Source: a phage. From it: DNA of 64,000 nucleotides. The position numbers were made by a program, and so were the translations under genes. Shown piece by piece: positions 1-64,000 of this stretch. The stretch lies in the NCBI GenBank assembly GCA_014435945.1, contig GCA_014435945.1_4088.1. The stretch is one strand, 5' to 3'. The notes below the pieces were generated by a model that was not told the DNA's origin, made no database searches, and saw nothing but the letters and a program-made list of their open reading frames with translations. Positions within the stretch are counted from its first letter, which is position 1, and every line of letters starts with the position of its first letter.

Positions 1-80
1 AAAAAAAAACAATTTGACTTAAGTTAAATCTTCCTATAATATTATTTATGTAATCAACAATCAACTAAGAGGGTTAACCA

Positions 81-689
81 GTGGTACGATTATGTAAAGA
101 AATCATCCAATCTATTATTATTATTTTCTTAATTAACTTTCCTGCAAGTGCAGGTGTTGAAAGAAAAAGTATCATTAGATATGATGAATCTAAACAGACA
201 GTTCAGTTCATTTCAACTTTAACTGAAAATTCTGTAAACCGTTTGATGGTTTTTAGAGAAACACACCCATTTGACACTATCATCATTACGTCACCGGGTG
301 GTGATTTTGATGCGGGAGTGGCACTAGGAAATTTTGTCAATGATAACAATTTAACAATTATTGTTGAAAGATATTGTAATTCTTCTTGCACTATCGCATT
401 CTTTAGTGCTAATATAGAAAACAGATACATGATGAAGGACTCAATTCTAGGTCTACATAATGTGTCAATCGAAAGTAAAGCACGAAATAGTGATGACACA
501 TACATAACAGTTCGCCAAATGACTATTTTTGCTGAACAGCTATCAACTAAGGTTGGTGTTCTATTTGCGTTATATGCAGCGAATGGTATTCCTCCAGAAT
601 TGTTAGTGGAGGTTAGTAAGGTTCGTGGTAATGAAGTTGTGAGACTTACACCAGATCAGTTGCTCGAATTAGGTAGTATCATTCATTAG
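81..689 (+). CDS. secreted ClpP/crotonase-fold protease-like protein
   Basis: GTG start 8 nt after AAGAGGG; hydrophobic N-terminal signal-like segment; TSPGGDFD motif reminiscent of ClpP-family peptidases. Confidence 0.35.
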   Translation: MVRLCKEIIQSIIIIFLINFPASAGVERKSIIRYDESKQTVQFISTLTENSVNRLMVFRETHPFDTIIITSPGGDFDAGVALGNFVNDNNLTIIVERYCNSSCTIAFFSANIENRYMMKDSILGLHNVSIESKARNSDDTYITVRQMTIFAEQLSTKVGVLFALYAANGIPPELLVEVSKVRGNEVVRLTPDQLLELGSIIH

Positions 690-781
690 TATTAGATACA
701 AAATAATAATATTATAATAAGAGGATGATAAAGTGGTACATCCTTTGTTATAAGTTCACATACACTAGGAGTGTATAAACT

Positions 782-1042
782 ATGACAAATTTACAAAACT
801 TAACATCTCTTGTTTTTTATGCAACAACTATTGTATATTGCATTACATTAGTTTTAACATGTTTCATCTATAAAGACTACAAACGTGGTTTTATGGATTC
901 CAGTACACACAAATTTGCATCCAAGTTCGAAGCAGGAATTTACTATGTTCTATCAATTTCTTATGGAGCATGTTTACTTACACTAGGGTTGCTGATATAC
1001 TGGTTGTATACGGCACTTTTTGCACAAGGAGTTATTTCATGA
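782..1042 (+). CDS. small membrane protein (hypothetical)
   Basis: ATG ORF with two long hydrophobic segments. Confidence 0.4.
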   Translation: MTNLQNLTSLVFYATTIVYCITLVLTCFIYKDYKRGFMDSSTHKFASKFEAGIYYVLSISYGACLLTLGLLIYWLYTALFAQGVIS

Positions 1043-1632
1043 CTTGTATTATCGCTCACACAAATGGCACATCTTCCTTCATCGCTGGTGATAAATTAGG
1101 AAGCAATGGTTTCACTAAAGCAGTTCAAACTGAGCCTAAAGTGTTTGAGAAAGAGTTCATTAAACTCAATGAGGATGGTCTTACTCGCACTAAAGAAGTA
1201 ATGGCGTTAGGGTATACTACATCGTTCCGCATGGGTCAGTTGTTGAATTACAACCTAACTCTACCAGAACAAGTTGCAGGGGAAACCTTTTCACAGTATC
1301 TAGTACTGAAAGTTATTCCTATCATTCGTCAAATGTTTAAAGATGAATGGGGTGCTCGTGATGCATCACAAGATGTTGGTGGTGGTCAGTTCATTATTCT
1401 TCATAATCATACGATTTATGAAGTTCAAGAAGACTTTTCAGTACTGCAACCTAAAACACAAATTACTGCTGTCGGAAGTGGGACTTATCATGCAATTGCA
1501 TCCATGTCAGCGTATATTGAAGTTCAAGAAGAAACCAATGTTCAGTTACATGAACGTGTTGAGTCTATTTTCAAAATTGTTAGTGATAATGTAACAAGTG
1601 TTAGTCCAGAGTTTGATATTTTGAAATACTGA
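1039..1632 (+). CDS. HslV/proteasome-beta-like Ntn-hydrolase peptidase
   Basis: ATG 8 nt after AAGGAG; N-terminus MTCIIAHTNG..FIAGD parallels HslV MTTIVSVRRNG..VIAGD (Thr at position 2); internal AVGSG motif. Confidence 0.45.
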   Translation: MTCIIAHTNGTSSFIAGDKLGSNGFTKAVQTEPKVFEKEFIKLNEDGLTRTKEVMALGYTTSFRMGQLLNYNLTLPEQVAGETFSQYLVLKVIPIIRQMFKDEWGARDASQDVGGGQFIILHNHTIYEVQEDFSVLQPKTQITAVGSGTYHAIASMSAYIEVQEETNVQLHERVESIFKIVSDNVTSVSPEFDILKY

Positions 1633-1663
1633 GAATAATAATTATAAAGAGAGAGTGTATCTG

Positions 1664-1855
1664 ATGGCATACATAATTTACGAGTGGATTTTTTGTTTCA
1701 TAGTTGTGTTTATTTGTGTGGTGTTATACAATCACACTAAATGTTTATACCGAGAATTCAGGAATGGTAATAAACATGGACACAATAAGTGGATGTATGT
1801 CTATCATATTGCTATCATTGTATTTTTAGTATTAAACTTGATACTTTTTATATAA
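1664..1855 (+). CDS. small membrane protein (hypothetical)
   Basis: ATG after AAAGAGAGAG; hydrophobic helices; ORF track gave GTG at 1655. Confidence 0.35.
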   Translation: MAYIIYEWIFCFIVVFICVVLYNHTKCLYREFRNGNKHGHNKWMYVYHIAIIVFLVLNLILFI

Positions 1856-1864
1856 GGAGTAAAT

Positions 1865-2617
1865 GTGATATCAGATAAATTTATACAAAATGCTGGGAAC
1901 AAAAGATTACTTATAATTTCAGGGGCAGGTCTTTCAGTTGAGAGCGGGATGGAACCATTCCGCTTTGATGATGGGTTGTGGGACAATTTCAAAATTAATG
2001 ATGTTTGTAACATTGCACGACTTAGTTCTAAGTATCATGTAGTTCATTCATTTTATAATACATTGCGTGTAAAATTAGGTGAATGTCATCCTAATGAAAT
2101 GCATTACTTTATTAAATCATTAGAAGATTTGTATGGTGATTGTTTTTTACACATGACTTCTAATATGGATGATCTATATACTAGAATTGGTGGAACCGAA
2201 CTCAAACTACACGGAAATTTATGTGAAGTAATTGAGAACTTTTCTATTAATACTGATGATTACAATGTCATTAATTGTGGTTATGAACCATATATTCCTA
2301 AAGCTGATGTTTTTGCAAAACCAAATGTAGTGATGATTGGTGAGTATCATCGCTACGTTGATGGGGTACGTCTCCCCATTTATGAAGAACGAAATGAAGT
2401 GTTGAAAAGTCTCACAGAAAATGATACAGTTGTAGTTATTGGAAGTAGTGATACAGTACTGGTATGGTCCAGACTAGCTGGTGCACTTCCATGCTATAGT
2501 GTAAATGTTAACATCCGAAAAAATGATAATGATTTTCTTTTTAATGAGAAGGTCATCAAACCTGCGACGAAAGCAATTCCACAGGTTGAAACTATAATTA
2601 AGGAACGAATGCGATGA
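1865..2617 (+). CDS. Sir2-family NAD-dependent deacylase/ADP-ribosyltransferase-like protein
   Basis: Sirtuin motifs GAGLSVESG, HPNEMH, NMDDL..LHG, VVMIGE, VIGSSDTV; GTG start 6 nt after AAGGAG. Confidence 0.7.
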   Translation: MISDKFIQNAGNKRLLIISGAGLSVESGMEPFRFDDGLWDNFKINDVCNIARLSSKYHVVHSFYNTLRVKLGECHPNEMHYFIKSLEDLYGDCFLHMTSNMDDLYTRIGGTELKLHGNLCEVIENFSINTDDYNVINCGYEPYIPKADVFAKPNVVMIGEYHRYVDGVRLPIYEERNEVLKSLTENDTVVVIGSSDTVLVWSRLAGALPCYSVNVNIRKNDNDFLFNEKVIKPATKAIPQVETIIKERMR

Positions 2618-3165
2618 GTAAAGCGGAAGTACCACTGGGGCAAATGGGGAAACGTGCAAATTTTGTATTCTGTTTCTTTTATGCAAAAGAATGTACCCCA
2701 TACGCTGGTTATGAACTAAATGATATCCCAGTGGTTAACTTAGTACTCCTACAAGTGCGTTGGGATGGATTGTTGGGTGCATGTGGTGGAACAGTTGAAA
2801 GTACTGATAAGTCATTAGAAGATGCGTTACAGCGTGAAGTTCAAGAAGAAATGAACTATATCATTGACAAAAGTCGCCTGTCTCCATTAAAATCACTTGA
2901 ATTGTTTCCAGAGGGTCACTCACATAGCTATAGTTATGAAATGACTTATGCTGAACTTAAAAAACTTCGTGATAATTATGCATATGGCAAACATGCTAGT
3001 GCAGAGGTGGCTGGTGTAAATTTATGTCACATCTCTCGTTATTCGAAGGGACAAAATCGAGAAGCAGGATATAATAATCTTATGACACAGAACTTCATCG
3101 GAACTGCGAAACAAGAATTAGAGTATCTTGTACAAAAAGAAAACTTACTAATCAGCTATCTATAG
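2614..3165 (+). CDS. Nudix hydrolase
   Basis: Nudix box GGTVESTDKSLEDALQREVQEEMNY (one-residue insertion relative to consensus); start overlaps upstream stop (ATGA). Confidence 0.6.
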   Translation: MSKAEVPLGQMGKRANFVFCFFYAKECTPYAGYELNDIPVVNLVLLQVRWDGLLGACGGTVESTDKSLEDALQREVQEEMNYIIDKSRLSPLKSLELFPEGHSHSYSYEMTYAELKKLRDNYAYGKHASAEVAGVNLCHISRYSKGQNREAGYNNLMTQNFIGTAKQELEYLVQKENLLISYL

Positions 3166-3174
3166 GAGTTTAAA

Positions 3175-3495
3175 ATGTCGTACTCAATGTTCTTGGATGA
3201 TATTCGTGATTATCAAAAATATTATCCTGACCAAGAGATGGTATTGTGTCGTGACTACGAAAGTGCATGTGAATACGTAATCAAAAATGGAATTCCAGCA
3301 TTTGTCTCATTTGACCATGACTTGGGTGACTTGAGTACAGATGAGAAAACGGGATACACTTTTGCCAAATTTCTAATTGATTATATGTTTGAGCATAATA
3401 TTAAAGAACCATTTAAATACTATGTACATAGTAGTAATCCAGTAGGGAAAGTTAATATTGAAACTTACTTAACTAATGGATTTAATGCACTATGA
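3175..3495 (+). CDS. hypothetical protein (possible receiver-like fold)
   Basis: ATG after GGAG; LDDIRD ... FDHDLG pattern loosely reminiscent of a receiver domain; no firm assignment. Confidence 0.45.
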   Translation: MSYSMFLDDIRDYQKYYPDQEMVLCRDYESACEYVIKNGIPAFVSFDHDLGDLSTDEKTGYTFAKFLIDYMFEHNIKEPFKYYVHSSNPVGKVNIETYLTNGFNAL

Positions 3496-3794
3496 TTTCA
3501 ACACATATCAAGAGTCTTATTTGCACAACACTGTTAGGTATAGGTGTTCTATGGTTCAGTTCATATCATGAGAACACTAAACGTTACAATATTCATTACA
3601 ATACAGCGACTGTAACAGGATTAGGTCAATGTAATGAAAATAAATGCTCATTTACTTATAAAACCAGTACTGGTGAAGTTCGTAATGGGTTATCAAGAGA
3701 TCCAGTATCAATTGGTCAACTAGTTTACCAGGAATGCTGGGAGGAAAAGGCTCGTGGTTCAAGATGTTATGTTGAATACGAACCGAGCATGTAA
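3492..3794 (+). CDS. hypothetical protein with N-terminal hydrophobic segment
   Basis: Start overlaps upstream stop; N-terminal TM/signal-like stretch; several Cys. Confidence 0.45.
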   Translation: MISTHIKSLICTTLLGIGVLWFSSYHENTKRYNIHYNTATVTGLGQCNENKCSFTYKTSTGEVRNGLSRDPVSIGQLVYQECWEEKARGSRCYVEYEPSM

Positions 3795-3855
3795 TATTCC
3801 GAGTCACTAACCATTAGTCGAGTACAAGGATGTACTCATAACTCAAGGATGTTTT

Positions 3856-5295
3856 ATGAAAAAATATACAATTGACACAAACGTACTACTATCTGATCCA
3901 AATGCTACCATTGCTTTTGATGGAGCAGCTATCATTCTACCGTTCACAGTACTTGAAGAATTGGATTCAATCAAAAGTCGTAATGTGGATGTTTCCCGTG
4001 ATGCTCGTGTTGCAATCCGTAACATTGAAGCTATCCTTTCTGATGCATCACATGAAGAAATTAGTAGTACTGGTGTTAATATTGCTGATGTTCATACTAA
4101 TATGAGTCCTGAAAGCAAATTGTTTGTTATTACAAGCGAAGAAGCTGAAGCACTAATTCGTACTGCTGGTAACGAAGAGAAAGTTCAAACTCTTCTAAAA
4201 AGCACAGTACCAGATGATAAAATCATTTTAGTAGCATTAGCAACTGATTCAGTACTGGTTACCCGTGATATCAATATGCGTATCAAGGCTCTAAGCTACG
4301 GGGTGGAAGTTCAAGATTACCGTCATGATATCGTGATTGGTGATAGTGATTTGATTCACATTGGTCAACATCACCTTGACCTACATTTCTGGGATGTGTA
4401 TAGTAATCTGACTGATGTATCTATTCAGTCTGAACAAGTTGGTCGTCGTTTGTACCACTACATTCCAAAAAGCTTGATTGAACATATCATGCCACAAAAT
4501 ATTTGCATCGGTGATTACCTATATGATAATGCTGATGTTCTATTTGTGTACGAAGGTCAATCTGCAATTGAAGAAGATGATGGTACTTTAACACCAGAAG
4601 ATATTCTTGTATTCCAAGATATTGGACAATCCGTTGCTCTACGTGCTAAAGTGTGGGATATTAAGGCTAAGAATATTCAACAAGCACTAGCAATCAACAG
4701 TATCCTAGATCCTGATGTTCATCTAACAGTACTGTTAGGTTCAGCAGGTACTGGTAAAACACTAATCACCATTGCAACTGCACTAGAGTTAGTTCTAGAG
4801 AAGAAAAAATACGACCGTATCATCTTCTCCAAAACACAAGATTCCCAATTCGAAGACATTGGTTTCTTGCCTGGTTCTGAAGCAGAGAAAGTGATTCCTT
4901 TCTGTGGTGCGGCAATCGATGCGTTGGAATTCCTACACAAAGATGATGCTAACCCACAAGGCAGTATCGAAGAAATCATGAAACGCAATGTTATCCAATT
5001 CAAAGCACTAAACTTCGTTCGTGGTCGTTCTTTCACAAATACTATCCTAGTAGTTGATGAATTCCAGAACATCACACCTGCTCAGGCAAAAACAATCTTG
5101 ACTCGTGCAGGGATGAACTGTAAAGTGGTTATTATGGGCAACTTGAGCCAGATTGACTCTAAATTCATTAGTCCAGTAAACAGCGGCCTAACTTATGTTA
5201 CCGAGAAGTTCAAGAACTGGGACGGCTGTCGTGTAATCGAACTAGAAGGTGTCGTTCGTTCACCACTAGCAGAATTTGCAGAAGAAAATATGTAA
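3856..5295 (+). CDS. phoH: PhoH-like ATPase with N-terminal PIN domain
   Basis: N-terminal PIN-like IDTNVLL; C-terminal Walker A LLGSAGTGKT and Walker B ILVVDEFQN typical of PhoH. Confidence 0.85.
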   Translation: MKKYTIDTNVLLSDPNATIAFDGAAIILPFTVLEELDSIKSRNVDVSRDARVAIRNIEAILSDASHEEISSTGVNIADVHTNMSPESKLFVITSEEAEALIRTAGNEEKVQTLLKSTVPDDKIILVALATDSVLVTRDINMRIKALSYGVEVQDYRHDIVIGDSDLIHIGQHHLDLHFWDVYSNLTDVSIQSEQVGRRLYHYIPKSLIEHIMPQNICIGDYLYDNADVLFVYEGQSAIEEDDGTLTPEDILVFQDIGQSVALRAKVWDIKAKNIQQALAINSILDPDVHLTVLLGSAGTGKTLITIATALELVLEKKKYDRIIFSKTQDSQFEDIGFLPGSEAEKVIPFCGAAIDALEFLHKDDANPQGSIEEIMKRNVIQFKALNFVRGRSFTNTILVVDEFQNITPAQAKTILTRAGMNCKVVIMGNLSQIDSKFISPVNSGLTYVTEKFKNWDGCRVIELEGVVRSPLAEFAEENM

Positions 5296-5361
5296 TAATG
5301 TGTGGGACATTCGTCCCATACATGATATAATAATATTGTTAACAACAAAGGAGAAATACTC

Positions 5362-5559
5362 ATGGCAAAGCAACCTAAGAAAAAAGAACCAGTAGCAAAA
5401 GTTAAGAAAGTTAAAGTTATTCAATCTAAAGAACAACGTAATTACGAACTACGTAAAGCAGAAACCCTATCAGGTCTTCAAGCTCTACGTAAACAAGGTG
5501 TTCTAACTCGTGCTCAATACCGTGAGATAGTAGCACAAAAAGGTTATTGGTCCATTTGA
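5362..5559 (+). CDS. small basic protein (hypothetical)
   Basis: ATG after AAAGGAG; Lys/Arg-rich 65-aa ORF followed by a terminator. Confidence 0.45.
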   Translation: MAKQPKKKEPVAKVKKVKVIQSKEQRNYELRKAETLSGLQALRKQGVLTRAQYREIVAQKGYWSI

Positions 5560-5653
5560 AGCAATAAACTGGAGTTCATGATAAATACTTTCATAAGAAT
5601 AATAATACTTTTTATTAATTTAAAAAGAACTCCATGTGTTATTTCAGTTTTTC

Positions 5654-5681
5654 ATCCCTGTCTTTTGGCAGGGATTTTTTC
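5654..5681 (+). terminator. intrinsic terminator
   Basis: ATCCCTG-tcttttgg-CAGGGAT hairpin followed by TTTTTT. Confidence 0.7.
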
Positions 5682-5775
5682 TTTCTAGATATTGACAAAA
5701 GGATTAAACCATGAGAACATGTAGTAAAGGAAGAATGACATTCCATTAGGTTAGTTTAACTTAAAGGAGAAATAT

Positions 5776-6333
5776 ATGTTTTTTGACCAAACATTTACGT
5801 TGTACCATGATTCAGGTAAAGTTGAGATTATTGATAATCTGTTAGAGTACATTGCGGAACATGACGGTATAGACCGTTTCCACAGTAAGATGAAATTCGA
5901 TTTAGCTGAATTCAACAAAAAGAATCGTGAAACATTTTGGAAGAACCGTTTCTATTACGAAATGTATCCAGAAAAGTTCGTAGGTTATTATCTTTGTACT
6001 GAAAAAGGATTACTTGTATCTCCTGATTTACTTATGGGTGAATACATGATACTCTATAATGAGTACTGGGAACATAAGCGTAATGCTCGTGACACTGAAT
6101 GGCGACACAAGCGTTCGTATATGTACAAACATAACCACTCCAGATACAAACGTCCTAAGACCCAACAAGAGCGTCGTATGGCTTGTGCAGTACTGAAGGA
6201 TGAGGGGGAACCTGAAATACGTGGAAGACGTAAGATGCGTTCATTGCCATCGTATTGGGATGATATCAGAACAAGACACAGTACTGGCTGGAAATACAGT
6301 ACAAAACGTAAACATCAATACAAAGGGAGCTAA
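5776..6333 (+). CDS. hypothetical protein
   Basis: ATG after AAAGGAG; 185-aa ORF with basic C-terminus. Confidence 0.5.
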   Translation: MFFDQTFTLYHDSGKVEIIDNLLEYIAEHDGIDRFHSKMKFDLAEFNKKNRETFWKNRFYYEMYPEKFVGYYLCTEKGLLVSPDLLMGEYMILYNEYWEHKRNARDTEWRHKRSYMYKHNHSRYKRPKTQQERRMACAVLKDEGEPEIRGRRKMRSLPSYWDDIRTRHSTGWKYSTKRKHQYKGS

Positions 6334-6360
6334 TGCTCCCTAATTTTATAGGTGAACTTT

Positions 6361-6690
6361 ATGAACAAAATTGACGTTACTGTAGTGATTGGTTATATTG
6401 AAATTGAACCGTGTGGCATTGATACCTTTATTGACACTCTTAATAAGTATCGTGCTGAATATGACGGTCACATTAGTCTTTCACCAGACAGTGGTTACGG
6501 CGGTTTTCATGGATACAATGTAATTTGGACCAGAGAAGAAACTGACGAAGAATATAATACACGAATTGAAGCTGAATCTAAAAGACGTGAAGAAATTGAA
6601 CGTCAAGAAATGAAACACTTAATGAACAAGAAATCATTAAGTACCGAAGAGAAATCTAAACTTTTAAAATACATCAAGGATTACATGTAA
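6361..6690 (+). CDS. hypothetical protein
   Basis: ATG chosen in frame with the ORF-track GTG at 6352; charged C-terminal helix. Confidence 0.45.
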   Translation: MNKIDVTVVIGYIEIEPCGIDTFIDTLNKYRAEYDGHISLSPDSGYGGFHGYNVIWTREETDEEYNTRIEAESKRREEIERQEMKHLMNKKSLSTEEKSKLLKYIKDYM

Positions 6691-7337
6691 TGAAAAATGT
6701 ATCACAAGAAAAGATTCTGTACCTTGCAAAGTACAATGGTGGATTTAATATTACCAGTTGTGAATATCATGGTAACATGGCTAAAATGATTGACGAGCTA
6801 CTAGAAGGTAAAATGCTCCGTTGGGAGACAAATGACCTTTGGTACGAATATGCGGGTCAACAATGGGAAAGTGACTACGATAATGCAATTCATACGTATA
6901 CAATTACTAAAAGTGGTGAAGTACGTTTGGCTATCATGCGTTGTGCTTACACTTACAAAAATTTCAAAGATGAAGAAAAGCATATTCGCCGAAATGAAGA
7001 GTTAGTACACCTAATGGGTGAAGCTGGCATTACAATGCATGACTTGTTCAATGATCCAAGATGGACTGGAAAACTGTCCAAAGCAGAATACAAAGCATTA
7101 CGATACATCCAAGAACCAGAAATCAACAAACCTAAAGAATGTATTGATGATGGTGAACTAAGCCTCAAAAATGTATTTGAAAGTACCAGTACTGAAAGTA
7201 TTACAGACATTTCTGTACAGATGGCACTAAAAGCAATGGAACTTTTCAAGACACAATATGAAGGACACAGTGCTGAAGAAGTAGAGCGTGAGTTCATTAC
7301 GCGAGTACAAATTGCATTACATAAATCAAAAAAGTAG
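6690..7337 (+). CDS. hypothetical protein
   Basis: ATG overlapping upstream stop; 215-aa ORF. Confidence 0.5.
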   Translation: MKNVSQEKILYLAKYNGGFNITSCEYHGNMAKMIDELLEGKMLRWETNDLWYEYAGQQWESDYDNAIHTYTITKSGEVRLAIMRCAYTYKNFKDEEKHIRRNEELVHLMGEAGITMHDLFNDPRWTGKLSKAEYKALRYIQEPEINKPKECIDDGELSLKNVFESTSTESITDISVQMALKAMELFKTQYEGHSAEEVEREFITRVQIALHKSKK

Positions 7338-7343
7338 GTTCAT

Positions 7344-7523
7344 ATGAAAATTTTACTTGTACTAATCGCCGTTCTTATGGTATTATCTTGTTCAGTTAGT
7401 AATGGTTCATACATTTACGTATCAGTATTTGAAGAAGCACCAACGAACTGTGTATTAACTCACACTGGTATTGTGTTAGTTAATGGTAAACCATCAATCG
7501 AGTACTTATGTATAGGTGATTAA
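7344..7523 (+). CDS. small putative lipoprotein
   Basis: 59-aa ORF (below ORF-track cutoff); signal peptide with lipobox-like VLSC. Confidence 0.35.
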   Translation: MKILLVLIAVLMVLSCSVSNGSYIYVSVFEEAPTNCVLTHTGIVLVNGKPSIEYLCIGD

Positions 7524-7526
7524 ATT

Positions 7527-7760
7527 ATGAAATTTATTTCTATTGCAATTGTTTCAGCACTCATGATGTTAGTAACAGGCTGTGCACCTAAAGTTCAGGA
7601 GGCTGATGCAGAGTTCATTCGCCAGAATTTGACTAAACTTAACTACGATGGCACATTGTATGCTTGCCATGAGATGCGTCATGGGCAAGATCTTAATCTC
7701 ATGTGCAGGAAGATTGTGAATCGCAAACGTCTTAATACTGTTCCGAAGGATGCACAATGA
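7527..7760 (+). CDS. small putative lipoprotein
   Basis: Signal peptide with lipobox LVTGC. Confidence 0.45.
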   Translation: MKFISIAIVSALMMLVTGCAPKVQEADAEFIRQNLTKLNYDGTLYACHEMRHGQDLNLMCRKIVNRKRLNTVPKDAQ

Positions 7761-7927
7761 AAGAAGTAATTGGTTACAAATGTAAAAATTGTGGCAAAGA
7801 TAAGGGTAAGCATTCAGTACAAGGGATGGCTTGTCCAAATCCAGGACGTGGTAATTTCAGAGGGTTCAGTACTGAAAAGTCTTACGAACCGGATCATACC
7901 AAACCTGTAATGGGTTATAAATTATGA
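7757..7927 (+). CDS. small zinc-ribbon-like protein (hypothetical)
   Basis: 56-aa ORF, start overlapping upstream stop; CKNCG ... CPNPG cysteine pairs. Confidence 0.3.
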   Translation: MKEVIGYKCKNCGKDKGKHSVQGMACPNPGRGNFRGFSTEKSYEPDHTKPVMGYKL

Positions 7928-8283
7928 GTGATTATGTGGCATTTCTTCATCGCTTTGGTGAAGCTCAAGAAAAACACATTATCCGTATGCCAGCTTATGG
8001 TGAAGAAGACTGGTACAAAAGTACTATCAGTGTAGGTGCATTTCGTGACCGTGAAGCTGAATTCTTTCTGGGTAAGCAACATGAACGAGAGGTACTTTGC
8101 TCACTTTGGCGTTTAGATGAATGGGATAGTGAAAATTCCAGAACGGCTGAATCAATGATGGCTATTGTTGGTATTGCGAACTATCAGCACCCATATGATC
8201 TATTACCTACATTTGAACATGCTTCTTTGTTTGACTTTTACAAAGCAGTAGGGTATGATTATAAAAAGAAACGTTACATTTAA
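7924..8283 (+). CDS. hypothetical protein
   Basis: ATG overlapping upstream stop; 119-aa ORF. Confidence 0.5.
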   Translation: MSDYVAFLHRFGEAQEKHIIRMPAYGEEDWYKSTISVGAFRDREAEFFLGKQHEREVLCSLWRLDEWDSENSRTAESMMAIVGIANYQHPYDLLPTFEHASLFDFYKAVGYDYKKKRYI

Positions 8284-8328
8284 TATCAGTACTGTTATAG
8301 TGGCAGTACTTTTTAATTGGAGATTACT

Positions 8329-8943
8329 ATGACTACATCTGAAAAGTACTGGTGGATTTTGGGCCATCCTAAATTCATCAACGGAGATATGGTTCCCCCA
8401 AGGATTGATATCGAACCACATGATGTGTGTCCAATCACAAACCGCATTGAATCATTTAAAGCTCTGAATACAAAGACACAATTTTGGGTAGAATTCATCT
8501 CACCTATGTACGTTGAGCAAGATGATGAATGGGTACAAGCACATGATTATGAGTTAGATTGCGGTGGTGATACTTATGATGAGGCAATTGATGAACTATA
8601 CAAAAATGTGCTAAACACTTATGGTGATTACACCCAACAAGAAGCAGACGATACGTTTAATAAGATCCATGCAGTCATTTCTACATCATCAATTTACAAT
8701 ACAGCAAAAACAGTTTGGGAAGAACGTCACGGGTGGAGTTCATCTGTAATTGATGCAGAAGCCAAAGAAACAATTCTCGAAGACATAAAAAATATAAAAA
8801 GTACAATAGAAGCCTTGCGTGAATTTATAAAGTCTTGTACAATAGAACAACAGAAAGAGGCAAAGATGCATTTGGAGAGTGAAGAATGTAAACTTTGGGT
8901 TCTAGAGAAATCATTTGAAAAGGGTATAGACTTAGACTTATGA
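8329..8943 (+). CDS. hypothetical protein
   Basis: ATG 6 nt after GGAG (ORF track gave TTG at 8317). Confidence 0.5.
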   Translation: MTTSEKYWWILGHPKFINGDMVPPRIDIEPHDVCPITNRIESFKALNTKTQFWVEFISPMYVEQDDEWVQAHDYELDCGGDTYDEAIDELYKNVLNTYGDYTQQEADDTFNKIHAVISTSSIYNTAKTVWEERHGWSSSVIDAEAKETILEDIKNIKSTIEALREFIKSCTIEQQKEAKMHLESEECKLWVLEKSFEKGIDLDL

Positions 8944-9308
8944 ATCGTAAACTTGAGAAACTAATTGAAGAATTACGACGGATGCCACCCATCGAGCAAG
9001 TGGGGAGCTACAAACGTTATCGTGTGATTGCTCGTGCACTAGATAAGAAAGGTCGTGTATTGGCAACACGTACTAATTCTTACACACATACTCACCCAGT
9101 ACAGAAAGGTTTTGCAATCCGTGCTGGGCGTCCACAAGGTGAATTTCTTCATGCTGAAATCTCATGTTTGCTGGCTTCTCGTGCTGAAGTTCATACTTTG
9201 TTGATTGCACGGGTAAGTAAAGATGGTATTCCAGTCCCTGCCAAGCCTTGTGAGATTTGTACGTTGGCAATTCTGGAATATGGGGTCAAAGAAATTATTC
9301 ATACATGA
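8940..9308 (+). CDS. CMP/dCMP-type zinc deaminase-fold protein
   Basis: Zinc-binding motifs HAE (LHAEISC) and PCxxC (PCEICTLAI). Confidence 0.55.
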   Translation: MNRKLEKLIEELRRMPPIEQVGSYKRYRVIARALDKKGRVLATRTNSYTHTHPVQKGFAIRAGRPQGEFLHAEISCLLASRAEVHTLLIARVSKDGIPVPAKPCEICTLAILEYGVKEIIHT

Positions 9309-9526
9309 AGAAAATCGAACGCTACCAAAACCATACAGTTGTGACTGAAGATGATATATTTTATTATTATATTTTCAGACCCACACACTGTTTACAAATA
9401 ACGACATATGAGAATGGTAAATTCAAAGATGTCAACTTCCATATAACAGATTTAGCAAAATATTCCAGTACTGAATACTTTAGTAATTTAGTGTTTGTGT
9501 ACTGTATACCACATCATAACATTTAA
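9305..9526 (+). CDS. hypothetical protein
   Basis: In-frame ATG overlapping upstream stop; 73 aa. Confidence 0.35.
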   Translation: MKKIERYQNHTVVTEDDIFYYYIFRPTHCLQITTYENGKFKDVNFHITDLAKYSSTEYFSNLVFVYCIPHHNI

Positions 9527-9536
9527 GGAGTCAACT

Positions 9537-9896
9537 GTGGCTAAAACTATTTCTTTAAAAAATGAAAATGTAGGACAACGCAAAGATGGGTTCTTTGGAT
9601 TCTCATGGACAACATTGTTCTTTGGTCCGTTCCCTGCATTGTTTCGTGGTGACTTTATTACGTTCATCGGTGCATTTGTAATTTACTTCATCCTCAACGC
9701 AGTGTCTTTTTGGATTGTGGGTACAATTGCAATGGTCGTGTGGGCATTTCTTTATAATAAGTACTACACTGTGAATCTCATCAAGAATGGGTATAAATTC
9801 AATGGTACACATGAAGAAAATGCTGAAGCTGCAATGGCGTTACAAATTGATCTAAACAAAAACAATACTGTAGATAAAAACAAAGAACCAGAATAA
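9537..9896 (+). CDS. DUF2628-like membrane protein
   Basis: GTG 7 nt after AAGGAG; FGFSWTTLFFGPFPALFRGDF motif and two TM helices, as recalled for DUF2628. Confidence 0.45.
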   Translation: MAKTISLKNENVGQRKDGFFGFSWTTLFFGPFPALFRGDFITFIGAFVIYFILNAVSFWIVGTIAMVVWAFLYNKYYTVNLIKNGYKFNGTHEENAEAAMALQIDLNKNNTVDKNKEPE

Positions 9897-10115
9897 ATGG
9901 ATCAGTATGAGATAACTTACGATTATTATGGTAAGGCTTATATGAAGTGTGGTCGTTTTGTTGAACTATCAAATAGAGAAGCAATCGACCCACAAACCAT
10001 TATATCCATCCATAACTCGTACTATAAAAAAATTACCATAGCTAATTTTGCAACATACGTAGATAATCCTATATTTCCGTATATCATTCATTTCTATTGT
10101 AGAGCTATAAAATAA
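9897..10115 (+). CDS. hypothetical protein
   Basis: 72-aa ORF immediately after upstream stop. Confidence 0.35.
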   Translation: MDQYEITYDYYGKAYMKCGRFVELSNREAIDPQTIISIHNSYYKKITIANFATYVDNPIFPYIIHFYCRAIK

Positions 10116-10125
10116 GGTAAAAAAA

Positions 10126-10536
10126 ATGTTAGCCGATGATTTTATGTCTCTAAGTATCAAGATATTTGATATATTAGGTGATGAAATAGATTTCCATCTA
10201 AATGATAAAACTATACCACACGAAGATGGTGGGTATTTTTTCGCATTTGGTAATAAGTTCAATGTTGATTTTTCAATTCCGGTTCCTGATGGAAGTGATT
10301 ATGCAGCATCAACATATTTTGAATTTCAGTTCAGTGGTCATACCGAGCGTTTACTAACATATAGACGTAAAGGAAATTTCAGTAGACCAGAGATTATATT
10401 AATGGATTTTGAAAAACGCATAGAACTTGCAAAGAATAATCCATTCATCAGTACTTATGCGTTAAACCAATTCATTGATCTATTTGATGGATATCCAGAC
10501 AGAATACGAGGGTCGTTACGTATAAATGCAGAATGA
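10126..10536 (+). CDS. hypothetical protein
   Basis: 136-aa ORF. Confidence 0.45.
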   Translation: MLADDFMSLSIKIFDILGDEIDFHLNDKTIPHEDGGYFFAFGNKFNVDFSIPVPDGSDYAASTYFEFQFSGHTERLLTYRRKGNFSRPEIILMDFEKRIELAKNNPFISTYALNQFIDLFDGYPDRIRGSLRINAE

Positions 10537-10711
10537 AATCTTTAAAAAAGAATACGATGGTGAAAGTCTATATGATATTCAGCGAGACGTACATGAAGCA
10601 TTCGATTCAAGATTTAACCCATTAGCTGGACAAATCCCACAAGATGAGTTTGGTTTCCAAGAAGGCACATTTACAGTGACTATTACATGGAGTCCAGATG
10701 AGACTAGCTAA
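10526..10711 (+). CDS. hypothetical protein
   Basis: 61-aa ORF overlapping upstream stop. Confidence 0.3.
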   Translation: MQNEIFKKEYDGESLYDIQRDVHEAFDSRFNPLAGQIPQDEFGFQEGTFTVTITWSPDETS

Positions 10712-10771
10712 ACTTGTAATCGGATGCAGTGCAATTGCTGCATATATGTTTTTTGCCGCTCCAACCAATGT

Positions 10772-10810
10772 AGTACTGCTAATTTGGGCAGTTTTTATAT
10801 TAGCAGTACT
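10772..10810. repeat. 12-bp perfect inverted repeat, each arm containing AGTACT
   Basis: AGTACTGCTAAT (10772-10783) and ATTAGCAGTACT (10799-10810) are exact reverse complements with a 15-nt spacer. Confidence 0.8.
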
Positions 10811-10813
10811 TTA

Positions 10814-10836
10814 AAGCACCCTAGTGGTGCTTTTTC
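10814..10836 (+). terminator. intrinsic terminator
   Basis: AAGCACC-ctagt-GGTGCTT hairpin followed by T-run. Confidence 0.65.
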
Positions 10837-10973
10837 TATTTGTACAAATATAAAGCAATGTGACCTTTCCTTGATATAGGTCAAGAGAAATACCCTGTTC
10901 TGACGCTATAATGGTGTCTGGTGATGTTAAATAACTTCACCCCCAGATGATTTCAAAATACAAGGAAAGTAAA

Positions 10974-12779
10974 ATGCAATTAGATAAATTATATACTGAC
11001 GTAACAAATTTCCTAAATCAGAGCAATACTGATCTTACAAATGAAAATGCAAACAAAGATGCGAAATGCGTCAATACACACAGGGATTTACTTGCTGGTA
11101 TCCTATCTAAGCATTATTCACAAGATGTTATTCCAAAGGAGCTAATGCAGTGGCATAATGATGGTTATGGTCACATTCATGATTTAGACTACTATATCAG
11201 CCCATTAACTAACTGTTGCTTGGTTAACTACCCAGATATGCTAAAAAATGGATTTACCATTGGTTGTGCCAAAATTGAAGAACCAAAGAGTTTTAGTGTA
11301 GCATGTACAGTACTGACACAAATTGTACAAGCTGTTGCTAGTTCCCAGTACGGTGGTCAATCGTTGGCTCATATCGACGTTGGTCTTGAACCTTACGTCC
11401 AAAAGTCGTGGGATAAGCTATTAGCGAAGCAAAAGGCATATAATCTCAGTACTGAATACATTGAGGAAGAATTACGAAAAGAAGTCTATGATGGGTGTCA
11501 AACCTTACTTTACCAGACAAATTCAATGATTAGTACAAACGGACAAGCAGCATTCATTTCTCTTAGTTTAGGACTGAATACTTCAAAATTTGGAAAATTA
11601 ATCACTGAACAGTACTTAAAAGTACATGAGAATGGTTTAGGCAAAGATAAGATTACTCCAGTGTTTCCTAAAGTAATTTTCTTTTTACAGGACGGAATCA
11701 ACATGAATAGCGATGATTGCAACTATGACATGAAACAGTTGGCAATGCGTTGTGCATCGAAGAGAATCTATCCAGACTTCGTTTCTGTACCGTTAAATCA
11801 CAAAGTGACAGGAAGTAGTAGCACAGCAGTAACTCCGATGGGTTGCCGTTCATTTTTAGGAAAATGGGAAGATTCCAATGGTAATGAGCAATACAACGGT
11901 CGTTTCAACTTAGGCGTGGTTTCCATCAATTTACCACTAATTGCTCTTGAAAGTGCATCAGATGGAGATTTTTTTGATAAAATAGACGAGCATATGAATA
12001 TTGCATATCGTGCTCAGATGAACCGTGTAGAGCGTTTAAAAGGCACAAAAGCGAAGCAGAATCCAATTTTGTTCATGGAAGGTGCACTTTCACGTTTAGG
12101 GGCTGAAGAAACGATTGACAAGCTATTTTATAACGGATATGCTAGTATTAGTATTGGTTACGTTGGTTTAGTTGAATGTTCAGAAATTCTGACTGGTTCT
12201 ATCAGTAAGGAGTTCTGCATGTCAGTTCTGAATTATATGAAAGTTAAATGCGATGAGTTCAAAAAAGAGAGTAACATAGCTTTTAGTCTATATGGAACCC
12301 CAGCAGAGTCACTTTGCTACAAATTTGCACGTTGCATCGAATCTAAGTATCCTTCAGTACTAAAACGTGATTACATCACAAATTCCTTCCACCAACCAGT
12401 ATGGGTAGCAAGTTCACCATTTGATAAGTGGAGTTACGAAGAGGGTTTTGCTTACCTCAGTAATGGTGGAAACATCAGTTATGTTGAATCACCCAACCTA
12501 AGTAACAATATTCAAGCACTTGAGACTTTAGTCAATTACGCTTACACAAAGATCCCATATTTTGGTATCAACCAGCCAATTGACCAGTGTTACGAGTGTG
12601 GGTATAAAGGTGAGTTCAGTGTGGATAAACACGGTTTTCATTGTCCAGTATGTGATAATCGCAATGAGAAGACAATCTCAGTGATTCGTCGTGTTTCTGG
12701 ATATTTGGGGAACCCATCGTCTCGTGGATTCAACAAAGGCAAACAACAAGAATGTTGTGAGCGTATACAACACAAATAA
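10974..12779 (+). CDS. nrdD: anaerobic ribonucleoside-triphosphate reductase (class III)
   Basis: C-terminal glycine-radical motif RRVSGYLG and CxxC..CxxC zinc ribbon; ATG after AAGGAAAG (ORF track started at 10947). Confidence 0.9.
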   Translation: MQLDKLYTDVTNFLNQSNTDLTNENANKDAKCVNTHRDLLAGILSKHYSQDVIPKELMQWHNDGYGHIHDLDYYISPLTNCCLVNYPDMLKNGFTIGCAKIEEPKSFSVACTVLTQIVQAVASSQYGGQSLAHIDVGLEPYVQKSWDKLLAKQKAYNLSTEYIEEELRKEVYDGCQTLLYQTNSMISTNGQAAFISLSLGLNTSKFGKLITEQYLKVHENGLGKDKITPVFPKVIFFLQDGINMNSDDCNYDMKQLAMRCASKRIYPDFVSVPLNHKVTGSSSTAVTPMGCRSFLGKWEDSNGNEQYNGRFNLGVVSINLPLIALESASDGDFFDKIDEHMNIAYRAQMNRVERLKGTKAKQNPILFMEGALSRLGAEETIDKLFYNGYASISIGYVGLVECSEILTGSISKEFCMSVLNYMKVKCDEFKKESNIAFSLYGTPAESLCYKFARCIESKYPSVLKRDYITNSFHQPVWVASSPFDKWSYEEGFAYLSNGGNISYVESPNLSNNIQALETLVNYAYTKIPYFGINQPIDQCYECGYKGEFSVDKHGFHCPVCDNRNEKTISVIRRVSGYLGNPSSRGFNKGKQQECCERIQHK

Positions 12780-12787
12780 GGTACATT

Positions 12788-13114
12788 ATGGATTTAAAGC
12801 CAATTGTGGTTAACAAATATAAAGAACCGTATGATGTGTATATCGGGCGTGGGTCTAAATGGGGAAACCCATTTACCCATATCAGTGATAAACAGACCAA
12901 AGCCGAGTTCATTGTTGCTACAAGGGAAGAATCAATCGAAAAGTTCAGAGAATACATTATTGAGCGTATTTCTAATGGAGAAGTTAAGATTGATGATTTA
13001 CTTGAGTTAGCAGGGAAACGTCTTGGCTGTTTCTGTAAACCGAAATCATGTCATGGTGATGTTCTCGTTGAGATAGTGAGTGCAATATTAGATGAATTAC
13101 CAGACGATAATTAA
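12788..13114 (+). CDS. DUF4326-like protein
   Basis: YIGRGSKWGNPF and CFCKPKSCHGDVL motifs, recalled from memory as DUF4326 signatures; sits between nrdD and nrdG. Confidence 0.45.
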   Translation: MDLKPIVVNKYKEPYDVYIGRGSKWGNPFTHISDKQTKAEFIVATREESIEKFREYIIERISNGEVKIDDLLELAGKRLGCFCKPKSCHGDVLVEIVSAILDELPDDN

Positions 13115-13562
13115 AGACGACCTTATTAATGGGGAGGGAGTAAGATGCTCCCTTTTTGTTAGTGGGTGCAGTCATGGGTGTGCCGGATGCTTCAACGAAG
13201 AAGCATGGGATTATAGAAGTGGACAAGAGTTCAGTACTGATACAATTGATATAATTTTAGCTGAACTCAGTAAGCCTTACGTTAGTGGATTATCCCTCCT
13301 TGGTGGAGATCCTCTAATGAAAAAGAACATAGAAACAATTTTAGAACTATGTAAGATTGTAAAAGAGACTTATCCCAATAAAACTATTTGGTGCTGGAGT
13401 GGATATACTTTAGAAGAGATTATGAATAATCATGCTAAAGACATTCTTCAGTACTTAGATGTATTAGTTGATGGTAAATTTGTTTCAGAAGAAAAGAATT
13501 TAACATTACCATTTCGTGGTTCAAATAACCAACGAATTTTATATAAAAATAAAGACTTTTAA
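13092..13562 (+). CDS. nrdG: anaerobic ribonucleotide reductase activating protein (radical SAM)
   Basis: Cys cluster CSLFVSGCSHGCAGCFN; immediately downstream of nrdD; start overlaps upstream gene. Confidence 0.85.
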   Translation: MNYQTIIKDDLINGEGVRCSLFVSGCSHGCAGCFNEEAWDYRSGQEFSTDTIDIILAELSKPYVSGLSLLGGDPLMKKNIETILELCKIVKETYPNKTIWCWSGYTLEEIMNNHAKDILQYLDVLVDGKFVSEEKNLTLPFRGSNNQRILYKNKDF

Positions 13563-13567
13563 ACACA

Positions 13568-13590
13568 AGCACCCAATGGGTGCTTTTTTA
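13568..13590 (+). terminator. intrinsic terminator
   Basis: AGCACCC-aat-GGGTGCT hairpin followed by TTTTTT; same stem family as the 10814 terminator. Confidence 0.7.
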
Positions 13591-13597
13591 TTACATT

Positions 13598-13605
13598 CAT
13601 AAATA
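13598..13605 (+). promoter_or_regulatory. possible T4-type late promoter-like element
   Basis: CATAAATA (7/8 to TATAAATA) 34 nt upstream of the first fiber gene. Confidence 0.25.
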
Positions 13606-13638
13606 CAGTAACTAATATCTAAATTACAAGGGATATGT

Positions 13639-16335
13639 ATGTCAAAGAAAATATATGGTGGCTTAGACGTCACTCATAATGTGACAGTTAAAGGGAAAAG
13701 AACAGTACAGGGCATCAATGATCAAGTATTTGATGCTAATGGTAATATGGAAATTGATACATATTCCAAAGAAGAATTACTTGATGTAATTAGTTTACTT
13801 CCAATCTCGCATTATGGTACACATAACTATCTACCTGCTGGGGTATCTGGTGATTTTAATGGTGCATCAGAAAACCAATCCCAACGTAGAAACAAAATAC
13901 TTTTAGAAAACGATGGCACATTAGTACTATTACGTAGTGGTACAAACGGTAGTGTTGAAGGTTTGTTTTATTCTTACCTAGCGAACGCATTATCCGTTAC
14001 CGATATGAGCCGTACTGTTAATACAAGCCGTCAGTATAAGCCTGGCTATTTTGGGGCAAACCGTGTTGCTATTGGTTTATACAATACCGATTCAAAAATA
14101 CTGTTAGGTCGTTACAATGACACATCTACCAATACTAATGGGTTGTTTATATCAGTAACGAATGGTACATTGGATGATACACAACATAGTGGTCTTTTTG
14201 TGAACCAAGCTGATATTTCACCTGAAGGTGGGATTGAGTATGCTATGATGGCAGAAGACGGTTCAGTTTATGTATTCAACGTCCTTAATGAAAATAACAA
14301 ACTACAGATTGTTGTTGTTCGTGTTGTATTGAATATTGCAAACGGTACTTATACTGCTACCCGAATCACGGGGTGGACAACAAAAACTTTTTATAATACT
14401 ACATATACTGCTCAGAATAATATGATCATTACTGACCATGTTAACTCAACTAATATTGCTGATAAGCCCTATGTCTATGTACCACAAAATTTGGCTGGTA
14501 TGGGGATTTATATGACATCTATCGATTTATATGTTGCTCAGGAGCCAGGAACGCAGAACTTCCGATTCAGAATGAATGGTGACGCATGGTTCACTATGGC
14601 AAACTACAATACCCGACCACAGCATAGTTATAGTTTCAATTTTAACATGAGTACTAAACAATGTAACTTGGATAATGGGAACGATATTGGTACATTTGCT
14701 GCACCATTTGTTGTTACAAACACAGGTTCGGCATTGGTTGCTACTGGTAATGTTCTCAACAACGATCCGTTATATGACCATAGCGGTGCAAGAAACATTT
14801 ACAGTTCATATTATTATTTGAATACAGGTGAAGTATTCTGTACTGCATGTCCAAACTTAGCAGAACCATTACTTATGCAGAAAGCTAAATTTACTGCACA
14901 ATCAATATATAGCATGATTAATGTACGTGCGAACATTTCAACTGATTTCAGAAATGGCATAGTTCGTCCTTCATTTGGTTCAGCAGTTGGTTCTTTTATT
15001 AACGGCGTAGAATTGCTTCCAGGGAACAGTACTAAACAGTATTCTCGTTCAACTGGTTCTGGTGCATTCCGTCCATCTTATGCAGTTCATAAAAGTACTC
15101 CTAACTTTACGTTTAATTCTTTATCACGTGGAACCATACAAGGTTATGAGCCAACAACAGAACGTGCTAATGTGACAGATAACACGAACAACAGAGTTTT
15201 TATTAGTTCCATTAGTGGTAATAATGTTACTACAAATGGTGGGATATTCATGGTAGGTCAGAGATATTCCCAATCACTATCATATGATAAAAATATGAAC
15301 GGAACTGGTATCATTAGTGTTACTCAATCTGTACTTGATAATTTCAGAAATGCTGAATACGCTAAAGTACTAAGCGACTGGAACTTATCTTCTGCTGCTT
15401 ATAAAGATATGACATTGTTTGTTCCACAACAAACTGATATACCTGCATTCGTAATGCTAAGTACAGTTACAAATACATATCAGAACTATATTAGAATTGC
15501 TGAAGTGAATGTGAATACACGTTCAGGTAATATCACTACAATTACCTTCAAGCGTTTAGTACTAGAAAACGTTTACGGAAGTAACTTTACACCAAATGGT
15601 AATGGTAGTTTTGCATCGTCTTCTGTTGGTTTAACAATATATGATGGTGGTTCTTTCTACTTCATAGGTGGTTCTGACCCATTATCTCACCCAACTATAG
15701 GTAATACAAGTACACATCAATTTAGAGCATATGTAACAAAAGCTACTGCACAATTTGATAGTTTTATTATCAGTGGTTCACATGCAAGTTATGAGCAAGG
15801 TATTCAACCAGCAGCTTTACCTGGTATTGGTTTTGGTTATTTCCAAGCAATAGACTATGTAAACAAAATGACTTTCCAAAAATGTGGTACTACAATTGCT
15901 GATTATAATAACTGGACTGCTCAAGGTGCACCGATTAACGTAGTTTCACAAGACGTTGCTCAAGGTTTTATTGTGTACTTCACAGAAGAAACTCCAGTAA
16001 TTCTTTCTGGTAAAGCATTTACATTACCGATTACTAGTATAAACTTAACTACAGTTAAGGCTAATCCAGCAAACACATTATTTCATGTATATGTTAAAAT
16101 GGAACAAGGTAATGCAAAATATGTAATAACAACTGATGTTATTTCAGAGACTGGTACTACAGCATATAATATTTTCTGGATAGGTACTATACAAACAAAC
16201 TCACTACAAATATCAAATGTTAACATACAAAAACGTTCAAGATTGGATATTTTCGGTGCGTCTCTTGAAGCTGCTGGTTCTTCATTCCCAGTTAGTTATG
16301 GTCTACCGTCACAAACAGGAACAATCAATTGGTAA
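13639..16335 (+). CDS. tail fiber / receptor-binding protein, paralog 1
   Basis: 898-aa S/T/N/G-rich protein; shares N-terminal LPISHYG module and C-terminal GSSFPVSYGLPSQTGTINW module with 16348 and 16952. Confidence 0.55.
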   Translation: MSKKIYGGLDVTHNVTVKGKRTVQGINDQVFDANGNMEIDTYSKEELLDVISLLPISHYGTHNYLPAGVSGDFNGASENQSQRRNKILLENDGTLVLLRSGTNGSVEGLFYSYLANALSVTDMSRTVNTSRQYKPGYFGANRVAIGLYNTDSKILLGRYNDTSTNTNGLFISVTNGTLDDTQHSGLFVNQADISPEGGIEYAMMAEDGSVYVFNVLNENNKLQIVVVRVVLNIANGTYTATRITGWTTKTFYNTTYTAQNNMIITDHVNSTNIADKPYVYVPQNLAGMGIYMTSIDLYVAQEPGTQNFRFRMNGDAWFTMANYNTRPQHSYSFNFNMSTKQCNLDNGNDIGTFAAPFVVTNTGSALVATGNVLNNDPLYDHSGARNIYSSYYYLNTGEVFCTACPNLAEPLLMQKAKFTAQSIYSMINVRANISTDFRNGIVRPSFGSAVGSFINGVELLPGNSTKQYSRSTGSGAFRPSYAVHKSTPNFTFNSLSRGTIQGYEPTTERANVTDNTNNRVFISSISGNNVTTNGGIFMVGQRYSQSLSYDKNMNGTGIISVTQSVLDNFRNAEYAKVLSDWNLSSAAYKDMTLFVPQQTDIPAFVMLSTVTNTYQNYIRIAEVNVNTRSGNITTITFKRLVLENVYGSNFTPNGNGSFASSSVGLTIYDGGSFYFIGGSDPLSHPTIGNTSTHQFRAYVTKATAQFDSFIISGSHASYEQGIQPAALPGIGFGYFQAIDYVNKMTFQKCGTTIADYNNWTAQGAPINVVSQDVAQGFIVYFTEETPVILSGKAFTLPITSINLTTVKANPANTLFHVYVKMEQGNAKYVITTDVISETGTTAYNIFWIGTIQTNSLQISNVNIQKRSRLDIFGASLEAAGSSFPVSYGLPSQTGTINW

Positions 16336-16347
16336 AGGATTAATCTT

Positions 16348-16935
16348 ATGGCATATATTATAAGATCCGATATCGAAGCTATGTCACAAATCGTAGTCCA
16401 GAATAAAAACACTGGACTATCTATTAGTGATATTAATGACGTATCGTATCGAACAGACGCAAATGGGGAATGTACATTCCCCCTCTTAACAAAAGATGAA
16501 GTTGATTCTATTGTTAACGGTTTACCATTATCACAATATGGTGAACTTTATGATGTATCTAGTTTGTCAATTACATCAAGCGGTTATTCATTACGTTTTA
16601 ACCGAGAGATACCTGCATTCATCGGTGGCTATCTTTATAATTACCCTGTTGTTGCAGTGACAGCACCAACAGTTGTATCAGGAACACAAACACAATATGT
16701 ATACGCTACTTTAGTACTGGGTGAGCCAATTTATAGAATCTCAACTTCACAATTACAAGAATCACAGATTATAATGTTCATCGGGACTATTACCGTTGGA
16801 ACTTCTGGTATTACTGCTATCAACATTGAACGCGTATCACGATTCAATACATACAGACCAAGTACAACACAAAAAGGTTCATCTTTCCCAGTCAGTACTG
16901 GAAATCCAACACAAACTGGTACATTAGGCTGGTAA
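16348..16935 (+). CDS. mini fiber paralog (N- and C-terminal fiber modules only)
   Basis: 195 aa; LPLSQYG N-terminal module and RFNTYRPSTTQKGSSFPVSTGNPTQTGTLGW C-terminus matching flanking fibers. Confidence 0.4.
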   Translation: MAYIIRSDIEAMSQIVVQNKNTGLSISDINDVSYRTDANGECTFPLLTKDEVDSIVNGLPLSQYGELYDVSSLSITSSGYSLRFNREIPAFIGGYLYNYPVVAVTAPTVVSGTQTQYVYATLVLGEPIYRISTSQLQESQIIMFIGTITVGTSGITAINIERVSRFNTYRPSTTQKGSSFPVSTGNPTQTGTLGW

Positions 16936-16951
16936 TTAAAGGAAAAAGAAT

Positions 16952-19681
16952 ATGTCATCCAAACGCATCATTGGTAGTGCTGCTATACTTGGAAATTTAG
17001 CAATTGGTGGAAAGTACGCTATGCGTACTTTTAATGGTACAGCACCAGACGCAAATACAGGTATTGTTAACTATCCAATTTATAAAAGATCAGAAGTTCA
17101 AAAAATACTTGATATGTTACCAATCTCCCGTATAGGGGAAATGGATTATCTACCATTAAACGTTAATGGTTCATACGAAGGGGCAACGTCGCTTTCAGAT
17201 GTATACCGTATGCAACCAACAATAGTCGAAGATGATGGTACTGGTGTGGTATTACGTGCTGGTACAAATGGTAGTACTGAAGGATATTACTATGCATTCA
17301 TTCGTGATTTGCGTAATATTGATGCACTAACACAAAGTAGTGTTATCAGTACTACATCAAAATATCATCCTAGAATTCTTCCAAGTACTGAAAATGTTAA
17401 ACAGTTTATCGGAACGAATGGTTATGAATTACTAGTTAGCCTATCTAGTGCAAGTAATTATATTTTCACTTTAACAAATGGTACATTTAACGAAGTTGCA
17501 CATATTCACGCTTCTATCGCTGCTACATCATTTGGTACAGATAAACCATTGTATGCACATATCGTTAATGATAAAGTATTTGTGTGGTGCAAAGACACTA
17601 CTATAGCAAACTATGGTTTGGCTTTAACATTATATACTGTTAATACAAGTAGTATTAAAGATGGTACTATGAGTACTTTTGCTAAGGTTACTGGTTTTTC
17701 TGGTCAAACCTTAAGAAGTGTTAACTACACAAGTGCTAATAATTTGAAAATTTATGAAAGATTATATTCAGTTGGAACTAGTAGTGATTCATTATTTGAA
17801 TGCACTTCACCAGTTACACGAGTTGAATATTCAGATTATACAGATTATAATATACAAGCAAACGTAAGTCCAGATTTATCAAAGATTAGAATTACATTAT
17901 TCCCAACTAACCGTTTAGTATCAAATCTATATATTAGTACTGTTTATGCTAGTGGTTTTAGTTTTGTTTATACTATCAACTCTAAATCATTATCAATTGA
18001 TGGAAGTAGTAGAGCACCAATAGCAGCGGAATATAATGATGTTGATGGATTCACATTAACAAACCCATTTGCCATTGAGATGAACAACTTCATGGGTACA
18101 CAGTTAGGTGTTCCGCAATTAGGTAACGTTGGTTCTATATGCCAAACCTATGACGGTTTAGTATTCAGTACTCGTGCTCGTTGGAGTTCTTCTGAAACCT
18201 ATGGTATTCAGGTTTATAACGTAACAGGAACACCATATGATAGTTGGGTTGCCAGTACTCGCAAAGCGAACAATTCTAAATTTGTAAACGTTGCCCCAAC
18301 ATATGGTAGTGCAGTAGGTGAAAACCTTTTAGGAACACGTTTTATTGATAAACGTAAAGTACTGTTAGCATGTTCTGGAACATATGAAGATGAGTCATAT
18401 GGTTATAACAATACAGTATTTTCTGAAATTGGCACTGATCCAACCTTCCAGTTCAATTCAGTACAAAACAATACAACACTTAATGGTTTTGCACCACAAG
18501 CCAACCGAACTCGCCTCGGCGACAACTACAAATATACAGGTATGATTTCATTAATTGATACTGACGGTTCAGTTAAATGTTATGGGACATCATTCATTGA
18601 AGGTGTATACAAAACAAGTGGTGGTTTGTTTAACCCAGATACTTTAGAATTTGATGGTTCTTATACAATTGGTGATAATGTTCTGGAAACATTAAAACAA
18701 GAAATACTTGCTAATATTGGAATAGTAGGAGCATTTACTGGTAAAATTGCTTTATATTATGTACCAGATAGTTCTTTCTCAAAATCTATTGCGGTGGTTT
18801 CTGCATATAACTTAGGAAATAACCAAGGTTATGCAATATATTCTGAAGTTGATGTCACTGTTTCAGGAACCAATATTAGTTCTGCGTCTATGGTGAGTTC
18901 TAGATACGAAACACTTAATTCTGTAACAGGTATTGTAACCGAAGCCTATATGAAACGCTGTACTGGTCTAACTGTTGCTAAGTATTCTGGTTTTGGTTAT
19001 ATTGGTGTTGATGCAGTTCATCAGTTTTCACAACCTGGTAATGCTCAATTCAAATTGATGATTGCTAAAACAGTGAATGGTTTGATTACATCTAACCGAT
19101 TTATGTCATCCAGCTACATAGATAATGGCAATGCATTCCAGCACGGAGTTATACCAGGTGTTGGATTTGGATACTATCATCTTCAAGATTCAGATTATCA
19201 AACTAAAGCAGTGTTTAGTCTCTTTGGGACAACATCAGCACAGATGGATGGGTTGATTGATGGTTCAGGAACTGTACAAGATAAAATCGTAGTAGTTTCA
19301 CAAGATGTTGCTGAAGGTTTCACTGTGTACTTCACCCGTGAAGTTCCGGTATTCCTTGGTGGTATGTTTGATAGATTAGCGATTCAAACCATAGAATTAA
19401 GTACTATTAAAACTAACCCAGCTAACAGTACTTTTTATCTTTACATTCAAATGAACCGTAACACAAGAAAAGCGGCATACGTTATCAGTACAACTCTTCT
19501 TGATGAGACATTGACAAACGTATATGTTGGTGATATTGTTACTGGAAGTACGAGTATTACGTCAATTGATACTGAAAAGGTAACCCGATTCTTGACATAC
19601 AGACCTAGTACGACCAAGCGTGGTTCTGCTATCCCAGCAAGTACTGGTGTTCCTTCAAGCTCTGGTACACGTTGGCATTAA
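16952..19681 (+). CDS. tail fiber / receptor-binding protein, paralog 2
   Basis: 909 aa; LPISRIG N-terminal module; C-terminus RFLTYRPSTTKRGSAIPASTGVPSSSGTRWH. Confidence 0.55.
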   Translation: MSSKRIIGSAAILGNLAIGGKYAMRTFNGTAPDANTGIVNYPIYKRSEVQKILDMLPISRIGEMDYLPLNVNGSYEGATSLSDVYRMQPTIVEDDGTGVVLRAGTNGSTEGYYYAFIRDLRNIDALTQSSVISTTSKYHPRILPSTENVKQFIGTNGYELLVSLSSASNYIFTLTNGTFNEVAHIHASIAATSFGTDKPLYAHIVNDKVFVWCKDTTIANYGLALTLYTVNTSSIKDGTMSTFAKVTGFSGQTLRSVNYTSANNLKIYERLYSVGTSSDSLFECTSPVTRVEYSDYTDYNIQANVSPDLSKIRITLFPTNRLVSNLYISTVYASGFSFVYTINSKSLSIDGSSRAPIAAEYNDVDGFTLTNPFAIEMNNFMGTQLGVPQLGNVGSICQTYDGLVFSTRARWSSSETYGIQVYNVTGTPYDSWVASTRKANNSKFVNVAPTYGSAVGENLLGTRFIDKRKVLLACSGTYEDESYGYNNTVFSEIGTDPTFQFNSVQNNTTLNGFAPQANRTRLGDNYKYTGMISLIDTDGSVKCYGTSFIEGVYKTSGGLFNPDTLEFDGSYTIGDNVLETLKQEILANIGIVGAFTGKIALYYVPDSSFSKSIAVVSAYNLGNNQGYAIYSEVDVTVSGTNISSASMVSSRYETLNSVTGIVTEAYMKRCTGLTVAKYSGFGYIGVDAVHQFSQPGNAQFKLMIAKTVNGLITSNRFMSSSYIDNGNAFQHGVIPGVGFGYYHLQDSDYQTKAVFSLFGTTSAQMDGLIDGSGTVQDKIVVVSQDVAEGFTVYFTREVPVFLGGMFDRLAIQTIELSTIKTNPANSTFYLYIQMNRNTRKAAYVISTTLLDETLTNVYVGDIVTGSTSITSIDTEKVTRFLTYRPSTTKRGSAIPASTGVPSSSGTRWH

Positions 19682-19689
19682 AAATTTTA

Positions 19690-19717
19690 AGCTCGTCTAT
19701 TGACGGGCTTTTCTTTT
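19690..19717 (+). terminator. intrinsic terminator
   Basis: AGCTCGTC-tatt-GACGGGCT hairpin (one G-U pair) followed by T-rich run. Confidence 0.55.
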
Positions 19718-19728
19718 ATGTGTATAAT
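19700..19728 (+). promoter_or_regulatory. sigma70-type promoter
   Basis: TTGACG, 17-nt spacer, TATAAT; 24 nt upstream of the 19752 ORF. Confidence 0.6.
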
Positions 19729-19751
19729 GCTAGAAAATACAGGAGGAAATT

Positions 19752-20318
19752 ATGGTCAAATCTTTACTACCACCACCAAAGCGTCACAAAATCCAAGAAA
19801 TGAAAGACCAACGTACATTAAAGATGTACAACAATTTAGTTAAGTTACTGTGTAAAAGTCCATCGCTCAAAGCAGAGTTTAAAACTGATGATGACCGCAA
19901 AGCACTAATTGAGATGAAGTATATGCTCAGTAAAATGTCCTTTTACAAATTTGTAAAAGAATACGCATCTGACCCATTTAGTCCTCGTTGGAGAACCAAA
20001 CCAAGAGAGTTTTTTTTCGGTGGTTCATATACTGATATCATTCAAGATACTGTGATAGGCGTAGAGTTCGAGATTGATTATGAGCCGAATGGTGTGGAAA
20101 ACTTGCTGATTGAGAAACGTTTACCAAGTGAAGAAGAAATTTATGTTTATGCAAGAAAACTTTCAACTTACAGTTCAAGAATTACTCTAGGCAAGTTAGA
20201 TTCATTTATTATTTTCTATATACGTGTTGGTGTAGATAAAATGGTAACTAAACTCAATGAACTTTCATTACAACAAAAACAGATTAATGCATACAAAGAC
20301 ATTACTGATTTATACTAA
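19752..20318 (+). CDS. hypothetical protein, tandem paralog A
   Basis: Shares TDDDRKALIEMKYMLSK-type motif with the next two ORFs; ATG after CAGGAGG. Confidence 0.5.
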   Translation: MVKSLLPPPKRHKIQEMKDQRTLKMYNNLVKLLCKSPSLKAEFKTDDDRKALIEMKYMLSKMSFYKFVKEYASDPFSPRWRTKPREFFFGGSYTDIIQDTVIGVEFEIDYEPNGVENLLIEKRLPSEEEIYVYARKLSTYSSRITLGKLDSFIIFYIRVGVDKMVTKLNELSLQQKQINAYKDITDLY

Positions 20319-20324
20319 TGAGGA

Positions 20325-20846
20325 ATGAATATGTTTTTTGGCCCAGTTGGAAAACAAAACAGTACTTTAATTTGGCATGAAATTATCTTTAAAATTATAT
20401 CAAAAAGTTTCACACTTAAAGATATCATCAATACAGATCAAGATCGTCGTGTTCTGTTAGAAGCAAAATATAAATTGAGCAAACACCCTTTGCTACCATT
20501 AATCATTGATTACGTTAATGATTATGAATCCAGTCGTTGGAAGTTTGAAGAAGGCGGTTTATTTCGTGGAAAAACATTCTACGGTGCGGAACGATATGTA
20601 TTCAGTGATGCAACAAATGGCGTTAAGTTTGCTATTAGAAACTTTAACTCCAAAGAAAATGATTATCTTGAAAGTGGAGTGAAAGTATATATCGATAATA
20701 ATAGCAATGTTCTAACATATGACGAATCACTAATTATGTTACAAATAATGCGTGGCGTTGAAGGTGTAAGACACAATCTTACTAATTTGAAAATTCAGCA
20801 AAATGATATACATAATAGACAGAAAATTAAGGGTTTATATAAATGA
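20325..20846 (+). CDS. hypothetical protein, tandem paralog B
   Basis: Motif TDQDRRVLLEAKYKLSK; similar length. Confidence 0.5.
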   Translation: MNMFFGPVGKQNSTLIWHEIIFKIISKSFTLKDIINTDQDRRVLLEAKYKLSKHPLLPLIIDYVNDYESSRWKFEEGGLFRGKTFYGAERYVFSDATNGVKFAIRNFNSKENDYLESGVKVYIDNNSNVLTYDESLIMLQIMRGVEGVRHNLTNLKIQQNDIHNRQKIKGLYK

Positions 20847-21352
20847 TTTCATTTTTCAAAAAGAAAGAAAAAGTTGATGAAACTGGATTAGAATCGTTTC
20901 TATGGACTCTTATCATCAAAAAAAGTCCATTGATAAAAGAATATGCCATCAATGATACTAATAGAAAAACTATCATTGAATACAAATACGAATTATCAAA
21001 ATGTGATCCGATTGTTTACCACTTTGTAAAGTACTGTTCTAAAAATTTATCGGATATCACCATTGATTATGAGTCAGTACCAATGAGTTTTCCTTATGGA
21101 GATTGGGTAAATACTTATGATATTTTTGATGGGTCTAACGGATTCAATTTTTATTTCACATCAAATAAAGCATATGTTCGAATCAAAACAGATATAGGTT
21201 GGGCATTACATAGCTCAAATAAAGAAGATTATAATTTATTAGCTGATGTATACAGAAGTGTTAAGAATTCAAAGGATATTGATGAAAGAATTAAAAAGCA
21301 AAATCGCATTTCTTTATCTTTAGAAACATATAAGTCAAAGTACGGTGGTTAA
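20843..21352 (+). CDS. hypothetical protein, tandem paralog C
   Basis: Motif NDTNRKTIIEYKYELSK; start overlaps upstream stop. Confidence 0.5.
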   Translation: MISFFKKKEKVDETGLESFLWTLIIKKSPLIKEYAINDTNRKTIIEYKYELSKCDPIVYHFVKYCSKNLSDITIDYESVPMSFPYGDWVNTYDIFDGSNGFNFYFTSNKAYVRIKTDIGWALHSSNKEDYNLLADVYRSVKNSKDIDERIKKQNRISLSLETYKSKYGG

Positions 21353-21354
21353 TT

Positions 21355-21756
21355 ATGACTACAATCGATGATATCTACAGTACTATACGCAATATGAGTA
21401 CAGATAGAAAAGTCTTTGGTGACAAAGAAAAGTCCAAATGTTATGGCATCGATTCTTTTGATATTATTTCATACGAATATAATAACAATGGGACAAGTTC
21501 ACTAAACATTGTGTGTCCACGAGATCCAGAAAATAATTTCATGTACGTTGAAATTAACAATGATGGTATGTTCTTTACTAAAGTATATAAAGGTGGGAAA
21601 GAATACGAACCCATCGAAGTAATGAATGAAGAGAAATTCTTCCAAGAAGATACCATCATCAATCTTGGATTTAGTTACAATGACTATCAAGTACTGGATC
21701 ATGATTTTAAACGATACTATAATGGTTTTCTAAAGGAGTTAACGATTTACTTATGA
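21355..21756 (+). CDS. hypothetical protein
   Basis: 133-aa ORF. Confidence 0.45.
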   Translation: MTTIDDIYSTIRNMSTDRKVFGDKEKSKCYGIDSFDIISYEYNNNGTSSLNIVCPRDPENNFMYVEINNDGMFFTKVYKGGKEYEPIEVMNEEKFFQEDTIINLGFSYNDYQVLDHDFKRYYNGFLKELTIYL

Positions 21757-22991
21757 AAAACAATTTTCTAGAACAAACTATTGTGAAACACTTAGCTGGT
21801 TCACAGGCGTATGGCACAAGCACACCAGAAAGTGATACAGATTATCGTGGTATCTTCCTTGCAAACAAAGAATATATCCTAACTCCTTTTTTTAATGTTA
21901 AGGAAGTTTCAGATACTTCTGAAGAAGATACTAAATTTTATGAAATCAATCAGTACTTAAGTCTGTATACTGAAGCTAACCCAAACATTCTTGAATCACT
22001 ATGGGTTAAACCGGAACACATCGTAGAAAGTACTGAAATCTATGACTATCTACGCTCATTCAATCAGCAATTATTGAGTTCAAAGATTGCACATTCATAC
22101 AGTGGTTATGCATACAATCAGGTTAAGCGTATGTCTAATCACCACGGCTGGCTCGATAAGGAACGAATTGCTGAACGTAAACTAAATGAAATTTTAGAAG
22201 AACATCCAGTTGACGAAGTACTTTCATGGATGTATGATACATTCCCGCAGTATTTGGTAGACCGTTTGAATAAATCCAATCTTCACCCATTCAATGCTAC
22301 AAAAATTGATTTTGAAAAATACATGCGTGATACTTCATTACAATTAGTTTCAACACAAGCATTGAAACAATATCATTTTGTACGTTTAGTACATAATTAT
22401 AGTACTGACAAAGTATTAGATCGTGATTTCAATTTATTGAATTACAATTCAGGGTATGAACTAATCCATTACGGTGAAAACATCTTTGGGGTAATTATCA
22501 ACCCGAATGAAAGTACAGTGAATGCTGATGGTTCACTACGTTACTTCAACAAAGAACGTACTACAGAAGAATTGAAAGTTCGTCCTGAACTCATTGTAAA
22601 ATTCAATGAAAAGGAATACAAAGAAAATAGTGAGAACCGTAAGAGTTATCACAAATGGAAGCAGAATCGTAATGCCAAACGTGCTATTCTTGAATCACAC
22701 CACGGTTATGACTGCAAACATGCTATGCATACAATCAGGCTGCTGAATACAGCACAGGAAGCACTTGAAACTGGTATCATCCAAGTTCACCGACCGGATG
22801 CTGCTATGTTGATGGACATTCGTAACGGGAAGTGGTTGTATCAAGAAGTTATGGATTATTTCAACGAAAAGGTTGACTACATCCGAAATGTGGCGTATCA
22901 TAAGACCCATCTACCGAAGCGACCAAACATAAAGTTGGCTACGAAGGTACTATTAGATATCCGTGAAATGCAATGGTACAGTAAAAAATAA
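21753..22991 (+). CDS. Pol-beta-superfamily nucleotidyltransferase (possibly PF10127-like)
   Basis: N-terminal GSQAYGTSTPESDTDYRGIF (GS ... [DE]xD NTase motif). Confidence 0.45.
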   Translation: MKNNFLEQTIVKHLAGSQAYGTSTPESDTDYRGIFLANKEYILTPFFNVKEVSDTSEEDTKFYEINQYLSLYTEANPNILESLWVKPEHIVESTEIYDYLRSFNQQLLSSKIAHSYSGYAYNQVKRMSNHHGWLDKERIAERKLNEILEEHPVDEVLSWMYDTFPQYLVDRLNKSNLHPFNATKIDFEKYMRDTSLQLVSTQALKQYHFVRLVHNYSTDKVLDRDFNLLNYNSGYELIHYGENIFGVIINPNESTVNADGSLRYFNKERTTEELKVRPELIVKFNEKEYKENSENRKSYHKWKQNRNAKRAILESHHGYDCKHAMHTIRLLNTAQEALETGIIQVHRPDAAMLMDIRNGKWLYQEVMDYFNEKVDYIRNVAYHKTHLPKRPNIKLATKVLLDIREMQWYSKK

Positions 22992-23001
22992 GAGGATTGT
23001 T

Positions 23002-23418
23002 ATGCTAAACGAACAAATCAAAGACGCACTACGTGTACTGAATCGCGAAGTTAACCGCATCCAGAAAAGTACTGATCGTTATAAACTAATGCATGAACTT
23101 AGACTTTCGTTGGAAGCTATCAATAATGGCGAATGGTATCTTGAACCAGAATATCGCACTCGTGAATTAACTGACGTTGAAAAAGCAATTGTCAAATTCA
23201 TTACAAGTCGCGACAAAAATGCATCCGAAAAAGATGTATCAATGAACTTCCATCTTACTAAATGTGAAGTCGTGGAAAAATTTAAATTCGATTGGCTTGA
23301 CTGGATTGAAATGATCATGGAACTTGAAGAAGAATTCAAAGTTGAAGTTGATTTGGAATACGAGAATGAAAACACTAAACTGTATAAACTCGTAGATCAT
23401 ATTCAAAAAATGTTGTAA
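23002..23418 (+). CDS. acyl-carrier-protein-like domain protein (attachment Ser replaced)
   Basis: C-terminal FDWLDWIEMIMELEEEF aligns with ACP DSLDTVELVMALEEEF, Trp in place of the phosphopantetheine Ser; ATG after AAGAGGA. Confidence 0.45.
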   Translation: MLNEQIKDALRVLNREVNRIQKSTDRYKLMHELRLSLEAINNGEWYLEPEYRTRELTDVEKAIVKFITSRDKNASEKDVSMNFHLTKCEVVEKFKFDWLDWIEMIMELEEEFKVEVDLEYENENTKLYKLVDHIQKML

Positions 23419-23471
23419 ACATATAATATAGTACACTCTAAATAATATTACCAACTATAGGAGATGTTATT

Positions 23472-23846
23472 ATGAGTGTACTAGAAATTATTGTTTCAAA
23501 AGTTTTAATACCATATTGGAAACCAATTTTGGTAGTAGGAGTAATGGCAGGTTGTGTTTACGGTGGATGGTCAGCAAATACTTATTATACTGGTTATAAA
23601 GAAAGTATTGACCAAAAAATAGAAAAGAAAGTTGATTCTGCACTCGCTAAGATGCAGCAAGAAAATGCAAAAAACTATATAGAAACCAAAAAGATAATGC
23701 AAGATAATGCTAAAGTTATCGAGACACAAGTGCCTATTATAGTAGAAAGAGAAGTTTACAAAAACGTATGTCTAGATGAAGATGGCGTTAAACTTCTGAA
23801 TGAACTTAAACAGAATTCCCTTGCAGCGAGGAATAAATTCAAATGA
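23472..23846 (+). CDS. putative i-spanin (inner-membrane spanin component)
   Basis: N-terminal TM helix followed by charged coiled-coil-like region; adjacent to lipoprotein gene. Confidence 0.45.
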   Translation: MSVLEIIVSKVLIPYWKPILVVGVMAGCVYGGWSANTYYTGYKESIDQKIEKKVDSALAKMQQENAKNYIETKKIMQDNAKVIETQVPIIVEREVYKNVCLDEDGVKLLNELKQNSLAARNKFK

Positions 23847-24157
23847 AATACGCTTTAGTATTTGCAATTTCTTTTCTATTAATTAGTGGTTGTGCTGAAG
23901 AAATTAAGTATCAACCTAAACCAATTGTAGAACAAGAAATCTTACTTGAACGTTGTGACGAAAATACACCACTACCAAGTAAAATCATGGTCGATAAAAA
24001 CGGGTTCAGAGGATATGATGGTGCTGAAATTCTTGCAGTACTTGCAAAATGGGATGCAATGTACAATGACTGTGCACTAAAACATGATGCATTAATTAAA
24101 ACTATTCGTGATTTACAAAATCAAGATGTTAAGGTTAAAATTAAATCCGAGGATTAA
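23843..24157 (+). CDS. putative o-spanin (outer-membrane lipoprotein)
   Basis: Signal peptide with lipobox LISGC; start overlaps upstream stop. Confidence 0.5.
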   Translation: MKYALVFAISFLLISGCAEEIKYQPKPIVEQEILLERCDENTPLPSKIMVDKNGFRGYDGAEILAVLAKWDAMYNDCALKHDALIKTIRDLQNQDVKVKIKSED

Positions 24158-24159
24158 AA

Positions 24160-24771
24160 ATGTCAAAATATCAGGTCTACTATGTTGCCAAACTATCACT
24201 TCTTGATGAGTTAAATCAAAGAAGTACGCAGATGAAACGCTATACATATAACGGTGTTACTTTCCGATACTTCCCACAAAAAGTACTTACATTCGTTAAG
24301 AATCGTAAATGCGTTGCGTGTGGTATTGAAGCCACTGAAGTTCGCATTGAGCGTTCACATAGCACTGATCCGGTATATGGTAAACCTCACTTAAATGTCT
24401 ATGCAGTTTGTGGTCTATATGAAGTACTGATGACAGTAGATCATAACCAATTAGCATCTAAGGGTGGACCTGATTTAGAGTCAAATTACAACACCATGTG
24501 TTCACGTTGTAACAGTCTTCGTTCTAATAAAACTGAATCAGTAGGTGAATTCCTGGAAAAAGTTAAGGGTAGAAATCTACTGGAAGAGCATATGAATGAT
24601 TTTTTCAATAAAGATAAGAAGAAATCTAAAACTCCTACTCCAGAAGAATTGGAAGAACGCCGTTTACGTACAGAACTATGGGAAACCGACCATATATGGC
24701 ATGTTCGTGATTTTGGACGACATATGAAAGCTCTAAAAAAAGAACAAAAGAAATTGAATAATCACAATTAA
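24160..24771 (+). CDS. HNH endonuclease (free-standing homing-type)
   Basis: Zinc-finger CVACG ... HNH core TVDHNQLASKGGPDLESNYNTMCSRCNSLRSN. Confidence 0.55.
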   Translation: MSKYQVYYVAKLSLLDELNQRSTQMKRYTYNGVTFRYFPQKVLTFVKNRKCVACGIEATEVRIERSHSTDPVYGKPHLNVYAVCGLYEVLMTVDHNQLASKGGPDLESNYNTMCSRCNSLRSNKTESVGEFLEKVKGRNLLEEHMNDFFNKDKKKSKTPTPEELEERRLRTELWETDHIWHVRDFGRHMKALKKEQKKLNNHN

Positions 24772-24780
24772 TATGTTATG

Positions 24781-24815
24781 ATAGGGACTTGAGAAATCGA
24801 GTCCCTATTTTTTTT
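24781..24815 (+). terminator. intrinsic terminator
   Basis: ATAGGGACT-10 nt loop-AGTCCCTAT hairpin followed by T7; GGAG and ATG follow directly. Confidence 0.75.
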
Positions 24816-24826
24816 GGAGAAAATAA

Positions 24827-25183
24827 ATGAAATCTAAAATCTTTTTACCACAGTTAATGTGGCATCTGGCAGAGTTAGATGAAGATGATGAATATACTGA
24901 CTATGGTACATGGGATGACAGTACTGAATCATTCAATCCCGATGTTAAGTACAAAATCATTAGTAATGAAAGTAAAGGGCATAGACGATGGACAGAAGAA
25001 TTTGATCTAGTTTTTCTTGACATGAACACGAACAAATATTATCATTGTACGTATGAACGAGGTTTAACAGAAGATAGACCAGCAGAACCATTCAGAAATG
25101 AAACTGATGGTGTTAAGTGCTATGAAGTTTCTGTTACCAGAGAAGAAATTATCACTTATCGAACTTTGTGGAAATATTTGTAA
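24827..25183 (+). CDS. hypothetical protein
   Basis: ATG 7 nt after GGAG; 118 aa. Confidence 0.5.
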   Translation: MKSKIFLPQLMWHLAELDEDDEYTDYGTWDDSTESFNPDVKYKIISNESKGHRRWTEEFDLVFLDMNTNKYYHCTYERGLTEDRPAEPFRNETDGVKCYEVSVTREEIITYRTLWKYL

Positions 25184-25581
25184 TGCTAAAAGAATTAGAT
25201 TTTTCAAACTTAGAAATCATCAGTGCTGTTAAAAATATCTCTGACTTTGGAGATGAGAAGTCAGTACTGGTAACTGTTACATTCGTCAAAGAACAGGATA
25301 GCTATAGCCATTTAGATGGTATTGAAGAACTAATTCACAAGACTAATCTACAAAACGATGGTAAACTCATTAAGCTTCAGGCTTCCTATACGCAAAAATC
25401 GTCATTTTTTGTAGACCTAAATAATGTAGTCAAGGTGGTATACAATCACCCTGAACACAAATACAGGAACACGACAAGAAACGAGAATGATGCTATAGAC
25501 TCCAATATCAAAGAGGATGTCGAATTCATCAACACAATTTTTGACCGTTGTTCCAAGGATTTGAAAAAGGTATACATGTAA
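25183..25581 (+). CDS. hypothetical protein
   Basis: ATG overlapping upstream stop (TAATG); ORF track gave GTG at 25168. Confidence 0.45.
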   Translation: MLKELDFSNLEIISAVKNISDFGDEKSVLVTVTFVKEQDSYSHLDGIEELIHKTNLQNDGKLIKLQASYTQKSSFFVDLNNVVKVVYNHPEHKYRNTTRNENDAIDSNIKEDVEFINTIFDRCSKDLKKVYM

Positions 25582-25601
25582 CGGGACATAACACATCCTA
25601 G

Positions 25602-25610
25602 TGATATAAT
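25602..25610 (+). promoter_or_regulatory. extended -10 promoter element (TGATATAAT)
   Basis: TGnTATAAT; same 9-mer recurs at 36899, 40505, 52848 and 55908. Confidence 0.45.
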
Positions 25611-25887
25611 GTATATTGTAAAATGACAACGGACATTGAAAAATGGATAATGAGAACCTACTTCTCTTGAAAATGTAAAGGATAGATGAGCTTTACCGTT
25701 GTAGCGAACAGCAAAAGAAACCTGTTAGAGTACTGGCAATCAAACAAACACGAGATAAGACCACGAATCACGGCGACACGGCTGTATAAAGAACTCCAAT
25801 AAGCACACAGAGAGTTCCTAGATAGATGTATAAGGTTCGCACCTTACGAATTTGCTAAGGGAGTTCAAGGATTGTGGACGCGATTTT

Positions 25888-25916
25888 ACAAGAAAGTTGC
25901 GTCCAAAATTTGAGAA
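25888..25916 (+). repeat. direct repeat copy 1 (core CGTCCAAAATTTGAGAA)
   Basis: ACAAGAAAGTTGCGTCCAAAATTTGAGAA; 17-nt core identical to copy at 26053. Confidence 0.7.
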
Positions 25917-26040
25917 CAGGTACTACTTTGATCGAATAGAGTTTAGTACTGAGTGCTGTTGATGAAAAGACCAGCGACCGTTGCATATGACTGCGATAGA
26001 GAGAAACCGAGCAACCCGCTTTCGCTCTCTAAATTTTGGT

Positions 26041-26069
26041 ACAGGAAAGATCCGTCCAAAATTTGAGAA
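26041..26069 (+). repeat. direct repeat copy 2 (core CGTCCAAAATTTGAGAA)
   Basis: ACAGGAAAGATCCGTCCAAAATTTGAGAA; core identical to copy 1. Confidence 0.7.
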
Positions 26070-26108
26070 ATTCGCAATTCGATAATATCCGATGCCATCA
26101 TCGTCAAG

Positions 26109-26131
26109 AGAGACTTAATTGTCTCTTTTTT
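26109..26131 (+). terminator. intrinsic terminator (short stem)
   Basis: AGAGAC-ttaatt-GTCTCT followed by TTTTT. Confidence 0.45.
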
Positions 26132-26137
26132 ATTACC

Positions 26138-26161
26138 TTCATTCCCCTGCGGGGGGATGAA
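26138..26161 (+). other. stable GC-rich hairpin with UGCG loop
   Basis: TTCATTCCCC-tgcg-GGGGGATGAA (10 bp with G-U pairs); no following T-run. Confidence 0.5.
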
Positions 26162-26271
26162 ATAGTCCTCAACAAATCCCGTCAAGCTTTTAAAGTACAT
26201 TATCATTTTCAGAAGGAACTAGTTTACGAAGTAAACGTAGTGACTTCTTGAGTTACGAGAGAACGAAGTGA

Positions 26272-26700
26272 ATGAGTAACACAACGAAAATATCCAATAC
26301 ATCTGAATTAACACAAATGTTATTCAAAGAATATTTTGAGTATCAAATCAAAAGCGATCATAATTTGGTTCAGACCTATTTGAAGAGAATCAAAGATCCA
26401 TTAAGTTTAAACAAAGGAACTGAATTTTATAACAGTATTTTAGATTTTATTAATTTAGTTCATACAAACAGACCTATTGTAGTTTTCTTCTTTGATAAAT
26501 CAATTCCTGTAGAAGTTCCTGATAATGTATTTTTTGTTACAGAAACTGATTTAAGTAATCAAAGTACTGTAAGTAGATTAAGGAATTGCTTACTTATAAT
26601 TTGTGATTCTTCATTATATAACAATAGAGTACTATGGAATAGAAGTAAGAGAAATGCAGTTTCAGAAATGAATCCTGAAGTTACCTTTATTATTAACTAA
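26272..26700 (+). CDS. hypothetical protein
   Basis: 142-aa ORF, very AT-rich. Confidence 0.45.
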   Translation: MSNTTKISNTSELTQMLFKEYFEYQIKSDHNLVQTYLKRIKDPLSLNKGTEFYNSILDFINLVHTNRPIVVFFFDKSIPVEVPDNVFFVTETDLSNQSTVSRLRNCLLIICDSSLYNNRVLWNRSKRNAVSEMNPEVTFIIN

Positions 26701-26730
26701 ATACCATAGAATAACTCTAAGGAGAGATTT

Positions 26731-27171
26731 ATGGAAAATATTAATGATTTGCGACATGTAATGGACTTTATTGGAGATACTGAAGAAGATAGTTCTTATG
26801 ATGAAGTACTACTTACATTTATTGAGAATAGTTTATTTTTAAGTGCTGCTGCTCACAACTGGCATTTACAGAGCCATTTCTACACTAAGCACCTACAATT
26901 GGATGAACTATACAAAGAGTTACCTGAGTACGTTGATGCATTTGTAGAGGGTATTATGAACACTCGCGGTGCATTGCAGGTAGGTACTGGTAACAGTTAT
27001 CGTTTTACCCCTATCGAGGATTGTGTACCAATTCTTGAAGAATATGTTAGTCAATGTAAAGCCATTCATGCTATGCTTGAAGAGGCTGAAGACTATGGCA
27101 GTACTAACACGCTAGAAGACATTATGAGTTTTTGTGAAGGAATGCTTTACAAACTCAAAGTTTTACAATAA
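26731..27171 (+). CDS. hypothetical protein (possible Dps/ferritin-like fold)
   Basis: AHNWHLQ ... HLQLDELY ... EEAEDYGSTNTLEDIM loosely recalls Dps helices; weak. Confidence 0.35.
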   Translation: MENINDLRHVMDFIGDTEEDSSYDEVLLTFIENSLFLSAAAHNWHLQSHFYTKHLQLDELYKELPEYVDAFVEGIMNTRGALQVGTGNSYRFTPIEDCVPILEEYVSQCKAIHAMLEEAEDYGSTNTLEDIMSFCEGMLYKLKVLQ

Positions 27172-27178
27172 AATATAT

Positions 27179-27208
27179 GGAGAGTCATTGTGACTCTCCT
27201 TTTCTTTT
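27179..27208 (+). terminator. intrinsic terminator
   Basis: GGAGAGTCA-ttg-TGACTCTCC followed by TTTTCTTTT then GGAG. Confidence 0.75.
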
Positions 27209-27219
27209 GGAGAATATAT

Positions 27220-27573
27220 ATGAGTGATTACCGCGTAACATCTGGACTAATGGCCCGTCTTATTGAAGCAGTTCCTGAAGATGATTATGAAGCTATTTCA
27301 GATCGTCTTTTTGACGCAGATTCTAAACTCCATATTACATATGATGGTGCATTGATTTTCAGTACTGATATTGATATGTCTAGTTATGAATTTGAGATTT
27401 CTTTTGGTAACAAACTAACTACTGAAGAATTCGCTCAAAAATGTGAGCGTGAAGGGTTGTGTATTGATATTAGTTCAGTTCAGCCATATACATCACTGTG
27501 GTATGATGGTGCTGATAGTCCAATGTCTACTACATCTTTACAGGATTTTCTAAATGCAAATCAAAAAGATTAA
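27220..27573 (+). CDS. hypothetical protein
   Basis: ATG 7 nt after GGAG; the ORF-track GTG at 27190 lies inside the terminator hairpin. Confidence 0.5.
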   Translation: MSDYRVTSGLMARLIEAVPEDDYEAISDRLFDADSKLHITYDGALIFSTDIDMSSYEFEISFGNKLTTEEFAQKCEREGLCIDISSVQPYTSLWYDGADSPMSTTSLQDFLNANQKD

Positions 27574-27946
27574 ATTCCACCAGCATTGTTCTATACATGA
27601 ATGTGATGATTGTGGTATGAACATGAGTGACATTTATACAGTTTCCTGTAAAGGATTCAAATTCACTCACGGTGAACCTGCATATTGTTATGGCACAGAA
27701 GAAGGTGATATCGAAGTAGTACTGAAAGAATTGTTCCAGTACTTGCAAAGTGCAGGTCATGATGTTACAATGCCCACATATTACGAAGATGATTATGACT
27801 CACATGTAGAAGAAAATACATATTATAATCAATTCGTTCATGGTAATGGCTTTATCACATACCTTCATGAGAATGGTATTGAGGTAAAAACTAAGTACAC
27901 TAGTGATGATTACGAAAGTGATGACTCTATGGAGATTGAAGATTGA
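27554..27946 (+). CDS. hypothetical Cys-rich protein
   Basis: 130-aa ORF; CxxxxCxxC cluster near N-terminus; acidic C-terminus. Confidence 0.45.
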   Translation: MQIKKIKFHQHCSIHECDDCGMNMSDIYTVSCKGFKFTHGEPAYCYGTEEGDIEVVLKELFQYLQSAGHDVTMPTYYEDDYDSHVEENTYYNQFVHGNGFITYLHENGIEVKTKYTSDDYESDDSMEIED

Positions 27947-28530
27947 AAGCAAAAGACCTAGCAGCACTGTTGATGCAGAACCCTGAAATGGAAGTGTATC
28001 ATGAGCACATGCATATTGATGATATGTGTGAATCGTACTATTCACCAGAAAATGTGTCTGGGATTGAAATCACACCAAGTGGTGTATTCATCAGTACTGA
28101 ACGTATTGATTACAATTCCCAGCAAGAAATCAAAACTCCACATAATAAACCTCGCATTGGTGCTATTGACCTAGTATTTCATCAGGACCGTTTGGTGGAA
28201 TATGATGAAGACGATGGTACTACCCGAACTGATGTTGAGAATGTTGTTTTTCCTTTTTATAACGCCTATGATGACCCAACAACAGGTGAAGATTTCTTCC
28301 GTGAGTTATCAGAGGATGGTTATGTTTATGGTGAAAATGGAACTATTTTTGTACTGGACCCTAATTATGAGCCAGATCACAACACTTGGCAATTCTATAC
28401 ACCTCAAGATGTAATGGAAGTTAAAGTACTTACAGATCTTGACGATAATTGGAACCCAGTATATACTTCAATGACATTTGAAGAAGCAAAAAACCATTTC
28501 GTTTCTAAACTAAACATTACAAAAGAATAA
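27943..28530 (+). CDS. hypothetical protein
   Basis: TTG start 8 nt after GGAG (in-frame ATG 30 nt downstream possible); acidic. Confidence 0.45.
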   Translation: MKAKDLAALLMQNPEMEVYHEHMHIDDMCESYYSPENVSGIEITPSGVFISTERIDYNSQQEIKTPHNKPRIGAIDLVFHQDRLVEYDEDDGTTRTDVENVVFPFYNAYDDPTTGEDFFRELSEDGYVYGENGTIFVLDPNYEPDHNTWQFYTPQDVMEVKVLTDLDDNWNPVYTSMTFEEAKNHFVSKLNITKE

Positions 28531-28543
28531 GGATTTGAAATTT

Positions 28544-28825
28544 ATGAAAATTGTCGCAAGTGCATGGATGAAACTTACTGATGGTACTACTGCTTTTGAA
28601 GAGTATGGCTTTGTTGAAAGTGTAGAAGAATTAAAGCGTTTCAAAAGTGAAAATGATGATGATGTATTTGACATTGTATTCACCTATCACCATATTCCAA
28701 ATGATACAGATTATGAACATTATTATTACAATCAAGATCTGTTGGAAAATCTAGTGTGCGACAATCAACATGAAATTGATGAAAACACTGCTCTACTAAT
28801 GCTGAGTACCGTATCTCCGGTATAA
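28544..28825 (+). CDS. hypothetical protein
   Basis: ATG after AAGGA; acidic 93 aa. Confidence 0.45.
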   Translation: MKIVASAWMKLTDGTTAFEEYGFVESVEELKRFKSENDDDVFDIVFTYHHIPNDTDYEHYYYNQDLLENLVCDNQHEIDENTALLMLSTVSPV

Positions 28826-28833
28826 GGAGTTAT

Positions 28834-29313
28834 ATGTATAACCTTACAATTATCCGCGAACCAAATGAATATGACGGTAATACAACCTATGGTGAAGTTT
28901 TGGTATTTCAAAGTACTGAACAAAGTGGTATTGAACATAAATTAAAAGATTATTTACGTGATCATTTATATCTGCACCGTACTGATGCAAATTGTAATTA
29001 TGGTGATATAATGTTTATTGTAACGCACAATGGTGCGGTAATTGAACATATGAACATGACAAATGTAATGGATTTTTATAATTACACTGATACTTCTTTT
29101 CCATTGGATAACTATTTCAGTACTGTTTTTGATGCGTTACGTAAGAACGTTGCTAAAAATGATAGATTCTGTACTAATTTTAGATTATTAGAAACAAATA
29201 CAAGAAAGAATCTTTCTAAGAAGTATGATGAAGAACATAAGAAAAATCAGGAAATTCAACGTTTACATGAGTTAATGAAGAAATATCCCAACGAGGTCAA
29301 ATATGGCTCTTAG
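28834..29313 (+). CDS. hypothetical protein
   Basis: ATG after AAGGAG; 159 aa. Confidence 0.5.
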   Translation: MYNLTIIREPNEYDGNTTYGEVLVFQSTEQSGIEHKLKDYLRDHLYLHRTDANCNYGDIMFIVTHNGAVIEHMNMTNVMDFYNYTDTSFPLDNYFSTVFDALRKNVAKNDRFCTNFRLLETNTRKNLSKKYDEEHKKNQEIQRLHELMKKYPNEVKYGS

Positions 29314-29641
29314 AGGACAAACTCAATATAAGTGTATTGAAGAAATCAGAAAGAAAGATGGAACACTTTTTGACAGGAAATTAAAACAAGAATATAAAGA
29401 CCTAAGAGATGTTATCCGAAATGAAAGTTTCGGTGGGAAGCGTAGACAGAAGATTTATGAATTTCTGAAGAATGGTGTAGAAATTCAAGTCAATGGTCTT
29501 CATTGTGTACAAACCAAAAACGATCCAGATATTTTACGTCTTTTAAAAGAGGGTAAAATAGAAATGTTCAATATCCCAATTTCATCCTATGGTAATAGAT
29601 TAAAATGTAAGCACACGTACTTAAGGATTAAAAATGGGTAA
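29303..29641 (+). CDS. hypothetical protein
   Basis: 112-aa basic ORF overlapping neighbours. Confidence 0.45.
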   Translation: MALRGQTQYKCIEEIRKKDGTLFDRKLKQEYKDLRDVIRNESFGGKRRQKIYEFLKNGVEIQVNGLHCVQTKNDPDILRLLKEGKIEMFNIPISSYGNRLKCKHTYLRIKNG

Positions 29642-30218
29642 ATTAGTATATTACTATGGTAGTATGTCTAGTGGTAAAAGTACTCATCTTTTACAAAAAG
29701 CATATAACCATAAGAAAAATGGAATGAAGGTAATTTACTTAACCAGTGCACTTGATGATCGTTATGGAACAGGAAAGATTACTTCAAGAATTGGCATCGA
29801 AGCTGTGGCTGAAGTAATTCCAAAAAATGACATTAGTGTTCTTCTTAAAGTTAAAGAAACACTCAAAAATGACGTTGACATTAACAGTATCTATGTTGAT
29901 GAATGTCAATTTTTAAACAGAGAACAGATTGACCATTTAGCTGATATAGCAGATAATTATGGTGTTGATGTTTCCTGTTATGGAATCCGAACAGATTTTG
30001 AATCCAATCTATTTGAAGGTTCACAAAGACTGTTCGAAATAGCTGATGACATACATGAACTTAAGAACGTGTGTGAGAATCAGAAGTGTGGCAAAGAAGC
30101 CACTATGAATGCCCGTATAGTTGAAAGTACTGATAAAGTCTTTATTGGTGGTGATGAATCATACAAGAGTCTATGCAGAACTTGCTATATGGATTATATG
30201 AGGAATAAAAATGGTTGA
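29634..30218 (+). CDS. tdk: thymidine kinase
   Basis: P-loop YYGSMSSGKST, DECQFL, C-terminal zinc motif CxxxxC ... CxxC. Confidence 0.9.
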   Translation: MGKLVYYYGSMSSGKSTHLLQKAYNHKKNGMKVIYLTSALDDRYGTGKITSRIGIEAVAEVIPKNDISVLLKVKETLKNDVDINSIYVDECQFLNREQIDHLADIADNYGVDVSCYGIRTDFESNLFEGSQRLFEIADDIHELKNVCENQKCGKEATMNARIVESTDKVFIGGDESYKSLCRTCYMDYMRNKNG

Positions 30219-30435
30219 TTCATTTATGAAACGCGTTTTGAATGATGTACTATCTGGATTTAAAAAAGCGACTAGTCTTATTTTTAGTTCAGTAGTGATG
30301 GTTATTACCGTAATGGCATTTGCACTTGTACTGCATTTTGTACCATTCTGGTTAGTATTCATTGTACTCATTGTTCTTCTAGGTACGCATGTTTATTATG
30401 TTTACTGTGAAGCTTTGGATGATGATAACGTTTAA
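30211..30435 (+). CDS. small membrane protein (hypothetical)
   Basis: Two hydrophobic helices. Confidence 0.4.
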   Translation: MVDSFMKRVLNDVLSGFKKATSLIFSSVVMVITVMAFALVLHFVPFWLVFIVLIVLLGTHVYYVYCEALDDDNV

Positions 30436-30443
30436 AAGTGTTT

Positions 30444-30467
30444 GACCTCACTATGTGGGGTCTTTTT
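30444..30467 (+). terminator. intrinsic terminator
   Basis: GACCTCAC-tat-GTGGGGTC (one G-U) followed by TTTTT. Confidence 0.55.
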
Positions 30468-30478
30468 AAGGTATCTAT

Positions 30479-30922
30479 ATGCATAACGAAACTGAAGTCT
30501 TCAAACGTTTCATTGATATTTGTTTACACACGAATTTGGTATATTTGGGTCCAGGAGCAAACTTCAGAACTTTATCTTCAATTTTAGGATACACTGAACC
30601 ATCATGCTTATATTGCGATGGGAACATGATCCATCTAACTGATGGTGATTTTAATGTTCAGTACATTTCTCAATGTGATATGTATGTATTCAATACACCA
30701 GAATATAATATTATTATTGAAGAACGTACTAAAGATAATTACCCAACCCAATATGTAAGTTGGGATAGAACAGATTGCGTATATGCCACTGGCCCAGTAC
30801 AGAAACCTATGAACTATCCTACTATTCATTTGAATGTTATCCATGATGAATTGAAAGATTACTGTAACAGTATTTCAGATTCGGAAACAAAATACTTTCC
30901 TATTATATTTTTTAAGGTTTGA
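30479..30922 (+). CDS. hypothetical protein
   Basis: 147-aa ORF. Confidence 0.5.
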   Translation: MHNETEVFKRFIDICLHTNLVYLGPGANFRTLSSILGYTEPSCLYCDGNMIHLTDGDFNVQYISQCDMYVFNTPEYNIIIEERTKDNYPTQYVSWDRTDCVYATGPVQKPMNYPTIHLNVIHDELKDYCNSISDSETKYFPIIFFKV

Positions 30923-31314
30923 TTATGAGATGGCGTAAACGACATGTAACAAGATTTAATAAAATAATCAAAAAGTATTTCTCGCATAAGTTAGATCCAA
31001 TCATACTTCAACTAAGAAGTAGTATGTTTGATAGACGTTTCCCACAGTGTTTAGAATCGTACAGTCGTAAACGTTACAAGAATGAATACCTGGTATATCG
31101 TTATGATTTATCAGAATTCTTTTTGAATACTCGTGTATCTGTACCCATCAGACTGTACTCAAGGGTAAAACGAAGTAGGGTCCAAGATATCACTTATGGT
31201 TATCTTATGCTTGAGATTAATGAACTCAATGAAAAAACAGGTAGAAATTTCAGTACTTTATGTCTGGAAAACAATGATATCATAAAAAGAATTATAGAAG
31301 ATTTGGGCAAGTAG
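30919..31314 (+). CDS. hypothetical basic protein
   Basis: 131 aa, Arg/Lys-rich. Confidence 0.45.
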   Translation: MIMRWRKRHVTRFNKIIKKYFSHKLDPIILQLRSSMFDRRFPQCLESYSRKRYKNEYLVYRYDLSEFFLNTRVSVPIRLYSRVKRSRVQDITYGYLMLEINELNEKTGRNFSTLCLENNDIIKRIIEDLGK

Positions 31315-31343
31315 GATTTTTTATGCTATAATTGGAGATGAGT

Positions 31344-31688
31344 ATGAAATACATCGACAAAGGTACAGTTGAAACACAGTACTGGAATATTCATATTGCT
31401 GGTGATATCCAAACAGCAAGAGAGTACACACGAAAGTTTGCATTCAAGCTTGGATTTTGTGTACAATTGATTCCGTGTGAATACATCTACACGGGTGGTC
31501 TTGAAAGTGGAATGTGTGCTCGTATTATTCAGTACCCACGCTTCCCAAAAGAAGAAATATATCTCAACCGAGATGTATTAAACTATGCTAAGGGTTTAGC
31601 TGAAGAGTTGTGTCAAAAGAGTTTTACTATTGAACGAAATAATGATACAATCTATTATGAAAGTACCGACCCTTTACACAAGAAATGA
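31344..31688 (+). CDS. hypothetical protein
   Basis: ATG 6 nt after GGAG (ORF track gave TTG at 31332). Confidence 0.45.
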   Translation: MKYIDKGTVETQYWNIHIAGDIQTAREYTRKFAFKLGFCVQLIPCEYIYTGGLESGMCARIIQYPRFPKEEIYLNRDVLNYAKGLAEELCQKSFTIERNNDTIYYESTDPLHKK

Positions 31689-31699
31689 AAGGAAAATAT

Positions 31700-31831
31700 A
31701 TGAATGGACTAAAAAAGTTTGGTAAAGATTTTCTAAAGTGCATCCGATACACATATGATGCAAATCCAGAAATGACTGCCATCGTGGGTGTGTTTATTAC
31801 ACTCGTTGTATTAAGCTTTATTGTGGTGTAA
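31700..31831 (+). CDS. small membrane protein (hypothetical)
   Basis: 43-aa ORF below track cutoff; ATG after AAAGGAAAA; C-terminal TM helix. Confidence 0.3.
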   Translation: MNGLKKFGKDFLKCIRYTYDANPEMTAIVGVFITLVVLSFIVV

Positions 31832-31834
31832 CAT

Positions 31835-32038
31835 ATGATTGAAATTAATGCTGATATATATTGTAGTGCATCACCCAATTACTTCATTTATGCACTAAGT
31901 ACATTTGGTGAAACTGAAGGTGAAACTTTTGTTTTAGTAGATAATACTACATGGTACAAAACAAGTAATAAAATTCCGAAAGATGTTTTGGAAACTTATG
32001 TTCGTATTGAAAATAAAAACATATATGTAAATTTATAG
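31835..32038 (+). CDS. hypothetical protein
   Basis: 67-aa ORF. Confidence 0.35.
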   Translation: MIEINADIYCSASPNYFIYALSTFGETEGETFVLVDNTTWYKTSNKIPKDVLETYVRIENKNIYVNL

Positions 32039-32045
32039 GTAAAAT

Positions 32046-32456
32046 ATGATTGAAATGGAAGGAACTCTGGTGTATGATCCAGATCGTGGCACTATGAAAA
32101 AGAAGAAGGACTTCTGGTTAGTACTGCAACTTCCATTACAGTTGGTTCGATACTACCAGTACTTCATCAGAACTGACTTACATATTGATATCAAAGACCC
32201 ACAATGGGGAGCACATGTCAGTATCGTTCGTGGTGAAGTGCCACCAAATCCAGAGTACTGGAAAAAGTACGATGGTATGAAAGTTAAGATTAAGTTCGAA
32301 CCTTTCATCGAAGAAGTAAAAGACAATAAGAAACCTGGGTCATTCTTTATCATAGAGTTTGAAGATGATTTCATTGCACAAATTCGTGATGAACTTGGTT
32401 TAGCATCTAAATATTTCAAATATCACATCACCATTGGTAGAACATACTACGATTAA
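32046..32456 (+). CDS. 2H-phosphoesterase-superfamily protein (LigT-like)
   Basis: Two H-x-[ST]-x motifs about 90 residues apart: GAHVSIVRGE and KYHITIGR. Confidence 0.5.
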   Translation: MIEMEGTLVYDPDRGTMKKKKDFWLVLQLPLQLVRYYQYFIRTDLHIDIKDPQWGAHVSIVRGEVPPNPEYWKKYDGMKVKIKFEPFIEEVKDNKKPGSFFIIEFEDDFIAQIRDELGLASKYFKYHITIGRTYYD

Positions 32457-32623
32457 TGTGGTTATTTGGTAAATAGGTCTTGATATAACTAAAAAGTATG
32501 CTATACTACTTAAATGTTCCAAAGAACAACTGAGTACTGTAGAAAGTCCAATGAGGCTTTTGCAAATGGCCTCTTTGCCCTCTTTGTGATTGCTCATTGT
32601 TAACAACCAACAAAGGAGGCGTT

Positions 32624-33550
32624 TTGAAAAAAGCGAAAAAAGCACTGAAAACTAAAATTGCCGTAGGCGTATTAGTTTCATCAGCCCTATTCGCTGCTAT
32701 TGGATTTTATGGTTTTTCTCAAAGTGATCATGTACCATCATTAGACGAAAGTCAGGTGCATAATTTAAAACCACAGTTTACTCAAATTCAAAAGCAGGAA
32801 CTACCAAAGGTATCAGTACCAAAAGCAGTTCCAAGCAGCGAGAAACATTATACGGTTCAACCTGGTGATAGTTATTATTCTATTGCACAGAAATTTAAAC
32901 CTAAAAATGTACAGATTGAAGATTATGTCATTTTGTTGAAGAACATCAACTTAAATGCAACTCTTCATACTTCTCAGGGTATCTTTATCCCAACAAAAGA
33001 GGATTTGAAGCACGTATTGTTACCAGATGTGACTGTACTGTTTGATTATAAAGATCCAGAAATTGTCAATCACATCAAAGAAGCTGAAGGTTCTATTGAA
33101 TTTCAGTCCAAGAACAAACGACGTTTACTTGGTGGGAAAGTTGGAGTTCCATATCGAAATTCTAAATTTTATCCGTATCGTGATATAAAAGGTAACTTCA
33201 CTATTGGGTACGGACATTATCTTGGAAAGAAAGAATCAGATGCAAGTAAGTATCGTAATGGTATTACGAAGTCACAAGCACATAAACTTTTATTGTCTGA
33301 CATGGAACGAACTAATAATGATTTAGTTTTATTATTGAAGAAAAGAAATGCAACAAACCTTACGGCTGAACAACAACGAATTTTATTTGAGATGGCATTT
33401 ACATTAGGAGTTGATAAGTTAAATACTTTCAATAAATTATGGAAAAGCGTTGATAATCAAAATAATAACAAGTTCAAAAAAGAAATTAAGAATTCTCTAT
33501 GGTATCGTCAAGTAGGAAACCGTGCAGAATTGTTAGTTAGTAATTTGTAA
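32624..33550 (+). CDS. endolysin: N-terminal membrane anchor + LysM + T4-type (GH24) lysozyme domain
   Basis: TTG 5 nt after AAAGGAGG; TM segment; LysM YTVQPGDSYYSIAQKF; lysozyme motifs EAEGS, FTIGYGH, WYRQVGNRAELL. Confidence 0.75.
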   Translation: MKKAKKALKTKIAVGVLVSSALFAAIGFYGFSQSDHVPSLDESQVHNLKPQFTQIQKQELPKVSVPKAVPSSEKHYTVQPGDSYYSIAQKFKPKNVQIEDYVILLKNINLNATLHTSQGIFIPTKEDLKHVLLPDVTVLFDYKDPEIVNHIKEAEGSIEFQSKNKRRLLGGKVGVPYRNSKFYPYRDIKGNFTIGYGHYLGKKESDASKYRNGITKSQAHKLLLSDMERTNNDLVLLLKKRNATNLTAEQQRILFEMAFTLGVDKLNTFNKLWKSVDNQNNNKFKKEIKNSLWYRQVGNRAELLVSNL

Positions 33551-33558
33551 TTTACAAT

Positions 33559-33589
33559 AAAGGATGATATGTATCATCCTTTATTTTTA
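33559..33589 (+). terminator. intrinsic terminator
   Basis: AAAGGATGAT-atgt-ATCATCCTTT followed by ATTTTT. Confidence 0.7.
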
Positions 33590-33599
33590 AGGTAAAAAT

Positions 33600-34232
33600 A
33601 TGATATATAATGTTGGTATAAATGATGTACCAGGTGATTCTAAATCGGATAGTGATGGTTATTATATATATGTGAAATGGAAAAGTATGATTAAACGATG
33701 CTACTCAGTTGAATATCAAAAAATACATCATTCATATATTGGAACAACTGTATGTAATGAATGGCTTACATATTCAAATTTTAAAGATTGGTATCTAAAT
33801 AATTACATAGACGGGTATGTTTTAGATAAAGACTTGATATCGGGTGATTTACAAGTATACTCACCAGTGACATGTTCATTTGTACCACAAGAATTAAATT
33901 GTTCTATTCTTGAAAGTAATAGTGCTAAAACAAAACTACCATTGGGTGTGTCATATCAACAGAAAACTAAAAATATGATAAATGAACGTTCGAAACCATA
34001 TGATTCATATATAAAAATGTATGGTAAGTTGTATCGTCTTGGTAGTTATGAATGTCCTGAACTTGCACATAAAGAATGGCAAATCGCCAAGAAAAAATAT
34101 CTCGAAGAACTCATTGACAGATATAAAAATTCTGTTAAAATGGAAGTCATAGAAGGTATTCAGAAACGAATTGATATATTACATAATGATATAGTCAATA
34201 ACGGTGTTACAATCACAATCAATAAGATATAA
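33600..34232 (+). CDS. putative homing-endonuclease-associated DNA-binding protein
   Basis: WKSMIKRCYS ... YIGTTVCNEWLTYSNFKDW pattern recalled from phage proteins annotated HNH/AP2; tentative. Confidence 0.35.
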   Translation: MIYNVGINDVPGDSKSDSDGYYIYVKWKSMIKRCYSVEYQKIHHSYIGTTVCNEWLTYSNFKDWYLNNYIDGYVLDKDLISGDLQVYSPVTCSFVPQELNCSILESNSAKTKLPLGVSYQQKTKNMINERSKPYDSYIKMYGKLYRLGSYECPELAHKEWQIAKKKYLEELIDRYKNSVKMEVIEGIQKRIDILHNDIVNNGVTITINKI

Positions 34233-34244
34233 GGTAGGTAAATT

Positions 34245-34577
34245 ATGCTAGATTTAGTTATCCAAGGTAATGTTGATATTACTCCAGCAATCAATTACGC
34301 GATTCATGCAGAAGCAAATGCACTAACGAAGTTTAGTGATTCTTCAGTACTTTATATCGGTGTTCATGTGAAGAAAGAGCATAAGTCTCAATACTCTGTG
34401 ACTCTAACATCAGGTAGTAAATCAGTTACTGCCGATGCAGCAGATTTATACAAGGCGATTGCTGATTCATTTGAAAAAATGGAAACTGTATTCAGTAAAG
34501 ACAAAAGCATTAAATTGCACCGCCGAAACCATCCAGAACATCCAGTTCAAGAAGACTTGACTGACAACGAAGAGTAA
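34245..34577 (+). CDS. hypothetical protein
   Basis: 110-aa ORF. Confidence 0.5.
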   Translation: MLDLVIQGNVDITPAINYAIHAEANALTKFSDSSVLYIGVHVKKEHKSQYSVTLTSGSKSVTADAADLYKAIADSFEKMETVFSKDKSIKLHRRNHPEHPVQEDLTDNEE

Positions 34578-34588
34578 TATATAATAAA

Positions 34589-34620
34589 GGGACAGAGATA
34601 ATTCTGTCCCTTTTCTTTTT
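34589..34620 (+). terminator. intrinsic terminator
   Basis: GGGACAGA-gataat-TCTGTCCC followed by TTTTCTTTTT then GGAG. Confidence 0.75.
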
Positions 34621-34630
34621 GGAGTACATT

Positions 34631-34810
34631 ATGAATGCAGTACTGATATTTTTAATGTGTGTGGTATTTGGTGCTTTTGGTCTATTCGTAATTTTAGATA
34701 CTGAACCTAGTACTGAAGTAGGTACAACCATTACACTTAAACCTGGTGTTAAAATTAATGATACCTATTGCTACAATCCAAACATAAACCGTTATGAGAT
34801 TTGTTTATGA
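34631..34810 (+). CDS. small membrane protein (hypothetical)
   Basis: ATG 7 nt after GGAG; N-terminal TM helix. Confidence 0.4.
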   Translation: MNAVLIFLMCVVFGAFGLFVILDTEPSTEVGTTITLKPGVKINDTYCYNPNINRYEICL

Positions 34811-35214
34811 AAACATTCAATATTGTTCATATAATTGAACCGATTGCAGAACATATTAAAAACATAAGTAAGAACGATTCAGGTTTTTTCTTCAATTTAG
34901 ACAAACTTCATCGCTATACCAATGTATCTAGTTTTAATCGTGCTAAGAGACTTTATATCCGTATACACAACCTATGGTACAGTGACGATACGTTGATGAT
35001 AGATATTACTGTTGATGAAGACATAACATTAAGATACATTGACGATTTTAAATCAGATGATATTCGTTCTGGCTCATTACCAATTGATGCTTCATATGAA
35101 GAATATATGCAATATCAGTTCATTGATGACACATTTGGATTTGACTTTGATCTATATAATAGTATAATGAACGTATACCATATATACGAAAGGAATTTGA
35201 ATGGACATTCGTAA
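34801..35214 (+). CDS. hypothetical protein, tandem paralog 1
   Basis: C-terminus YMQYQFIDDTFGFDFDLYNSIMNVYHIYERNL resembles the next ORF. Confidence 0.45.
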   Translation: MFMKTFNIVHIIEPIAEHIKNISKNDSGFFFNLDKLHRYTNVSSFNRAKRLYIRIHNLWYSDDTLMIDITVDEDITLRYIDDFKSDDIRSGSLPIDASYEEYMQYQFIDDTFGFDFDLYNSIMNVYHIYERNLNGHS

Positions 35215-35623
35215 AATACCAAATTTCCACAGTACATTAATGTACTTTTCTGAACAAGAAATCAGTACTGAAAGACGTGGTTTAGTTACATATAATCAAC
35301 ATCGTGTTATGTACACTAATAATTTTCAGGGTACTGTACGAATAAAATTTCGTAATGCGTTAGAAGAGAATGATGAATTGTTAATTTTACTAAGAAAAAG
35401 TAAGATTGAATTGACATACGCAACTCACCATATTGAAAGTGAGTTGATGTGGCACACCCTATCAAAAAAAGAAGGTTCATTGCCAGTTGTTGATAATGGT
35501 CCTGAAACACTTGATCAGTACATGTTCATTGATGATACATTTAGTATTGACTATCCATCATTTCAGTGTATACTAGATATACATGCAAAATATTACGACC
35601 GTCTACGTGATAGATTAATTTAA
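35201..35623 (+). CDS. hypothetical protein, tandem paralog 2
   Basis: C-terminus LDQYMFIDDTFSIDYPSFQCILDIHAKYYDRL. Confidence 0.45.
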   Translation: MDIRKIPNFHSTLMYFSEQEISTERRGLVTYNQHRVMYTNNFQGTVRIKFRNALEENDELLILLRKSKIELTYATHHIESELMWHTLSKKEGSLPVVDNGPETLDQYMFIDDTFSIDYPSFQCILDIHAKYYDRLRDRLI

Positions 35624-35758
35624 TTGGAGGCATTGTGATTACAGTATTAGAAGAAGATTGGGGTGTTTCCGAGCAAGGAACAGATGAATATGAATATCCA
35701 GAATATCAGCCAAAAGGCTTCTGGGAACGTCTACGTGATTGGTTGATGGGGGAATGAT

Positions 35759-36874
35759 ATGAAAAAGTATTTGGTTGGTGGCTACGTTCGTGACCGTTTA
35801 ATGGGCATCCGTGCAAAAGACAAAGATTATGTTATTGTTGGTGCTACCGAATCCGATATTAAGTACTTGCAAAGTATTGGATACAAGCAAGTAGGTAAGG
35901 ATTTCCCTGTATATCTAAGTCCAGAAGGTAATGAACACGCATTAGCCCGTACTGAGCGTAAAACTGGTACTGGATATGGTGGCTTCGAAGTGAATACAAA
36001 AGGTGTGACACTAGAACAAGATCTATATCGTCGTGATCTCACAATCAATAGTATTGCATATGATCCAGTACTCCAGATTCACATCGACCCTTATGGCGGG
36101 AAAGCTGATATCAAGAACAAAGTACTTCGTCATGTATCAGAACACTTTAAAGAAGATCCATTGCGTGTTCTACGTTTGGCCCGTTTCGCTACGCGTTACT
36201 CCGACTTTACAATCCATGATGATACTATGACAATGTGTAAAGATATGGTTAGTACTGGTGAACTAGACCATCTAGTCCCAGAACGTGTATTTGTTGAATT
36301 CGAAAAAGCACTTTCTGAAGAAAACCCTTCCAAGTTTATCAAAACTCTGGTACAATTTGGTTATTACGAAAAGGCATTTACTACAGTTCCAGTTACCAAG
36401 AAACGTCTGGAATTAATTGATGCTATCGCTGCAAATTGTACAGAAGAATATAAACCATATTTCTTATGGACAGTACTTCTTGAAAATGAAGAAGTAAATA
36501 ATGATTCAGTACTTAACGGTTCCATTAAGGTTCCAGTTAAGTACGTGAAGTTTAGTAATTACATCAAGCGTTTCCGTGAAGATATTAAAACCTTCCGTAA
36601 GAAGACCCCAGTTGAAATGGGGCAAATCTTACTGGATATGAATATCAAAAACAATGGTGGTGAAGATTTCCTTTACAAAGTACTGGAAAACTTCATTTTG
36701 AACAAAGAAATTGATTCTGAACTTGAAGATTTGATTATTAAAGTTTATGATCGTTATACTGATGTTGAATTACCTGATATTCAGCAGTTAGTGAAAGATG
36801 GTGAACTCCAAACATCGGAGATTCGTGATTTTGTTGCTGAATTGCGTATTGAAGCAATCAAGCAAATGTTCTAA
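35759..36874 (+). CDS. cca: tRNA nucleotidyltransferase (CCA-adding enzyme)
   Basis: Head-domain motifs GGYVRDRLMG, DxD, RRDLTINSIAYD, ERKTGTGYGGF. Confidence 0.85.
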   Translation: MKKYLVGGYVRDRLMGIRAKDKDYVIVGATESDIKYLQSIGYKQVGKDFPVYLSPEGNEHALARTERKTGTGYGGFEVNTKGVTLEQDLYRRDLTINSIAYDPVLQIHIDPYGGKADIKNKVLRHVSEHFKEDPLRVLRLARFATRYSDFTIHDDTMTMCKDMVSTGELDHLVPERVFVEFEKALSEENPSKFIKTLVQFGYYEKAFTTVPVTKKRLELIDAIAANCTEEYKPYFLWTVLLENEEVNNDSVLNGSIKVPVKYVKFSNYIKRFREDIKTFRKKTPVEMGQILLDMNIKNNGGEDFLYKVLENFILNKEIDSELEDLIIKVYDRYTDVELPDIQQLVKDGELQTSEIRDFVAELRIEAIKQMF

Positions 36875-36898
36875 AAGCTGGGACAAGTTAACATCTTC

Positions 36899-36907
36899 TG
36901 ATATAAT
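36899..36907 (+). promoter_or_regulatory. extended -10 promoter element (TGATATAAT)
   Basis: TGATATAAT 43 nt upstream of the Nudix ATG. Confidence 0.4.
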
Positions 36908-36949
36908 TACTAGTATCTGAACATCACTTGATGATAAAGAGATAAGATT

Positions 36950-37394
36950 ATGCGTTATAGCTGTGGTATAATATTTTATCGTGATGGTCAGATACTTATC
37001 GGGCATACAACACGGACAGAATCACTGGGACTTACCTAAAGGTAAAACTGAAGGTACAGAAACATTTAAAGAGGCTGCTGTACGTGAATGCTACGAAGAG
37101 ACAGGATATGAAATCGATGAAGATGATCTTCTGTTTCTTGGTGATGTATCGTATAGAAAGGGGAAACGTTTAGTTTTATTTTTCTATACAGCCAAAGATA
37201 AGCCTATACCAGAAGAGTTGGTGTGTAAAAGTACTTACACAAACAGATATGGTAGAAGTCACCCAGAATTGGATAAGTTCATGTACATTGATGTACTAGA
37301 TTGTCAAAAGTATTTGACTGAACGAATGTGTAACAGTATAATAAAGGCTGTTACAATGTTTCAACGAAATAAAGGGAAAAGAAATGAAAGTTAA
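36950..37394 (+). pseudogene. Nudix hydrolase with apparent +1 frameshift near codon 25
   Basis: Frame A (ATG 36950) encodes Nudix-like N-terminus GIIFYRDGQILIGHTTR then stops at 37037; frame B (+1) encodes LPKGKTEGTETFKEAAVRECYEETGY (perfect Nudix box) to 37394. Confidence 0.55.
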
Positions 37395-37632
37395 AATTTA
37401 TGGTCGCACTACTGGTTGTAAATTCTGCGACACTGCTAAAGCAGTATGTGAAAATAACAAATTTGATATGGAGTTTATCGATATTGTTACCGCTGGTATT
37501 GATGGTGCTAAACTATCTGAACTATGTGGTGAGCCAGTACGACAGGTTCCACAAATTTTCGTAAACGATGTTTACGTTCCAGGTGGCTGTACTGGTTTCG
37601 TTGAAGGTCTTAAAGAAGGTCGCTGGAATTAA
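37384..37632 (+). CDS. glutaredoxin/thioredoxin-like protein (NrdC-like)
   Basis: 82 aa; active-site CKFC near N-terminus; size and pattern as T4 NrdC/NrdH-type redoxins. Confidence 0.7.
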   Translation: MKVKIYGRTTGCKFCDTAKAVCENNKFDMEFIDIVTAGIDGAKLSELCGEPVRQVPQIFVNDVYVPGGCTGFVEGLKEGRWN

Positions 37633-37874
37633 TGAATATTGATAAAGTATCATCTCGTGCAAAACATTTAGCTGACACATTGGGTGTTGAATTTAAAATG
37701 CCTGATATGGAAGCTGCAAAAGTTAAAGCACAACGTAAAATTCACAAAATGAAAGAATACACTACTAAGAAAGAACAGTACGATAAAGCGGTTGCTTATA
37801 TTATTGAAGCTTTCAGTAAAGATGATATTTTGGCATTCATCGCTTCAGTAGAGGTTTCGAGCAACCCTAAATAA
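37632..37874 (+). CDS. hypothetical protein
   Basis: 80-aa ORF overlapping upstream stop. Confidence 0.4.
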   Translation: MNIDKVSSRAKHLADTLGVEFKMPDMEAAKVKAQRKIHKMKEYTTKKEQYDKAVAYIIEAFSKDDILAFIASVEVSSNPK

Positions 37875-37919
37875 TAATGAAGAACACAAGTTCTTCGTAA
37901 CAATTTGGGAGATACTATT

Positions 37920-38162
37920 ATGCTCAGTTTTCGTGAACAATTAGCAAAAGGCCAATTCGCTGCTAAAGCTCAAACATCCATTCCTAAAAAGTCTGCTTTC
38001 TTAGGGACGATTACAGAAGATGGTTATTGTGATTATAATGCACCAGAAGATTCATGGTACATTACGAAAGACACAAAACGTGGTAATAGACTTCACAAAA
38101 GTACCATTGCTCGCAAACAACGAAAAGAATTGAAAAAAATTCGATTCGGTGAAGAAGAATAA
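37920..38162 (+). CDS. hypothetical basic protein
   Basis: ATG after GGGAGA (ORF track gave TTG at 37905). Confidence 0.4.
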   Translation: MLSFREQLAKGQFAAKAQTSIPKKSAFLGTITEDGYCDYNAPEDSWYITKDTKRGNRLHKSTIARKQRKELKKIRFGEEE

Positions 38163-38173
38163 AATATAAATTA

Positions 38174-38203
38174 AGGACTCTGATTACAGAGTCCTTTCTT
38201 TTC
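38174..38203 (+). terminator. intrinsic terminator
   Basis: AGGACTCTG-atta-CAGAGTCCT followed by TTCTTTTC then GGAG. Confidence 0.75.
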
Positions 38204-38213
38204 GGAGAATATA

Positions 38214-38690
38214 ATGATACATGAACACCTAGGTAATTTGTTTGAATTGTTCAACTCTGTTACTGATGATCAAACCGCGTTGCATATAATCGCTCATGGT
38301 TGTAATGCACAGGGTAAGATGGGTTCGGGTTTTGCAAAAGAACTAAGAAATCGTTACCCGATGGCATATGATGATTATAAAGCATATGAAAAGGAAATGG
38401 GATTTCTAAGAACAGGACAAATTTCATATTCTTCTATAAGTGATGATTTGCTTATCGCAAACTGCATTACCCAACAGTACTATGGTAATGACGGTTCTAA
38501 GTATGTAAGTTATGATGCAATCGATGATGTTTTCAAACAACTAAATTACTTATGTAACGTTGAACGCACTGTTCATGTACACTTCCCGAAAATTGGAGCC
38601 GATTTAGGCGGTGGTAACTGGAACGTTATCAAAGAAATCATTGACCACAGACTGGTTAATGCAGAAAAACACTTATACATTCTAAAATAA
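38214..38690 (+). CDS. macro-domain protein (ADP-ribose binding/processing)
   Basis: ALHIIAHGCNAQGKMGSGFA resembles the macro-domain motif [IV]xHxxNCQGxMGAGIA. Confidence 0.55.
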   Translation: MIHEHLGNLFELFNSVTDDQTALHIIAHGCNAQGKMGSGFAKELRNRYPMAYDDYKAYEKEMGFLRTGQISYSSISDDLLIANCITQQYYGNDGSKYVSYDAIDDVFKQLNYLCNVERTVHVHFPKIGADLGGGNWNVIKEIIDHRLVNAEKHLYILK

Positions 38691-38709
38691 ACAAAAGGAC
38701 TTGACAAAA

Positions 38710-39018
38710 ATGACTATGACCGTTAAACTACTAAACATCAACAGCGTTGGCCCAGTACTAGCAATTCTACAAAATGATGCACCAGAAGCAGTAGTAGTTA
38801 ACTACCCAGCCCAGCTAGGTACTGACGAACAAGGTGAAATCATTCTACGTGATTACCTAGAATTCATTAGTTCTGAAAAAGGCGTTATTTTTTATAAATC
38901 CAACATCATTAGCATCAGCGATGCAAACCCTGCACTAGTTGAAGCTTATGTTGAAGCAATCAAGGCTATCGAAGAAAAACCAGCACTGATTGTTCCTGAT
39001 AACAAAATCATTCTATAA
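38710..39018 (+). CDS. hypothetical protein
   Basis: ATG after AAAAGGA (ORF track gave TTG at 38701). Confidence 0.45.
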   Translation: MTMTVKLLNINSVGPVLAILQNDAPEAVVVNYPAQLGTDEQGEIILRDYLEFISSEKGVIFYKSNIISISDANPALVEAYVEAIKAIEEKPALIVPDNKIIL

Positions 39019-39030
39019 TAGAGGTATCTA

Positions 39031-39408
39031 ATGGCTGCTCAAAACGTTAAAGTTAAAACTATCCAAGCTATCGTAGTACTGAAAGATTCTACTCCATCAC
39101 CAAAAGAACTGGTTATGGCTGGTATGACAATGCTACATCAGTACAATCCAGAATCACCTAACTATGTACTGGAATACGAAGCGAAGCAGTTTAAAGAACA
39201 TTGGCAGTCATGGATTAAAGATAATGAAATGGAACAGGTTGTTTATGCTGCTGATGACATTTTCGAATTAGAACAAATCGAATATCTAGCAGGACAACAA
39301 TCTGTACCATTGAGTATCTTCGGTAATGGAGAAGAAGTTTTAGTACTGGGACCATTTACCGCTGATGCCATCATGCATTTACTAAGTAATTGTAAAAAAG
39401 TTGGCTAA
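39031..39408 (+). CDS. hypothetical protein
   Basis: ATG after AGAGG; 125 aa. Confidence 0.5.
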   Translation: MAAQNVKVKTIQAIVVLKDSTPSPKELVMAGMTMLHQYNPESPNYVLEYEAKQFKEHWQSWIKDNEMEQVVYAADDIFELEQIEYLAGQQSVPLSIFGNGEEVLVLGPFTADAIMHLLSNCKKVG

Positions 39409-39619
39409 AAAACAAATATTATCAGGTTACCGTAATAACACGTTGCACTACAATGACTTAAAGTACTGGGTTGACCCACACAACAATAAGTCATTGTTGC
39501 TGTACAGAGATAAATTTCGAGATTTGTACGGTATATATGACACCCAGTTAATATACTTAGTTGATACCGAACATTTTGCTCCTATGGTATACTTGTATTG
39601 CTTGTATAATTCCAAATAA
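39401..39619 (+). CDS. hypothetical protein
   Basis: 72-aa ORF overlapping upstream stop. Confidence 0.35.
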   Translation: MAKKQILSGYRNNTLHYNDLKYWVDPHNNKSLLLYRDKFRDLYGIYDTQLIYLVDTEHFAPMVYLYCLYNSK

Positions 39620-39669
39620 CTATTAGCACCTCTAAATAATGTATATAAACATTAATGAGGTGCTTTTTT

Positions 39670-40461
39670 ATGTCTTACGATTATATGGGTGGAAACCCAG
39701 ATGCTCCAAACTTTGATCATCGTGAAAAACTGAAAGATGTTATCACTCAAATGTTAGGTGCTGGTGCAGTTGAAGTTGAAATTACTGATGGTCAATTGGA
39801 AATTGCAATTGATAATGCGGTATCAAACTACCGAGCATGGAGTTCTGCTTCAAAAGAAGAAGCATTCTTGAACATGAAATTCTATGATTCACAATCTGTA
39901 TACATGCTTCCTACTGAAGTTGAAATTGTCAAACAGATTTATCGTTATGGTAACGGTTATCTAAGTTCTGGTAGTGGTAACTCAGTAGACCCTTTTTCAC
40001 TCGCATTTACCAACACTTACCTTTTAACGTCTGCACGTAACGCTGGTGGTTATGACTTAACTACTTATGATTTTAGTTTTCAGTTCCAAGAATTAGTTGG
40101 GCGTATGTTTGGTAGAGAAATCATCTTCCAGTTCAACCCAATGACCAAAAAACTAATAATTGACCGTGATATTCGTGGTACTGAAGAAGTGCTATTACAT
40201 GTATATCATAATATACCTGAACCATTGCTATTCCAACGTCAACAAAGCTATCCTTGGCTACGTGACTGGGCATTGTCTGAAGCTATGATTATGTTGGGTC
40301 GCAACCGTGCTAAATTTGCTACATTACCTGGACCACAGGGTACATTCTCTATGGATGGTGATACATTACGTAATGAAGGTGCACAACTTCAAGAACAGCT
40401 TAAAGAACAGTTGAAGAGATACAAAGATGGTGGTGATCCACTTGGAATGATTATCGGATAA
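39670..40461 (+). CDS. hypothetical protein (possibly virion-associated)
   Basis: ATG 9 nt after GAGG; 263 aa; lies upstream of the tail module. Confidence 0.45.
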   Translation: MSYDYMGGNPDAPNFDHREKLKDVITQMLGAGAVEVEITDGQLEIAIDNAVSNYRAWSSASKEEAFLNMKFYDSQSVYMLPTEVEIVKQIYRYGNGYLSSGSGNSVDPFSLAFTNTYLLTSARNAGGYDLTTYDFSFQFQELVGRMFGREIIFQFNPMTKKLIIDRDIRGTEEVLLHVYHNIPEPLLFQRQQSYPWLRDWALSEAMIMLGRNRAKFATLPGPQGTFSMDGDTLRNEGAQLQEQLKEQLKRYKDGGDPLGMIIG

Positions 40462-40471
40462 AACAAAAAAA

Positions 40472-40497
40472 AGACTCCTATATGGGGTCTTTTTTTA
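40472..40497 (+). terminator. intrinsic terminator
   Basis: AGACTCC-tatat-GGGGTCT (one G-U) followed by T7; resembles the 30444 terminator. Confidence 0.6.
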
Positions 40498-40504
40498 TAT
40501 GTTG

Positions 40505-40513
40505 TGATATAAT
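40505..40513 (+). promoter_or_regulatory. extended -10 promoter element (TGATATAAT)
   Basis: TGATATAAT immediately after the terminator, 28 nt upstream of the 40541 ORF. Confidence 0.4.
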
Positions 40514-40540
40514 GATAATATTAATCTAAAGGAACCTGAC

Positions 40541-40819
40541 ATGAATAACAACATAGATGCAGTGTATGCAATGTATAACAAATATACTTGTGGAGCACCT
40601 ACATTGGATTATGAATCAACCGAAAAGAACTGGAAATTTATAAAAGAATCAATCGTAGATGTTTTCGGTAGAGATCGAATAAACGCGTGGGCGAGTATAT
40701 GTCGTGATGATAATGGAGAAACATTCTACATCACTTATGTTACTATATATTATGGGAGTGAGTTTATAGTTGGATTACTTGAATGTTTAGTAGGAAAGGA
40801 TTTAGTAGTACTTATATAA
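40541..40819 (+). CDS. hypothetical protein
   Basis: ATG after AAAGGAAC; 92 aa. Confidence 0.45.
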   Translation: MNNNIDAVYAMYNKYTCGAPTLDYESTEKNWKFIKESIVDVFGRDRINAWASICRDDNGETFYITYVTIYYGSEFIVGLLECLVGKDLVVLI

Positions 40820-40837
40820 TATACATGGAGAAGTATT

Positions 40838-41464
40838 ATGGAAAGACAAATAATTGCAATTAACGGTACTATCGGTAGTGGCAAAGATACTTTTGGTGAA
40901 ACTTTTATCAATAATGGTTACACAAGAATGTCATTTGCAACTAATCTTAAAGATTCAGTTGCTGCTATCTTTGGATGGGATCGTGAAATGCTTGAGGGTT
41001 CGACTAAGGAAAGTCGTAAACTCCGTGAAGAGCCAGACCAGTACTGGTGTGAGAAGTTGGGTCGTGATGATGTTTCCCCTCGTTGGGTATTACAGAATTA
41101 CGGTACTAATATTTTGCGTAAGTACTTTCATAATGATATTTGGGTCCATAGTTTAGAGAAGTCAATGCAATCTGTTGAAGGGAATATTATCATTACTGAC
41201 TGCCGATTTCCAAATGAACTAAAAATGATTCGTTCATTAAATGGTATTGTGATTGAAGTTCAGCGTACCCTCCCACACTGGTATGGTTTAGCAGCATCTT
41301 TTAATAAAGGTGATATTAGCATGAAACCAATTGAGTTAGAATCAGTTCATGAATCTGAATGGGCGTGGATTGGTATCAATAATCCTGATATCATTGTACA
41401 AAATAATAGCACAATTGAAGCGTTGCACCAACAAGCATTGAGCGTTATTTATGCCAATAAGTGA
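40838..41464 (+). CDS. deoxynucleoside monophosphate kinase (T4 gp1-like)
   Basis: P-loop INGTIGSGKDT; ITDCRFPNE..IVIEVQR region parallels T4 dNMP kinase IVPDTRQDHE..VIHVVR. Confidence 0.6.
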   Translation: MERQIIAINGTIGSGKDTFGETFINNGYTRMSFATNLKDSVAAIFGWDREMLEGSTKESRKLREEPDQYWCEKLGRDDVSPRWVLQNYGTNILRKYFHNDIWVHSLEKSMQSVEGNIIITDCRFPNELKMIRSLNGIVIEVQRTLPHWYGLAASFNKGDISMKPIELESVHESEWAWIGINNPDIIVQNNSTIEALHQQALSVIYANK

Positions 41465-41500
41465 AATTAAAACAATTAGGACTTGACATTCAAATCCTTC

Positions 41501-41508
41501 AATAAATA
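41501..41508 (+). promoter_or_regulatory. possible T4-type late promoter-like element
   Basis: AATAAATA (7/8 to TATAAATA) 51 nt upstream of the tail sheath gene. Confidence 0.25.
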
Positions 41509-41558
41509 AGACTATACGAATATAATTCGAATAACCAATTATTTTTGGAGGATTTAAT

Positions 41559-44222
41559 ATGGCAGGAGATCTACTCTCACCTGGCGTTTCCATTTCAGTA
41601 ACTGATGAAAGTATGAGTACTGCTGCTGCTCCTGGCACAGTACCACTATTTGTAATCGCTACTGCTGAAGACAAACTTGTTCCTGGTAGCAGTGCAATCG
41701 CTGCTGGAACCACTAAAGCAAACGCTGGTAAACTACAGCTACTAACATCACAGAAAAGCTCACTAGATACATTTGGCTCACCAATTTTCCAAATGAACAA
41801 TGGTTCAGTTGTTCAAGGTGACGAACTAAACGAATATGGTCTACATGCTGTATATTCTTATCTAGGCATCACCAACCGTGCATATGTTATTCGTGCTGAT
41901 ATCGATTTAGCTCAACTATCACCAAGTGCAACTGCACCAACTGGTCCAGTACCAAATGGTACTCTATGGTTTGATGCTGCTCAATCACAAATTGAAGCTT
42001 ATGTTGCTAAGAAAGACAGCCCAAGCAGTTTCTATGACTGGCAATTAAAGCCTGTTACAATCGTAAGTTCTGAAGAAGTTGACGATGTAAGCCTAGTTGG
42101 TCTAAACGTTGATGATCTCGTTCTACGTTACAAACCAAGTAATGGTCAAATGCTTATGTACAAACGTGCAGCATCTGGTCTAGTACAGGTTGAAACTTAC
42201 CTATCACCAATCAACAAAGTTCCAGTTGGTTCAACTGTTGAACAAGGTAACGTATGGATTCGTGATGGTTATACTCAAAATGGTTCAAACTATTTTGGTA
42301 CTCGTTTTGTTCTAAAACGTTATGCATCTCTAACTCAAGTTTGGAATATCGTTCCAGCATATACTGGTAATTCTTTCCAAGAAGTTGAAGCTAAGAGTGG
42401 TGTACTAAACAACAGTTATATTGCTTGCCGTTTTGATGATGATAGTAAGAGTTTCTCTTTCTATATTCAAAGTGCAAAACTATCAGCAATTAGTGCTCCA
42501 GCAGTACCACTAGGTGAAACTGTTATTGAGCAAGCTGGTGAAAATAGTTATTTGACTTTCGCTTACCTAAACAAATCTGTTAAAGTACTTGCAGTACCAC
42601 AAGGTGGCGTAATTAATACTCAAACTATCATCGATAATCTAAATGTTAGTGCTGATCTTATCAATGATGGATTCAAATTCAAACGTGAATCTAATGGCGG
42701 TTTGGTAGTTACAAACACCAAAGGTTATAGCTTTAAAGTTACCCAAAGCGGTGATGATATTTTTGCAGCGAATGAACTAGCTAAACTAACTGTAGATAGT
42801 AACAACTATTCTCTAGTTAACGTTAATAACTTACGTGTTAGCTCTTCTGTTCCACGTAGTATTGCTAAAGACGGTACTATTTGGTATGATTTCGGTAATT
42901 CCGATAACCTAACTGTTACCATGTACATTGCAGATGTTGCAAATGACGAATGGGATCTAGTACAAGAAGATAACAAATATGTTCAAGTTGATGAACCTGC
43001 GGCAGACCGTCTAATTTGGGTACGCCCTCTATCTCAAGGAATTGATGGTTATGATTTCTATCGTAACGTTGATGGTGAGTGGGTTAAACTAGACAATACT
43101 GACCAAAGTACTCTAAACGGTATGATTTTCGCTGACTTTAACTTCCCTGAACAAGTTGCTTCTGCTGCTCTTTATCAGAATGGTATGCTTGCAATTGACC
43201 TCGGTAATACCGAAGGTGTTGTTAAGAAAATGGTTAATGGTCAATGGCAAGTTGTTAGTGGTGTTAGTCTTGATGGTGCAGGTCTATTCGGTCGTGCAGC
43301 ACAACGCAAACTAATCGTTGAAGCACTAGCTGCTGTAATCATCGGTAATGATGATATCCGTTCTGAATTCATCAACTTTAACCTAATCTGTGTTCCTGGT
43401 TATGTAGAAACTCTAGATGAATGTATTACCCTAAACACTGATCGTAAAGAAACAGCGTTTATCGTAACTGATGTACCTGCTCGTTTGAACCCAACCGGAA
43501 ACGGTAGTGCAGTTCAAGAATGGGCTACCAACGCAAACAACGCACCAAGTAATGGTTCAGTAGGCCGTACTTCTGCATATGATTATGCTGCTCAGTACAT
43601 GGGCTGGTGTTTAAGTACTAACGTTGATGGTGAAGAAGTTGCAGTGCCAGGCAGTACTGTTGCAATGCGTACCTATGCGTACAGTGATAGTGTTAGTTAT
43701 GTGTGGTATCCACCTGCTGGTACTACTCGTGGTGTTGTAACCAACGCTGCAAGTACTGGTTTCATTAATAGTGAAGGTGAATATCAACCAGTAGTATACA
43801 ACCAAGGTCAACGTGACGTGATGTATACCAACAACATTAACCCAATTGCAATGCGTCCTAACCGTGGCTTGCTAGTATATGGTGATAAAACACTATCTGC
43901 TAACCAAACCTCTGCACTAAGCCGTGTTAACGTTGCTCGTTTGGTTGTTTACATTCGTCGTCAACTAGAAATCATCTCTGAACCATTCCTATTCCGTTTG
44001 AATACTCCAAGTACTCGTCAGGAATTCAGTGGTGTAGTGAATAGCTTCCTAGCTGAAATCGTTCAACAACAAGGTCTATATAACTTCGCAGTAGTTTGTG
44101 ACGAAAGTAACAACACTTCTGAACGTATTGACCGTAACGAACTTTGGATGGATATTGCAATCCAACCTACCAAGTCTATCAACTTCATTTACGTACCTAT
44201 TCGTATTGAAAAGACTCAATAA
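41559..44222 (+). CDS. tail sheath protein
   Basis: 887 aa; conserved sheath C-terminal domain (GLLVYGDKTLS ... RVNVARLVVYIRRQLE ... FAVVCDESNNT ... WMDIAIQP). Confidence 0.85.
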   Translation: MAGDLLSPGVSISVTDESMSTAAAPGTVPLFVIATAEDKLVPGSSAIAAGTTKANAGKLQLLTSQKSSLDTFGSPIFQMNNGSVVQGDELNEYGLHAVYSYLGITNRAYVIRADIDLAQLSPSATAPTGPVPNGTLWFDAAQSQIEAYVAKKDSPSSFYDWQLKPVTIVSSEEVDDVSLVGLNVDDLVLRYKPSNGQMLMYKRAASGLVQVETYLSPINKVPVGSTVEQGNVWIRDGYTQNGSNYFGTRFVLKRYASLTQVWNIVPAYTGNSFQEVEAKSGVLNNSYIACRFDDDSKSFSFYIQSAKLSAISAPAVPLGETVIEQAGENSYLTFAYLNKSVKVLAVPQGGVINTQTIIDNLNVSADLINDGFKFKRESNGGLVVTNTKGYSFKVTQSGDDIFAANELAKLTVDSNNYSLVNVNNLRVSSSVPRSIAKDGTIWYDFGNSDNLTVTMYIADVANDEWDLVQEDNKYVQVDEPAADRLIWVRPLSQGIDGYDFYRNVDGEWVKLDNTDQSTLNGMIFADFNFPEQVASAALYQNGMLAIDLGNTEGVVKKMVNGQWQVVSGVSLDGAGLFGRAAQRKLIVEALAAVIIGNDDIRSEFINFNLICVPGYVETLDECITLNTDRKETAFIVTDVPARLNPTGNGSAVQEWATNANNAPSNGSVGRTSAYDYAAQYMGWCLSTNVDGEEVAVPGSTVAMRTYAYSDSVSYVWYPPAGTTRGVVTNAASTGFINSEGEYQPVVYNQGQRDVMYTNNINPIAMRPNRGLLVYGDKTLSANQTSALSRVNVARLVVYIRRQLEIISEPFLFRLNTPSTRQEFSGVVNSFLAEIVQQQGLYNFAVVCDESNNTSERIDRNELWMDIAIQPTKSINFIYVPIRIEKTQ

Positions 44223-44229
44223 AACACTA

Positions 44230-44255
44230 AGGGAACCTTTTGGTTCCCTTTTTTA
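44230..44255 (+). terminator. intrinsic terminator
   Basis: AGGGAACC-tttt-GGTTCCCT followed by TTTTTT. Confidence 0.75.
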
Positions 44256-44305
44256 TTGTTTAAAATTAAATACGTTATGTTATTAATTCAACGATCAGGA
44301 ATAAT

Positions 44306-44452
44306 ATGGAAGAAATACTTAAAAAAACATTACAAGATGTAAGTAAAACTGTAGCAACACAGGACGATGCCGTAAAAATCCTTAAAGCTTTTATACAAAA
44401 TTTGGAACATTGTCGGTATAATTCGAGAATACAATGTTTACACAAATGGTAA
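44306..44452 (+). CDS. small hypothetical ORF
   Basis: 48-aa ORF, ATG 6 nt after AGGA; below ORF-track cutoff. Confidence 0.25.
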   Translation: MEEILKKTLQDVSKTVATQDDAVKILKAFIQNLEHCRYNSRIQCLHKW

Positions 44453-44609
44453 ATGGTCGGTTGGTGTAAACTATACAGATCATAAACAAGAAAAAAAGTA
44501 CTTGTATTGTGTGAATATAGATTGGTTTCCTGTTGATGAGATACTTCAATAAAAGTGTAAGTAATAGATAAATAATATAAAGATGTCATTCCATAACAGG
44601 AGAATATAA

Positions 44610-45296
44610 ATGGCTACAATGCTTGATCGATATGGCGTTCCGCTCGCTGGCGGTGGTCGTATCTCTATGAAACAACCTAAAGCAAAATATAAATTCCGTG
44701 TTGTTTTCTTTGGCTTCGGTGCTAACGACGATGGCAATATGATTACCCTAGATACCAACACCGTTGGTGCTGTATCTGTATCACATGAAAACGTCACTGT
44801 GCATAGTTATAACAGTTCTGCTCACTATAAAGGTAAGTATACTTGGGATACTATTGATGTGGCTTTCCGTGATTCAGTTGGTAATGCTTCTGCTAAAGCT
44901 CTTTATAACCAAATGCGTAAAGAATTTAACTATTACAGTCAAGAATCTCGTATGACTGATTCCCAGTTCAAATTTGAAATGTGGATTCAAGAACTAGATG
45001 GTTCTAATAGTGAAAACACTTCTAACCTTTTTGAAGGTACTTTGAGTACTTGGGTATGTCAAGGCTGCTTTATTGAATCTAGTAACTTTGGTGACTGGGA
45101 TTATTCCTCAAGTGAAGCACAAGTTATTTCTATGACAATTCAACCAGACGGCTGTGCAAAACTCGGTCCTAATGGTGAAGCGTTCGGTGATGAAATTACT
45201 GGTTTCGGTAACCCATCCACTGCTACCTCTATTAGTGGTGCACAAACCAACATTAGTAGTACTACTCTACCAGATAGTAACTTCTACGAAAATTAA
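44610..45296 (+). CDS. putative tail tube protein, paralog 1
   Basis: Directly downstream of sheath; N-terminus DRYGVPLAGGGRISMKQPKAKYKFRVVFFGFG shared with next ORF; fold not verified. Confidence 0.45.
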   Translation: MATMLDRYGVPLAGGGRISMKQPKAKYKFRVVFFGFGANDDGNMITLDTNTVGAVSVSHENVTVHSYNSSAHYKGKYTWDTIDVAFRDSVGNASAKALYNQMRKEFNYYSQESRMTDSQFKFEMWIQELDGSNSENTSNLFEGTLSTWVCQGCFIESSNFGDWDYSSSEAQVISMTIQPDGCAKLGPNGEAFGDEITGFGNPSTATSISGAQTNISSTTLPDSNFYEN

Positions 45297-45312
45297 TTTT
45301 TCTTTTAAACGT

Positions 45313-45341
45313 AAGCCTCGAACTAGTTCGGGGCTTTTTTT
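45313..45341 (+). terminator. intrinsic terminator
   Basis: AAGCCTCGAAC ... GTTCGGGGCTT hairpin followed by T7. Confidence 0.65.
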
Positions 45342-45385
45342 ATGCTAAATAAAGTATAATACCTTATAAAATAAAAGAGGTTGCT

Positions 45386-46162
45386 ATGGCAAATAACATG
45401 ATTAATAAATATGGCGTTCCTCTACCATCAGGACGTAACCGTTCAATGTTACAACCGAAAGCAAAATACAAATTTCGTGTTATTGTATATAATTTCGGTA
45501 CTGATATAGATGAGCGTGATCACATTGCATTAGATGTTGATAAAGTTGATAGACCTACTGTTACTTTCAGTACTCATAAACTATATCAATTTACAACAAA
45601 TACATCTTACATTGGTAGTCACGATTGGGACCCAATTACTTTAACTATCCGTGATTCAGTTGGTAATGCATCAGCAAAAGCCTTGTCACGACAATTACAG
45701 AAACAATTAGATTTTCAACGAAGAATTACTTCCAGAACTGACCATGATTATGGTTCATATAAGTTCGGAATTGTCATTCAGATGTTGAATGGTCGCAACT
45801 CTGATGATACACTAGAAGACTTGGGAAGAAACACATTAGTTAATGCAACAACTGCCGCTACCAACAATACTGGATTAGTCAACGCTGTTGATCAGTTCAT
45901 TGGTGGTTCATCATACAATAGTGCTGGCGTTATGGAGTACTTTGTACTAACAGGATGTGTTATACAAAATATATCATATGATTCACTTGACTATAGTTCA
46001 AGTTCTCCTGTTGAAATGGTTATTACAATAAAACCTGATAATTGTATCCAATTCGATAATATCGAAGAAATGTACAGTACTAGAATAAATTCACTTTTAC
46101 CTGAAAACGTAAACCAAGGATTAGATATCATTGACCGTGTTTTCGGTAGCATTGGATTATAA
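45386..46162 (+). CDS. putative tail tube protein, paralog 2
   Basis: N-terminus NKYGVPLPSGRNRSMLQPKAKYKFRVIVYNFG paralogous to 44610; ATG after AAAGAGG. Confidence 0.45.
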   Translation: MANNMINKYGVPLPSGRNRSMLQPKAKYKFRVIVYNFGTDIDERDHIALDVDKVDRPTVTFSTHKLYQFTTNTSYIGSHDWDPITLTIRDSVGNASAKALSRQLQKQLDFQRRITSRTDHDYGSYKFGIVIQMLNGRNSDDTLEDLGRNTLVNATTAATNNTGLVNAVDQFIGGSSYNSAGVMEYFVLTGCVIQNISYDSLDYSSSSPVEMVITIKPDNCIQFDNIEEMYSTRINSLLPENVNQGLDIIDRVFGSIGL

Positions 46163-46173
46163 GGAGATAACCC

Positions 46174-47268
46174 ATGAGTGATTTTTTTGATTCATTTGTC
46201 AGTACTGGGACTAGTATAGTTAATGGTGTTATTGATAATATCAACATCATTAGAGAACCAGCTTTTGAGAATTATAACGCTGCACAACGTGTGTTTGGTA
46301 CAGCAGGTGAAATGGGTTTTTCATTCTATAATTTACCAAAATTTAAGAACAGTTTTATTATCGAATTCGTACTAACCCCGTTCGCAAAGAATTTTATTAA
46401 AACTCAACTCCCAGATACACATACTGATTTTGATGTTAATAATGTATCGTGCTTTGTAAAAGATGTAACACTTCCTAGTTTTTCTTTTAGTGTTGAAACC
46501 GTAAACCAATACAACAAAAAACGTTTAGTTACTGGTGATATTGTTTATAAACCCAGTAATGTTGTTTTCTATGATACTGTTGATGGTGCTGGATATCTCC
46601 TAATGGACGCATATCGTAAGTTCTACTATGGTGACTTCTTTGACAAGAACCCACAATCTTACCGAAATGACGTACTCAGTACACCAGAAAATTTCAATGG
46701 TTTAGGTGGAAACTGGGGTCGTTCTGTAATGAACAATGGTAACTACGACAACCAGTACTTTTTCAAATCAATTAATATCTATGAAATTGATAATGAAACC
46801 TATACAGTTCATAACATGATAAATGTATTCATCGAAGATATACAATTAGAAACTAAATCTATGGAAAGTGAAGGTGACCCAGCACTATTATCTTTGACTA
46901 TGCGTTATGAAGCGTGTAACAACTTTGGTCCTGAAGGGTACTTGAGTATTGGTGTCCCTACAATGGAAATTGCACAACTCATCACCGATACTGAAGGTCT
47001 TGGTGTGAGTGGATTCTTTAAGTACTTTGGTGAACTTGATGACAAAACTAAAGGAATTTCGACAGTTGGTAAAATTATCCGAGCAGGAACATCAGTTAGT
47101 GATATAATCAGTAGTGCTGGTGATATCCTTCGTGGTGACATTACTCCTGATACCATCCGAAACATAGGTTCCGCAGTGACAAGAGGTGCAAATGCTATTG
47201 GTTTAGGAAGCATCGTTTCTTCTGCAAGCTCAAAATTCGGATTAGGTAATATATTAGGAGATTTTTAA
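46174..47268 (+). CDS. hypothetical virion protein
   Basis: 364 aa, ATG after AAGGAGA; Gly/Ser-rich C-terminus; within tail module. Confidence 0.5.
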   Translation: MSDFFDSFVSTGTSIVNGVIDNINIIREPAFENYNAAQRVFGTAGEMGFSFYNLPKFKNSFIIEFVLTPFAKNFIKTQLPDTHTDFDVNNVSCFVKDVTLPSFSFSVETVNQYNKKRLVTGDIVYKPSNVVFYDTVDGAGYLLMDAYRKFYYGDFFDKNPQSYRNDVLSTPENFNGLGGNWGRSVMNNGNYDNQYFFKSINIYEIDNETYTVHNMINVFIEDIQLETKSMESEGDPALLSLTMRYEACNNFGPEGYLSIGVPTMEIAQLITDTEGLGVSGFFKYFGELDDKTKGISTVGKIIRAGTSVSDIISSAGDILRGDITPDTIRNIGSAVTRGANAIGLGSIVSSASSKFGLGNILGDF

Positions 47269-48285
<1,017 letters not shown>

Positions 48286-48312
48286 CTTAAACGACCTTAT
48301 GGAGTTATTAAA

Positions 48313-48846
48313 ATGAATAGATTACAACAAATCCTAACGGATAAAAAACCAGTTTTTGAATACCGAGTCAAGTTTGCAGTTGAACCTACCAATGAGCAAC
48401 TACGTAAAGTATCACAACGCCTAATGGATCGTTATGATGCATTTGATATTGGTGCACTAAAGAAAACTATTTTCATGGAAAGACCACTAGATTTTTATGA
48501 ATTAGATTGTGGTGAAATTTGGATGTTTGATTTCAAATGCCACCGTGGTGTTCAATCAAACGTACTAATGTATGAAATTGGCAACCTACTAAGTATGACT
48601 GAAGCTCTAATCCGTGTACGTAGTAAAGATGAACCACGTCAACAAGAAATGACCGAACTCGAAGATGATATTGACTTTGACGATTACGAACCAGTAATTG
48701 GTGTTGATTTTGGTAAACCAGAAGACAGCCACGATTTAGCTGGTGAAGAACGTGCTGTAACCGCAGTTAAAGATGCGATTGAAGCAGTAAAAAGTGACAA
48801 TAAATACTCTCAATATATGAGTGCTGGTTTTGGTAAAAAGGATTGA
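48313..48846 (+). CDS. hypothetical protein
   Basis: 177 aa; acidic C-terminal half. Confidence 0.5.
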   Translation: MNRLQQILTDKKPVFEYRVKFAVEPTNEQLRKVSQRLMDRYDAFDIGALKKTIFMERPLDFYELDCGEIWMFDFKCHRGVQSNVLMYEIGNLLSMTEALIRVRSKDEPRQQEMTELEDDIDFDDYEPVIGVDFGKPEDSHDLAGEERAVTAVKDAIEAVKSDNKYSQYMSAGFGKKD

Positions 48847-48849
48847 GAC

Positions 48850-49395
48850 ATGAGTATACTTAATGAAATGTTAGATTATAATGATGAAGAGCTAAATGAA
48901 GCTCGTCCATATAGTCGTTCACAAAGTGCAGTAGATAGTGCAAAAGGAAAAGTAAAAGGCTTTTTCGGTAGTGGTCAAGTAGAACAAGGTGCACAAGAAG
49001 TTGGTGCAGAAGCAAACCGTCTTTGGGCTGAATTTAAACGCTATGTTGGACGCAAATACGGTAAAGCACAGCCATCAGTACCATATGCTGATGTTGCACA
49101 ATTCTTCAAAGGAAATAACCTTGATATAAAACATTTGGGCAATAACAGTCGTCGTACTTTTACTCCTAAAGATGTTGGTTCTGCTCTATTGGCAGCAGCA
49201 CGTGACTTGATGAATGATTATCGTGATGATGATAAAGGTGAAGAACAACAACGTCCTGCACCACAAGCTCAACCTGACAATGCTCCACAATCAGCACCAC
49301 AGGAACAGCCAAAAGCACAAGGTTCTAGTATCCCTGATGCTCTACAAAAATTAAGTCCAGAGCAGCGTGAACAACTTTTGCGTATGCTTTCTTAA
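48850..49395 (+). CDS. hypothetical protein
   Basis: 181 aa; Q/P-rich low-complexity C-terminus. Confidence 0.5.
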   Translation: MSILNEMLDYNDEELNEARPYSRSQSAVDSAKGKVKGFFGSGQVEQGAQEVGAEANRLWAEFKRYVGRKYGKAQPSVPYADVAQFFKGNNLDIKHLGNNSRRTFTPKDVGSALLAAARDLMNDYRDDDKGEEQQRPAPQAQPDNAPQSAPQEQPKAQGSSIPDALQKLSPEQREQLLRMLS

Positions 49396-49408
49396 GGAGA
49401 ATCAACAC

Positions 49409-50920
49409 ATGGATAATTTTTTCAGTACTGAAACTACCACAGTACCTAATGGATATGTATATACTTCTCACACTGGTGGCAAATATGTATTTCTTGAAGG
49501 TTTCTGGTTTAACGACAATAATATGTTAATGGTAGACCCTAAAAAATACCCATCCATGTACGCAAGTGCTCGACAACAGATTGTTGAGCACAATCTATCT
49601 TCTAGTGAATATAAAATTGGTAACAAATATATTCTTGAAGGTAAAGAGTGTACATTTCTTGGTGAAAATCGTTTCAATTCTAAAGATGGAATTCTACTAA
49701 CTGAAAGTGAAATTATCACTGAACTAATGGCAGATGACCACCGTGTATATAATGTTTCAAAAGAAACTCTACAAAAAGAATGGAACTCCCTAAAATTCTA
49801 TATCCTTCCACCATATGCTGATGATATTTCTATTCCAGCAGGTATGGAAGTTAGTGGATTTAAATTCATCCCTAAAAATCACCGTTTTGTTGATGCAAAA
49901 TCTGGACGTCCAGTTGATCCAGCAATGACCCGTAAACTTTCCGATGAAGGTATGCGTATTGCTCGCCAATTAGCACCAAAAAACAAACTAATTCCAATTA
50001 AATCTACTTTAGTACAAGGCAATACTCGTTCCGAATGGAATGGTAAAGAATTTTGTGATAATGATGGTAATGTTGTAATTCCAGAACAAAATGCACATGT
50101 AATCTTTAATGCATATCAGCAATTTGTTAAGGCTAACCCTGGTGATTTTCCTTCACTAACTGGTGAACATGAATCAGGTGAACAACGTTTTGGTTCAGGT
50201 GAAAAGCCAGAACAACCTAAACAACCAGTAAAACAGCCAGTATTCGCAACAAAAGAATCCATTAATGAAGCAGATGAAGAGATTGAAGAAACTGAATCTG
50301 TTGTGGTTCCAAATGGTTACCGCATTACTTCAAATAAAGGTAAAACATACATTAAACAAAAAGATGCATGGTTTGATGTAGAAACTAAAAAACAACTAAA
50401 TGTTAGTGCTGCAAAAAGTGTTGAACGTGCTGCTCAACGTGATATAATTCGCCATAACAGTTCTGGTGCAATGAAAATCGGAACTAAAGTAAAATCTAAG
50501 AAAGGCACAGAGTATTCTTATATCGGTGGTAACCGCTTTATTAGTGCTGATGGTAAATTGATTCCAAAATCAACTGCTGATAACATTCTTGCTCGTTATG
50601 ATGCAGAACGTGCTGATAAGAAAGAAGAAGAACCTGAAGAGAAAGTAGATGCTGAAGTATCAAGTACTGATGTAGTTGAGCCAAAAGCTGAACCTACTAA
50701 AGAACCAGAACCTGTTGCAGAGCCAGAACCTGAAGTTCCTGCTGCTGGGGATGAAGTTCAATCATTAGCTTCACGAATTAAAGAATCACCTTACGCTAAG
50801 AAAATTACAGTACTCTTAACGCGTGGTGATGAGGTTTCTCTAATTGCTGCTGACATTTTACTATCTGGTAAAAAGGATGAAACAGTGCAAATTTTAAAAT
50901 CATTAAATAAGAATGATTGA
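49409..50920 (+). CDS. hypothetical protein with internal ~90-aa duplication
   Basis: ATG after AAGGAGA; VPNGYVYTSHTGGKY ... and VVPNGYRITSNKGKTY ... repeat units; acidic C-terminal region. Confidence 0.55.
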   Translation: MDNFFSTETTTVPNGYVYTSHTGGKYVFLEGFWFNDNNMLMVDPKKYPSMYASARQQIVEHNLSSSEYKIGNKYILEGKECTFLGENRFNSKDGILLTESEIITELMADDHRVYNVSKETLQKEWNSLKFYILPPYADDISIPAGMEVSGFKFIPKNHRFVDAKSGRPVDPAMTRKLSDEGMRIARQLAPKNKLIPIKSTLVQGNTRSEWNGKEFCDNDGNVVIPEQNAHVIFNAYQQFVKANPGDFPSLTGEHESGEQRFGSGEKPEQPKQPVKQPVFATKESINEADEEIEETESVVVPNGYRITSNKGKTYIKQKDAWFDVETKKQLNVSAAKSVERAAQRDIIRHNSSGAMKIGTKVKSKKGTEYSYIGGNRFISADGKLIPKSTADNILARYDAERADKKEEEPEEKVDAEVSSTDVVEPKAEPTKEPEPVAEPEPEVPAAGDEVQSLASRIKESPYAKKITVLLTRGDEVSLIAADILLSGKKDETVQILKSLNKND

Positions 50921-50942
50921 TAACTAAAAGGATTTATTTAAA

Positions 50943-51935
50943 ATGGCTAAAAAAATTAATGAAGCACAAGTTAAAATCGATATCGCAGGTCTAGAATCTG
51001 AAGATCTAGAAACACTATCTCGTATGCTTGCATTAGCTGGTCAAGCAGAGCGTCAAGCTTCTCCTGTTGCTGCTCCAGTTCCTTCTATGGGGTCTATGAC
51101 CCCTTCTCTACCACCAATCGCTCCACTCGACATGGATTCCATTGGTGCGGGTGCTGAAGAAGAAGTTGGTGGTACAATGGATGGTGCGATTGATGCACCA
51201 GTTGAAGACCCATTGGAAGTAGCTGCTGACTCACTATCTGCTGAAGCTGGTGATTTTGGTGGTGATTCTGAAGAAGTAAGTATGGATGCAGAGTTCGAAG
51301 AGCCTGGTGTTGCAGATGAAGAAGAGTTTTCTTTAGATCTTTCCGGTCAACCTCAACTAGAATCAGTTGAAGAAGAGGAAGAAGAAGAAGAAATCATCGA
51401 AGAAGAATTCGATTTCAGTCGTATGCTATCTCTAGCTGGTCTTCAAGACGAACCAGAAGATGAATATTCAGTAGAAGGTAACCCAGATACTGAAGTTAAA
51501 GTTGAAGAAAACACTTTCCTACCAGACCTAACCATCTCTGAAGATGAAGAACAAGGTGACAGTACTGATTTTGGTCCTTACAACACTGAAGCTGATGCTG
51601 TTCGTGACGGTCAAGCTAAAACTAATGGTGTAGAAGGTGACCACTTTGTTGTTATTACCAAGGGTAACAAGTTCTACTGGAGACGTGTCGTTGATGAAGA
51701 TGTTGACAATCGTCCTGAACCAGAGTACTATGACAATGACGGTAACGAGAACCGTGTTCACAAATTTGAACCTAAGTTTCCAGGTACTGCTCTAGGTGAC
51801 AACCCACTCAATGTTAATGAGAGTGATGAGTCAGTGGAAGGTAACGAAGAACTAGAAGATGAAAGCGATGAAGAAGTCGAAGACATTTTCGAAAGTCTCC
51901 AGAAGAAATATCAACAATTTCTAGGGGACAAATAA
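50943..51935 (+). CDS. highly acidic protein (hypothetical)
   Basis: 330 aa, long Glu/Asp runs (EEEEEEEEIIEEE). Confidence 0.5.
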   Translation: MAKKINEAQVKIDIAGLESEDLETLSRMLALAGQAERQASPVAAPVPSMGSMTPSLPPIAPLDMDSIGAGAEEEVGGTMDGAIDAPVEDPLEVAADSLSAEAGDFGGDSEEVSMDAEFEEPGVADEEEFSLDLSGQPQLESVEEEEEEEEIIEEEFDFSRMLSLAGLQDEPEDEYSVEGNPDTEVKVEENTFLPDLTISEDEEQGDSTDFGPYNTEADAVRDGQAKTNGVEGDHFVVITKGNKFYWRRVVDEDVDNRPEPEYYDNDGNENRVHKFEPKFPGTALGDNPLNVNESDESVEGNEELEDESDEEVEDIFESLQKKYQQFLGDK

Positions 51936-51936
51936 G

Positions 51937-52329
51937 ATGGGATATAATTATCGTGAATTGGTTGAAGCATTAGATGAAATCACTTCTAGTGAAGAATCTA
52001 CTGAAGAAGAAAGTTTTGCAGTTGAGACTCCTTCTGATGCTGTTGCCACCGATTTACTTAAAGATATCACCGAATGCCTTATCCACATTGTGGATAAGGT
52101 TAAATCAGGTGAAGATCAAAAAGAAATCGTAGAAAAGCTTCAAAAAGCGTGTGACATTTTATCGGATGTTCGATATAATGATGAAAGTACTGAAGAAGTT
52201 GATGAATCCACTGATTGCTGCTTCGGAACCAAAGATATGGGTCCGAAAATTGGTAAAGATGGTGTCCAAGACTATAAAGTTAAAGATGCTCCTTCATATG
52301 CAGCAAGACAGGGTTTCGTGGGGATGTAA
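51937..52329 (+). CDS. hypothetical acidic protein
   Basis: 130 aa. Confidence 0.45.
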   Translation: MGYNYRELVEALDEITSSEESTEEESFAVETPSDAVATDLLKDITECLIHIVDKVKSGEDQKEIVEKLQKACDILSDVRYNDESTEEVDESTDCCFGTKDMGPKIGKDGVQDYKVKDAPSYAARQGFVGM

Positions 52330-52332
52330 TTT

Positions 52333-52710
52333 ATGATTCCTGAACCACACAACAGTACTGAATTTCAAAACGATGTACTTTTAAAAGTTAGAGAAGTACA
52401 TGGATCAGACGCTGAATTAACAGACCGTATGCTTCTGATGTCAATTTTTGAAAATTTCAGAACTGGCGGTGGTTTAAGACTTAGCAAGTTTGGATATACA
52501 ATTTGTAAAGAAAACATTCTTTATGAATTTACAAAAATCCCCTTGCAAAGAGAGTTCAAAAGTTCTATAATCTTTACATCGCTTGATAGGATATGTACTT
52601 CACCCTACTATGTAGAAGGGCAGTACATATACCTCTCGGACGCAATGATAGTTACAGAGTTAACATTGTGTGGTGATGATTTTAGAATGTTATTTTCGAT
52701 GCACATGTAG
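52333..52710 (+). CDS. hypothetical protein
   Basis: 125 aa. Confidence 0.45.
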   Translation: MIPEPHNSTEFQNDVLLKVREVHGSDAELTDRMLLMSIFENFRTGGGLRLSKFGYTICKENILYEFTKIPLQREFKSSIIFTSLDRICTSPYYVEGQYIYLSDAMIVTELTLCGDDFRMLFSMHM

Positions 52711-52736
52711 CTTCGAAAATAAAGAAAAAAAAGATG

Positions 52737-52764
52737 TTGACAACGCCGAATGATGTGTTATAAT
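52737..52764 (+). promoter_or_regulatory. sigma70-type promoter P1 (tandem copy 1)
   Basis: TTGACA, 16-nt spacer, TGtTATAAT (extended -10); ~40-nt unit repeated at 52829. Confidence 0.6.
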
Positions 52765-52828
52765 GACCACCACGAAGCAAGTTTTCAAAATCACAAGATG
52801 TGAGATTGAAAAAGAAATAAAAAAGTTG

Positions 52829-52856
52829 TTGACAAGCCTGAACGATGTGATATAAT
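52829..52856 (+). promoter_or_regulatory. sigma70-type promoter P2 (tandem copy 2)
   Basis: TTGACA, 16-nt spacer, TGaTATAAT; near-identical to P1. Confidence 0.6.
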
Positions 52857-52919
52857 GACCACATCAAGACGGCAAAGAGAAATGCCTTTTTAAATACACG
52901 GATGATTCATGAAGTAACA

Positions 52920-52960
52920 AAGGAACTGATAAGTTAAAAATTCTTTTAACACAGTTCCTT
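52920..52960 (+). other. long nested hairpin followed by T-rich tract (attenuator/terminator-like)
   Basis: AAGGAACTG ... CAGTTCCTT outer stem enclosing GTTAAAA-attc-TTTTAAC; followed by TACTTTTG. Confidence 0.5.
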
Positions 52961-52987
52961 TACTTTTGCCCACGGATTGGCTATAAT
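52959..52987 (+). promoter_or_regulatory. possible third promoter (weak -35)
   Basis: TTTACT, 17-nt spacer, TATAAT; 41 nt upstream of the MoxR ATG. Confidence 0.35.
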
Positions 52988-53027
52988 AGAAACCTAAACG
53001 ATTTTATCCAACAAAAGGAAAATATAC

Positions 53028-54356
53028 ATGTCTACTCAAAACAACGATATCCTGAACGTAAAACTGACTCCTAAGAAAGCTAAAGAAGCAATGGCACTGG
53101 CTGACATGATTCAAGATAGCCTGATGATTTGGGGTAGCCCTGGTATCGGTAAATCTGCCATCGCACGTCAATACGCTGATGAGAACTACCCACTGCGTAA
53201 AGATAACGTGGCAAAAATTGAGTTCATGAAACAACAAATCGAAGCTGATACTGAAAATGCTGATCAACTTCGCCGTGAACTGGCAGCGTTTGAAGCCAAA
53301 CTAATCGACCAAGACACTAACTTTATCGATTTCCGTTTGTCTCAGATTGAACCAAGTGACCTTCGCGGTATCCCAGTTCCAGAGAAAGTGTTCCTTGATA
53401 TGGATGGTAAGCAACTGATTGAATCTGAACTGGCTAGTGCACAAGATTACATCGCTGAAACAGCAGTTGTGTGGGCAGCACCTAAAGTACTGAAACTGTC
53501 TCCAGATTGGAAAGGTGTTATTCTGTTTGACGAAATCAACTCTGCAATGCCGATTGTACAGGCAGCGTCTTATCAGCTAATCCTCGACCGTTGTGTTGGT
53601 GAGATGAAGCTACCTAAGACTGCACTGATTCTCGCAGCAGGTAACCGTGAAACTGATGGCGGTGTAACGTTCTCTCTAGCTACACCACTGCGTGACCGTA
53701 TGACCCACATCGAAATGATTCCTTATCATCAAGATTGGATTAACGATTATGCGATTGGTAAGCGTTTGAACCCAGCAACTGTAGCGTTCATCAACAACAC
53801 TGGTGCTAAACACTTCAACACCCTTAGCCCACAAGATCCTTCTCACTGTGGTGGTACTTCTCCACGTTCATGGGAAGCAGTAGCACGCTACGAAGATCTG
53901 AAGAAAGTTAAGAACATTGATAAAGAAGTGTTCCGTGCGATGATTGCAGGTCGTGTTGGTGAAGGCGTAGCAACTGAATACATCGAGTATGTTGATAACG
54001 TAGCTAAACTACCAGATACCATGTCCATCCTACAGGGTGAGATTAAAGAGATTGATGCTTCGCTTGATATTTCCGCGAACTACTTCATCACTCTGAATCT
54101 GGTTTACAAAATTATCGACCTCTACAATGAGAAGCAAGAACAACGTCTACCAGTGGAAGATTGGGGTAAGCTGTGCAACAACTTCATCACCTTCCTAGAC
54201 CATAACTTCTCTGCAACTCAAGCAGAACTGGCAGTACTGGCGATTCGTACCATCACGCTTCATAAAGTAGCGATTACGATTAAAGATGTACCAGCGTTTA
54301 AAGACTTCGTTATGAAGTACTCTGACCTAGTACGTAAAGCACGCTCTCTTGGTTAA
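53028..54356 (+). CDS. MoxR-like AAA+ ATPase
   Basis: Walker A WGSPGIGKS, Walker B ILFDEIN; size and pattern of MoxR/CbbQ-type ATPases. Confidence 0.8.
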   Translation: MSTQNNDILNVKLTPKKAKEAMALADMIQDSLMIWGSPGIGKSAIARQYADENYPLRKDNVAKIEFMKQQIEADTENADQLRRELAAFEAKLIDQDTNFIDFRLSQIEPSDLRGIPVPEKVFLDMDGKQLIESELASAQDYIAETAVVWAAPKVLKLSPDWKGVILFDEINSAMPIVQAASYQLILDRCVGEMKLPKTALILAAGNRETDGGVTFSLATPLRDRMTHIEMIPYHQDWINDYAIGKRLNPATVAFINNTGAKHFNTLSPQDPSHCGGTSPRSWEAVARYEDLKKVKNIDKEVFRAMIAGRVGEGVATEYIEYVDNVAKLPDTMSILQGEIKEIDASLDISANYFITLNLVYKIIDLYNEKQEQRLPVEDWGKLCNNFITFLDHNFSATQAELAVLAIRTITLHKVAITIKDVPAFKDFVMKYSDLVRKARSLG

Positions 54357-54380
54357 TAATTAAAAAGAGTGTTGACAAGG

Positions 54381-54406
54381 AGGATACCACATGGTATCCT
54401 TCTTTT
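54381..54406 (+). terminator. intrinsic terminator
   Basis: AGGATACC-acat-GGTATCCT followed by TCTTTT. Confidence 0.6.
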
Positions 54407-54431
54407 ATCTTAACTAAACGAGGAAATACAA

Positions 54432-55841
54432 ATGTCAGATAAACGTTTCAGTGATGTTACTCCGGCTCTCCAGAAAGAATGTCAAGATCGTCTGATCTTA
54501 GCTCGAACATCTTTAATGCTAACATTCCCATTCTTTGGTGTACTGGCTTCTCGTCTGCGTCCAGTTGCAAACAACACATGGTGTCGTACTTTGGCTGTAG
54601 ATGGTAAGCATTTATTCTACAACGTAGAATTCATCATGGGTATTCAGGACCAATCCAAAAAGTCAGCATACGAAGAAGCAATTCGTGAGAAACATCCTGA
54701 AGTAACTGAAGAACAACTTAAAGAAATGACAGAAGGTTTGACTGATGAAAACCTGATTGCAGTTATTTGTCATGAAATTCTTCACTGTGCATATGACCAC
54801 TTCTTGCGTCGTGGTATGCGTGACCCGCAGCGTTATAACCGTGCTGCTGACTATGCAATTAACCAGATTCTTGTTCGTGATAAAATTGGTAAAATCCAAA
54901 GCCAATGGCTGTACGATAAAAAGTACGATGGTATGACTGCTGAAGAGATTTATAACATTCTCGAAGAAGAAGATAAACAGGATCAAGACGGGGAAGGTGA
55001 AGGAAATCCACAGGCTGGTAGTGGTGAGGGTGAAGGTAAATCACGCGGTACTTTTGGTGATATCAAAGATGGTAAAGGCAAAGGTACAACAATCGACCAG
55101 CATGACGTTCCACAAGAAGGTCAAGAAGGTGGTTCAAGTGATAAACAAAAACGTGATTATATGGATGATTTCAAAACAGCAATGATGAATGCTGCTCGTG
55201 CAGGTGGTACTCCTGCTGAAATCGCACGTATGATTAACAACTTCAAAGAACCTAAGATTGACTGGCGTTCCAAACTTCACCGCACACTGCGTAGCTGGTT
55301 GAAGTCTGATGCAACTTATCAAAATCCTAATCGTCGTTCATGGGGTGCTGGTTTTGGTAGTTCTGGTTCATTCTACGGGAATCCAATCTTCCCTGGTATG
55401 AAACCAGATGATGATATTGATATTGCAATTGCACTAGATGCATCCGGTTCTATCTCTGAAGATATGCTCCGTGATTTCATCAGTGAAGTACTGGGTATCA
55501 CTAAGCAGTTTAAACAATTTAAAATCCGTATCATGACGTTCGATACTGAAGTTTATACTGTTAAAGATTACAAAACTGGTGAAGAGAGTAAGATTCTCGA
55601 ATATCCAGTGAAAGGTGGTGGTGGTACTGACTTTGAAGCAGTATGGGTTCATATGAAGCATGACAACTATAAGCCTAAACAGCTTATTATGTTTACCGAT
55701 GGTGAGCCGTGGCAGTCATGGGGTGATCCTGATTACTGTAAGACACTGTTTGTTATCCACAGTAATCCTAACAAACAAGCACCATTTGGCGAAACTGTAC
55801 ACTACGAATATGAAGCTGACAAAAAGCGTCAACGTAGCTAA
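54432..55841 (+). CDS. von Willebrand factor A domain protein with N-terminal metallopeptidase-like domain
   Basis: HEILHCAYDH (HExxH) in N-terminal half; C-terminal MIDAS motif DIAIALDASGS; Gly/Glu-rich linker. Confidence 0.7.
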   Translation: MSDKRFSDVTPALQKECQDRLILARTSLMLTFPFFGVLASRLRPVANNTWCRTLAVDGKHLFYNVEFIMGIQDQSKKSAYEEAIREKHPEVTEEQLKEMTEGLTDENLIAVICHEILHCAYDHFLRRGMRDPQRYNRAADYAINQILVRDKIGKIQSQWLYDKKYDGMTAEEIYNILEEEDKQDQDGEGEGNPQAGSGEGEGKSRGTFGDIKDGKGKGTTIDQHDVPQEGQEGGSSDKQKRDYMDDFKTAMMNAARAGGTPAEIARMINNFKEPKIDWRSKLHRTLRSWLKSDATYQNPNRRSWGAGFGSSGSFYGNPIFPGMKPDDDIDIAIALDASGSISEDMLRDFISEVLGITKQFKQFKIRIMTFDTEVYTVKDYKTGEESKILEYPVKGGGGTDFEAVWVHMKHDNYKPKQLIMFTDGEPWQSWGDPDYCKTLFVIHSNPNKQAPFGETVHYEYEADKKRQRS

Positions 55842-55853
55842 GTACTAAATAAT

Positions 55854-55885
55854 GAGAACGGAAAATTCCGTTCTCTACTTTTTTC
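55854..55885 (+). terminator. intrinsic terminator
   Basis: GAGAACGG-aaaatt-CCGTTCTC followed by TACTTTTTTC. Confidence 0.75.
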
Positions 55886-55907
55886 AGCGGGACAGCTTGG
55901 AAAAAGG

Positions 55908-55916
55908 TGATATAAT
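55908..55916 (+). promoter_or_regulatory. extended -10 promoter element (TGATATAAT)
   Basis: TGATATAAT 35 nt upstream of the 55951 ATG. Confidence 0.4.
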
Positions 55917-55950
55917 TATATTTGTAACAACATACATGGAGAGTATTAAA

Positions 55951-56181
55951 ATGGAACAAGAACCAGAAAAAATTCAACTAACCCTAATCGACCTAATCAA
56001 CGCTGCTAAAATCATGGAAGCTGCTGTTGCTCGTAATTCATTTAAAGTCGAAGAACTTGTTGATGTTGCTCCAGTCGTATCTAAGTTTGTTGAGTTTGCT
56101 AACTCTGCACTCGAAGATATCAAAGCACAAGAAGAAGCTGATGCTGCACAAGCTGCTGCTGAACAAAATAAAGGAGAATAA
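55951..56181 (+). CDS. hypothetical acidic protein
   Basis: ATG after GGAGAG; 76 aa (ORF track started upstream at 55852). Confidence 0.45.
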   Translation: MEQEPEKIQLTLIDLINAAKIMEAAVARNSFKVEELVDVAPVVSKFVEFANSALEDIKAQEEADAAQAAAEQNKGE

Positions 56182-56183
56182 TA

Positions 56184-56837
56184 ATGGCTATTCGTCACGT
56201 TGGTGTAGTACGTAATACGGGTTCACGAGTATTTGTGGTATGGCGTTCACTCCCTGATGATCCAGAACATTGTCTCATTGTTTATCGCGACTCACTTCCT
56301 GAAGCATATGCTCAATCTGTTGCAGATTTAGTAATGAATCAAGGTCAATCGAATGTAGATTTGTGGGAAGTTATGCATAAGATTGGTCATCTAGACGGTC
56401 GCAAAATGCTAGATGTTCTTCATAATCTACAACATTTGCGTCGTGCACGTACTTGTGATATTGATATGCATGTTGGTGGAAACAGTAAGATTTCTCTTGA
56501 TGTTCTAAACACCGCAATCAATGATAATGATGCTAAAAAACATGAAGATGGTAAAGTTAAAGAATACAACCCATTCAAGCCACAAGAAGTTGATACTTCT
56601 GTTGAAGAAGCTACCATTGTTGAGCAACTACTTAAAGATGCACAACGTTATGAGCAGTTGGCTAAAGAGCACTTTGAACGTGCTTACAACTTAGAACCAT
56701 CTCTACGTCCACAAGTTCAAGCAACACCTGTAGCACCTGATAGCAAAACTTTCTATATTGAAATCCCAGAAGGAATTTCACAAACCAAAGCAATTGAGAA
56801 AGTTAAACAGGCATTTGCTGAACGTAAAGCAAAATAA
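56184..56837 (+). CDS. hypothetical protein
   Basis: 217 aa. Confidence 0.5.
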   Translation: MAIRHVGVVRNTGSRVFVVWRSLPDDPEHCLIVYRDSLPEAYAQSVADLVMNQGQSNVDLWEVMHKIGHLDGRKMLDVLHNLQHLRRARTCDIDMHVGGNSKISLDVLNTAINDNDAKKHEDGKVKEYNPFKPQEVDTSVEEATIVEQLLKDAQRYEQLAKEHFERAYNLEPSLRPQVQATPVAPDSKTFYIEIPEGISQTKAIEKVKQAFAERKAK

Positions 56838-56842
56838 TATAA

Positions 56843-57436
56843 ATGAATAAAATAGAATTAGATGAAGCAATCAATGGTTTATCTAATGTATGTTTCAGTG
56901 GCGGGGCAGCAGGTGCTGACCGCCTTTTTTCTATCTATGCAAAAGACAATGGATTTGAAGTAATAAATTTTTCATTCAAGGGTCACCAAAGCAGTGTAGA
57001 TGAAAATACTATATTAGAAATTCCATCCAATATCCTTTGTGATAGTTCAATATTAAAACAATTAAACATTGCATGTTACTCTTTACGCCGTAAAGTTCCT
57101 AAGCCTGGTTCGTATGTATATAACTTACTTGCAAGGAATAGTTACCAGATACTTAATACTAAAAGAGTATATTGTATTGCAAATATTACATCACCCACGC
57201 AAGTTTCAGGTGGAACTGCATGGGCAGTACAGATGTATATGGATTCAGTTGACAATCCAGAAATATATTGTTATGATATGAACACTCGCTCTGTATTTTA
57301 TTATGATACAGTACTGAAAGAGTTTACTGAAACATTCTCAATACCAGCACCACACGGTAACTGGACTGGGATTGGTTCACGTAATGCTACACAAAAACAC
57401 ATGGAACACTTTATTACATTTTTCAAGGACGTATAA
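56843..57436 (+). CDS. hypothetical protein (possible DprA/LOG-like Rossmann fold)
   Basis: N-terminal CFSGGAAGADRLFSIYA resembles GxAxGxD of DprA/LOG-like proteins; tentative. Confidence 0.3.
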   Translation: MNKIELDEAINGLSNVCFSGGAAGADRLFSIYAKDNGFEVINFSFKGHQSSVDENTILEIPSNILCDSSILKQLNIACYSLRRKVPKPGSYVYNLLARNSYQILNTKRVYCIANITSPTQVSGGTAWAVQMYMDSVDNPEIYCYDMNTRSVFYYDTVLKEFTETFSIPAPHGNWTGIGSRNATQKHMEHFITFFKDV

Positions 57437-58365
57437 TGAAACAACTACAAGAACTATATCAAAGAATTCTGGATCAAGGTGTCGAAAGCGTTGATCGTAC
57501 TGGTGTTGGCACTATCAAGCTAATCGGACAACAAATGCGTTTTGACCTAAAAGAAGGTTTCCCAGCAGTAACTACTAAACGTTTAGCTTGGAAAGCAATG
57601 ACTTCAGAATTGTTATGGTTTATTGAAGGTTCTCACGATGAGCGTCGTCTGTGTGAAATTTTACACGGGACACGTGATGTAGAAAAGAAAACAATTTGGA
57701 CAGACAACTACCTTAATCAAGGTGTAAGCCTTGGGTATTCTGATGGTGAGCTTGGCCCAGTTTATGGTAAACAATGGCGTGAATGGGAAGATTATAAATT
57801 CAGTTCCAGTACTGAAGAAATTCAAGAACTAAAAGATAAAGGGTATAAAGTTATTGATTATACTGGTTCACATGGTGTTATTATGCGTCGTGTAACTGAC
57901 CAGCTAAAACAAGTTATTGAAGGTATCAATACTGATCCATACGGTCGTCGTCACATTCTAAGTGCATGGAACGTTGGTGAGCTTGATGCTATGACTTTGC
58001 CACCCTGTCATAGCTTTGTGCAGTTTTGTGTTGTACAGGGTAAACTAAGTTGTATTCTTCATCAACGTAGTGCTGATCTATTCCTTGGTGTACCATTTAA
58101 TATTAGTAGTTACTCACTACTAACTCATATGATTGCACAAATTACAGGGTTAGATGTTGGTGAATTTATTTGGAATGGTGGTGACTGCCATATCTATCAA
58201 AACCATATTGAACAAGTAAAAGAGCAACTCCAACGTGAACCACGTACATTACCAGAATTATGGCTAGATCCTACTATTACTGATATTGAAGATTTCACTA
58301 TGGATTCTTTCAAATTAGTTAATTACGATCCAATGCCAACAATCAAAGCACCAATGGCTGTATAA
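57436..58365 (+). CDS. thyA: thymidylate synthase (ThyA type)
   Basis: DRTGVGT, GPVYGKQWR, SAWNVGELD, catalytic LPPCH, HQRSADLFLGVPFNI; ~30-aa insertion relative to E. coli ThyA. Confidence 0.9.
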   Translation: MKQLQELYQRILDQGVESVDRTGVGTIKLIGQQMRFDLKEGFPAVTTKRLAWKAMTSELLWFIEGSHDERRLCEILHGTRDVEKKTIWTDNYLNQGVSLGYSDGELGPVYGKQWREWEDYKFSSSTEEIQELKDKGYKVIDYTGSHGVIMRRVTDQLKQVIEGINTDPYGRRHILSAWNVGELDAMTLPPCHSFVQFCVVQGKLSCILHQRSADLFLGVPFNISSYSLLTHMIAQITGLDVGEFIWNGGDCHIYQNHIEQVKEQLQREPRTLPELWLDPTITDIEDFTMDSFKLVNYDPMPTIKAPMAV

Positions 58366-58372
58366 AAGAAAA

Positions 58373-58396
58373 GGGAGACTTATGTCTCCCTTTTTT
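58373..58396. terminator. bidirectional intrinsic terminator between convergent modules
   Basis: GGGAGAC-ttat-GTCTCCC flanked by A-run upstream and T6 downstream. Confidence 0.75.
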
Positions 58397-58397
58397 A

Positions 58398-60362
58398 TTA
58401 TCTTAATGTAACCAGTGTACGTCCGGCAAATCTCACATCAGGAGTTGCAGGGATACTGAACACTACGCTTGTTCCATTGAATGTAACACTATCAACTTCA
58501 ACACGAGTGTAAACACCAGTACTTACGAGTTCTTGAATTTCAGCAGTTACTATGTTACTAGCAGTTACTGTTAATGTGTAATATGAGCCGTTTAAAACCC
58601 ACGCTGACGCAGTAAACGGGTCAGTACGTACAGAACCAGAACCAATTGGAACCCATTGTCCTTGGACCTTCTGCATCGATGTACGTTCGGTATTTGAGTA
58701 TGCAATCATACCATCAACACCAACTGAGTTATCAATTGTAGCCAGTACTGGTAATTGAATACCATATCGGTTGAAACGAGTACGAATAACACCGTTATCA
58801 TATATACTTACATCAGCATAACTTCCCATAGTGAAACGTAAGTCTGCACCAAGTAGTTTTATATCACTTTGGTTTGTAGTACTTTCTAATGTGAATACAC
58901 CATTCTCTAGTAAGTTTATGTTTTTGAATTTGTTATTAGTTCCATTGAAATTAGTATTTGCATTATAAGTACTAACACCATTAACTGTAATAGTGTCACC
59001 AGTAGTGTCGCCTAGTGTTGTATTACCTTTAACAACTAAATTCCCGCTGGCAGTGATGTTACCTGCGTTTAAATCACCAGTTAGTGATGTTGATCCATCT
59101 ACAATAATATTTCCATGAAAATGTGATTCACCATTTTTAAATTCAACTTGAACTTTATTCATTGAACTTAAAGAAATAATATTACTACTTGCACTTATCC
59201 CTACGTTTGTGTTTGATGCATTATCAAAACGTATTACTGGCGTAGCTGCTGGTGTAGCGGTAGTTTGGAATAATGTTAATGTTCCATTATTAATTCTAAC
59301 ACGCTCAGTTCCGGCTGTTGTAAAACCAATTGCGTCATCGGATGGATGAAATATACCAGTATTAGCATCGGACCACTTAGTTGGGTCATTACCTGGGTTA
59401 TTCGTTGGGTCAAACGGATTATTATTAAATGTCAATGCTGGTGCTGCTGCACTGCCATACACCACCCCAAAACGCCCAGAGCCGTCTGTTCCATCATTAT
59501 ACATGGAATCGCCAGTTCTACGTAAACACTCAATCACAACGTTATCTATGGATGTTTGAACGGTCCCTGCGTTTGTTCTAAATTGGCGATGATTTGCAAT
59601 CATTACAGTATTGTCATATAATACTGAAGCAGCGGAAATGCTTGTTCTTGACTGACGAAGACGTATATTCTTATCTTCAGTTATAATAATCCAATCACCA
59701 TCTGAAAGTGCAGTTTGGTTCATTGGAACACCAGATGCAAATGGTTTGGTCAAGTCAGTATCTGTTGCTAAATTTTCAAGGCCATCATGTCCAGTACTGG
59801 GAATAGATGCAGTAATAATTCTAGCAAAAGCGTATGTTACTAGTTTAGCACCAGATATATTTGGATTAGAGTCAACATAATATAAAATTTCAATCCAATT
59901 ACCTTGTCCAGTTGGATTTGTAGGTGTAAATGTAACAGGACTTGTTTGTGGATTATTTGCTTCATAATGTGCTTGTGCGGCATCCATTATACCACGAACG
60001 ACATAATAATCACCATTAAGCGATGGTGATGGTGCTGGTAGTGGAGTTTGTGCTAAAGGTGGATCGATATCATCTGGGATGGGATTATATGTACCAACAA
60101 ATTGTAAACCACTAGTTACTGAATCTGGTAATTGGGAAGTAAGAAGTTTACCGTTTGCATCTAGGTTTGCAAAACGTCGATATGCCATTGAACCATCTTC
60201 AAAGTCTAGTACACCTTCAAATGCTTTCCATCCTTTATTGTATCTAATCATCCCTGATCTAACCACATCAGCGGTTTCTTTAGTCGGTGCTTTAGGTAAT
60301 TCTAGAAATGCCTGACTATCTATAATTACACCACCATCACCTCTAATTCGATTTATACTCAT
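58398..60362 (-). CDS. tail fiber / receptor-binding protein
   Basis: 654 aa, Gly/Thr/Asn/Ser-rich with short beta-repeat character; convergent with + strand genes. Confidence 0.55.
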   Translation of the reverse strand: MSINRIRGDGGVIIDSQAFLELPKAPTKETADVVRSGMIRYNKGWKAFEGVLDFEDGSMAYRRFANLDANGKLLTSQLPDSVTSGLQFVGTYNPIPDDIDPPLAQTPLPAPSPSLNGDYYVVRGIMDAAQAHYEANNPQTSPVTFTPTNPTGQGNWIEILYYVDSNPNISGAKLVTYAFARIITASIPSTGHDGLENLATDTDLTKPFASGVPMNQTALSDGDWIIITEDKNIRLRQSRTSISAASVLYDNTVMIANHRQFRTNAGTVQTSIDNVVIECLRRTGDSMYNDGTDGSGRFGVVYGSAAAPALTFNNNPFDPTNNPGNDPTKWSDANTGIFHPSDDAIGFTTAGTERVRINNGTLTLFQTTATPAATPVIRFDNASNTNVGISASSNIISLSSMNKVQVEFKNGESHFHGNIIVDGSTSLTGDLNAGNITASGNLVVKGNTTLGDTTGDTITVNGVSTYNANTNFNGTNNKFKNINLLENGVFTLESTTNQSDIKLLGADLRFTMGSYADVSIYDNGVIRTRFNRYGIQLPVLATIDNSVGVDGMIAYSNTERTSMQKVQGQWVPIGSGSVRTDPFTASAWVLNGSYYTLTVTASNIVTAEIQELVSTGVYTRVEVDSVTFNGTSVVFSIPATPDVRFAGRTLVTLR

Positions 60363-60408
60363 TTAAATATTTCCTCAGAATAGATTATATATTAAGTATT
60401 TATTTTAG

Positions 60409-60439
60409 ATAAAAGAAAAGGCCAACCATAGTTGACCTT
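60409..60439 (-). terminator. intrinsic terminator (minus strand)
   Basis: On the minus strand AAGGTCAAC-uaug-GUUGGCCUU followed by UUUUCUUUU. Confidence 0.6.
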
Positions 60440-60452
60440 TAAAAAATATAAA

Positions 60453-61232
60453 TTAACGAGTACGCTCAGGAATATCAATACCTTCATATACCCATACAGC
60501 CGCCTGTTGTGCTTTATAAATTGCATCTTCATCAGCATCAGGAACTGCATCAATGTCAGCACATTGCTTATCACACTCTGCGAATAGTGATTCAACCATA
60601 GCAAATGCTTCCGTGTATAGTTGTGTCATGTCAGCAGCAGATAGTTTAACAATTGCATCATCAAGGAAAATAGAAACACTATCAGCACCTGAAGTTACTT
60701 GAGTGTAATAGTTAAGAAGCATTTGACGACCAGCTAGATCAGTACTATAACGATGACCGTTAAACATATAACCAGCATTAATACGGTCACTACGAGATGA
60801 TACGGTGCGTGCTTTCAGATCAGATTTAACTGATGCAATATCCATATCAACATAATTATAAGTTTTCAGTACTGTTAACTCTTTATATTCACCTTCTGCT
60901 TCTTCTAAGAATGTAATGACTGGTTGATTACTATCTAGTAGTTTAATATATTCCAAATTCTCATTAATTGCGTTCACGTTACCAACATTCTTATATTCCA
61001 ACCACCAGAACCCCTCTTCTTTACGAACAGCGTTATTAGGTTCAATTTCAGAACCATCTTTACTTGAAATACCATAAAGTGCACGAATATCGCTGTACAA
61101 ATAACGATATGTTTGTTCATCATCTGGAGTTGCTCCAGGGCGTTCTTTTAAACCCTTAACACCAACTGGGTTGGAGATGATGTTACCCAATTCATAATTT
61201 TCTTTAGAACTACCTTTTACATATGTAAACAT
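60453..61232 (-). CDS. hypothetical protein between fiber genes (possible fiber-associated)
   Basis: 259 aa; minus-strand ATG preceded by GAGGT; acidic C-terminus. Confidence 0.5.
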   Translation of the reverse strand: MFTYVKGSSKENYELGNIISNPVGVKGLKERPGATPDDEQTYRYLYSDIRALYGISSKDGSEIEPNNAVRKEEGFWWLEYKNVGNVNAINENLEYIKLLDSNQPVITFLEEAEGEYKELTVLKTYNYVDMDIASVKSDLKARTVSSRSDRINAGYMFNGHRYSTDLAGRQMLLNYYTQVTSGADSVSIFLDDAIVKLSAADMTQLYTEAFAMVESLFAECDKQCADIDAVPDADEDAIYKAQQAAVWVYEGIDIPERTR

Positions 61233-61255
61233 ATAACTACCTCACTTGTTAAGAT

Positions 61256-61289
61256 GGTGTCACCATTATTGATGACACCGTTTTTTTTT
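61256..61289 (+). other. hairpin followed by T9 on the + strand (terminator-like, antisense to fiber module)
   Basis: GGTGTCA-10 nt loop-TGACACC followed by TTTTTTTTT; the T-run is on the + strand although flanking genes are on the minus strand. Confidence 0.45.
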
Positions 61290-61299
61290 ATTTTAATTA

Positions 61300-64000
61300 T
61301 TAAGCAGTACGTTGTGCAATGAACAAATCAGTAACTGAACTTACACCATCATAAATTACTTGGTAAATGGTCACGCTACCAGCAGTTTTGTTTAGTTCAC
61401 CATCAACAACAGCATAAGTACCATCAGTTGTAAAGTTTCTGTTACCAGTTGTATCTTGTTTAACATAGATGTATACTGATGCAGCTTTACCACCACCAAT
61501 TAGGCCAGTAATTGGAGCCAACGTGGTATCTTGGTCTAGAGTGATGAAGTATACGTTACTTGTACCATCTGGAGTCCATGTTCCGGTTGGAGCAATTACT
61601 GATGATGTAACTTGAGTTGGGATTACATCATACTTTTTGGTAGTTACTGTTGTAGTAGTTAAGTTAGCATTAGTAGTGGTTAGTTCACCAGTTACTGTTA
61701 CTGCCTTATCAAACACAGCATTTTCTTTAAATGATGAAGTTGCATTAACGGTTAGAACGTCAGCCGCTGCGTCACCTAATGTTACGTTACCATTCGCAGT
61801 TAGTGCTCCTGTTACTGCTAGTGTTCCACCTACTGTTGCGTTACCAGTAACGGATGCACTTGCAAGTGTAGCCAAACCTGATGTTGTAATTGTAGAAACG
61901 GTTGTTGCACCGAATCCAGCAGTACCAGTTGCAGAGATATTACCACCTACTGTTAGGTTACCAGCAGTGATACCAACAGTACCAGTGATGTTTGCACCAC
62001 TTGACATAGTTACTGCACCACCAAATGAACCAGTAGTAGTAACTTCTAAAGTATTACCTTTAAGCAATCCAGTTGCAGTGATAGAAGTACCAGCAGTAAT
62101 TGAAGTGTTAGCAGTAATTGAAGTGCCAGCCGCTACGTTGTTAGTTGCAGTCAAAGACTTAACAGCTACATCGGAATCTGCTTGGTTCAATTGTGCATTT
62201 AGTACACCAGTAACAGTAAAGTCACCGTTGTTTACAACGTTACCATTAACGATTAGGTTGTTGTTTTGTGAACCGACTTCACCAATTGTTGCAGAACTTG
62301 AAATAATTGCCGCACCAGCAGTAATATTACCAGCAGAAGATAAAGAATCGGATGCTATTACTGCAAACGGTTCTAGTGTTTGTCCACCAACATCGATATC
62401 TGCGTTAATACCACCTTCAACACGTAGTTTACCAGCAATATAAGTGTCTGGCATAATCTGTACAGTTTCAGGCTGCTCACCTAATGGTGTACCAACTGTT
62501 AGAGTTGCACCAGTTTTAACAGAACCTAGTGTTGTTTGACCAACTACACCTAGTGTACCACCAACGGTTGCGTTGTTAGTTACTGCTAGACCAGTTCCTG
62601 AACCATTCAAGGTTGCAGATGGAGCAGTTACTGCACCAGAAGTTAGTGTTCCACCAATTGTTGCTAAACCAGTTACACCTAATGTTCCACCAAGGGTAGC
62701 ATTACCTGTCGCATTTAATGTTTCAGATAGAGTTAGTGTTTTAGCAGAGATATCTGCACCAGTTAGATCTAAGCTACCAGGAGTTAGTGTTCCAACTACA
62801 GTTACATCGTTACCAAATGTCGCAGCACCAGTAACGCCAAGAGTAGTACTGAAAGAGCCACTTGTTGCAGATACACCAGAAGTTACGATAGAACCAAGTG
62901 ATGCTTGACCAGTTACTCCTAATGTACCACCAATAGTTGCATTATTAGTTACTGCTAGTGCAGTACCAGTACCGCTTAGGGTTGCCGATGGAGCAGTTAC
63001 TTCACCAGTTACACCTAATGTTCCACCTACTGTTGTGTTACCACCAAAGGAAGCTGCACCATCAGAGTGAATAGTTTCAGATACTGACAAACTCTTAGCT
63101 GTAATGTCAGCAGTTGTTAGGTCTAAACCACCTGCTGGTGTGAATACACCTTCAACAGTTACATCGTTGTCAAATGTAGCTGCACCAGTAACATCCAATG
63201 TAGAACTAAATGTACCAGTACTACCCGATACAGCACCGGAAACCAATGAACCAACAGTTGTTACACCAGTAATATTCACAAGACCAGTTACAGTCAATGG
63301 ACCTGAAGATAATGAGCCAGTTACACCTAATGTTCCACCAACGGTCGCATTGTTAGTAACACCCAAACTACCAGCATTCACTGTGCCAGATGCAGTAACA
63401 TCAGTAGTACTAACACCACCACTTAGTGTGCTTAGGCCAGTTGCAGTGATGGTTGAAGCAGTTGCAAGACTATTAGCAGAAATATCTGCACCAGTTAGGT
63501 CAATACCACCTTGTGGAACCAATTCACCTTCAACTGTTAGTTTCTGAACAGTACTATCACCAGATACATTTAAGGATGCAGCACTTAGTGCAGCTACTGT
63601 ACTTTGACCAGTTACATTTAAAGTGGTGTTTACTGTAGTGTTGTTTAAAGTTGTATCACCGGATACTAATATAGCGTTGGTATTGATACCACCAGCATCA
63701 ACTTGAATACCACCAGTGCTTACAGTTACTTTCTTGCCGATATTTACGATATCAGTTAGGGTAGTTGCACCAGTTACTGAAGCAGTACCTGCGACTGAAA
63801 GGTTTCCAGATACGGATGGGCTACCAGTTACAACACCAGTTGTTAGTACTAGGTTACCACCAACGGTAGTATTACCAGAACTAGCAAGGGTAATTGCTGA
63901 AACATTGGAAGAACTTAAATCAATTGAACCATTAACAACTAGGTCACCACCAATTGTAGCACCTTCAGTAGTACTTAGGGATTTAGAACTAATATCGGTA
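61300..64000 (-). CDS. tail fiber protein with repetitive GT-rich units, 5' end beyond window
   Basis: ORF-track start (TTG at 63522) is internal: the same minus-strand frame has no stop from 63523 to 64000; repeated GGTLGVTG-type units. Confidence 0.6.
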   Translation of the reverse strand, partial: TDISSKSLSTTEGATIGGDLVVNGSIDLSSSNVSAITLASSGNTTVGGNLVLTTGVVTGSPSVSGNLSVAGTASVTGATTLTDIVNIGKKVTVSTGGIQVDAGGINTNAILVSGDTTLNNTTVNTTLNVTGQSTVAALSAASLNVSGDSTVQKLTVEGELVPQGGIDLTGADISANSLATASTITATGLSTLSGGVSTTDVTASGTVNAGSLGVTNNATVGGTLGVTGSLSSGPLTVTGLVNITGVTTVGSLVSGAVSGSTGTFSSTLDVTGAATFDNDVTVEGVFTPAGGLDLTTADITAKSLSVSETIHSDGAASFGGNTTVGGTLGVTGEVTAPSATLSGTGTALAVTNNATIGGTLGVTGQASLGSIVTSGVSATSGSFSTTLGVTGAATFGNDVTVVGTLTPGSLDLTGADISAKTLTLSETLNATGNATLGGTLGVTGLATIGGTLTSGAVTAPSATLNGSGTGLAVTNNATVGGTLGVVGQTTLGSVKTGATLTVGTPLGEQPETVQIMPDTYIAGKLRVEGGINADIDVGGQTLEPFAVIASDSLSSAGNITAGAAIISSSATIGEVGSQNNNLIVNGNVVNNGDFTVTGVLNAQLNQADSDVAVKSLTATNNVAAGTSITANTSITAGTSITATGLLKGNTLEVTTTGSFGGAVTMSSGANITGTVGITAGNLTVGGNISATGTAGFGATTVSTITTSGLATLASASVTGNATVGGTLAVTGALTANGNVTLGDAAADVLTVNATSSFKENAVFDKAVTVTGELTTTNANLTTTTVTTKKYDVIPTQVTSSVIAPTGTWTPDGTSNVYFITLDQDTTLAPITGLIGGGKAASVYIYVKQDTTGNRNFTTDGTYAVVDGELNKTAGSVTIYQVIYDGVSSVTDLFIAQRTA

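Follow-up and report, generated by a model that had tools for sequence, protein, structure and literature searches.

Locus and predicted transcription unit

The interval 25,582–26,271 of the 64-kb stretch of phage DNA analysed here (the window) holds a promoter, a terminator-like hairpin and, beyond the latter, a series of conserved elements that reaches into the next ORF, the start of which (26,272) lies 140 nt 3′ of the terminator. The features that define the locus are:

25583–25610, + strand: sigma-70-type promoter, with a −35-like GGGACA (25583–88), a 16-nt spacer and a TG-extended −10 element, TGATATAAT (25602–10)
25617–26131, + strand: predicted primary transcript of ~515 nt, with its putative 5′ end ~7 nt past the −10 element and its putative 3′ end at the T-run
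26108–26131, + strand: intrinsic-terminator-like hairpin GAGAGAC/GUCUCUU followed by T6 (26,126–31)
26138–26161, + strand: invariant GC hairpin UUCAUUCCCC-UGCG-GGGGGGAUGAA, unique in the 64-kb window
26167–26184, + strand: conserved 18-nt box CCUCAACAAAUCCCGUCA, unique in the window and kept in phage and island copies
26207–26296, + strand: downstream conserved module, made of hairpins with the loop ACG(A/U)AGUGA and then AACGAAAAUAUCC, overlapping the start codon of the next ORF at 26272

An earlier note, made from the letters of this stretch, had suggested that a structured ncRNA is encoded here, between a promoter and a terminator of its own. This proposal is supported by strong covariation, the lack of a coding frame and the recurrence of the same arrangement in homologues, and the island 25,582–26,271 is a stand-alone ncRNA gene of ~515 nt on the + strand. 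The extended −10 element was found at 25,602–25,610, where the note had placed it, with the −35-like GGGACA 16 nt 5′ of it; 10 of 12 positions match in a promoter scan and the TG is present. Exactly one TGnTA.AAT occurs 280–395 nt 5′ of the invariant core (described below) in 23 of the 23 homologous loci checked, and the arrangement of promoter and T-run was the same in all 23. Because the promoter is a strong one of the sigma-70 type with a TG-extended −10 element, host RNA polymerase should transcribe the RNA gene from the start of infection. The hairpin and T-run said to close the island were also recovered, as a hairpin at 26,108–26,127 and then T6. This hairpin has 9 bp in the minimum free energy (MFE) fold and five of its stem pairs covary among homologues; a simple terminator scan did not call the hairpin and T6 at 26108–26131.

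The remaining claims of the note on the outline of the locus fared unevenly. G+C is ~0.42 in the island against ~0.33 and lower in its flanks, and the island is A-rich, both as described, whereas the reported bias towards C was not borne out, as G matches or exceeds C across most of the island. The right-hand boundary at 26,271 falls short, since the conserved unit runs on to ~26,296, past the point where the next ORF is annotated to start. No inflection of the cumulative GC skew is seen at the locus. The very stable GC-rich hairpin with a UGCG loop is present at 26,138–26,161 and follows every family member, with or without a terminator; scored as helix 16 of the fold, it is 93% paired, with changes that are almost all one-sided. 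This conserved C4/G6 hairpin is followed by an AT-rich stretch. The 18-nt box repeats UCGUCA(R), the terminal motif of the core. The motif of the downstream module occurs in 36 of 68 non-redundant loci, and a hairpin covaries in relatives (CAUUC/GAAUG versus CAAUC/GAUUG). A search for pairing partners of the box and of the flanks of the GC hairpin returned isolated, clade-correlated column pairs only.

Hypothetical proteins of 35–60 aa are annotated here in several GenBank records (WPEC5, 121Q, A4, 7t3 and others), which would make the locus a set of degenerate or very small protein-coding genes. Short ORFs are present: a 71-aa ORF with a TTG start on the + strand (26,036–26,251), so that the absence of any + strand ORF of at least 60 aa does not hold once bacterial start codons are admitted, and an 87-aa ORF on the − strand (25,943–26,206). 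Neither is conserved, and such ORFs vary in frame, strand and length among close relatives. Substitutions by position modulo three number 34/35/23 and 50/43/41 in the island, against 51/20/7 and 47/30/13 in the upstream coding sequence used as a control; indels have lengths of 1, 2, 4, 5 and 7 nt, none of them divisible by three, and break the frames; and the sequence contains blocks without third-position variation across genera. The lack of codon periodicity, the frame-breaking indels and the unconserved ORFs together exclude a coding frame; the conserved frame that the earlier note had named as counter-evidence was looked for by comparative analysis and not found. We regard the chance of a small-protein explanation as negligible. 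By these comparisons the interval 25,582–26,271 is classed as non-coding, and dozens of GenBank records carry spurious 'hypothetical proteins' over this RNA.

Covariation and predicted fold

Among 51 non-redundant homologues, 97.5% of cells are paired over 16 helices, which include three pseudoknots, compared with 81.3% in shuffled and 35–47% in slid controls. Compensatory changes on both sides were observed in 43 of the 67 pairs, amounting to 532 cells (shuffled, 134; slid, 39–56), and 0 of 500 shuffles reached any of these measures. RNAalifold returned 73 pairs, and compensatory changes were seen in 48 of these. The comparison across relatives that the earlier note had suggested as a check supports the fold, the three pseudoknots included. 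The z-score of the MFE fold against shuffled sequence is −5.1 on the + strand and −2.5 on the − strand, and near-invariant G·U pairs lie on the + strand; on both grounds the RNA was assigned to the + strand. As predicted from the alignment, the fold is closed and multi-domain, with at least 16 helices, three pseudoknots, long invariant single strands and two variable insertion sites:

25658–25862, + strand: 5′ domain, helices 1, 2, 4, 5, 6 and 8 (89–100% paired, mostly compensatory)
25658–85, + strand: 5′-domain hairpin with the invariant loop GAAAAUGUA
25690–92/25703–05, 25708–12/25781–85 and 25791–95/25813–17, + strand: 5′-domain helices
25722–25/25770–73, + strand: 5′-domain helix enclosing a variable insert
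25776–25829, + strand: pseudoknot PK1, ACA (25776–78) with UGU (25827–29), crossing the helix 25708–12/25781–85
25863–25917, + strand: variable insertion site 1 with repeat copy 1 (25887–25916), a long hairpin closed by GUUC/GAAC, the closing pairs of which covary
25919–25950, + strand: hairpin (helices 9 and 10) with the 7-nt loop AUCGAAU (25931–37), which is the 5′ strand of PK2
25954–25976, + strand: hairpin 25954–57/25973–76 (helix 11; 95% paired, three of four pairs compensatory)
25977–26028, + strand: nearly invariant core GACCGUUGCAUAUGACUGCGAUAGAGAGAAACCGAGCAACCCGCUUUCGCUCU (helices 12, 13 and 14; 99.6–100% paired)
25980–84/26011–15, + strand: pseudoknot PK3 in the core, GUUGC with GCAAC
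25999–26003/26019–23, + strand: core hairpin
25992–96/26072–76, + strand: helix with its 5′ strand in the core and the 3′ strand UCGCA
26026–26069, + strand: variable insertion site 2 with repeat copy 2 (26040–26069), UCU/AGA closure at 26026–28/26066–68 (helix 15)
26077–83 (within 26072–26083), + strand: PK2 3′ strand AUUCGAU, directly after UCGCA
26090–26105, + strand: core 3′ end, in which CGUC (26102–05) can pair with GAUG at 25685–88 or GAUG at 26091–94

The invariant single strands of the 5′ domain include GAUAGA and GCUAAGGGAG. PK1 (helix 7) is 98% paired and occurs as AUG/CAU, ACA/UGU and AUA/UAU. In PK2 (helix 10) all seven pairs show compensatory changes, 99.7% of cells are paired and the sequence is specific to the paralogue type; this 7-bp pairing could be intramolecular or could be a contact between RNA copies. 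Within the core, a GCUAAGG/CCGUUGC helix from the first RNAalifold prediction was replaced by PK3 (GUUGC/GCAAC), which fits all variants. Pairing of CGUC with the invariant GAUG at 25685–88 can close the whole fold, the local GAUG at 26091–94 being an alternative partner; this helix (helix 3) is 94% paired and its pairs never covary.

The two direct repeats of ~29 nt with an identical 17-nt core, noticed earlier in the letters, measure 30 nt (25,887–25,916 and 26,040–26,069) and are 90% identical with that core intact. They lie 153 nt apart, set in different hairpins of the larger fold. The whole site-1 insert is missing from the type A copies of CBB, GAP32, XbC2 and Yen9-04, and the site-2 insert from the B-type copies of BF, Yen9-04, CBB and GAP32 (paralogue types are given below). 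Both repeats are copies of one peripheral hairpin module, placed at two variable sites outside the core.

Paralogues in jumbo phages and chromosomal islands

The nearly invariant core block served as the seed for scans of the sequence collection. The family nhmmer profile matches the window once, at 25625–26132, and neither BLAST nor nhmmer found further paralogues there; the window carries type A only. Up to four conserved paralogue types (A–D) occur per RaK2-like jumbo phage; the full set was located in 121Q and GAP32, where the copies are dispersed around the genome, 53–142 kb apart. The island exceeds its flanks in conservation: it is 95.8% identical to the PBECO4 group when taken alone and 91.5% identical with its flanks, and it aligns across genera at 66–70% identity. 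The paralogue types have been maintained since before the RaK2-like genera split.

Flanking genes differ among paralogues and genera. The terminator-like hairpin is found in the A and B copies and in the E. coli island copies, and is missing from the C and D copies, which have a same-strand ORF within ~150–250 nt; type C precedes a small ORF and a Dam methyltransferase gene. The B-type copies lie between the EndoVII and baseplate hub genes, antiparallel to both. Outside phages, single copies were found in chromosomal islands that carry an integrase gene, in E. coli (for instance LR-29-1, NZ_AP027515.1), Serratia, Enterobacter, Buttiauxella and Silvania; there they converge on a CI-like repressor gene, and small islands have gained the RNA element at least twice, from different paralogue lineages. 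No plasmid copies of the RNA were found. The presence of the family in virulent jumbo phages and in integrase islands points to phage–host or phage–island conflict, or to a role in replication.

A protein partner shared by phages and islands was sought with a conserved 286-aa island neighbour, the only island protein tested against phage genomes, and this protein had no phage homologue. PADLOC and PHROGs returned nothing informative for the neighbouring genes (phrog_9016 and phrog_35272, function unknown). A partner of the RNA, if any, may be host-encoded or absent.

The genomic contexts bear on whether the RNA is a cis-regulatory 5′ leader of early operons, such as an antiterminator resembling HK022 put, a riboswitch-like element or an mRNA-stabilizing element. 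The C and D copies, which run without a terminator into a same-strand ORF ~150–250 nt further on (type C ahead of Dam methyltransferase), fit a leader and stand against an RNA acting in trans. The ORF in the window begins 140 nt past the terminator, and the two GAUG partners of CGUC could act as a switch. Like put, the A, C and D copies follow an early promoter immediately and precede a terminator and genes. However, put is ~70 nt long with two stem-loops, and the family element exceeds known antiterminator RNAs several-fold in size. A leader or riboswitch would always lie 5′ of, and co-oriented with, a gene, whereas the next gene is convergent after the B-type copies and 11 island loci; the B-type and most island copies have no same-strand downstream gene, and so nothing to antiterminate. 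The genes downstream are also unrelated across paralogue types. We consider a leader function highly improbable and think action in trans more likely than cis-regulation of the next gene.

Relation to known RNAs and possible modes of action

Rfam 15 gave no match at the RNA, either at the gathering score or at E≤10 (window, 25300–26500); at E≤10 the segment 25300–26500 returned three unrelated chance matches only. Rfam searches of seven other phage loci (E≤5) and of eleven bacterial loci likewise found nothing at the RNA. The tRNA and group I intron that the earlier note could not fit to the sequence are excluded by these searches: ARAGORN found 0 tRNA or tmRNA genes in the 64-kb window, there is no Rfam tRNA or tmRNA match, and there is no Intron_gpI match at E≤10. 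A group I intron would show a P3–P9 core and sit inside a gene between exons; the RNA has its own promoter and neighbours that vary by paralogue and genus. A type III antitoxin RNA (ToxI-like, with tandem repeats of ~36 nt beside an endoribonuclease toxin gene) was rejected, as there are two repeats only and the neighbours carry no toxin annotation. A resemblance to CRISPR repeats was considered and dropped, having no support from model, position or covariation. Literature searches, some of them poorly targeted, found no published description of this RNA. The family is undescribed, and the locus is very likely the gene of a structured ncRNA from a new family.

Phages and prophages also encode ROOL and GOLLD, two RNAs rich in pseudoknots whose function is unknown (PMC12286853). 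The present RNA resembles ROOL (RF03087), an RNA of ~500–600 nt from phages and prophages with helices and pseudoknots found by covariation, variable linkers and no known protein partner (PMC12286853). The combination of phage or prophage location and a multi-pseudoknot fold that marks ROOL is found here in jumbo phages and integrase islands, with three pseudoknots. The Rfam model of ROOL, however, matches the window RNA neither in sequence nor in structure, and the window RNA does not lie near tRNA genes. The hosts of ROOL are mainly Firmicutes and Fusobacteria, unlike those of the window RNA, and to our knowledge up to four diverged paralogues per genome are unreported for ROOL. GOLLD (RF01998), also a large and ornate RNA of phages and prophages, shares with the window RNA a conserved 3′ part and greater variability towards the 5′ side, but it exceeds 800 nt and is usually found next to tRNA genes or around them, whereas the window has neither a tRNA nor an Rfam match. 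Kissing contacts of GOLLD that were supported by covariation later proved to be intermolecular (PMC12286853); PK2 of the window RNA could be of either kind.

PA5oct, a jumbo phage distantly related to the RaK2-like phages, produces four unexplained non-coding transcripts of 236–619 nt (ncRNA001–004), two of which are highly expressed throughout infection (PMC7318152), showing that such phages do make abundant long ncRNAs. The family profile matched nothing at E≤10 in the 16-kb stretch of PA5oct that carries ncRNA001 and ncRNA002, and these two transcripts were rejected as homologues.

The best explanation of the whole, which we consider probable, is a stand-alone ncRNA gene of a new family whose product acts in trans as a folded particle. 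The mode of action itself is offered tentatively and by analogy: the particle might consist of RNA alone, as a homo-oligomeric nanocage would, or might serve a conserved host component as scaffold or decoy, in line with what is proposed for ROOL and GOLLD. This model gives no reason for the invariance of the elements beyond the terminator (GC hairpin, box and downstream module). Moreover, a satellite-like island would need no copy of its own of a helper RNA that acts in trans, which favours a cis-acting role.

One such role would be that of a replication origin, at which an early promoter gives rise to a structured primer RNA. ColE1 RNA II is a promoter-driven ncRNA of ~0.5 kb with a G/C-rich element near its 3′ end, like the window RNA, and the persistent hybrid of ColE1 depends on a G-rich stretch in the RNA and a C-rich one in the template. 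The T4 origin transcripts (oriF, oriG and oriE) arise from several sites per genome, as does this family, and oriE opposes neighbouring late genes near gene 5, as the B-type copies do. An R-loop would form close to the G-rich hairpin, the box and the AT-rich DNA, the 350-kb genome would be served by several such origins, and the islands would carry the element in order to be replicated and packaged by an infecting jumbo phage. The wide spacing of the copies in 121Q and GAP32, the early-promoter transcripts of type B running antiparallel to late baseplate genes, and the conserved C4/G6 hairpin followed by AT-rich DNA are consistent with this reading, as is the repeated gain of the element by islands from different lineages, since satellites typically copy cis-acting sites of their helper. 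In contrast to ColE1 RNA II and the T4 origins, the terminator (hairpin and U6–7) of the A and B copies precedes the GC hairpin and would stop most transcripts short of it, and three pseudoknots with long invariant loops far exceed the structural constraint known for primer RNAs. The lack of an inflection in cumulative GC skew also argues against an origin, and we judge this explanation unlikely.

The size of the RNA, its pseudoknotted core and its nearly invariant blocks of up to ~50 nt resemble those of large ribozymes, which raises the alternative that the RNA processes itself or further transcripts of phage or host, the invariant single strands forming the active site; UCGUCA(R), duplicated at the ends of the core and the box, could mark processing sites. 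We find this very unlikely. No Rfam match at E≤10 was obtained to RNase P (RNaseP_bact_a, RNaseP_bact_b or any other RNase P model), to group I or group II introns or to self-cleaving classes, and flanking exons are absent. RNase P-like motifs in the sequence have no support from a model or from covariation; bacterial RNase P RNA would have its P4 pseudoknot between CR-I and CR-V. A hammerhead was rejected because the U it requires is missing from CAGAUGAG and the GAA that follows stem II is not conserved.

Returning to the folded particle, or to the origin, the distribution of the family leads us to speculate that the RNA is contested between jumbo phages and islands, an essential phage element, acting in cis or in trans, having been captured at least twice by islands. 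The element might be, for example, a primer RNA or an origin, or else a self-assembling particle whose kissing contacts are type-specific; the islands would then hitch-hike on phage replication and packaging, or poison the phage via a dominant-negative decoy. We rate this as rather unlikely. If true, jumbo phages would face a satellite or defence strategy that is based on RNA, for which we found no described precedent.

Large, intricately folded RNAs of bacteria and phages are rare (OLE, GOLLD, ROOL, RNase P and the self-splicing introns), and each has led to new biochemistry or structures. The present family adds three pseudoknots supported by covariation, blocks of ~50 nt that are invariant across genera and up to four old paralogue types. 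Its host phages, among them the E. coli phages 121Q and PBECO4, can be cultivated, which makes genetics, structure probing and cryo-EM feasible.

A non-coding region and its putative transcription unit

The window, drawn from an E. coli jumbo phage of RaK2-like type ("Asteriusvirus"), corresponds by coordinates to approximately 86.1-150.1 kb of phage Turkey3. Positions 25,400-26,500 share 99.6-99.8% identity with Turkey3, EC.P1, Ecwhy_1 and fEgEco12; with 121Q the figure is 94.7%. The island at 25,582-26,271 is non-coding: against relatives at 85 and 78% identity, substitutions by codon position were 34/35/23 and 50/43/41, compared with 51/20/7 and 47/30/13 in the upstream CDS, used as a control. 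A conserved coding frame was looked for in this comparison, and no codon periodicity was found. Indels of 1, 2, 4, 5 and 7 nt are common among relatives, and the longest ORFs switch frame and strand from relative to relative. The earlier note saw no + strand ORF of 60 aa or more; this did not hold once bacterial start codons were admitted, as a TTG-start ORF of 71 aa is then found on the + strand, and one of 87 aa on the - strand. The region is blank in most annotations and elsewhere carries differing "hypothetical proteins" of 30-60 aa, which are very probably spurious automated calls. Records PV654397, PV611058, OR699181-3, PQ330092, MK773491 and others place three to six differing short CDSs over the RNA gene, on either strand.

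The island is also more conserved than the surrounding genes (identity to the PBECO4 group is 95.8% for the island by itself, versus 91.5% with flanks). At about 0.42, its G+C content exceeds that of the flanks (about 0.33), as had been judged by eye; the proposed C+A bias was borne out for A and not for C. The extended -10, terminator, GC-rich hairpin and direct repeats described in the earlier note were all recovered.

Elements of the RNA gene (+ strand)
25,602-25,610: extended -10 TGATATAAT, with a -35-like GGGACA 16 nt upstream
25,776-78 with 25,827-29: pseudoknot PK1, 98% paired
25,887-25,916 and 26,040-26,069: direct repeats, 30 nt, 90% identical
25,931-37 (an entire hairpin loop) with 26,077-83: pseudoknot PK2, seven of seven pairs covary
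25,980-84 with 26,011-15 (within the next hairpin's loop): pseudoknot PK3, 100% paired
26,108-26,131: terminator-like 9-bp hairpin, then T6
26,138-26,161: GC hairpin with UGCG loop
26,167-26,184: conserved box CCUCAACAAAUCyCGUCA
about 26,207-26,296: downstream conserved module, overlapping the annotated start codon (26,272) of the next ORF

In all 23 loci first collected, one single TGnTATAAT lies 280-395 nt upstream of the invariant core and a T-run 130-155 nt downstream of it, a spacing that predicts RNAs of ~430-520 nt (~515 nt in the window). At the conserved site of type B, one of four paralogue types (A-D; the window copy is type A), the unit runs antiparallel to the genes on either side: EndoVII, and a small gene plus baseplate hub. 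These signals identify the RNA gene as a putative stand-alone transcription unit with an early promoter.

The GC hairpin and box each occur once in the window and were found after every family member. In types C and D the terminator hairpin and T-run are absent, GC hairpin and box follow the core directly, and 150-250 nt further on comes an ORF on the same strand. The downstream module comprises TAWAAW (~3 nt past the box), an AT-rich stretch, GAAUUGAG and a hairpin with loop ACG(A/U)AGUGA, which in many loci is followed by AACGAAAAUUCUUWGACAWUCGWAGAWUGGCWAAUC with a covarying CAUUC/GAAUG hairpin; it is also present 3' of the box in homologous loci L005, L007, L011, L020-L022 and others. The GC hairpin, box and module may be parts of the same RNA, a second small RNA, or a promoter; for the module itself, the candidates also include a leader.

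Fold of the RNA

RNAalifold predicted 73 pairs from 23 sequences, 48 of them with compensatory changes. Further members were gathered with a degenerate pattern of the invariant core (37 matches in IMG/VR, 68 in metagenomes and 11 in GTDB genomes), and an nhmmer profile gave 134 matches across all collected loci. Full-length members were reduced to 51 non-redundant sequences for the final model, and a covariation scan added long-range pairings beyond what RNAalifold can draw. The model has 16 helices and 67 pairs, with standard pairs in 97.5% of cells, compared with 81.3% in shuffled controls and 35-47% when partners were slid by 1-3 columns. Changes on both sides were seen in 43 of the 67 pairs (532 cells, against 134 in shuffled and 39-56 in slid controls), and none of 500 shuffles attained any of five measures.

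The RNA is thus highly structured, and it is encoded on the + strand, since the many near-invariant G·U pairs of the model would read as A·C mismatches in the opposite strand; the fold energy z-score was -5.1 for the + strand versus -2.5 for the - strand. Long invariant single strands separate the helices, among them CGAAAAUGUAG, GAUAGA, GCUAAGGGAG and the core of about 50 nt (25,977-26,028). The alignments reveal a family of predicted multi-pseudoknot RNAs under strong purifying selection. The structured ncRNA locus proposed in the earlier note is therefore supported by non-coding evolution, a covarying fold and a recurring promoter and T-run unit.

The direct repeats are located in two variable insertion sites, 25,863-25,917 and 26,026-26,068. 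The first insert is missing from the type A copies of CBB, GAP32, XbC2 and Yen9-04, the second from the B copies of BF, Yen9-04, CBB and GAP32, and both from Asteriusvirus B copies. The repeats therefore lie outside the core, as a peripheral, dispensable hairpin module that carries an A-rich tail. That a hairpin can tolerate a small insertion is illustrated by the type B copy of phage A4 (L019), where 11 nt, GAGAGTTCCTCGATAGTTCCTCGA, are duplicated inside one helix (columns about 243-254 of alignment A2).

Searches for known RNAs drew a blank: ARAGORN found no tRNA or tmRNA, and Rfam 15, at gathering score and permissive E-values, gave no match at the RNA in the window and 18 other loci, leaving the family without an Rfam 15 counterpart. 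Intron identity, including the group I intron already doubted in the earlier note, was rejected because exons are absent. A distant relative, PA5oct, has unexplained ncRNAs (PMC7318152), to which no kinship was detectable when the family profile was run, at E≤10, on the 16-kb stretch with ncRNA001 and ncRNA002. We found no paper describing the RNA; it belongs to a family of large structured RNAs not described before.

Paralogues in phages and copies in bacterial chromosomes

The family occurs in only about 70 of 50,697 phage records, all of them RaK2-like phages of about 350 kb. The core is 66-70% identical in the jumbo-phage groups Mimasvirus, Eneladusvirus and Munch/7t3; in RaK2 itself only a 49-nt core block matches by BLAST, and RaK2-type Klebsiella phages showed one or two matching places only. 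Phage 121Q has four dispersed paralogues, at 90.4, 192.9, 247.4 (type A, the window counterpart) and 326.7 kb, and GAP32 has four at about 35, 177, 261 and 341 kb. The window contains no paralogue other than type A.

Further paralogues in two phages
121Q, 90,362-90,787: type D
121Q, 192,871-193,317: type C
121Q, 326,683-327,146: type B
Turkey3, 61,956-62,433: outside the window counterpart
Turkey3, 196,235-196,697: outside the window counterpart

The types are orthologous across genera, with PK2 strands that vary by type (RUCGAAU in A, AUUGUAU in B and D, UUCAUGU in C), the partner strand being complementary in every case. In GAP32, CBB, BF and Yen9-04, type C is followed by a small ORF and a Dam-type methyltransferase gene; a methyltransferase gene is also found 3' of the type B copy of fHe-Yen9-04 and of the XaC1 copy.

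Complete copies (promoter, core, GC hairpin and box) are present in enterobacterial chromosomes, including Serratia fonticola, Serratia sp., Enterobacter chinensis, Silvania, Buttiauxella, other Enterobacteriaceae and two E. coli strains. They lie within small integrated elements in which the RNA is preceded by, and co-oriented with, a tyrosine or large serine recombinase; at 11 loci the RNA is followed, in order, by a convergent CI-like repressor, a Cro-like gene, a 286-aa protein and an LprI-like gene. No plasmid carrier was found.

Chromosomal island copies
L062, L063, L065, L067-L071: GTDB genomes
L141: E. coli LR-29-1, NZ_AP027515.1, 3,470,260-3,488,515; copy in a roughly 10-kb island beside ffs

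The S. fonticola copy adjoins a duplicated rof; a serine recombinase gene and two ParB/RepB-like genes accompany it. Such islands could be satellites, defence islands or defective prophages. The LR-29-1 copy shares ~80% identity with the RNA of type B from Serratia phage BF, and most other island copies have the type C PK2 sequence, which suggests at least two phage-island exchanges. The predicted family is thus maintained as several distinct phage paralogues and shared with chromosomal islands.

Candidate functions and neighbouring features

The 286-aa protein conserved beside the island copies has no homologue in phages. The RNA probably acts alone or together with a conserved component of the host, since no protein common to phage and island contexts has been found so far. 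Nearest in kind, among known RNAs, are ROOL and GOLLD, ornate RNAs of phages and prophages with a similar size and complexity; their function is unknown, and they form RNA-only cages via contacts first seen as covariation (PMC12286853). For the RNA described here we tentatively favour a trans-acting role, as a particle, scaffold or decoy; PK2, being type-specific, would suit this equally as an internal pseudoknot or as an interaction among copies of one paralogue.

The main rival, a cis-acting origin or primer RNA, would account for several dispersed copies per phage genome, an early transcript antiparallel to the late baseplate genes it adjoins, and an AT-rich stretch after the G/C hairpin. 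Its strongest point is the island copies, since it is normally the cis-acting sites of a helper that satellites copy. However, in A and B copies the terminator comes ahead of the GC hairpin, and structural constraint is extreme; we consider this rival unlikely. That the RNA is a ribozyme seems improbable. A general leader was rejected because no co-oriented gene lies downstream of B-type and island copies, and a leader or antiterminator role is very improbable. Cultivable E. coli phages carry the RNA, making its function directly testable.

In Asteriusvirus, an ORF with an HNH motif (24160-24771, + strand, 203 aa) precedes the RNA gene by ~0.8 kb; its annotation in 121Q, A4 and WPEC5 is HNH endonuclease. 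In the other genera examined it was not seen beside the RNA, so it is probably unrelated.

Exact copies of the extended -10 motif TGNTATAAT number 15 in the window (6.55 ± 2.6 expected), 13 of them on the + strand, and are likely early host-polymerase promoters.

Positions of TGNTATAAT in the window
+ strand: 5323, 13247, 25602, 29004, 31324, 36899, 36964, 40505, 47100, 50440, 52756, 52848, 55908
minus strand: 20394, 59986

The motif at 29,004 has 20 of 21 bases in common with the RNA gene promoter. A 37-nt stretch at 58371-58407 is 81% identical to the terminator region of the RNA gene (26,106-26,142), and is probably another such terminator.

Follow-up and report, generated by a model that had tools for sequence, protein, structure and literature searches.

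What does a free-standing 2H phosphoesterase of 136 residues do for a jumbo phage? The question is raised by an open reading frame in the middle of a stretch of phage DNA of 64,000 nucleotides (hereafter the window), for which a sequence-only reading had proposed a small 2H enzyme with two H-x-[ST]-x motifs that degrades host immune messengers of the CBASS, Pycsar or Thoeris type. In 2H enzymes, two histidines act as general acid and base and no metal is needed. Their reactions include the opening of 2',3'-cyclic phosphates, which yields 2'-phosphates, and the cleavage of 2',5' or 3',5' bonds by way of cyclic intermediates. Below, we describe the protein and its family, its relation to known 2H enzymes and the genes in its company, and weigh the functions that these observations suggest.

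The open reading frame and its motifs

Over the window region, identity to the Asteriusvirus jumbo coliphages Ecwhy_1, TH47, vB_Ec-M-J, PBECO4 and 121Q (~350-385 kb) is 88-98%, and the protein itself is 100% identical to 'hypothetical proteins' of several Asteriusvirus phages. The open reading frame, its length and both motifs were found as the sequence-only reading had described them:

32046-32456, + strand: stand-alone 2H phosphoesterase ORF of 136 aa (ATG at 32046, stop codon ending at 32456; PF22547 2H-SAK; PHROG 12204)
32214-32225, + strand: predicted first catalytic motif H57-V-S-I (residues 57-60), followed by conserved R62-G63-E64; H57 invariant in 93 homologues; predicted strand E57-59
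32424-32435, + strand: predicted second catalytic motif H127-I-T-I (residues 127-130), followed by G131-R132; H127 invariant and T129 conserved at a level of at least 90% in 93 homologues; predicted strand E126-132

The distance between the two histidines is 70 residues, compared to 69 in T4 Acb1. Both motifs, one per lobe, are flanked on each side by hydrophobic residues, as in the 2H superfamily. Taken alone, such a motif pair is weak evidence for a 2H enzyme. Of the ORFs of 100-200 aa in the complete genome of a close relative, 19 out of 317 (6%) have at least two H-x-[ST]-x motifs, as do just 0.8% of shuffled versions of the window protein; a single further gene of this relative has a hydrophobic-flanked pair with a spacing of 55-90. 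It is the conservation of the residues, together with the fold described below, that makes the 2H observation solid and takes it beyond chance.

Conservation and family membership

In an alignment of 93 homologues with 23-56% identity to the window protein, H57 and H127 were the sole invariant columns. Among the 23 homologues at 50-88% identity, both histidines, T129, R62-G63-E64 and G131-R132-T133 were invariant, and the S of HVSI plus the R, G and E after it showed no variation in an alignment of 40 sequences. The conserved residues also include Y10, P12, W72 and R114. In nearly all of the 65 representatives inspected, the first site reads HxS and the second HxT. The catalytic dyad is under strong purifying selection.

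The only Pfam match of the window protein was to PF22547, '2H-SAK' (Swiss Army Knife 2H phosphoesterase domain), with 23.8 bits and an E-value of 5.9e-5, which is below the gathering threshold of 27 bits; the HITI motif lies inside the stretch aligned to positions 82-122 of the 124 positions of this profile. PF22547 was matched by 23 out of 23 aligned homologues (best E-value 3.9e-10), most of the database relatives, close and distant, bear a precomputed PF22547 label, and one of them is so named by UniRef. Since the homologues match and the window protein itself stays sub-threshold, its membership of PF22547 is assigned by transitive homology and not by its own score. The protein also matched PHROG 12204, which carries no function assignment, and an NCBIfam search with the window protein gave no match. 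With the PF22547 family it shares the profile match, the two HxS/T motifs, the phage-borne state and, in some relatives, a HAD_SAK_2 phosphatase nearby; it differs in being a minimal stand-alone domain with a score of its own below the threshold, and no HAD_SAK partner is detectable in its lineage. We take PF22547 to be the RNA-repair 2H domain of the Swiss Army Knife concept of Burroughs & Aravind 2016.

A profile search of 1.84 billion cluster representatives yielded 903 matches at E<=1e-3 and 328 at E<=1e-10, which puts the family at 903 clusters or more at 50% identity. Among the 150 matches listed, most are 130-170 aa long and hence stand-alone domains. Homologues at 54-63% identity are encoded by the jumbo phages RaK2, GAP32, CBB, BF and fHe-Yen9, remoter ones (26-35%) by Bacillus phage G, Agrobacterium phage Atu_ph07, Ralstonia phage RsoM2USA and Sinorhizobium phage Phosso, and the 2H-SAK gene is present in 76 phage records in total. 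When the best-conserved family motif was sought in one genome per species (185,579 species), only 8 loci outside the phage set were obtained, six of them on MAG contigs (two of which exceed 300 kb and are possibly mis-binned phages) and two on Paenibacillus chromosomes; the Paenibacillus homologue is a stand-alone protein of 125 aa among unrelated genes, a context that is uninformative. The 2H-SAK family is essentially phage-borne, with nearly all of its members in phages and most of them free-standing. A search of the literature on the 2H-SAK family retrieved no experimental or biochemical characterisation. The gene is an ordinary member of an already catalogued and previously discussed family.

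Predicted fold and structural relatives

Searches of PDB sequences with the single protein and with two profiles gave no 2H match but only noise: neither the 23-sequence nor the 93-sequence profile matched a 2H protein among all PDB sequences, E. coli LigT, PH0099 and YjcG included, at E-values up to 10. Structure prediction was therefore required to establish the fold. The AlphaFold2 model computed from the alignment was confident (pLDDT 85.1, pTM 0.77) and has both motifs on beta-strands of a predicted bilobed alpha+beta fold, which is the arrangement of the 2H superfamily, so that the prediction returned a 2H fold rather than a different one. With the invariant histidine pair, the 2H-SAK matches and this predicted fold, the proposal of a small free-standing 2H phosphoesterase in a phage is upheld, and the window protein is a divergent, minimal member of the superfamily.

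The structural scores hardly separate Acb1, ns2, Usb1, LigT and CNPase as the best likeness of the model, and the structure ranking does not discriminate among functional 2H subfamilies. Compared to the LigT/ThpR group (archaeal and bacterial '2'-5' RNA ligase' cyclic phosphodiesterases), the window protein is approximately 30-50 residues shorter with no sequence homology detected, and its likeness to LigT is structural only. Yeast Cpd1, the CPDase of Arabidopsis and the CPD domain of the fungal and plant tRNA ligase Trl1 are likewise related distantly and by structure only; the phage differs from these systems in that no Tpt1/KptA gene was detected with a single E. coli query and in that the phage ligases seen near 2H-SAK genes are of the PF09414 type. 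No sequence similarity was seen to the 2',5'-phosphodiesterases of the coronavirus ns2, rotavirus VP3 and AKAP7 type. The substrate of these enzymes, 2-5A, is not known from bacteria.

Relation to Acb1

Acb1, the anti-CBASS 2H nuclease defined by Hobbs et al. 2022 (T4 gp57B; PDB 7T26/7T27), shows no sequence or profile homology to the window protein. A tblastn search of the window with T4 Acb1 gave no match, and neither did phmmer and hmmsearch. With hhalign, the 23-sequence profile against the single T4 Acb1 reached a probability of 0.5%, and the 93-sequence profile against a profile of six Acb1 sequences reached 33% over 34 columns. As the latter match aligns the C-terminal lobe of 2H-SAK with the N-terminal one of Acb1, it reflects the generic similarity between the lobes of the duplicated 2H fold.

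On the contigs L077/L078, a 2H-SAK gene lies 4.4 kb from the gene for a genuine Acb1 (E 7e-19 with the Acb1 profile), and Yersinia phage fHe-Yen9-04 has a separate protein named Acb1 by UniProt in addition to a 55%-identical 2H-SAK protein (P0015). The two proteins co-exist in single phages and the two families are therefore not interchangeable. The company of the genes differs, too, with T4 acb1 adjoining 57A and gene 1. The complete Asteriusvirus genome vB_Ec-M-J contains one 2H-SAK gene, and no Acb1 was detectable in it by profile and sequence searches. That the window protein is the Acb1 of its phage was ruled out, given that there is no sequence or profile homology and that both families occur on one contig.

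Genes around 2H-SAK in the window and in a related genome

The 2H gene ends a run of small ORFs of unknown function, and is followed by a gap of 140 bp and a lysozyme gene. These immediate neighbours do not speak for a role in repair. A consensus scan placed one promoter-like match in the gap:

32480-32507, + strand: sigma-70-like promoter match TTGATA-16-TATACT with TG, weak as the region has fewer such sites than shuffles

By its sequence, this match weakly suggests that the 2H gene may close a transcription unit and that the lysozyme gene may open a new one; the promoter and terminator scan around the gene gave no enrichment over shuffles. Further away, the window encodes several proteins that are relevant to the metabolism of RNA and NAD:

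1865-5295, + strand: Sir2 (1865-2617), NUDIX (2614-3165), cREC (3175-3495) and PIN-PhoH (3856-5295), 27-30 kb upstream of the 2H gene, from the syntenic vB_Ec-M-J annotation
21753-22991, + strand: RlaP-family (RNA-ligase-associated Pol-beta) nucleotidyltransferase, 9 kb upstream of the 2H gene (Pfam RlaP E 4e-17; PHROG 388)
34245-34577: ribosome hibernation factor
35759-36874, + strand: CCA-adding tRNA nucleotidyltransferase of 371 aa (Pfam PolyA_pol and PolyA_pol_RNAbd), candidate partner
36981-37394, + strand: NUDIX hydrolase (Pfam NUDIX E 1e-11), candidate for a downstream step (ADP-ribose breakdown)
38214-38690, + strand: Macro-domain protein of the Appr-1''-p phosphatase type (weak Pfam Macro match with E 5e-4 and 20.4 bits vs 22; PHROG 335 'phosphatase', E 3e-46), candidate for a downstream step

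No HD phosphohydrolase domain was detected in the CCA-adding enzyme of the phage. The NUDIX and Macro genes lie 4.5-6 kb downstream of the 2H gene, and the homologue of the window Macro protein at locus L060 reaches 23.8 bits to Pfam Macro. The RlaP gene is part of the same loose RNA-repair island as the 2H gene. The assignment of cREC is based on a phmmer match (E 2e-18) to a Pfam cREC_REC protein. The Sir2-NUDIX-cREC-PIN/PhoH set at the start of the window is also that of Iyer et al. 2022, who described a sirtuin-centred cluster linked to 2H enzymes in related jumbo phages, e.g. Serratia phage BF.

In the related genome, an RNA ligase gene and a polynucleotide kinase gene precede the 2H gene by approximately 47-49 kb, and five tRNA genes lie approximately 170 kb away; no tRNA genes were found in the 64-kb window. 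For another Asteriusvirus, an RNA ligase and eight tRNAs have been published. That this type of phage encodes RNA ligase, polynucleotide kinase and tRNAs is favourable to repair, and the remoteness of the ligase and kinase genes is unfavourable. YqeY, HAD_SAK_2, NAMPT, NADAR and DUF3307 were sought in the complete related genome and none was found, the first three of these counting against repair as well; cREC and Macro were found. A homologue of KptA/Tpt1 was not detected in the phage or in the neighbourhoods with a single E. coli KptA query, which has limited sensitivity. This, too, is an observation unfavourable to repair, and at the same limited sensitivity a phage-encoded Tpt1/KptA was discarded as the source of ADPr>P.

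Neighbourhoods across 2H-SAK lineages

For a broader comparison, 74 IMG/VR loci were gathered with the 40-sequence subset of the alignment; at 70% identity between their 2H proteins, these loci form 39 lineages. Neighbours within +/-8 kb were clustered and the recurrent clusters annotated, and Pfam-annotated contigs of distant members were inspected in addition. The following neighbours recurred or were of functional interest:

CCA-adding enzyme: 8 of 39 lineages, 17 loci (the commonest neighbour with a named function)
RNA ligase, three distinct PF09414 clusters: 9 lineages
NADAR: 6 lineages
NUDIX: 6 lineages, 16 loci
YqeY: 5 lineages
Macro: 5 lineages; in Bacillus phage G, a Macro gene lies 3 kb from the 2H-SAK homologue
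NAMPT: 3 lineages
RlaP: 2 IMG/VR lineages (5 loci, including L101), and also the contig of P0116
HAD_SAK_2, PNK-like kinase, cREC and Sir2: one lineage each

The HAD_SAK_2 phosphatase is encoded 2-3 kb from the 2H gene in L003 and L012/L013, and NAD kinase also recurs near 2H-SAK genes. At least one RNA-repair or tRNA gene was present within 8 kb in 18 of the 39 lineages, compared to approximately 14% expected (an estimate from one complete genome), and an NAD/ADPr gene in 16, counts that are not independent as many of the lineages share ancestry and synteny. The order and relative position of the neighbours vary between lineages, which argues for a linkage that is more than inherited synteny. 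With median distances of 3-6 kb, this linkage is island-scale and not operonic, which counts against the repair reading. At the level of such islands, 2H-SAK is linked to RNA-repair, tRNA and NAD-ADPr genes.

The most specific clue to the substrate is the link to YqeY, a domain that resembles the tail of GatB and enhances tRNA affinity in Deinococcus GlnRS. In one family member (P0043, 335 aa), the 2H domain is fused to a YqeY domain (E 4e-17); among the long family members checked for fusions, YqeY was the only partner, and the other extensions were without a Pfam domain. In Agrobacterium phage Atu_ph07, a YqeY gene begins approximately 400 bp downstream of the 2H gene; the distance is 4.7 kb, again downstream, in BF and fHe-Yen9-04, and 2-4 kb upstream in L003, L012, L014 and L101. 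As a domain with tRNA affinity is fused or linked to 2H in these cases, the macromolecular substrate pointed to is tRNA.

Proposed function

From these observations we infer, with middling confidence, that the substrate, product and role of the window protein are those of a metal-independent cyclic phosphodiesterase for the healing of tRNA ends and the clean-up of ADPr>P. The predicted active 2H enzyme, with His57 and His127 as general acid and base, would open 2',3'-cyclic phosphates on tRNA or other RNA left by metal-independent anticodon or tRNA nucleases of the host, and the product would be an end with a 2'-phosphate and a 3'-OH. The polynucleotide kinase/phosphatase, RNA ligase, RlaP and CCA-adding enzyme of the phage could then take over, dephosphorylating the opened end and resealing or rebuilding it. 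Removal of the 2'-phosphate could proceed by two routes, either through a phosphatase (the phage PNK/phosphatase, or HAD_SAK in other lineages) or, after ligation, through a transferase that uses NAD+ (KptA of the host, or perhaps the sirtuin of the phage), which would generate ADPr>P. The sirtuin as a transferase that removes the 2'-phosphate is a prediction of Iyer et al. 2022. The ADPr>P may be degraded by the same 2H enzyme, then by the nearby Macro protein and then by NUDIX.

The phage CCA-adding enzyme adds a further element. Yakunin and colleagues are said to have found, in 2004, 2',3'-cyclic phosphodiesterase and phosphatase activities in the HD domain of the E. coli CCA-adding enzyme, and the stand-alone 2H enzyme could supply the function of this missing HD domain in the repair of tRNA 3'-ends. 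Enzymes of the T4 PNK/phosphatase type can heal cyclic ends unaided, which would make the 2H enzyme partly redundant and counts against the repair reading. The repair reading matches the curated name of the family and the published predictions for 2H enzymes of jumbo phages, which Iyer et al. 2021 described as specialists for the 2',3'-cyclic phosphates that arise when tRNA is cleaved or RNA is processed with NAD+, and which on their view may repair RNA or remove alarm signals.

Alternative functions

The enzyme might act chiefly on small molecules of ADP-ribose metabolism, in series with a Macro phosphatase and a NUDIX pyrophosphatase, in the manner of yeast Cpd1 and plant CPDase. This pathway has been set out in the published jumbo-phage predictions, and NUDIX, Macro, NADAR, NAMPT, NAD kinase and cREC all recur near 2H-SAK genes, the frequency of NAD/ADPr genes, the Macro gene of the Bacillus phage G neighbourhood and the NUDIX and Macro genes downstream in the window being in keeping with it. 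The phage KptA/Tpt1 that would make ADPr>P was not found, however, and the sirtuin alternative is a prediction; moreover, the fusion and linkage to YqeY and the linkage to RNA ligase and CCA-adding enzyme favour RNA over a free metabolite. We thus regard a purely metabolic enzyme as unlikely, with the qualification that it overlaps the repair model because both activities are compatible. Iyer et al. 2021 made a further proposal for the 2H enzymes of jumbo phages, namely that 2',3'-cyclic phosphate termini or free 2',3'-cNMPs are removed from the reach of CARF/WYL-type host sensors and that restoration of the RNA is not the aim. Such an eraser would suit the stand-alone architecture and the redundancy with the phage PNK/phosphatase. 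The data presented here do not separate it from the repair model. The genomic link with ligases, CCA-adding enzyme and RlaP speaks for true repair, and we consider the eraser highly improbable.

The function put forward in the sequence-only reading corresponds to an independent 2H lineage that, like Acb1, hydrolyses immune second messengers, be they the cyclic di- and trinucleotides of CBASS, 2'-5'-linked species or other cyclic oligonucleotides. Signal degradation by 2H enzymes has been proven for phages and eukaryotic viruses, the window protein and T4 Acb1 are alike in minimal size and in the spacing of the histidines, the family is phage-restricted and widespread, and an Asteriusvirus genome without a recognisable Acb1 leaves the niche open. 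Against this, homology to Acb1 is absent at the level of single sequences and of profiles, the structural scores barely set Acb1 apart from ns2, Usb1, LigT and CNPase, 2H-SAK is accompanied by an Acb1 in L077/L078 and, going by the UniProt name, in fHe-Yen9-04, the genes nearby are of the RNA-repair, tRNA and NAD kinds rather than further anti-defence genes, and the fusion partner is the tRNA-binding YqeY domain. The structural half of the earlier proposal thus stands, and the functional half, the destruction of CBASS, Pycsar or Thoeris messengers, finds no support in homology to Acb1, in the co-occurrence with Acb1 or in the RNA-repair, tRNA and NAD-ADPr company; we judge a messenger-degrading lineage to be quite unlikely. 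It is equally doubtful that stand-alone 2H-SAK proteins form a second, Acb1-independent family of counter-defence phosphodiesterases, directed at an immune signal of nucleotide origin that lies outside the scope of Acb1. Such a signal might be a messenger that ends in a 2',3'-cyclic phosphate or derives from ADPr, or it might consist of RNA>p ends serving as a host alarm. If true, such a second family would explain why some phages keep both enzymes.

Implications

The 2H-SAK gene is annotated as 'hypothetical protein' in essentially every GenBank record examined, and naming it is a gain in annotation that leaves the picture already drawn by comparative genomics unchanged. The family is abundant, and its members are tiny and easy to express. 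The link to YqeY, together with the CCA-adding enzyme that is devoid of an HD domain, makes the repair of tRNA ends a testable idea. If the repair reading is true, the protein would be one more part of the tRNA-repair and NAD-ADPr toolkit that jumbo phages hold against tRNA-cutting nucleases of their hosts.

Companion genes of 2H-SAK in related loci

The most frequent named neighbour of genes of the 2H-SAK phosphoesterase family (Pfam PF22547) is the CCA-adding enzyme, which the window also encodes, together with a second nucleotidyltransferase:

21753-22991, RlaP-family nucleotidyltransferase, 412 aa
35759-36874, CCA-adding enzyme, 371 aa, with head and RNA-binding domains

No HD phosphohydrolase domain was detected in this phage CCA-adding enzyme. 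In the RlaP-family protein, the Pfam RlaP match covers only the first ~130 residues, and Pfam gives no assignment for the C-terminal ~280 residues.

A further companion is YqeY, a tRNA-affinity domain, which is naturally fused to the 2H-SAK domain in a 335-aa family member (P0043) and whose gene in Atu_ph07 (L081 8827-9285) follows the 2H gene at a distance of ~400 bp. At 13 loci of GAP32/BF-type jumbo phages, a gene for a DUF2828/DUF7788 protein (~505 aa; L059 6044-7561 and homologues) is flanked by the RNA ligase and 2H-SAK genes; the window has no DUF2828/DUF7788 counterpart at the corresponding position near its 2H-SAK gene.

Acb1, the anti-CBASS 2H nuclease (T4 gp57B), belongs to a separate family. 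In two IMG/VR phage contigs (L077 and L078), the minus-strand gene at 12802-13212 encodes a bona fide Acb1 homologue, which matched a six-sequence Acb1 profile (E 7e-19); this gene and the contig's 2H-SAK gene are 4.4 kb apart. Outside phages, a stand-alone 125-aa 2H-SAK homologue with both HxS/T motifs is encoded on the Paenibacillus mellifer chromosome (L116 7956-8333), which is a rare non-phage occurrence. It is surrounded by ordinary chromosomal genes (GNAT, TetR, transporters).

Genes downstream of 2H-SAK in the window, and features of vB_Ec-M-J

Three features of the window lie between the 2H-SAK gene and the CCA-adding enzyme gene:

33600-34232, HNH-type ORF, 210 aa
34245-34577, phage-encoded ribosome hibernation/S30AE (HPF/RaiA-like) protein (Pfam E 2e-8)
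34801-35623, two adjoining ORFs of 137 and 140 aa with a slight overlap

The HNH-type ORF is an insertion separating the lysozyme gene from the ribosome-hibernation-factor gene, and its match to HNH endonuclease PHROG 953 (E 4e-68) covers the C-terminal half of that family. JNE01 has this ORF and both vB_Ec-M-J and phAPEC6 lack it, so it probably represents a homing endonuclease or what remains of one. The adjoining ORFs both match PHROG 20693 (function unknown) and are tandem paralogues.

In the terminal repeat of vB_Ec-M-J, a complete related Asteriusvirus genome, a 107-aa ORF (L023 8459-8782) carries a hydrophobic-flanked HVSV...HCTV pair at a spacing of 59 residues. Because this ORF does not resemble the 2H-SAK profile, the pair is probably due to chance. 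The same genome holds, outside the window, 14 paralogous genes arrayed in tandem on the minus strand at 333-351 kb (L029 3206-20767); their products are ~375 aa long and annotated as 'regulator of chromosome condensation' (RCC1-like).

Sirtuin-centred gene cluster

Five co-directional, tightly packed genes occupy positions 1865-5295 of the window:

1865-2617, Sir2
2614-3165, NUDIX
3175-3495, cREC-like
between the cREC-like and PIN-PhoH genes, 100-aa ORF
3856-5295, PIN-PhoH

This cluster corresponds to the sirtuin/Nudix/cREC/PIN neighbourhood of Iyer et al. 2022, which was proposed to be an NAD+-dependent RNA-repair system.

Follow-up and report, generated by a model that had tools for sequence, protein, structure and literature searches.

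A compact class II CCA-type tRNA nucleotidyltransferase encoded by a 121Q/PBECO4-type jumbo phage

Jumbo phages are already known to encode tRNA nucleotidyltransferases: gp031 of phage RaK2 was described as a putative CCA-adding enzyme that would mature the tRNAs encoded by the phage itself, with Pnk, RNA ligase and Pth2 listed alongside (PMC3622015, 2013), and a 2021 survey of jumbo phages placed the CCA enzyme among the RNA-repair nucleotidyltransferases (PMC7824862). Many GenBank records of the 121Q/PBECO4 group annotate the gene as tRNA nucleotidyltransferase. In E. coli, the tRNA genes all encode CCA, and the cca gene is dispensable, with a viable knockout (PMC6468291). Some tRNAs of phage T4, whose genes lack CCA, are matured by the host enzyme, according to Deutscher et al. 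(1974) as cited in PMC6468291.

This report concerns the tRNA nucleotidyltransferase gene of a 64-kb stretch of phage DNA, which was analysed over its whole length and is called the window below. Both the gene and its two proposed roles have been published in the RaK2 paper and the 2021 survey, making this a known gene in a known lineage. Added here are the finding that the missing tRNAs are a window artefact, together with 40-50% of the relatives' tRNA genes lacking CCA, a substrate that host tRNA genes do not offer; an apparently decayed HD domain in a phage enzyme that seems to derive from proteobacterial Cca; and the placement of the gene within a conserved block of genes for processing RNA ends and ADP-ribose.

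The phage lineage and the enzyme

By megablast, the window falls in the 121Q/PBECO4 (Asteriusvirus-type) E. coli jumbo myophages, with genomes of 350-385 kb, the closest records being Turkey3, vB_Ec-M-J, fEgEco12, BF17, CMSTMSU and WPEC3. Three stretches were compared with Turkey3, the closest relative; identity is 98.6-99.5% for the flanks and 94.5% for the 33-40 kb segment. Turkey3 is collinear with the window between roughly 86.1 and 150.3 kb of its genome, which is 361 kb long and has the CCA gene at 122.1 kb. The window has a GC content of 36% and by these matches represents roughly a sixth of a jumbo myophage genome of ~360 kb, in the 121Q/PBECO4/RaK2 lineage. An extra HNH endonuclease gene lies in the window at 33600-34232, two genes upstream of a RaiA-like gene.

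The gene (35759..36874, plus strand) starts with ATG and encodes a protein of 371 aa, which is a class II CCA-type nucleotidyltransferase. The protein matches the Pfam head family PF01743 (PolyA_pol, 5.5e-19), PF12627 (PolyA_pol_RNAbd, 3.1e-10, aa 149-207) and, over its full length, PHROG 2244 'tRNA nucleotidyltransferase' (1.9e-117). Its top NCBIfam model is the E. coli-type CCA enzyme PRK10885 (2.7e-84), which outscores the poly(A) polymerase models at 283 bits versus 92 and 51. Identity as bacterial poly(A) polymerase I (PcnB) was rejected on the same searches (TIGR01942, 91.6 bits against a cutoff of 305.65; PRK11623, 51 against 702). These matches are much too strong to have arisen by chance and agree with the gene call of the preliminary description, and the two motifs that it quoted, GGYVRDR (aa 7-13) and RRDLTIN (aa 91-97), are both in the 371-aa reading frame. 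At least 471 IMG/VR contigs encode relatives of the enzyme.

The catalytic head is strongly conserved. Motif A, GGYVRD (aa 7-12), and the catalytic carboxylates D21-x-D23 are encoded at 35777..35827 (plus strand), with G7, G8, R11, D12, D21 and D23 invariant in 36 phage homologues. When E. coli Cca and other cellular enzymes are aligned, G7, G8, R11, D12 and D23 remain invariant and position 21 is D or E, the only exception to invariance of the catalytic motifs across phage and cellular enzymes; the protein thus has the Pol-beta head of class II enzymes, with motif A GGxVRD and the DxD carboxylates. Between motifs A and B lies the flexible-loop region (E59..ALARTERKTGTGYGGF76; 35933..35986, plus strand), which is nearly invariant among homologues and colinear by BLASTP and homologue alignment with 'ALARTERKSGSGYTGF' of E. 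coli Cca; the loop ALARTERKTGTGYGGF aligns without gaps to the loop region of that enzyme. The flexible loop of CCA enzymes is needed for addition of the terminal A, and it is reportedly deleted in CC-only enzymes. Motif B, RRDLTIN (aa 91-97), is encoded at 36029..36049 (plus strand), with R91, R92, D93, T95 and N97 invariant. Motif D, EDPLRVLRLARF (aa 132-143; 36152..36187, plus strand), is the protein template by which CTP and ATP are chosen, and its residues E132, D133, P134, R136, R139, R142 and F143 do not vary among phage and cellular homologues. Both elements of the protein template for CTP/ATP selection, RRD of motif B and EDxxR...R of motif D, are therefore present, and aa 1-210 share 52% identity with E. 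coli K-12 Cca (BLASTP).

An AlphaFold2 model built from an input alignment of 36 sequences has a pLDDT of 93.2 and a pTM of 0.85. Foldseek returned the T. maritima CCA enzyme 3h38 as the top match (E 1.8e-16, TMq 0.73), along with its tRNA complex 5hc9, the A-adding enzymes 4wc2 and 1vfg, and E. coli PAP (3aql). The model superposes at full length on class II CCA enzymes over about 390-400 columns, and E. coli poly(A) polymerase is a poorer structural match than these. By the PF12627 match and the model, the phage protein has the helical neck, body and tail through which the top half of tRNA is bound. From sequence and model together, we conclude that the 371-aa protein is most probably a CCA-type enzyme complete with head, neck, body and tail; we infer its exact product specificity, because the C-terminal half has diverged past sequence recognition.

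That half (aa 205-371; 36371..36871, plus strand) includes the phage-family motif MNIKNNGGEDFLYKV and is colinear with the HD half of E. coli Cca. BLASTP against E. coli Cca finds zero similarity past aa 210, that is, in the C-terminal ~165 aa; the PRK10885 match ends at position 204 of 409, with its 283 bits below the cutoff of 451; and the Pfam HD domain (PF01966) has no match in the phage enzyme. In the multiple alignment, colinearity with Cca extends to the terminal IRxxVxxxRIxAIK helix, and the structure search still matches the C-terminal half of the model to class II body and tail domains. Among phage homologues, conservation is at least 90% at positions N298, G300, G301, E302 and D331. 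The ligands of the HD metal-dependent phosphohydrolase (H...HD...D) of NF008137-type Cca are missing from the phage enzyme: 'HPEIDTGIH' is deleted, 'LCHDLGK' is replaced by 'LLENEEV', and 'EFHDLIH' by 'RFREDIK'. Identity as a full E. coli-type multifunctional Cca was rejected, the HD domain being absent by Pfam, NCBIfam cutoff and alignment. Because the ligands are deleted or substituted, PF01966 is not matched and the score is below the cutoff, 2',3'-cyclic phosphodiesterase and phosphatase are predicted to be absent, and the phage enzyme is predicted to be without E. coli-type phosphohydrolase activity. On this evidence the enzyme would be a trimmed descendant of a proteobacterial Cca with a dead HD domain.

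tRNA genes and the need for CCA addition

ARAGORN detected no tRNA gene over positions 1-64000, and Rfam gave no tRNA at the gathering score and no tRNA-like match at E<=1 over all 64 kb. The 25.0-27.0 kb island was scanned separately and gave no match. The preliminary description had recognised no tRNA gene in the window and no convincing cloverleaf in the intergenic regions that it inspected, the 25.6-26.3 kb island among them, and this was borne out; a hidden tRNA or tRNA-like element was rejected on the ARAGORN, Rfam and island scans. The sole sub-threshold Rfam match in the window is an sraA-like hairpin (58313-58458, both strands) between convergent genes, most simply a bidirectional terminator.

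The tRNA complement of the phage group was read in the relatives Turkey3, 121Q and RaK2. Whole-genome ARAGORN of Turkey3 detected seven tRNAs (Ser-UGA, Ser-GCU, Ser-ACU, Met/Ile-CAU, Asn-GUU and two Thr-UGU), all within one 4.5-kb cluster at 292.7-297.2 kb, about 170 kb from the CCA gene. All seven score 49.9-72.2 bits with RF00005 against a gathering score of 29, and Rfam also reports an eighth, weakly scoring tRNA, the counterpart of Leu-UAA in 121Q. The cluster is conserved throughout the phage group. Across 18 related jumbo-phage loci taken from IMG/VR, no tRNA lies closer than 10 kb to the CCA gene; some distant phages have a homologue of it inside tRNA arrays. With a single 4.5-kb cluster in 361 kb, about four-fifths of random 64-kb windows would be expected to contain no tRNA. 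Since all Turkey3 tRNAs are in that one cluster, absence from the window is uninformative: a CCA gene without a tRNA in 64 kb appears to be the normal arrangement for this lineage, and the apparent oddity of an enzyme without substrate is a window-size effect only.

Reading of the 3' ends showed that an encoded CCA is missing from three of seven tRNA genes in Turkey3 (Ser-ACU and both Thr-UGU; the other four encode CCA), three of seven in 121Q (Gly-UCC, Ser-ACU and Thr-UGU) and four of eight in RaK2 (Arg, Ser-GCU, Asn and Thr). C-AAA follows the discriminator base in the CCA-less genes of Turkey3 and 121Q, and the RaK2 trailers vary. The two Thr genes of Turkey3 score near the top with RF00005, at 72.2 and 67.1 bits, and two of the three CCA-less Turkey3 genes are separated by only 7-8 nt from the tRNA that follows (Met after Ser-ACU, and the second Thr after the first). 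These closely spaced pairs resemble the dimeric tRNA precursors of T4.

The phage tRNAs from these genes need CCA addition, since their genes do not supply it. Codon use in the window includes ACA as 37% of Thr codons and AGT as 33% of Ser codons, and these are codons read by the CCA-less tRNAs, which are thus in heavy use; the enzyme thereby has a concrete, phage-encoded substrate. The suggestion in the preliminary description that the enzyme services phage tRNAs encoded elsewhere thus gains direct sequence support, with 7-8 tRNA genes about 170 kb away in relatives and three of seven or four of eight of them without CCA. T4 copes with the host enzyme despite its CCA-less tRNAs, and so the need alone is insufficient to explain why this phage carries its own copy.

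Gene neighbourhood and proposed roles

The gene lies in a set of genes with conserved order. In 18 related loci, where these are long enough, the order is 2H, LysM-lysozyme, CCA, Nudix, glutaredoxin, an unknown gene, Macro, an unknown gene, PTH2-like, a gene matching a head-tail adaptor PHROG, and dNMP kinase. The small 2H phosphoesterase gene (32046..32456, plus strand), of the 'Swiss Army Knife' RNA-repair family, lies 3.3 kb upstream of the CCA gene; its product scores 23.8 bits with Pfam 2H-SAK, a family that all ten orthologues scanned also match (best 1.4e-8), and has two invariant HxS/HxT motifs, H57-V-S59 and H127-I-T129. The gene is syntenic in 16 of the 18 loci, the other two being truncated upstream of the CCA gene. 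Directly downstream of the CCA gene is a Nudix hydrolase gene (36981..37394, plus strand; Pfam NUDIX 9.6e-12), found at +1.2 or +1.3 kb in 18 of 18 loci, followed by a glutaredoxin gene (37384..37632, plus strand; Pfam Glutaredoxin 9.8e-9), found at +1.6 kb in 18 of 18. The Macro-domain protein (38214..38690, plus strand; syntenic in 18 of 18) gives a sub-cutoff match to Pfam Macro in its window copy (5.2e-4), and six of ten orthologues match the family (best 2.2e-6). A divergent candidate PTH2-like peptidyl-tRNA hydrolase (39031..39408, plus strand; syntenic in 17 of 18) is assigned via orthologues: the window copy has no Pfam match, three of nine orthologues match PF01981 PTH2 (best 5.6e-7), and Turkey3 annotates its orthologue as peptidyl-tRNA hydrolase. 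Sequence-only PDB searches with the 39031-39408 and 32046-32456 products returned nothing, and their families were assigned through the orthologue scans.

Terminator-like hairpins are found at 34586-34613 and 38173-38196, and the CCA-Nudix interval contains no terminator-like site. The Nudix gene is probably co-transcribed with the CCA gene, and the position of the hairpins suggests that CCA, Nudix and glutaredoxin share one transcript. A defined promoter for the CCA gene was rejected, sigma-70-like matches numbering 58 against 52.5 +/- 6.4 in shuffled sequence.

A search for RNA ligase or polynucleotide kinase genes nearby, as proposed in the preliminary description, found none in the window; relatives encode both, some 50 kb upstream of their CCA gene. 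Turkey3 encodes a T4-type Rnl1 (Pfam RNA_lig_T4_1 and T4_Rnl1_C) and a Pnkp (AAA_33 and HAD_PNKP, 1.7e-43) at 70.3-73.2 kb, about 15 kb before the start of the window. With these two proteins as queries, tblastn against the window found nothing better than E 0.9, and an RNA ligase or PNK in the window was rejected on this result. The T4-type arrangement for anticodon-loop repair, with Pnkp and Rnl1 alongside the CCA gene, is thus not found in the window. Mending host tRNAs that anticodon nucleases or retrons have cut, a role also raised in the preliminary description, goes beyond what a CCA enzyme alone can do, as anticodon-loop breaks need Pnkp and RNA ligase. A broader role in tRNA 3'-end repair is plausible from the conserved 2H, Nudix, Macro and PTH2-like neighbours.

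We consider it reasonably probable that the product of the gene is a class II CCA-adding enzyme, compact and with no functional HD domain, that serves mainly to finish the CCA-less tRNAs of a 121Q/PBECO4-type jumbo phage. As the motifs and modelled fold suggest, the Pol-beta head would use D21 and D23 with two metal ions, the EDxxR template of motif D would pick CTP, CTP and then ATP without a nucleic-acid template, and the helical body and tail would hold the tRNA such that addition ends after three nucleotides. The main job would be to provide the 3' CCA of phage tRNAs in which it is not encoded (in relatives Thr-UGU, Ser-ACU, Gly-UCC or others), which would decode A/T-rich codons heavily used by the phage and whose genes would sit in another part of the ~360-kb genome. 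As a second job, the enzyme may keep tRNA 3' ends intact during infection, making the phage independent of the dispensable host Cca. With the E. coli-type phosphohydrolase ('repair') half apparently decayed, end-healing would need separate proteins, such as the nearby 2H protein or the distant Pnkp.

The conserved RNA-repair-type neighbours fit a role in counter-defence at least as well as one in maturation. The enzyme might mainly rebuild the 3' ends of host and phage tRNAs trimmed or blocked by host immunity or toxins, acting with the 2H, Nudix, Macro and PTH2-like proteins and the distant Pnkp and Rnl1 as a jumbo-phage RNA-repair and ribosome-rescue kit. We regard this as unlikely overall, if well short of negligible. 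The neighbour set overlaps the RNA-repair and ribosome-rescue kit of the 2021 survey, which itself counts the CCA enzyme as a repair nucleotidyltransferase, so that a repair role keeps some plausibility (PMC7824862). The block from 2H through lysozyme, CCA, Nudix, glutaredoxin and Macro to PTH2-like is kept in the 18 related loci where these are long enough, with its families backed by orthologues; however, related jumbo-phage genomes are collinear throughout, and synteny, which may be inherited rather than functional, is therefore weak evidence of function. Rnl1 and Pnkp are encoded by relatives, but lie ~50 kb from the CCA gene and outside the window, and among 62 more distant phage loci an Rnl1 homologue is found within 10 kb of the CCA gene in six and a 2H homologue in four, raw counts that are weak evidence. 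The loss of the HD 'repair' domain and the inability of a CCA enzyme to mend anticodon-loop cuts also argue against repair as the main role. In a narrower and quite doubtful version, the block of 2H, CCA, Nudix, glutaredoxin, Macro and PTH2-like genes would be a dedicated tRNA acceptor-end repair and ribosome-rescue module, in which the 'repair' of Cca is split into separate proteins (HD lost, 2H recruited) that undo defence chemistry at the tRNA 3' end, separately from the Pnkp/Rnl1 anticodon-loop pathway. The chemistry envisaged comprises trimming, blocking by cyclic phosphate or pyrophosphate, addition of extra nucleotides, and ADP-ribosylation. Should the block counter defences aimed at tRNA 3' ends, it would be a useful addition to phage counter-defence biology.

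It is very unlikely that a remodelled C-terminal half has altered the specificity, so that the enzyme would tail RNA with poly(A) or poly(C) or, as a partial adder, would add only CC or only A. The catalytic core is common to class II CCA enzymes and bacterial poly(A) polymerases, and the C-terminal half of E. coli Cca reportedly helps restrict addition to three nucleotides, with C-terminal swaps said to alter product length. The C-terminal 165 aa without sequence similarity to E. coli Cca, and the Foldseek matches to A-adding enzymes and E. coli PAP, are compatible with such a change. However, the top structural matches are full CCA enzymes, the pcnB models score far below Cca, the loop that CC-only enzymes lack is intact, and the C-terminal half is colinear with Cca as far as its terminal helix, all of which favours CCA addition.

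Comparison with known systems

The nearest counterparts are the Asteriusvirus/Alcyoneusvirus-type orthologues of 121Q ('539: tRNA nucleotidyltransferase'), PBECO4, RaK2 (gp031), GAP32, Erwinia pEa_SNUABM_50, Salmonella PHA46 and Xanthomonas XaC1, which are full-length proteins of 367-376 aa with 56-98% identity and the same domain layout. The same neighbourhood as in the window is found in the related jumbo-phage loci (L013-L030). The window copy differs from the jumbo-phage orthologues by a few percent of sequence, with no material difference, and the window has the extra HNH gene.

Among cellular enzymes, E. coli Cca (NF008137) has the catalytic motifs and flexible loop in common with the phage protein and a colinear C-terminal half, whereas the phage protein is 41 aa shorter and has its HD metal ligands deleted or substituted. 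The HD-less bacterial class II enzymes (~360 aa; NF009811/PRK13296-type; P0084 and P0090) are of the same size class and have the same head and neck; P0090 has a degenerate HD region, 'FAVLFYGL', at the position of 'FATLCHDLGK' in E. coli. The C-terminal halves of these enzymes are not close to that of the phage family, which has its own NNGGE[ED]FLYK motif and scores below the cutoffs of those families. The T. maritima CCA enzyme (PDB 3h37/3h38, and 5hc9 with tRNA) is both the top whole-chain structural match and the top PDB sequence match (1.2e-21), with only 23% identity, and the corresponding activity of the phage enzyme is predicted.

The locus resembles T4 in the closely spaced tRNA genes, some without CCA, and in the T4-type Rnl1 and Pnkp of jumbo relatives. 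It differs from T4-type repair in that Rnl1 and Pnkp are encoded outside the window, at a distance from the CCA gene, and from T4 in that T4 relies on the host CCA enzyme, as cited in PMC6468291, whereas the jumbo lineage carries its own.

RNA-repair-family and probably mobile genes upstream of the CCA gene

The CCA gene is accompanied, in synteny throughout the lineage, by a plus-strand gene (32046-32456) for a 2H phosphoesterase. The enzyme, very small at 136 aa, belongs to the 'Swiss Army Knife' RNA-repair family and carries invariant HxS and HxT motifs. This protein is a candidate supplier of cyclic-phosphodiesterase activity and could replace that lost with the dead HD domain of the CCA enzyme. 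An HNH homing-endonuclease gene (33600-34232, plus strand; PHROG 953, 3.6e-68) follows, flanked by the lysozyme gene and a RaiA-like gene. Most close relatives lack this HNH gene, which accounts for their 89% query coverage, and it looks like a mobile insertion.

The RaiA-like gene (34245-34577, plus strand) encodes a phage homologue of S30AE (RaiA/HPF) ribosome hibernation proteins (Pfam, 2.3e-8), with a strong terminator-like hairpin 3' of it at 34586-34613. Among the related jumbo-phage loci examined, this homologue was restricted to the 121Q locus (L013) and, as a weak match, one other (L025). Two overlapping tandem paralogues (34801-35214 and 35201-35623, plus strand), both assigned to PHROG 20693, adjoin the CCA gene on its upstream side, and the pair is shared with the 121Q locus only, among the same loci.

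Non-coding stretches

Rfam and tRNA searches of the gene-poor island at 25600-26300 (~0.7 kb) returned no match, in agreement with the preliminary description, which had recognised no tRNA there. The island contains only short ORFs, among them one of 87 aa on the minus strand (25943-26206). At 58313-58458, where the thymidylate synthase gene and its neighbour converge, the Rfam sraA model scored 41 and 35.6 bits on the two strands, below its gathering score of 56; the simplest reading of this element is a bidirectional terminator formed by a long palindrome.

tRNA and repair genes elsewhere in Turkey3 and 121Q

Outside the window, a run of ~17 minus-strand paralogues occupies 337-357 kb of Turkey3 (pieces L007:41899-49901 and L008:1-12501). 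Most are labelled 'E3 ubiquitin-protein ligase HERC1', and others 'NS1A-binding protein', 'regulator of chromosome condensation' and, once, hypothetical; the run encodes RCC1-like repeat proteins, which in these phages form a large family of paralogues.

A tRNA-Ser with anticodon ACU is conserved in Turkey3 (295585-295676; L007:386-477) and 121Q (piece L011:3540-3631). Its gene encodes no CCA, and the next tRNA starts 7 nt downstream. The wobble position is an unmodified-looking A, which is uncommon in bacteria. The codon read would be AGU, the Ser codon most used in the window.

The preliminary description had also proposed a search for RNA ligase and PNK genes near the CCA gene. Such genes are present in Turkey3, but ~15 kb before the window start, at 70.3-73.2 kb (piece L003:20527-23424), where 0.8 kb and three short ORFs separate them. 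They encode a T4-type RNA ligase 1 and Pnkp, an anticodon-loop repair pair.
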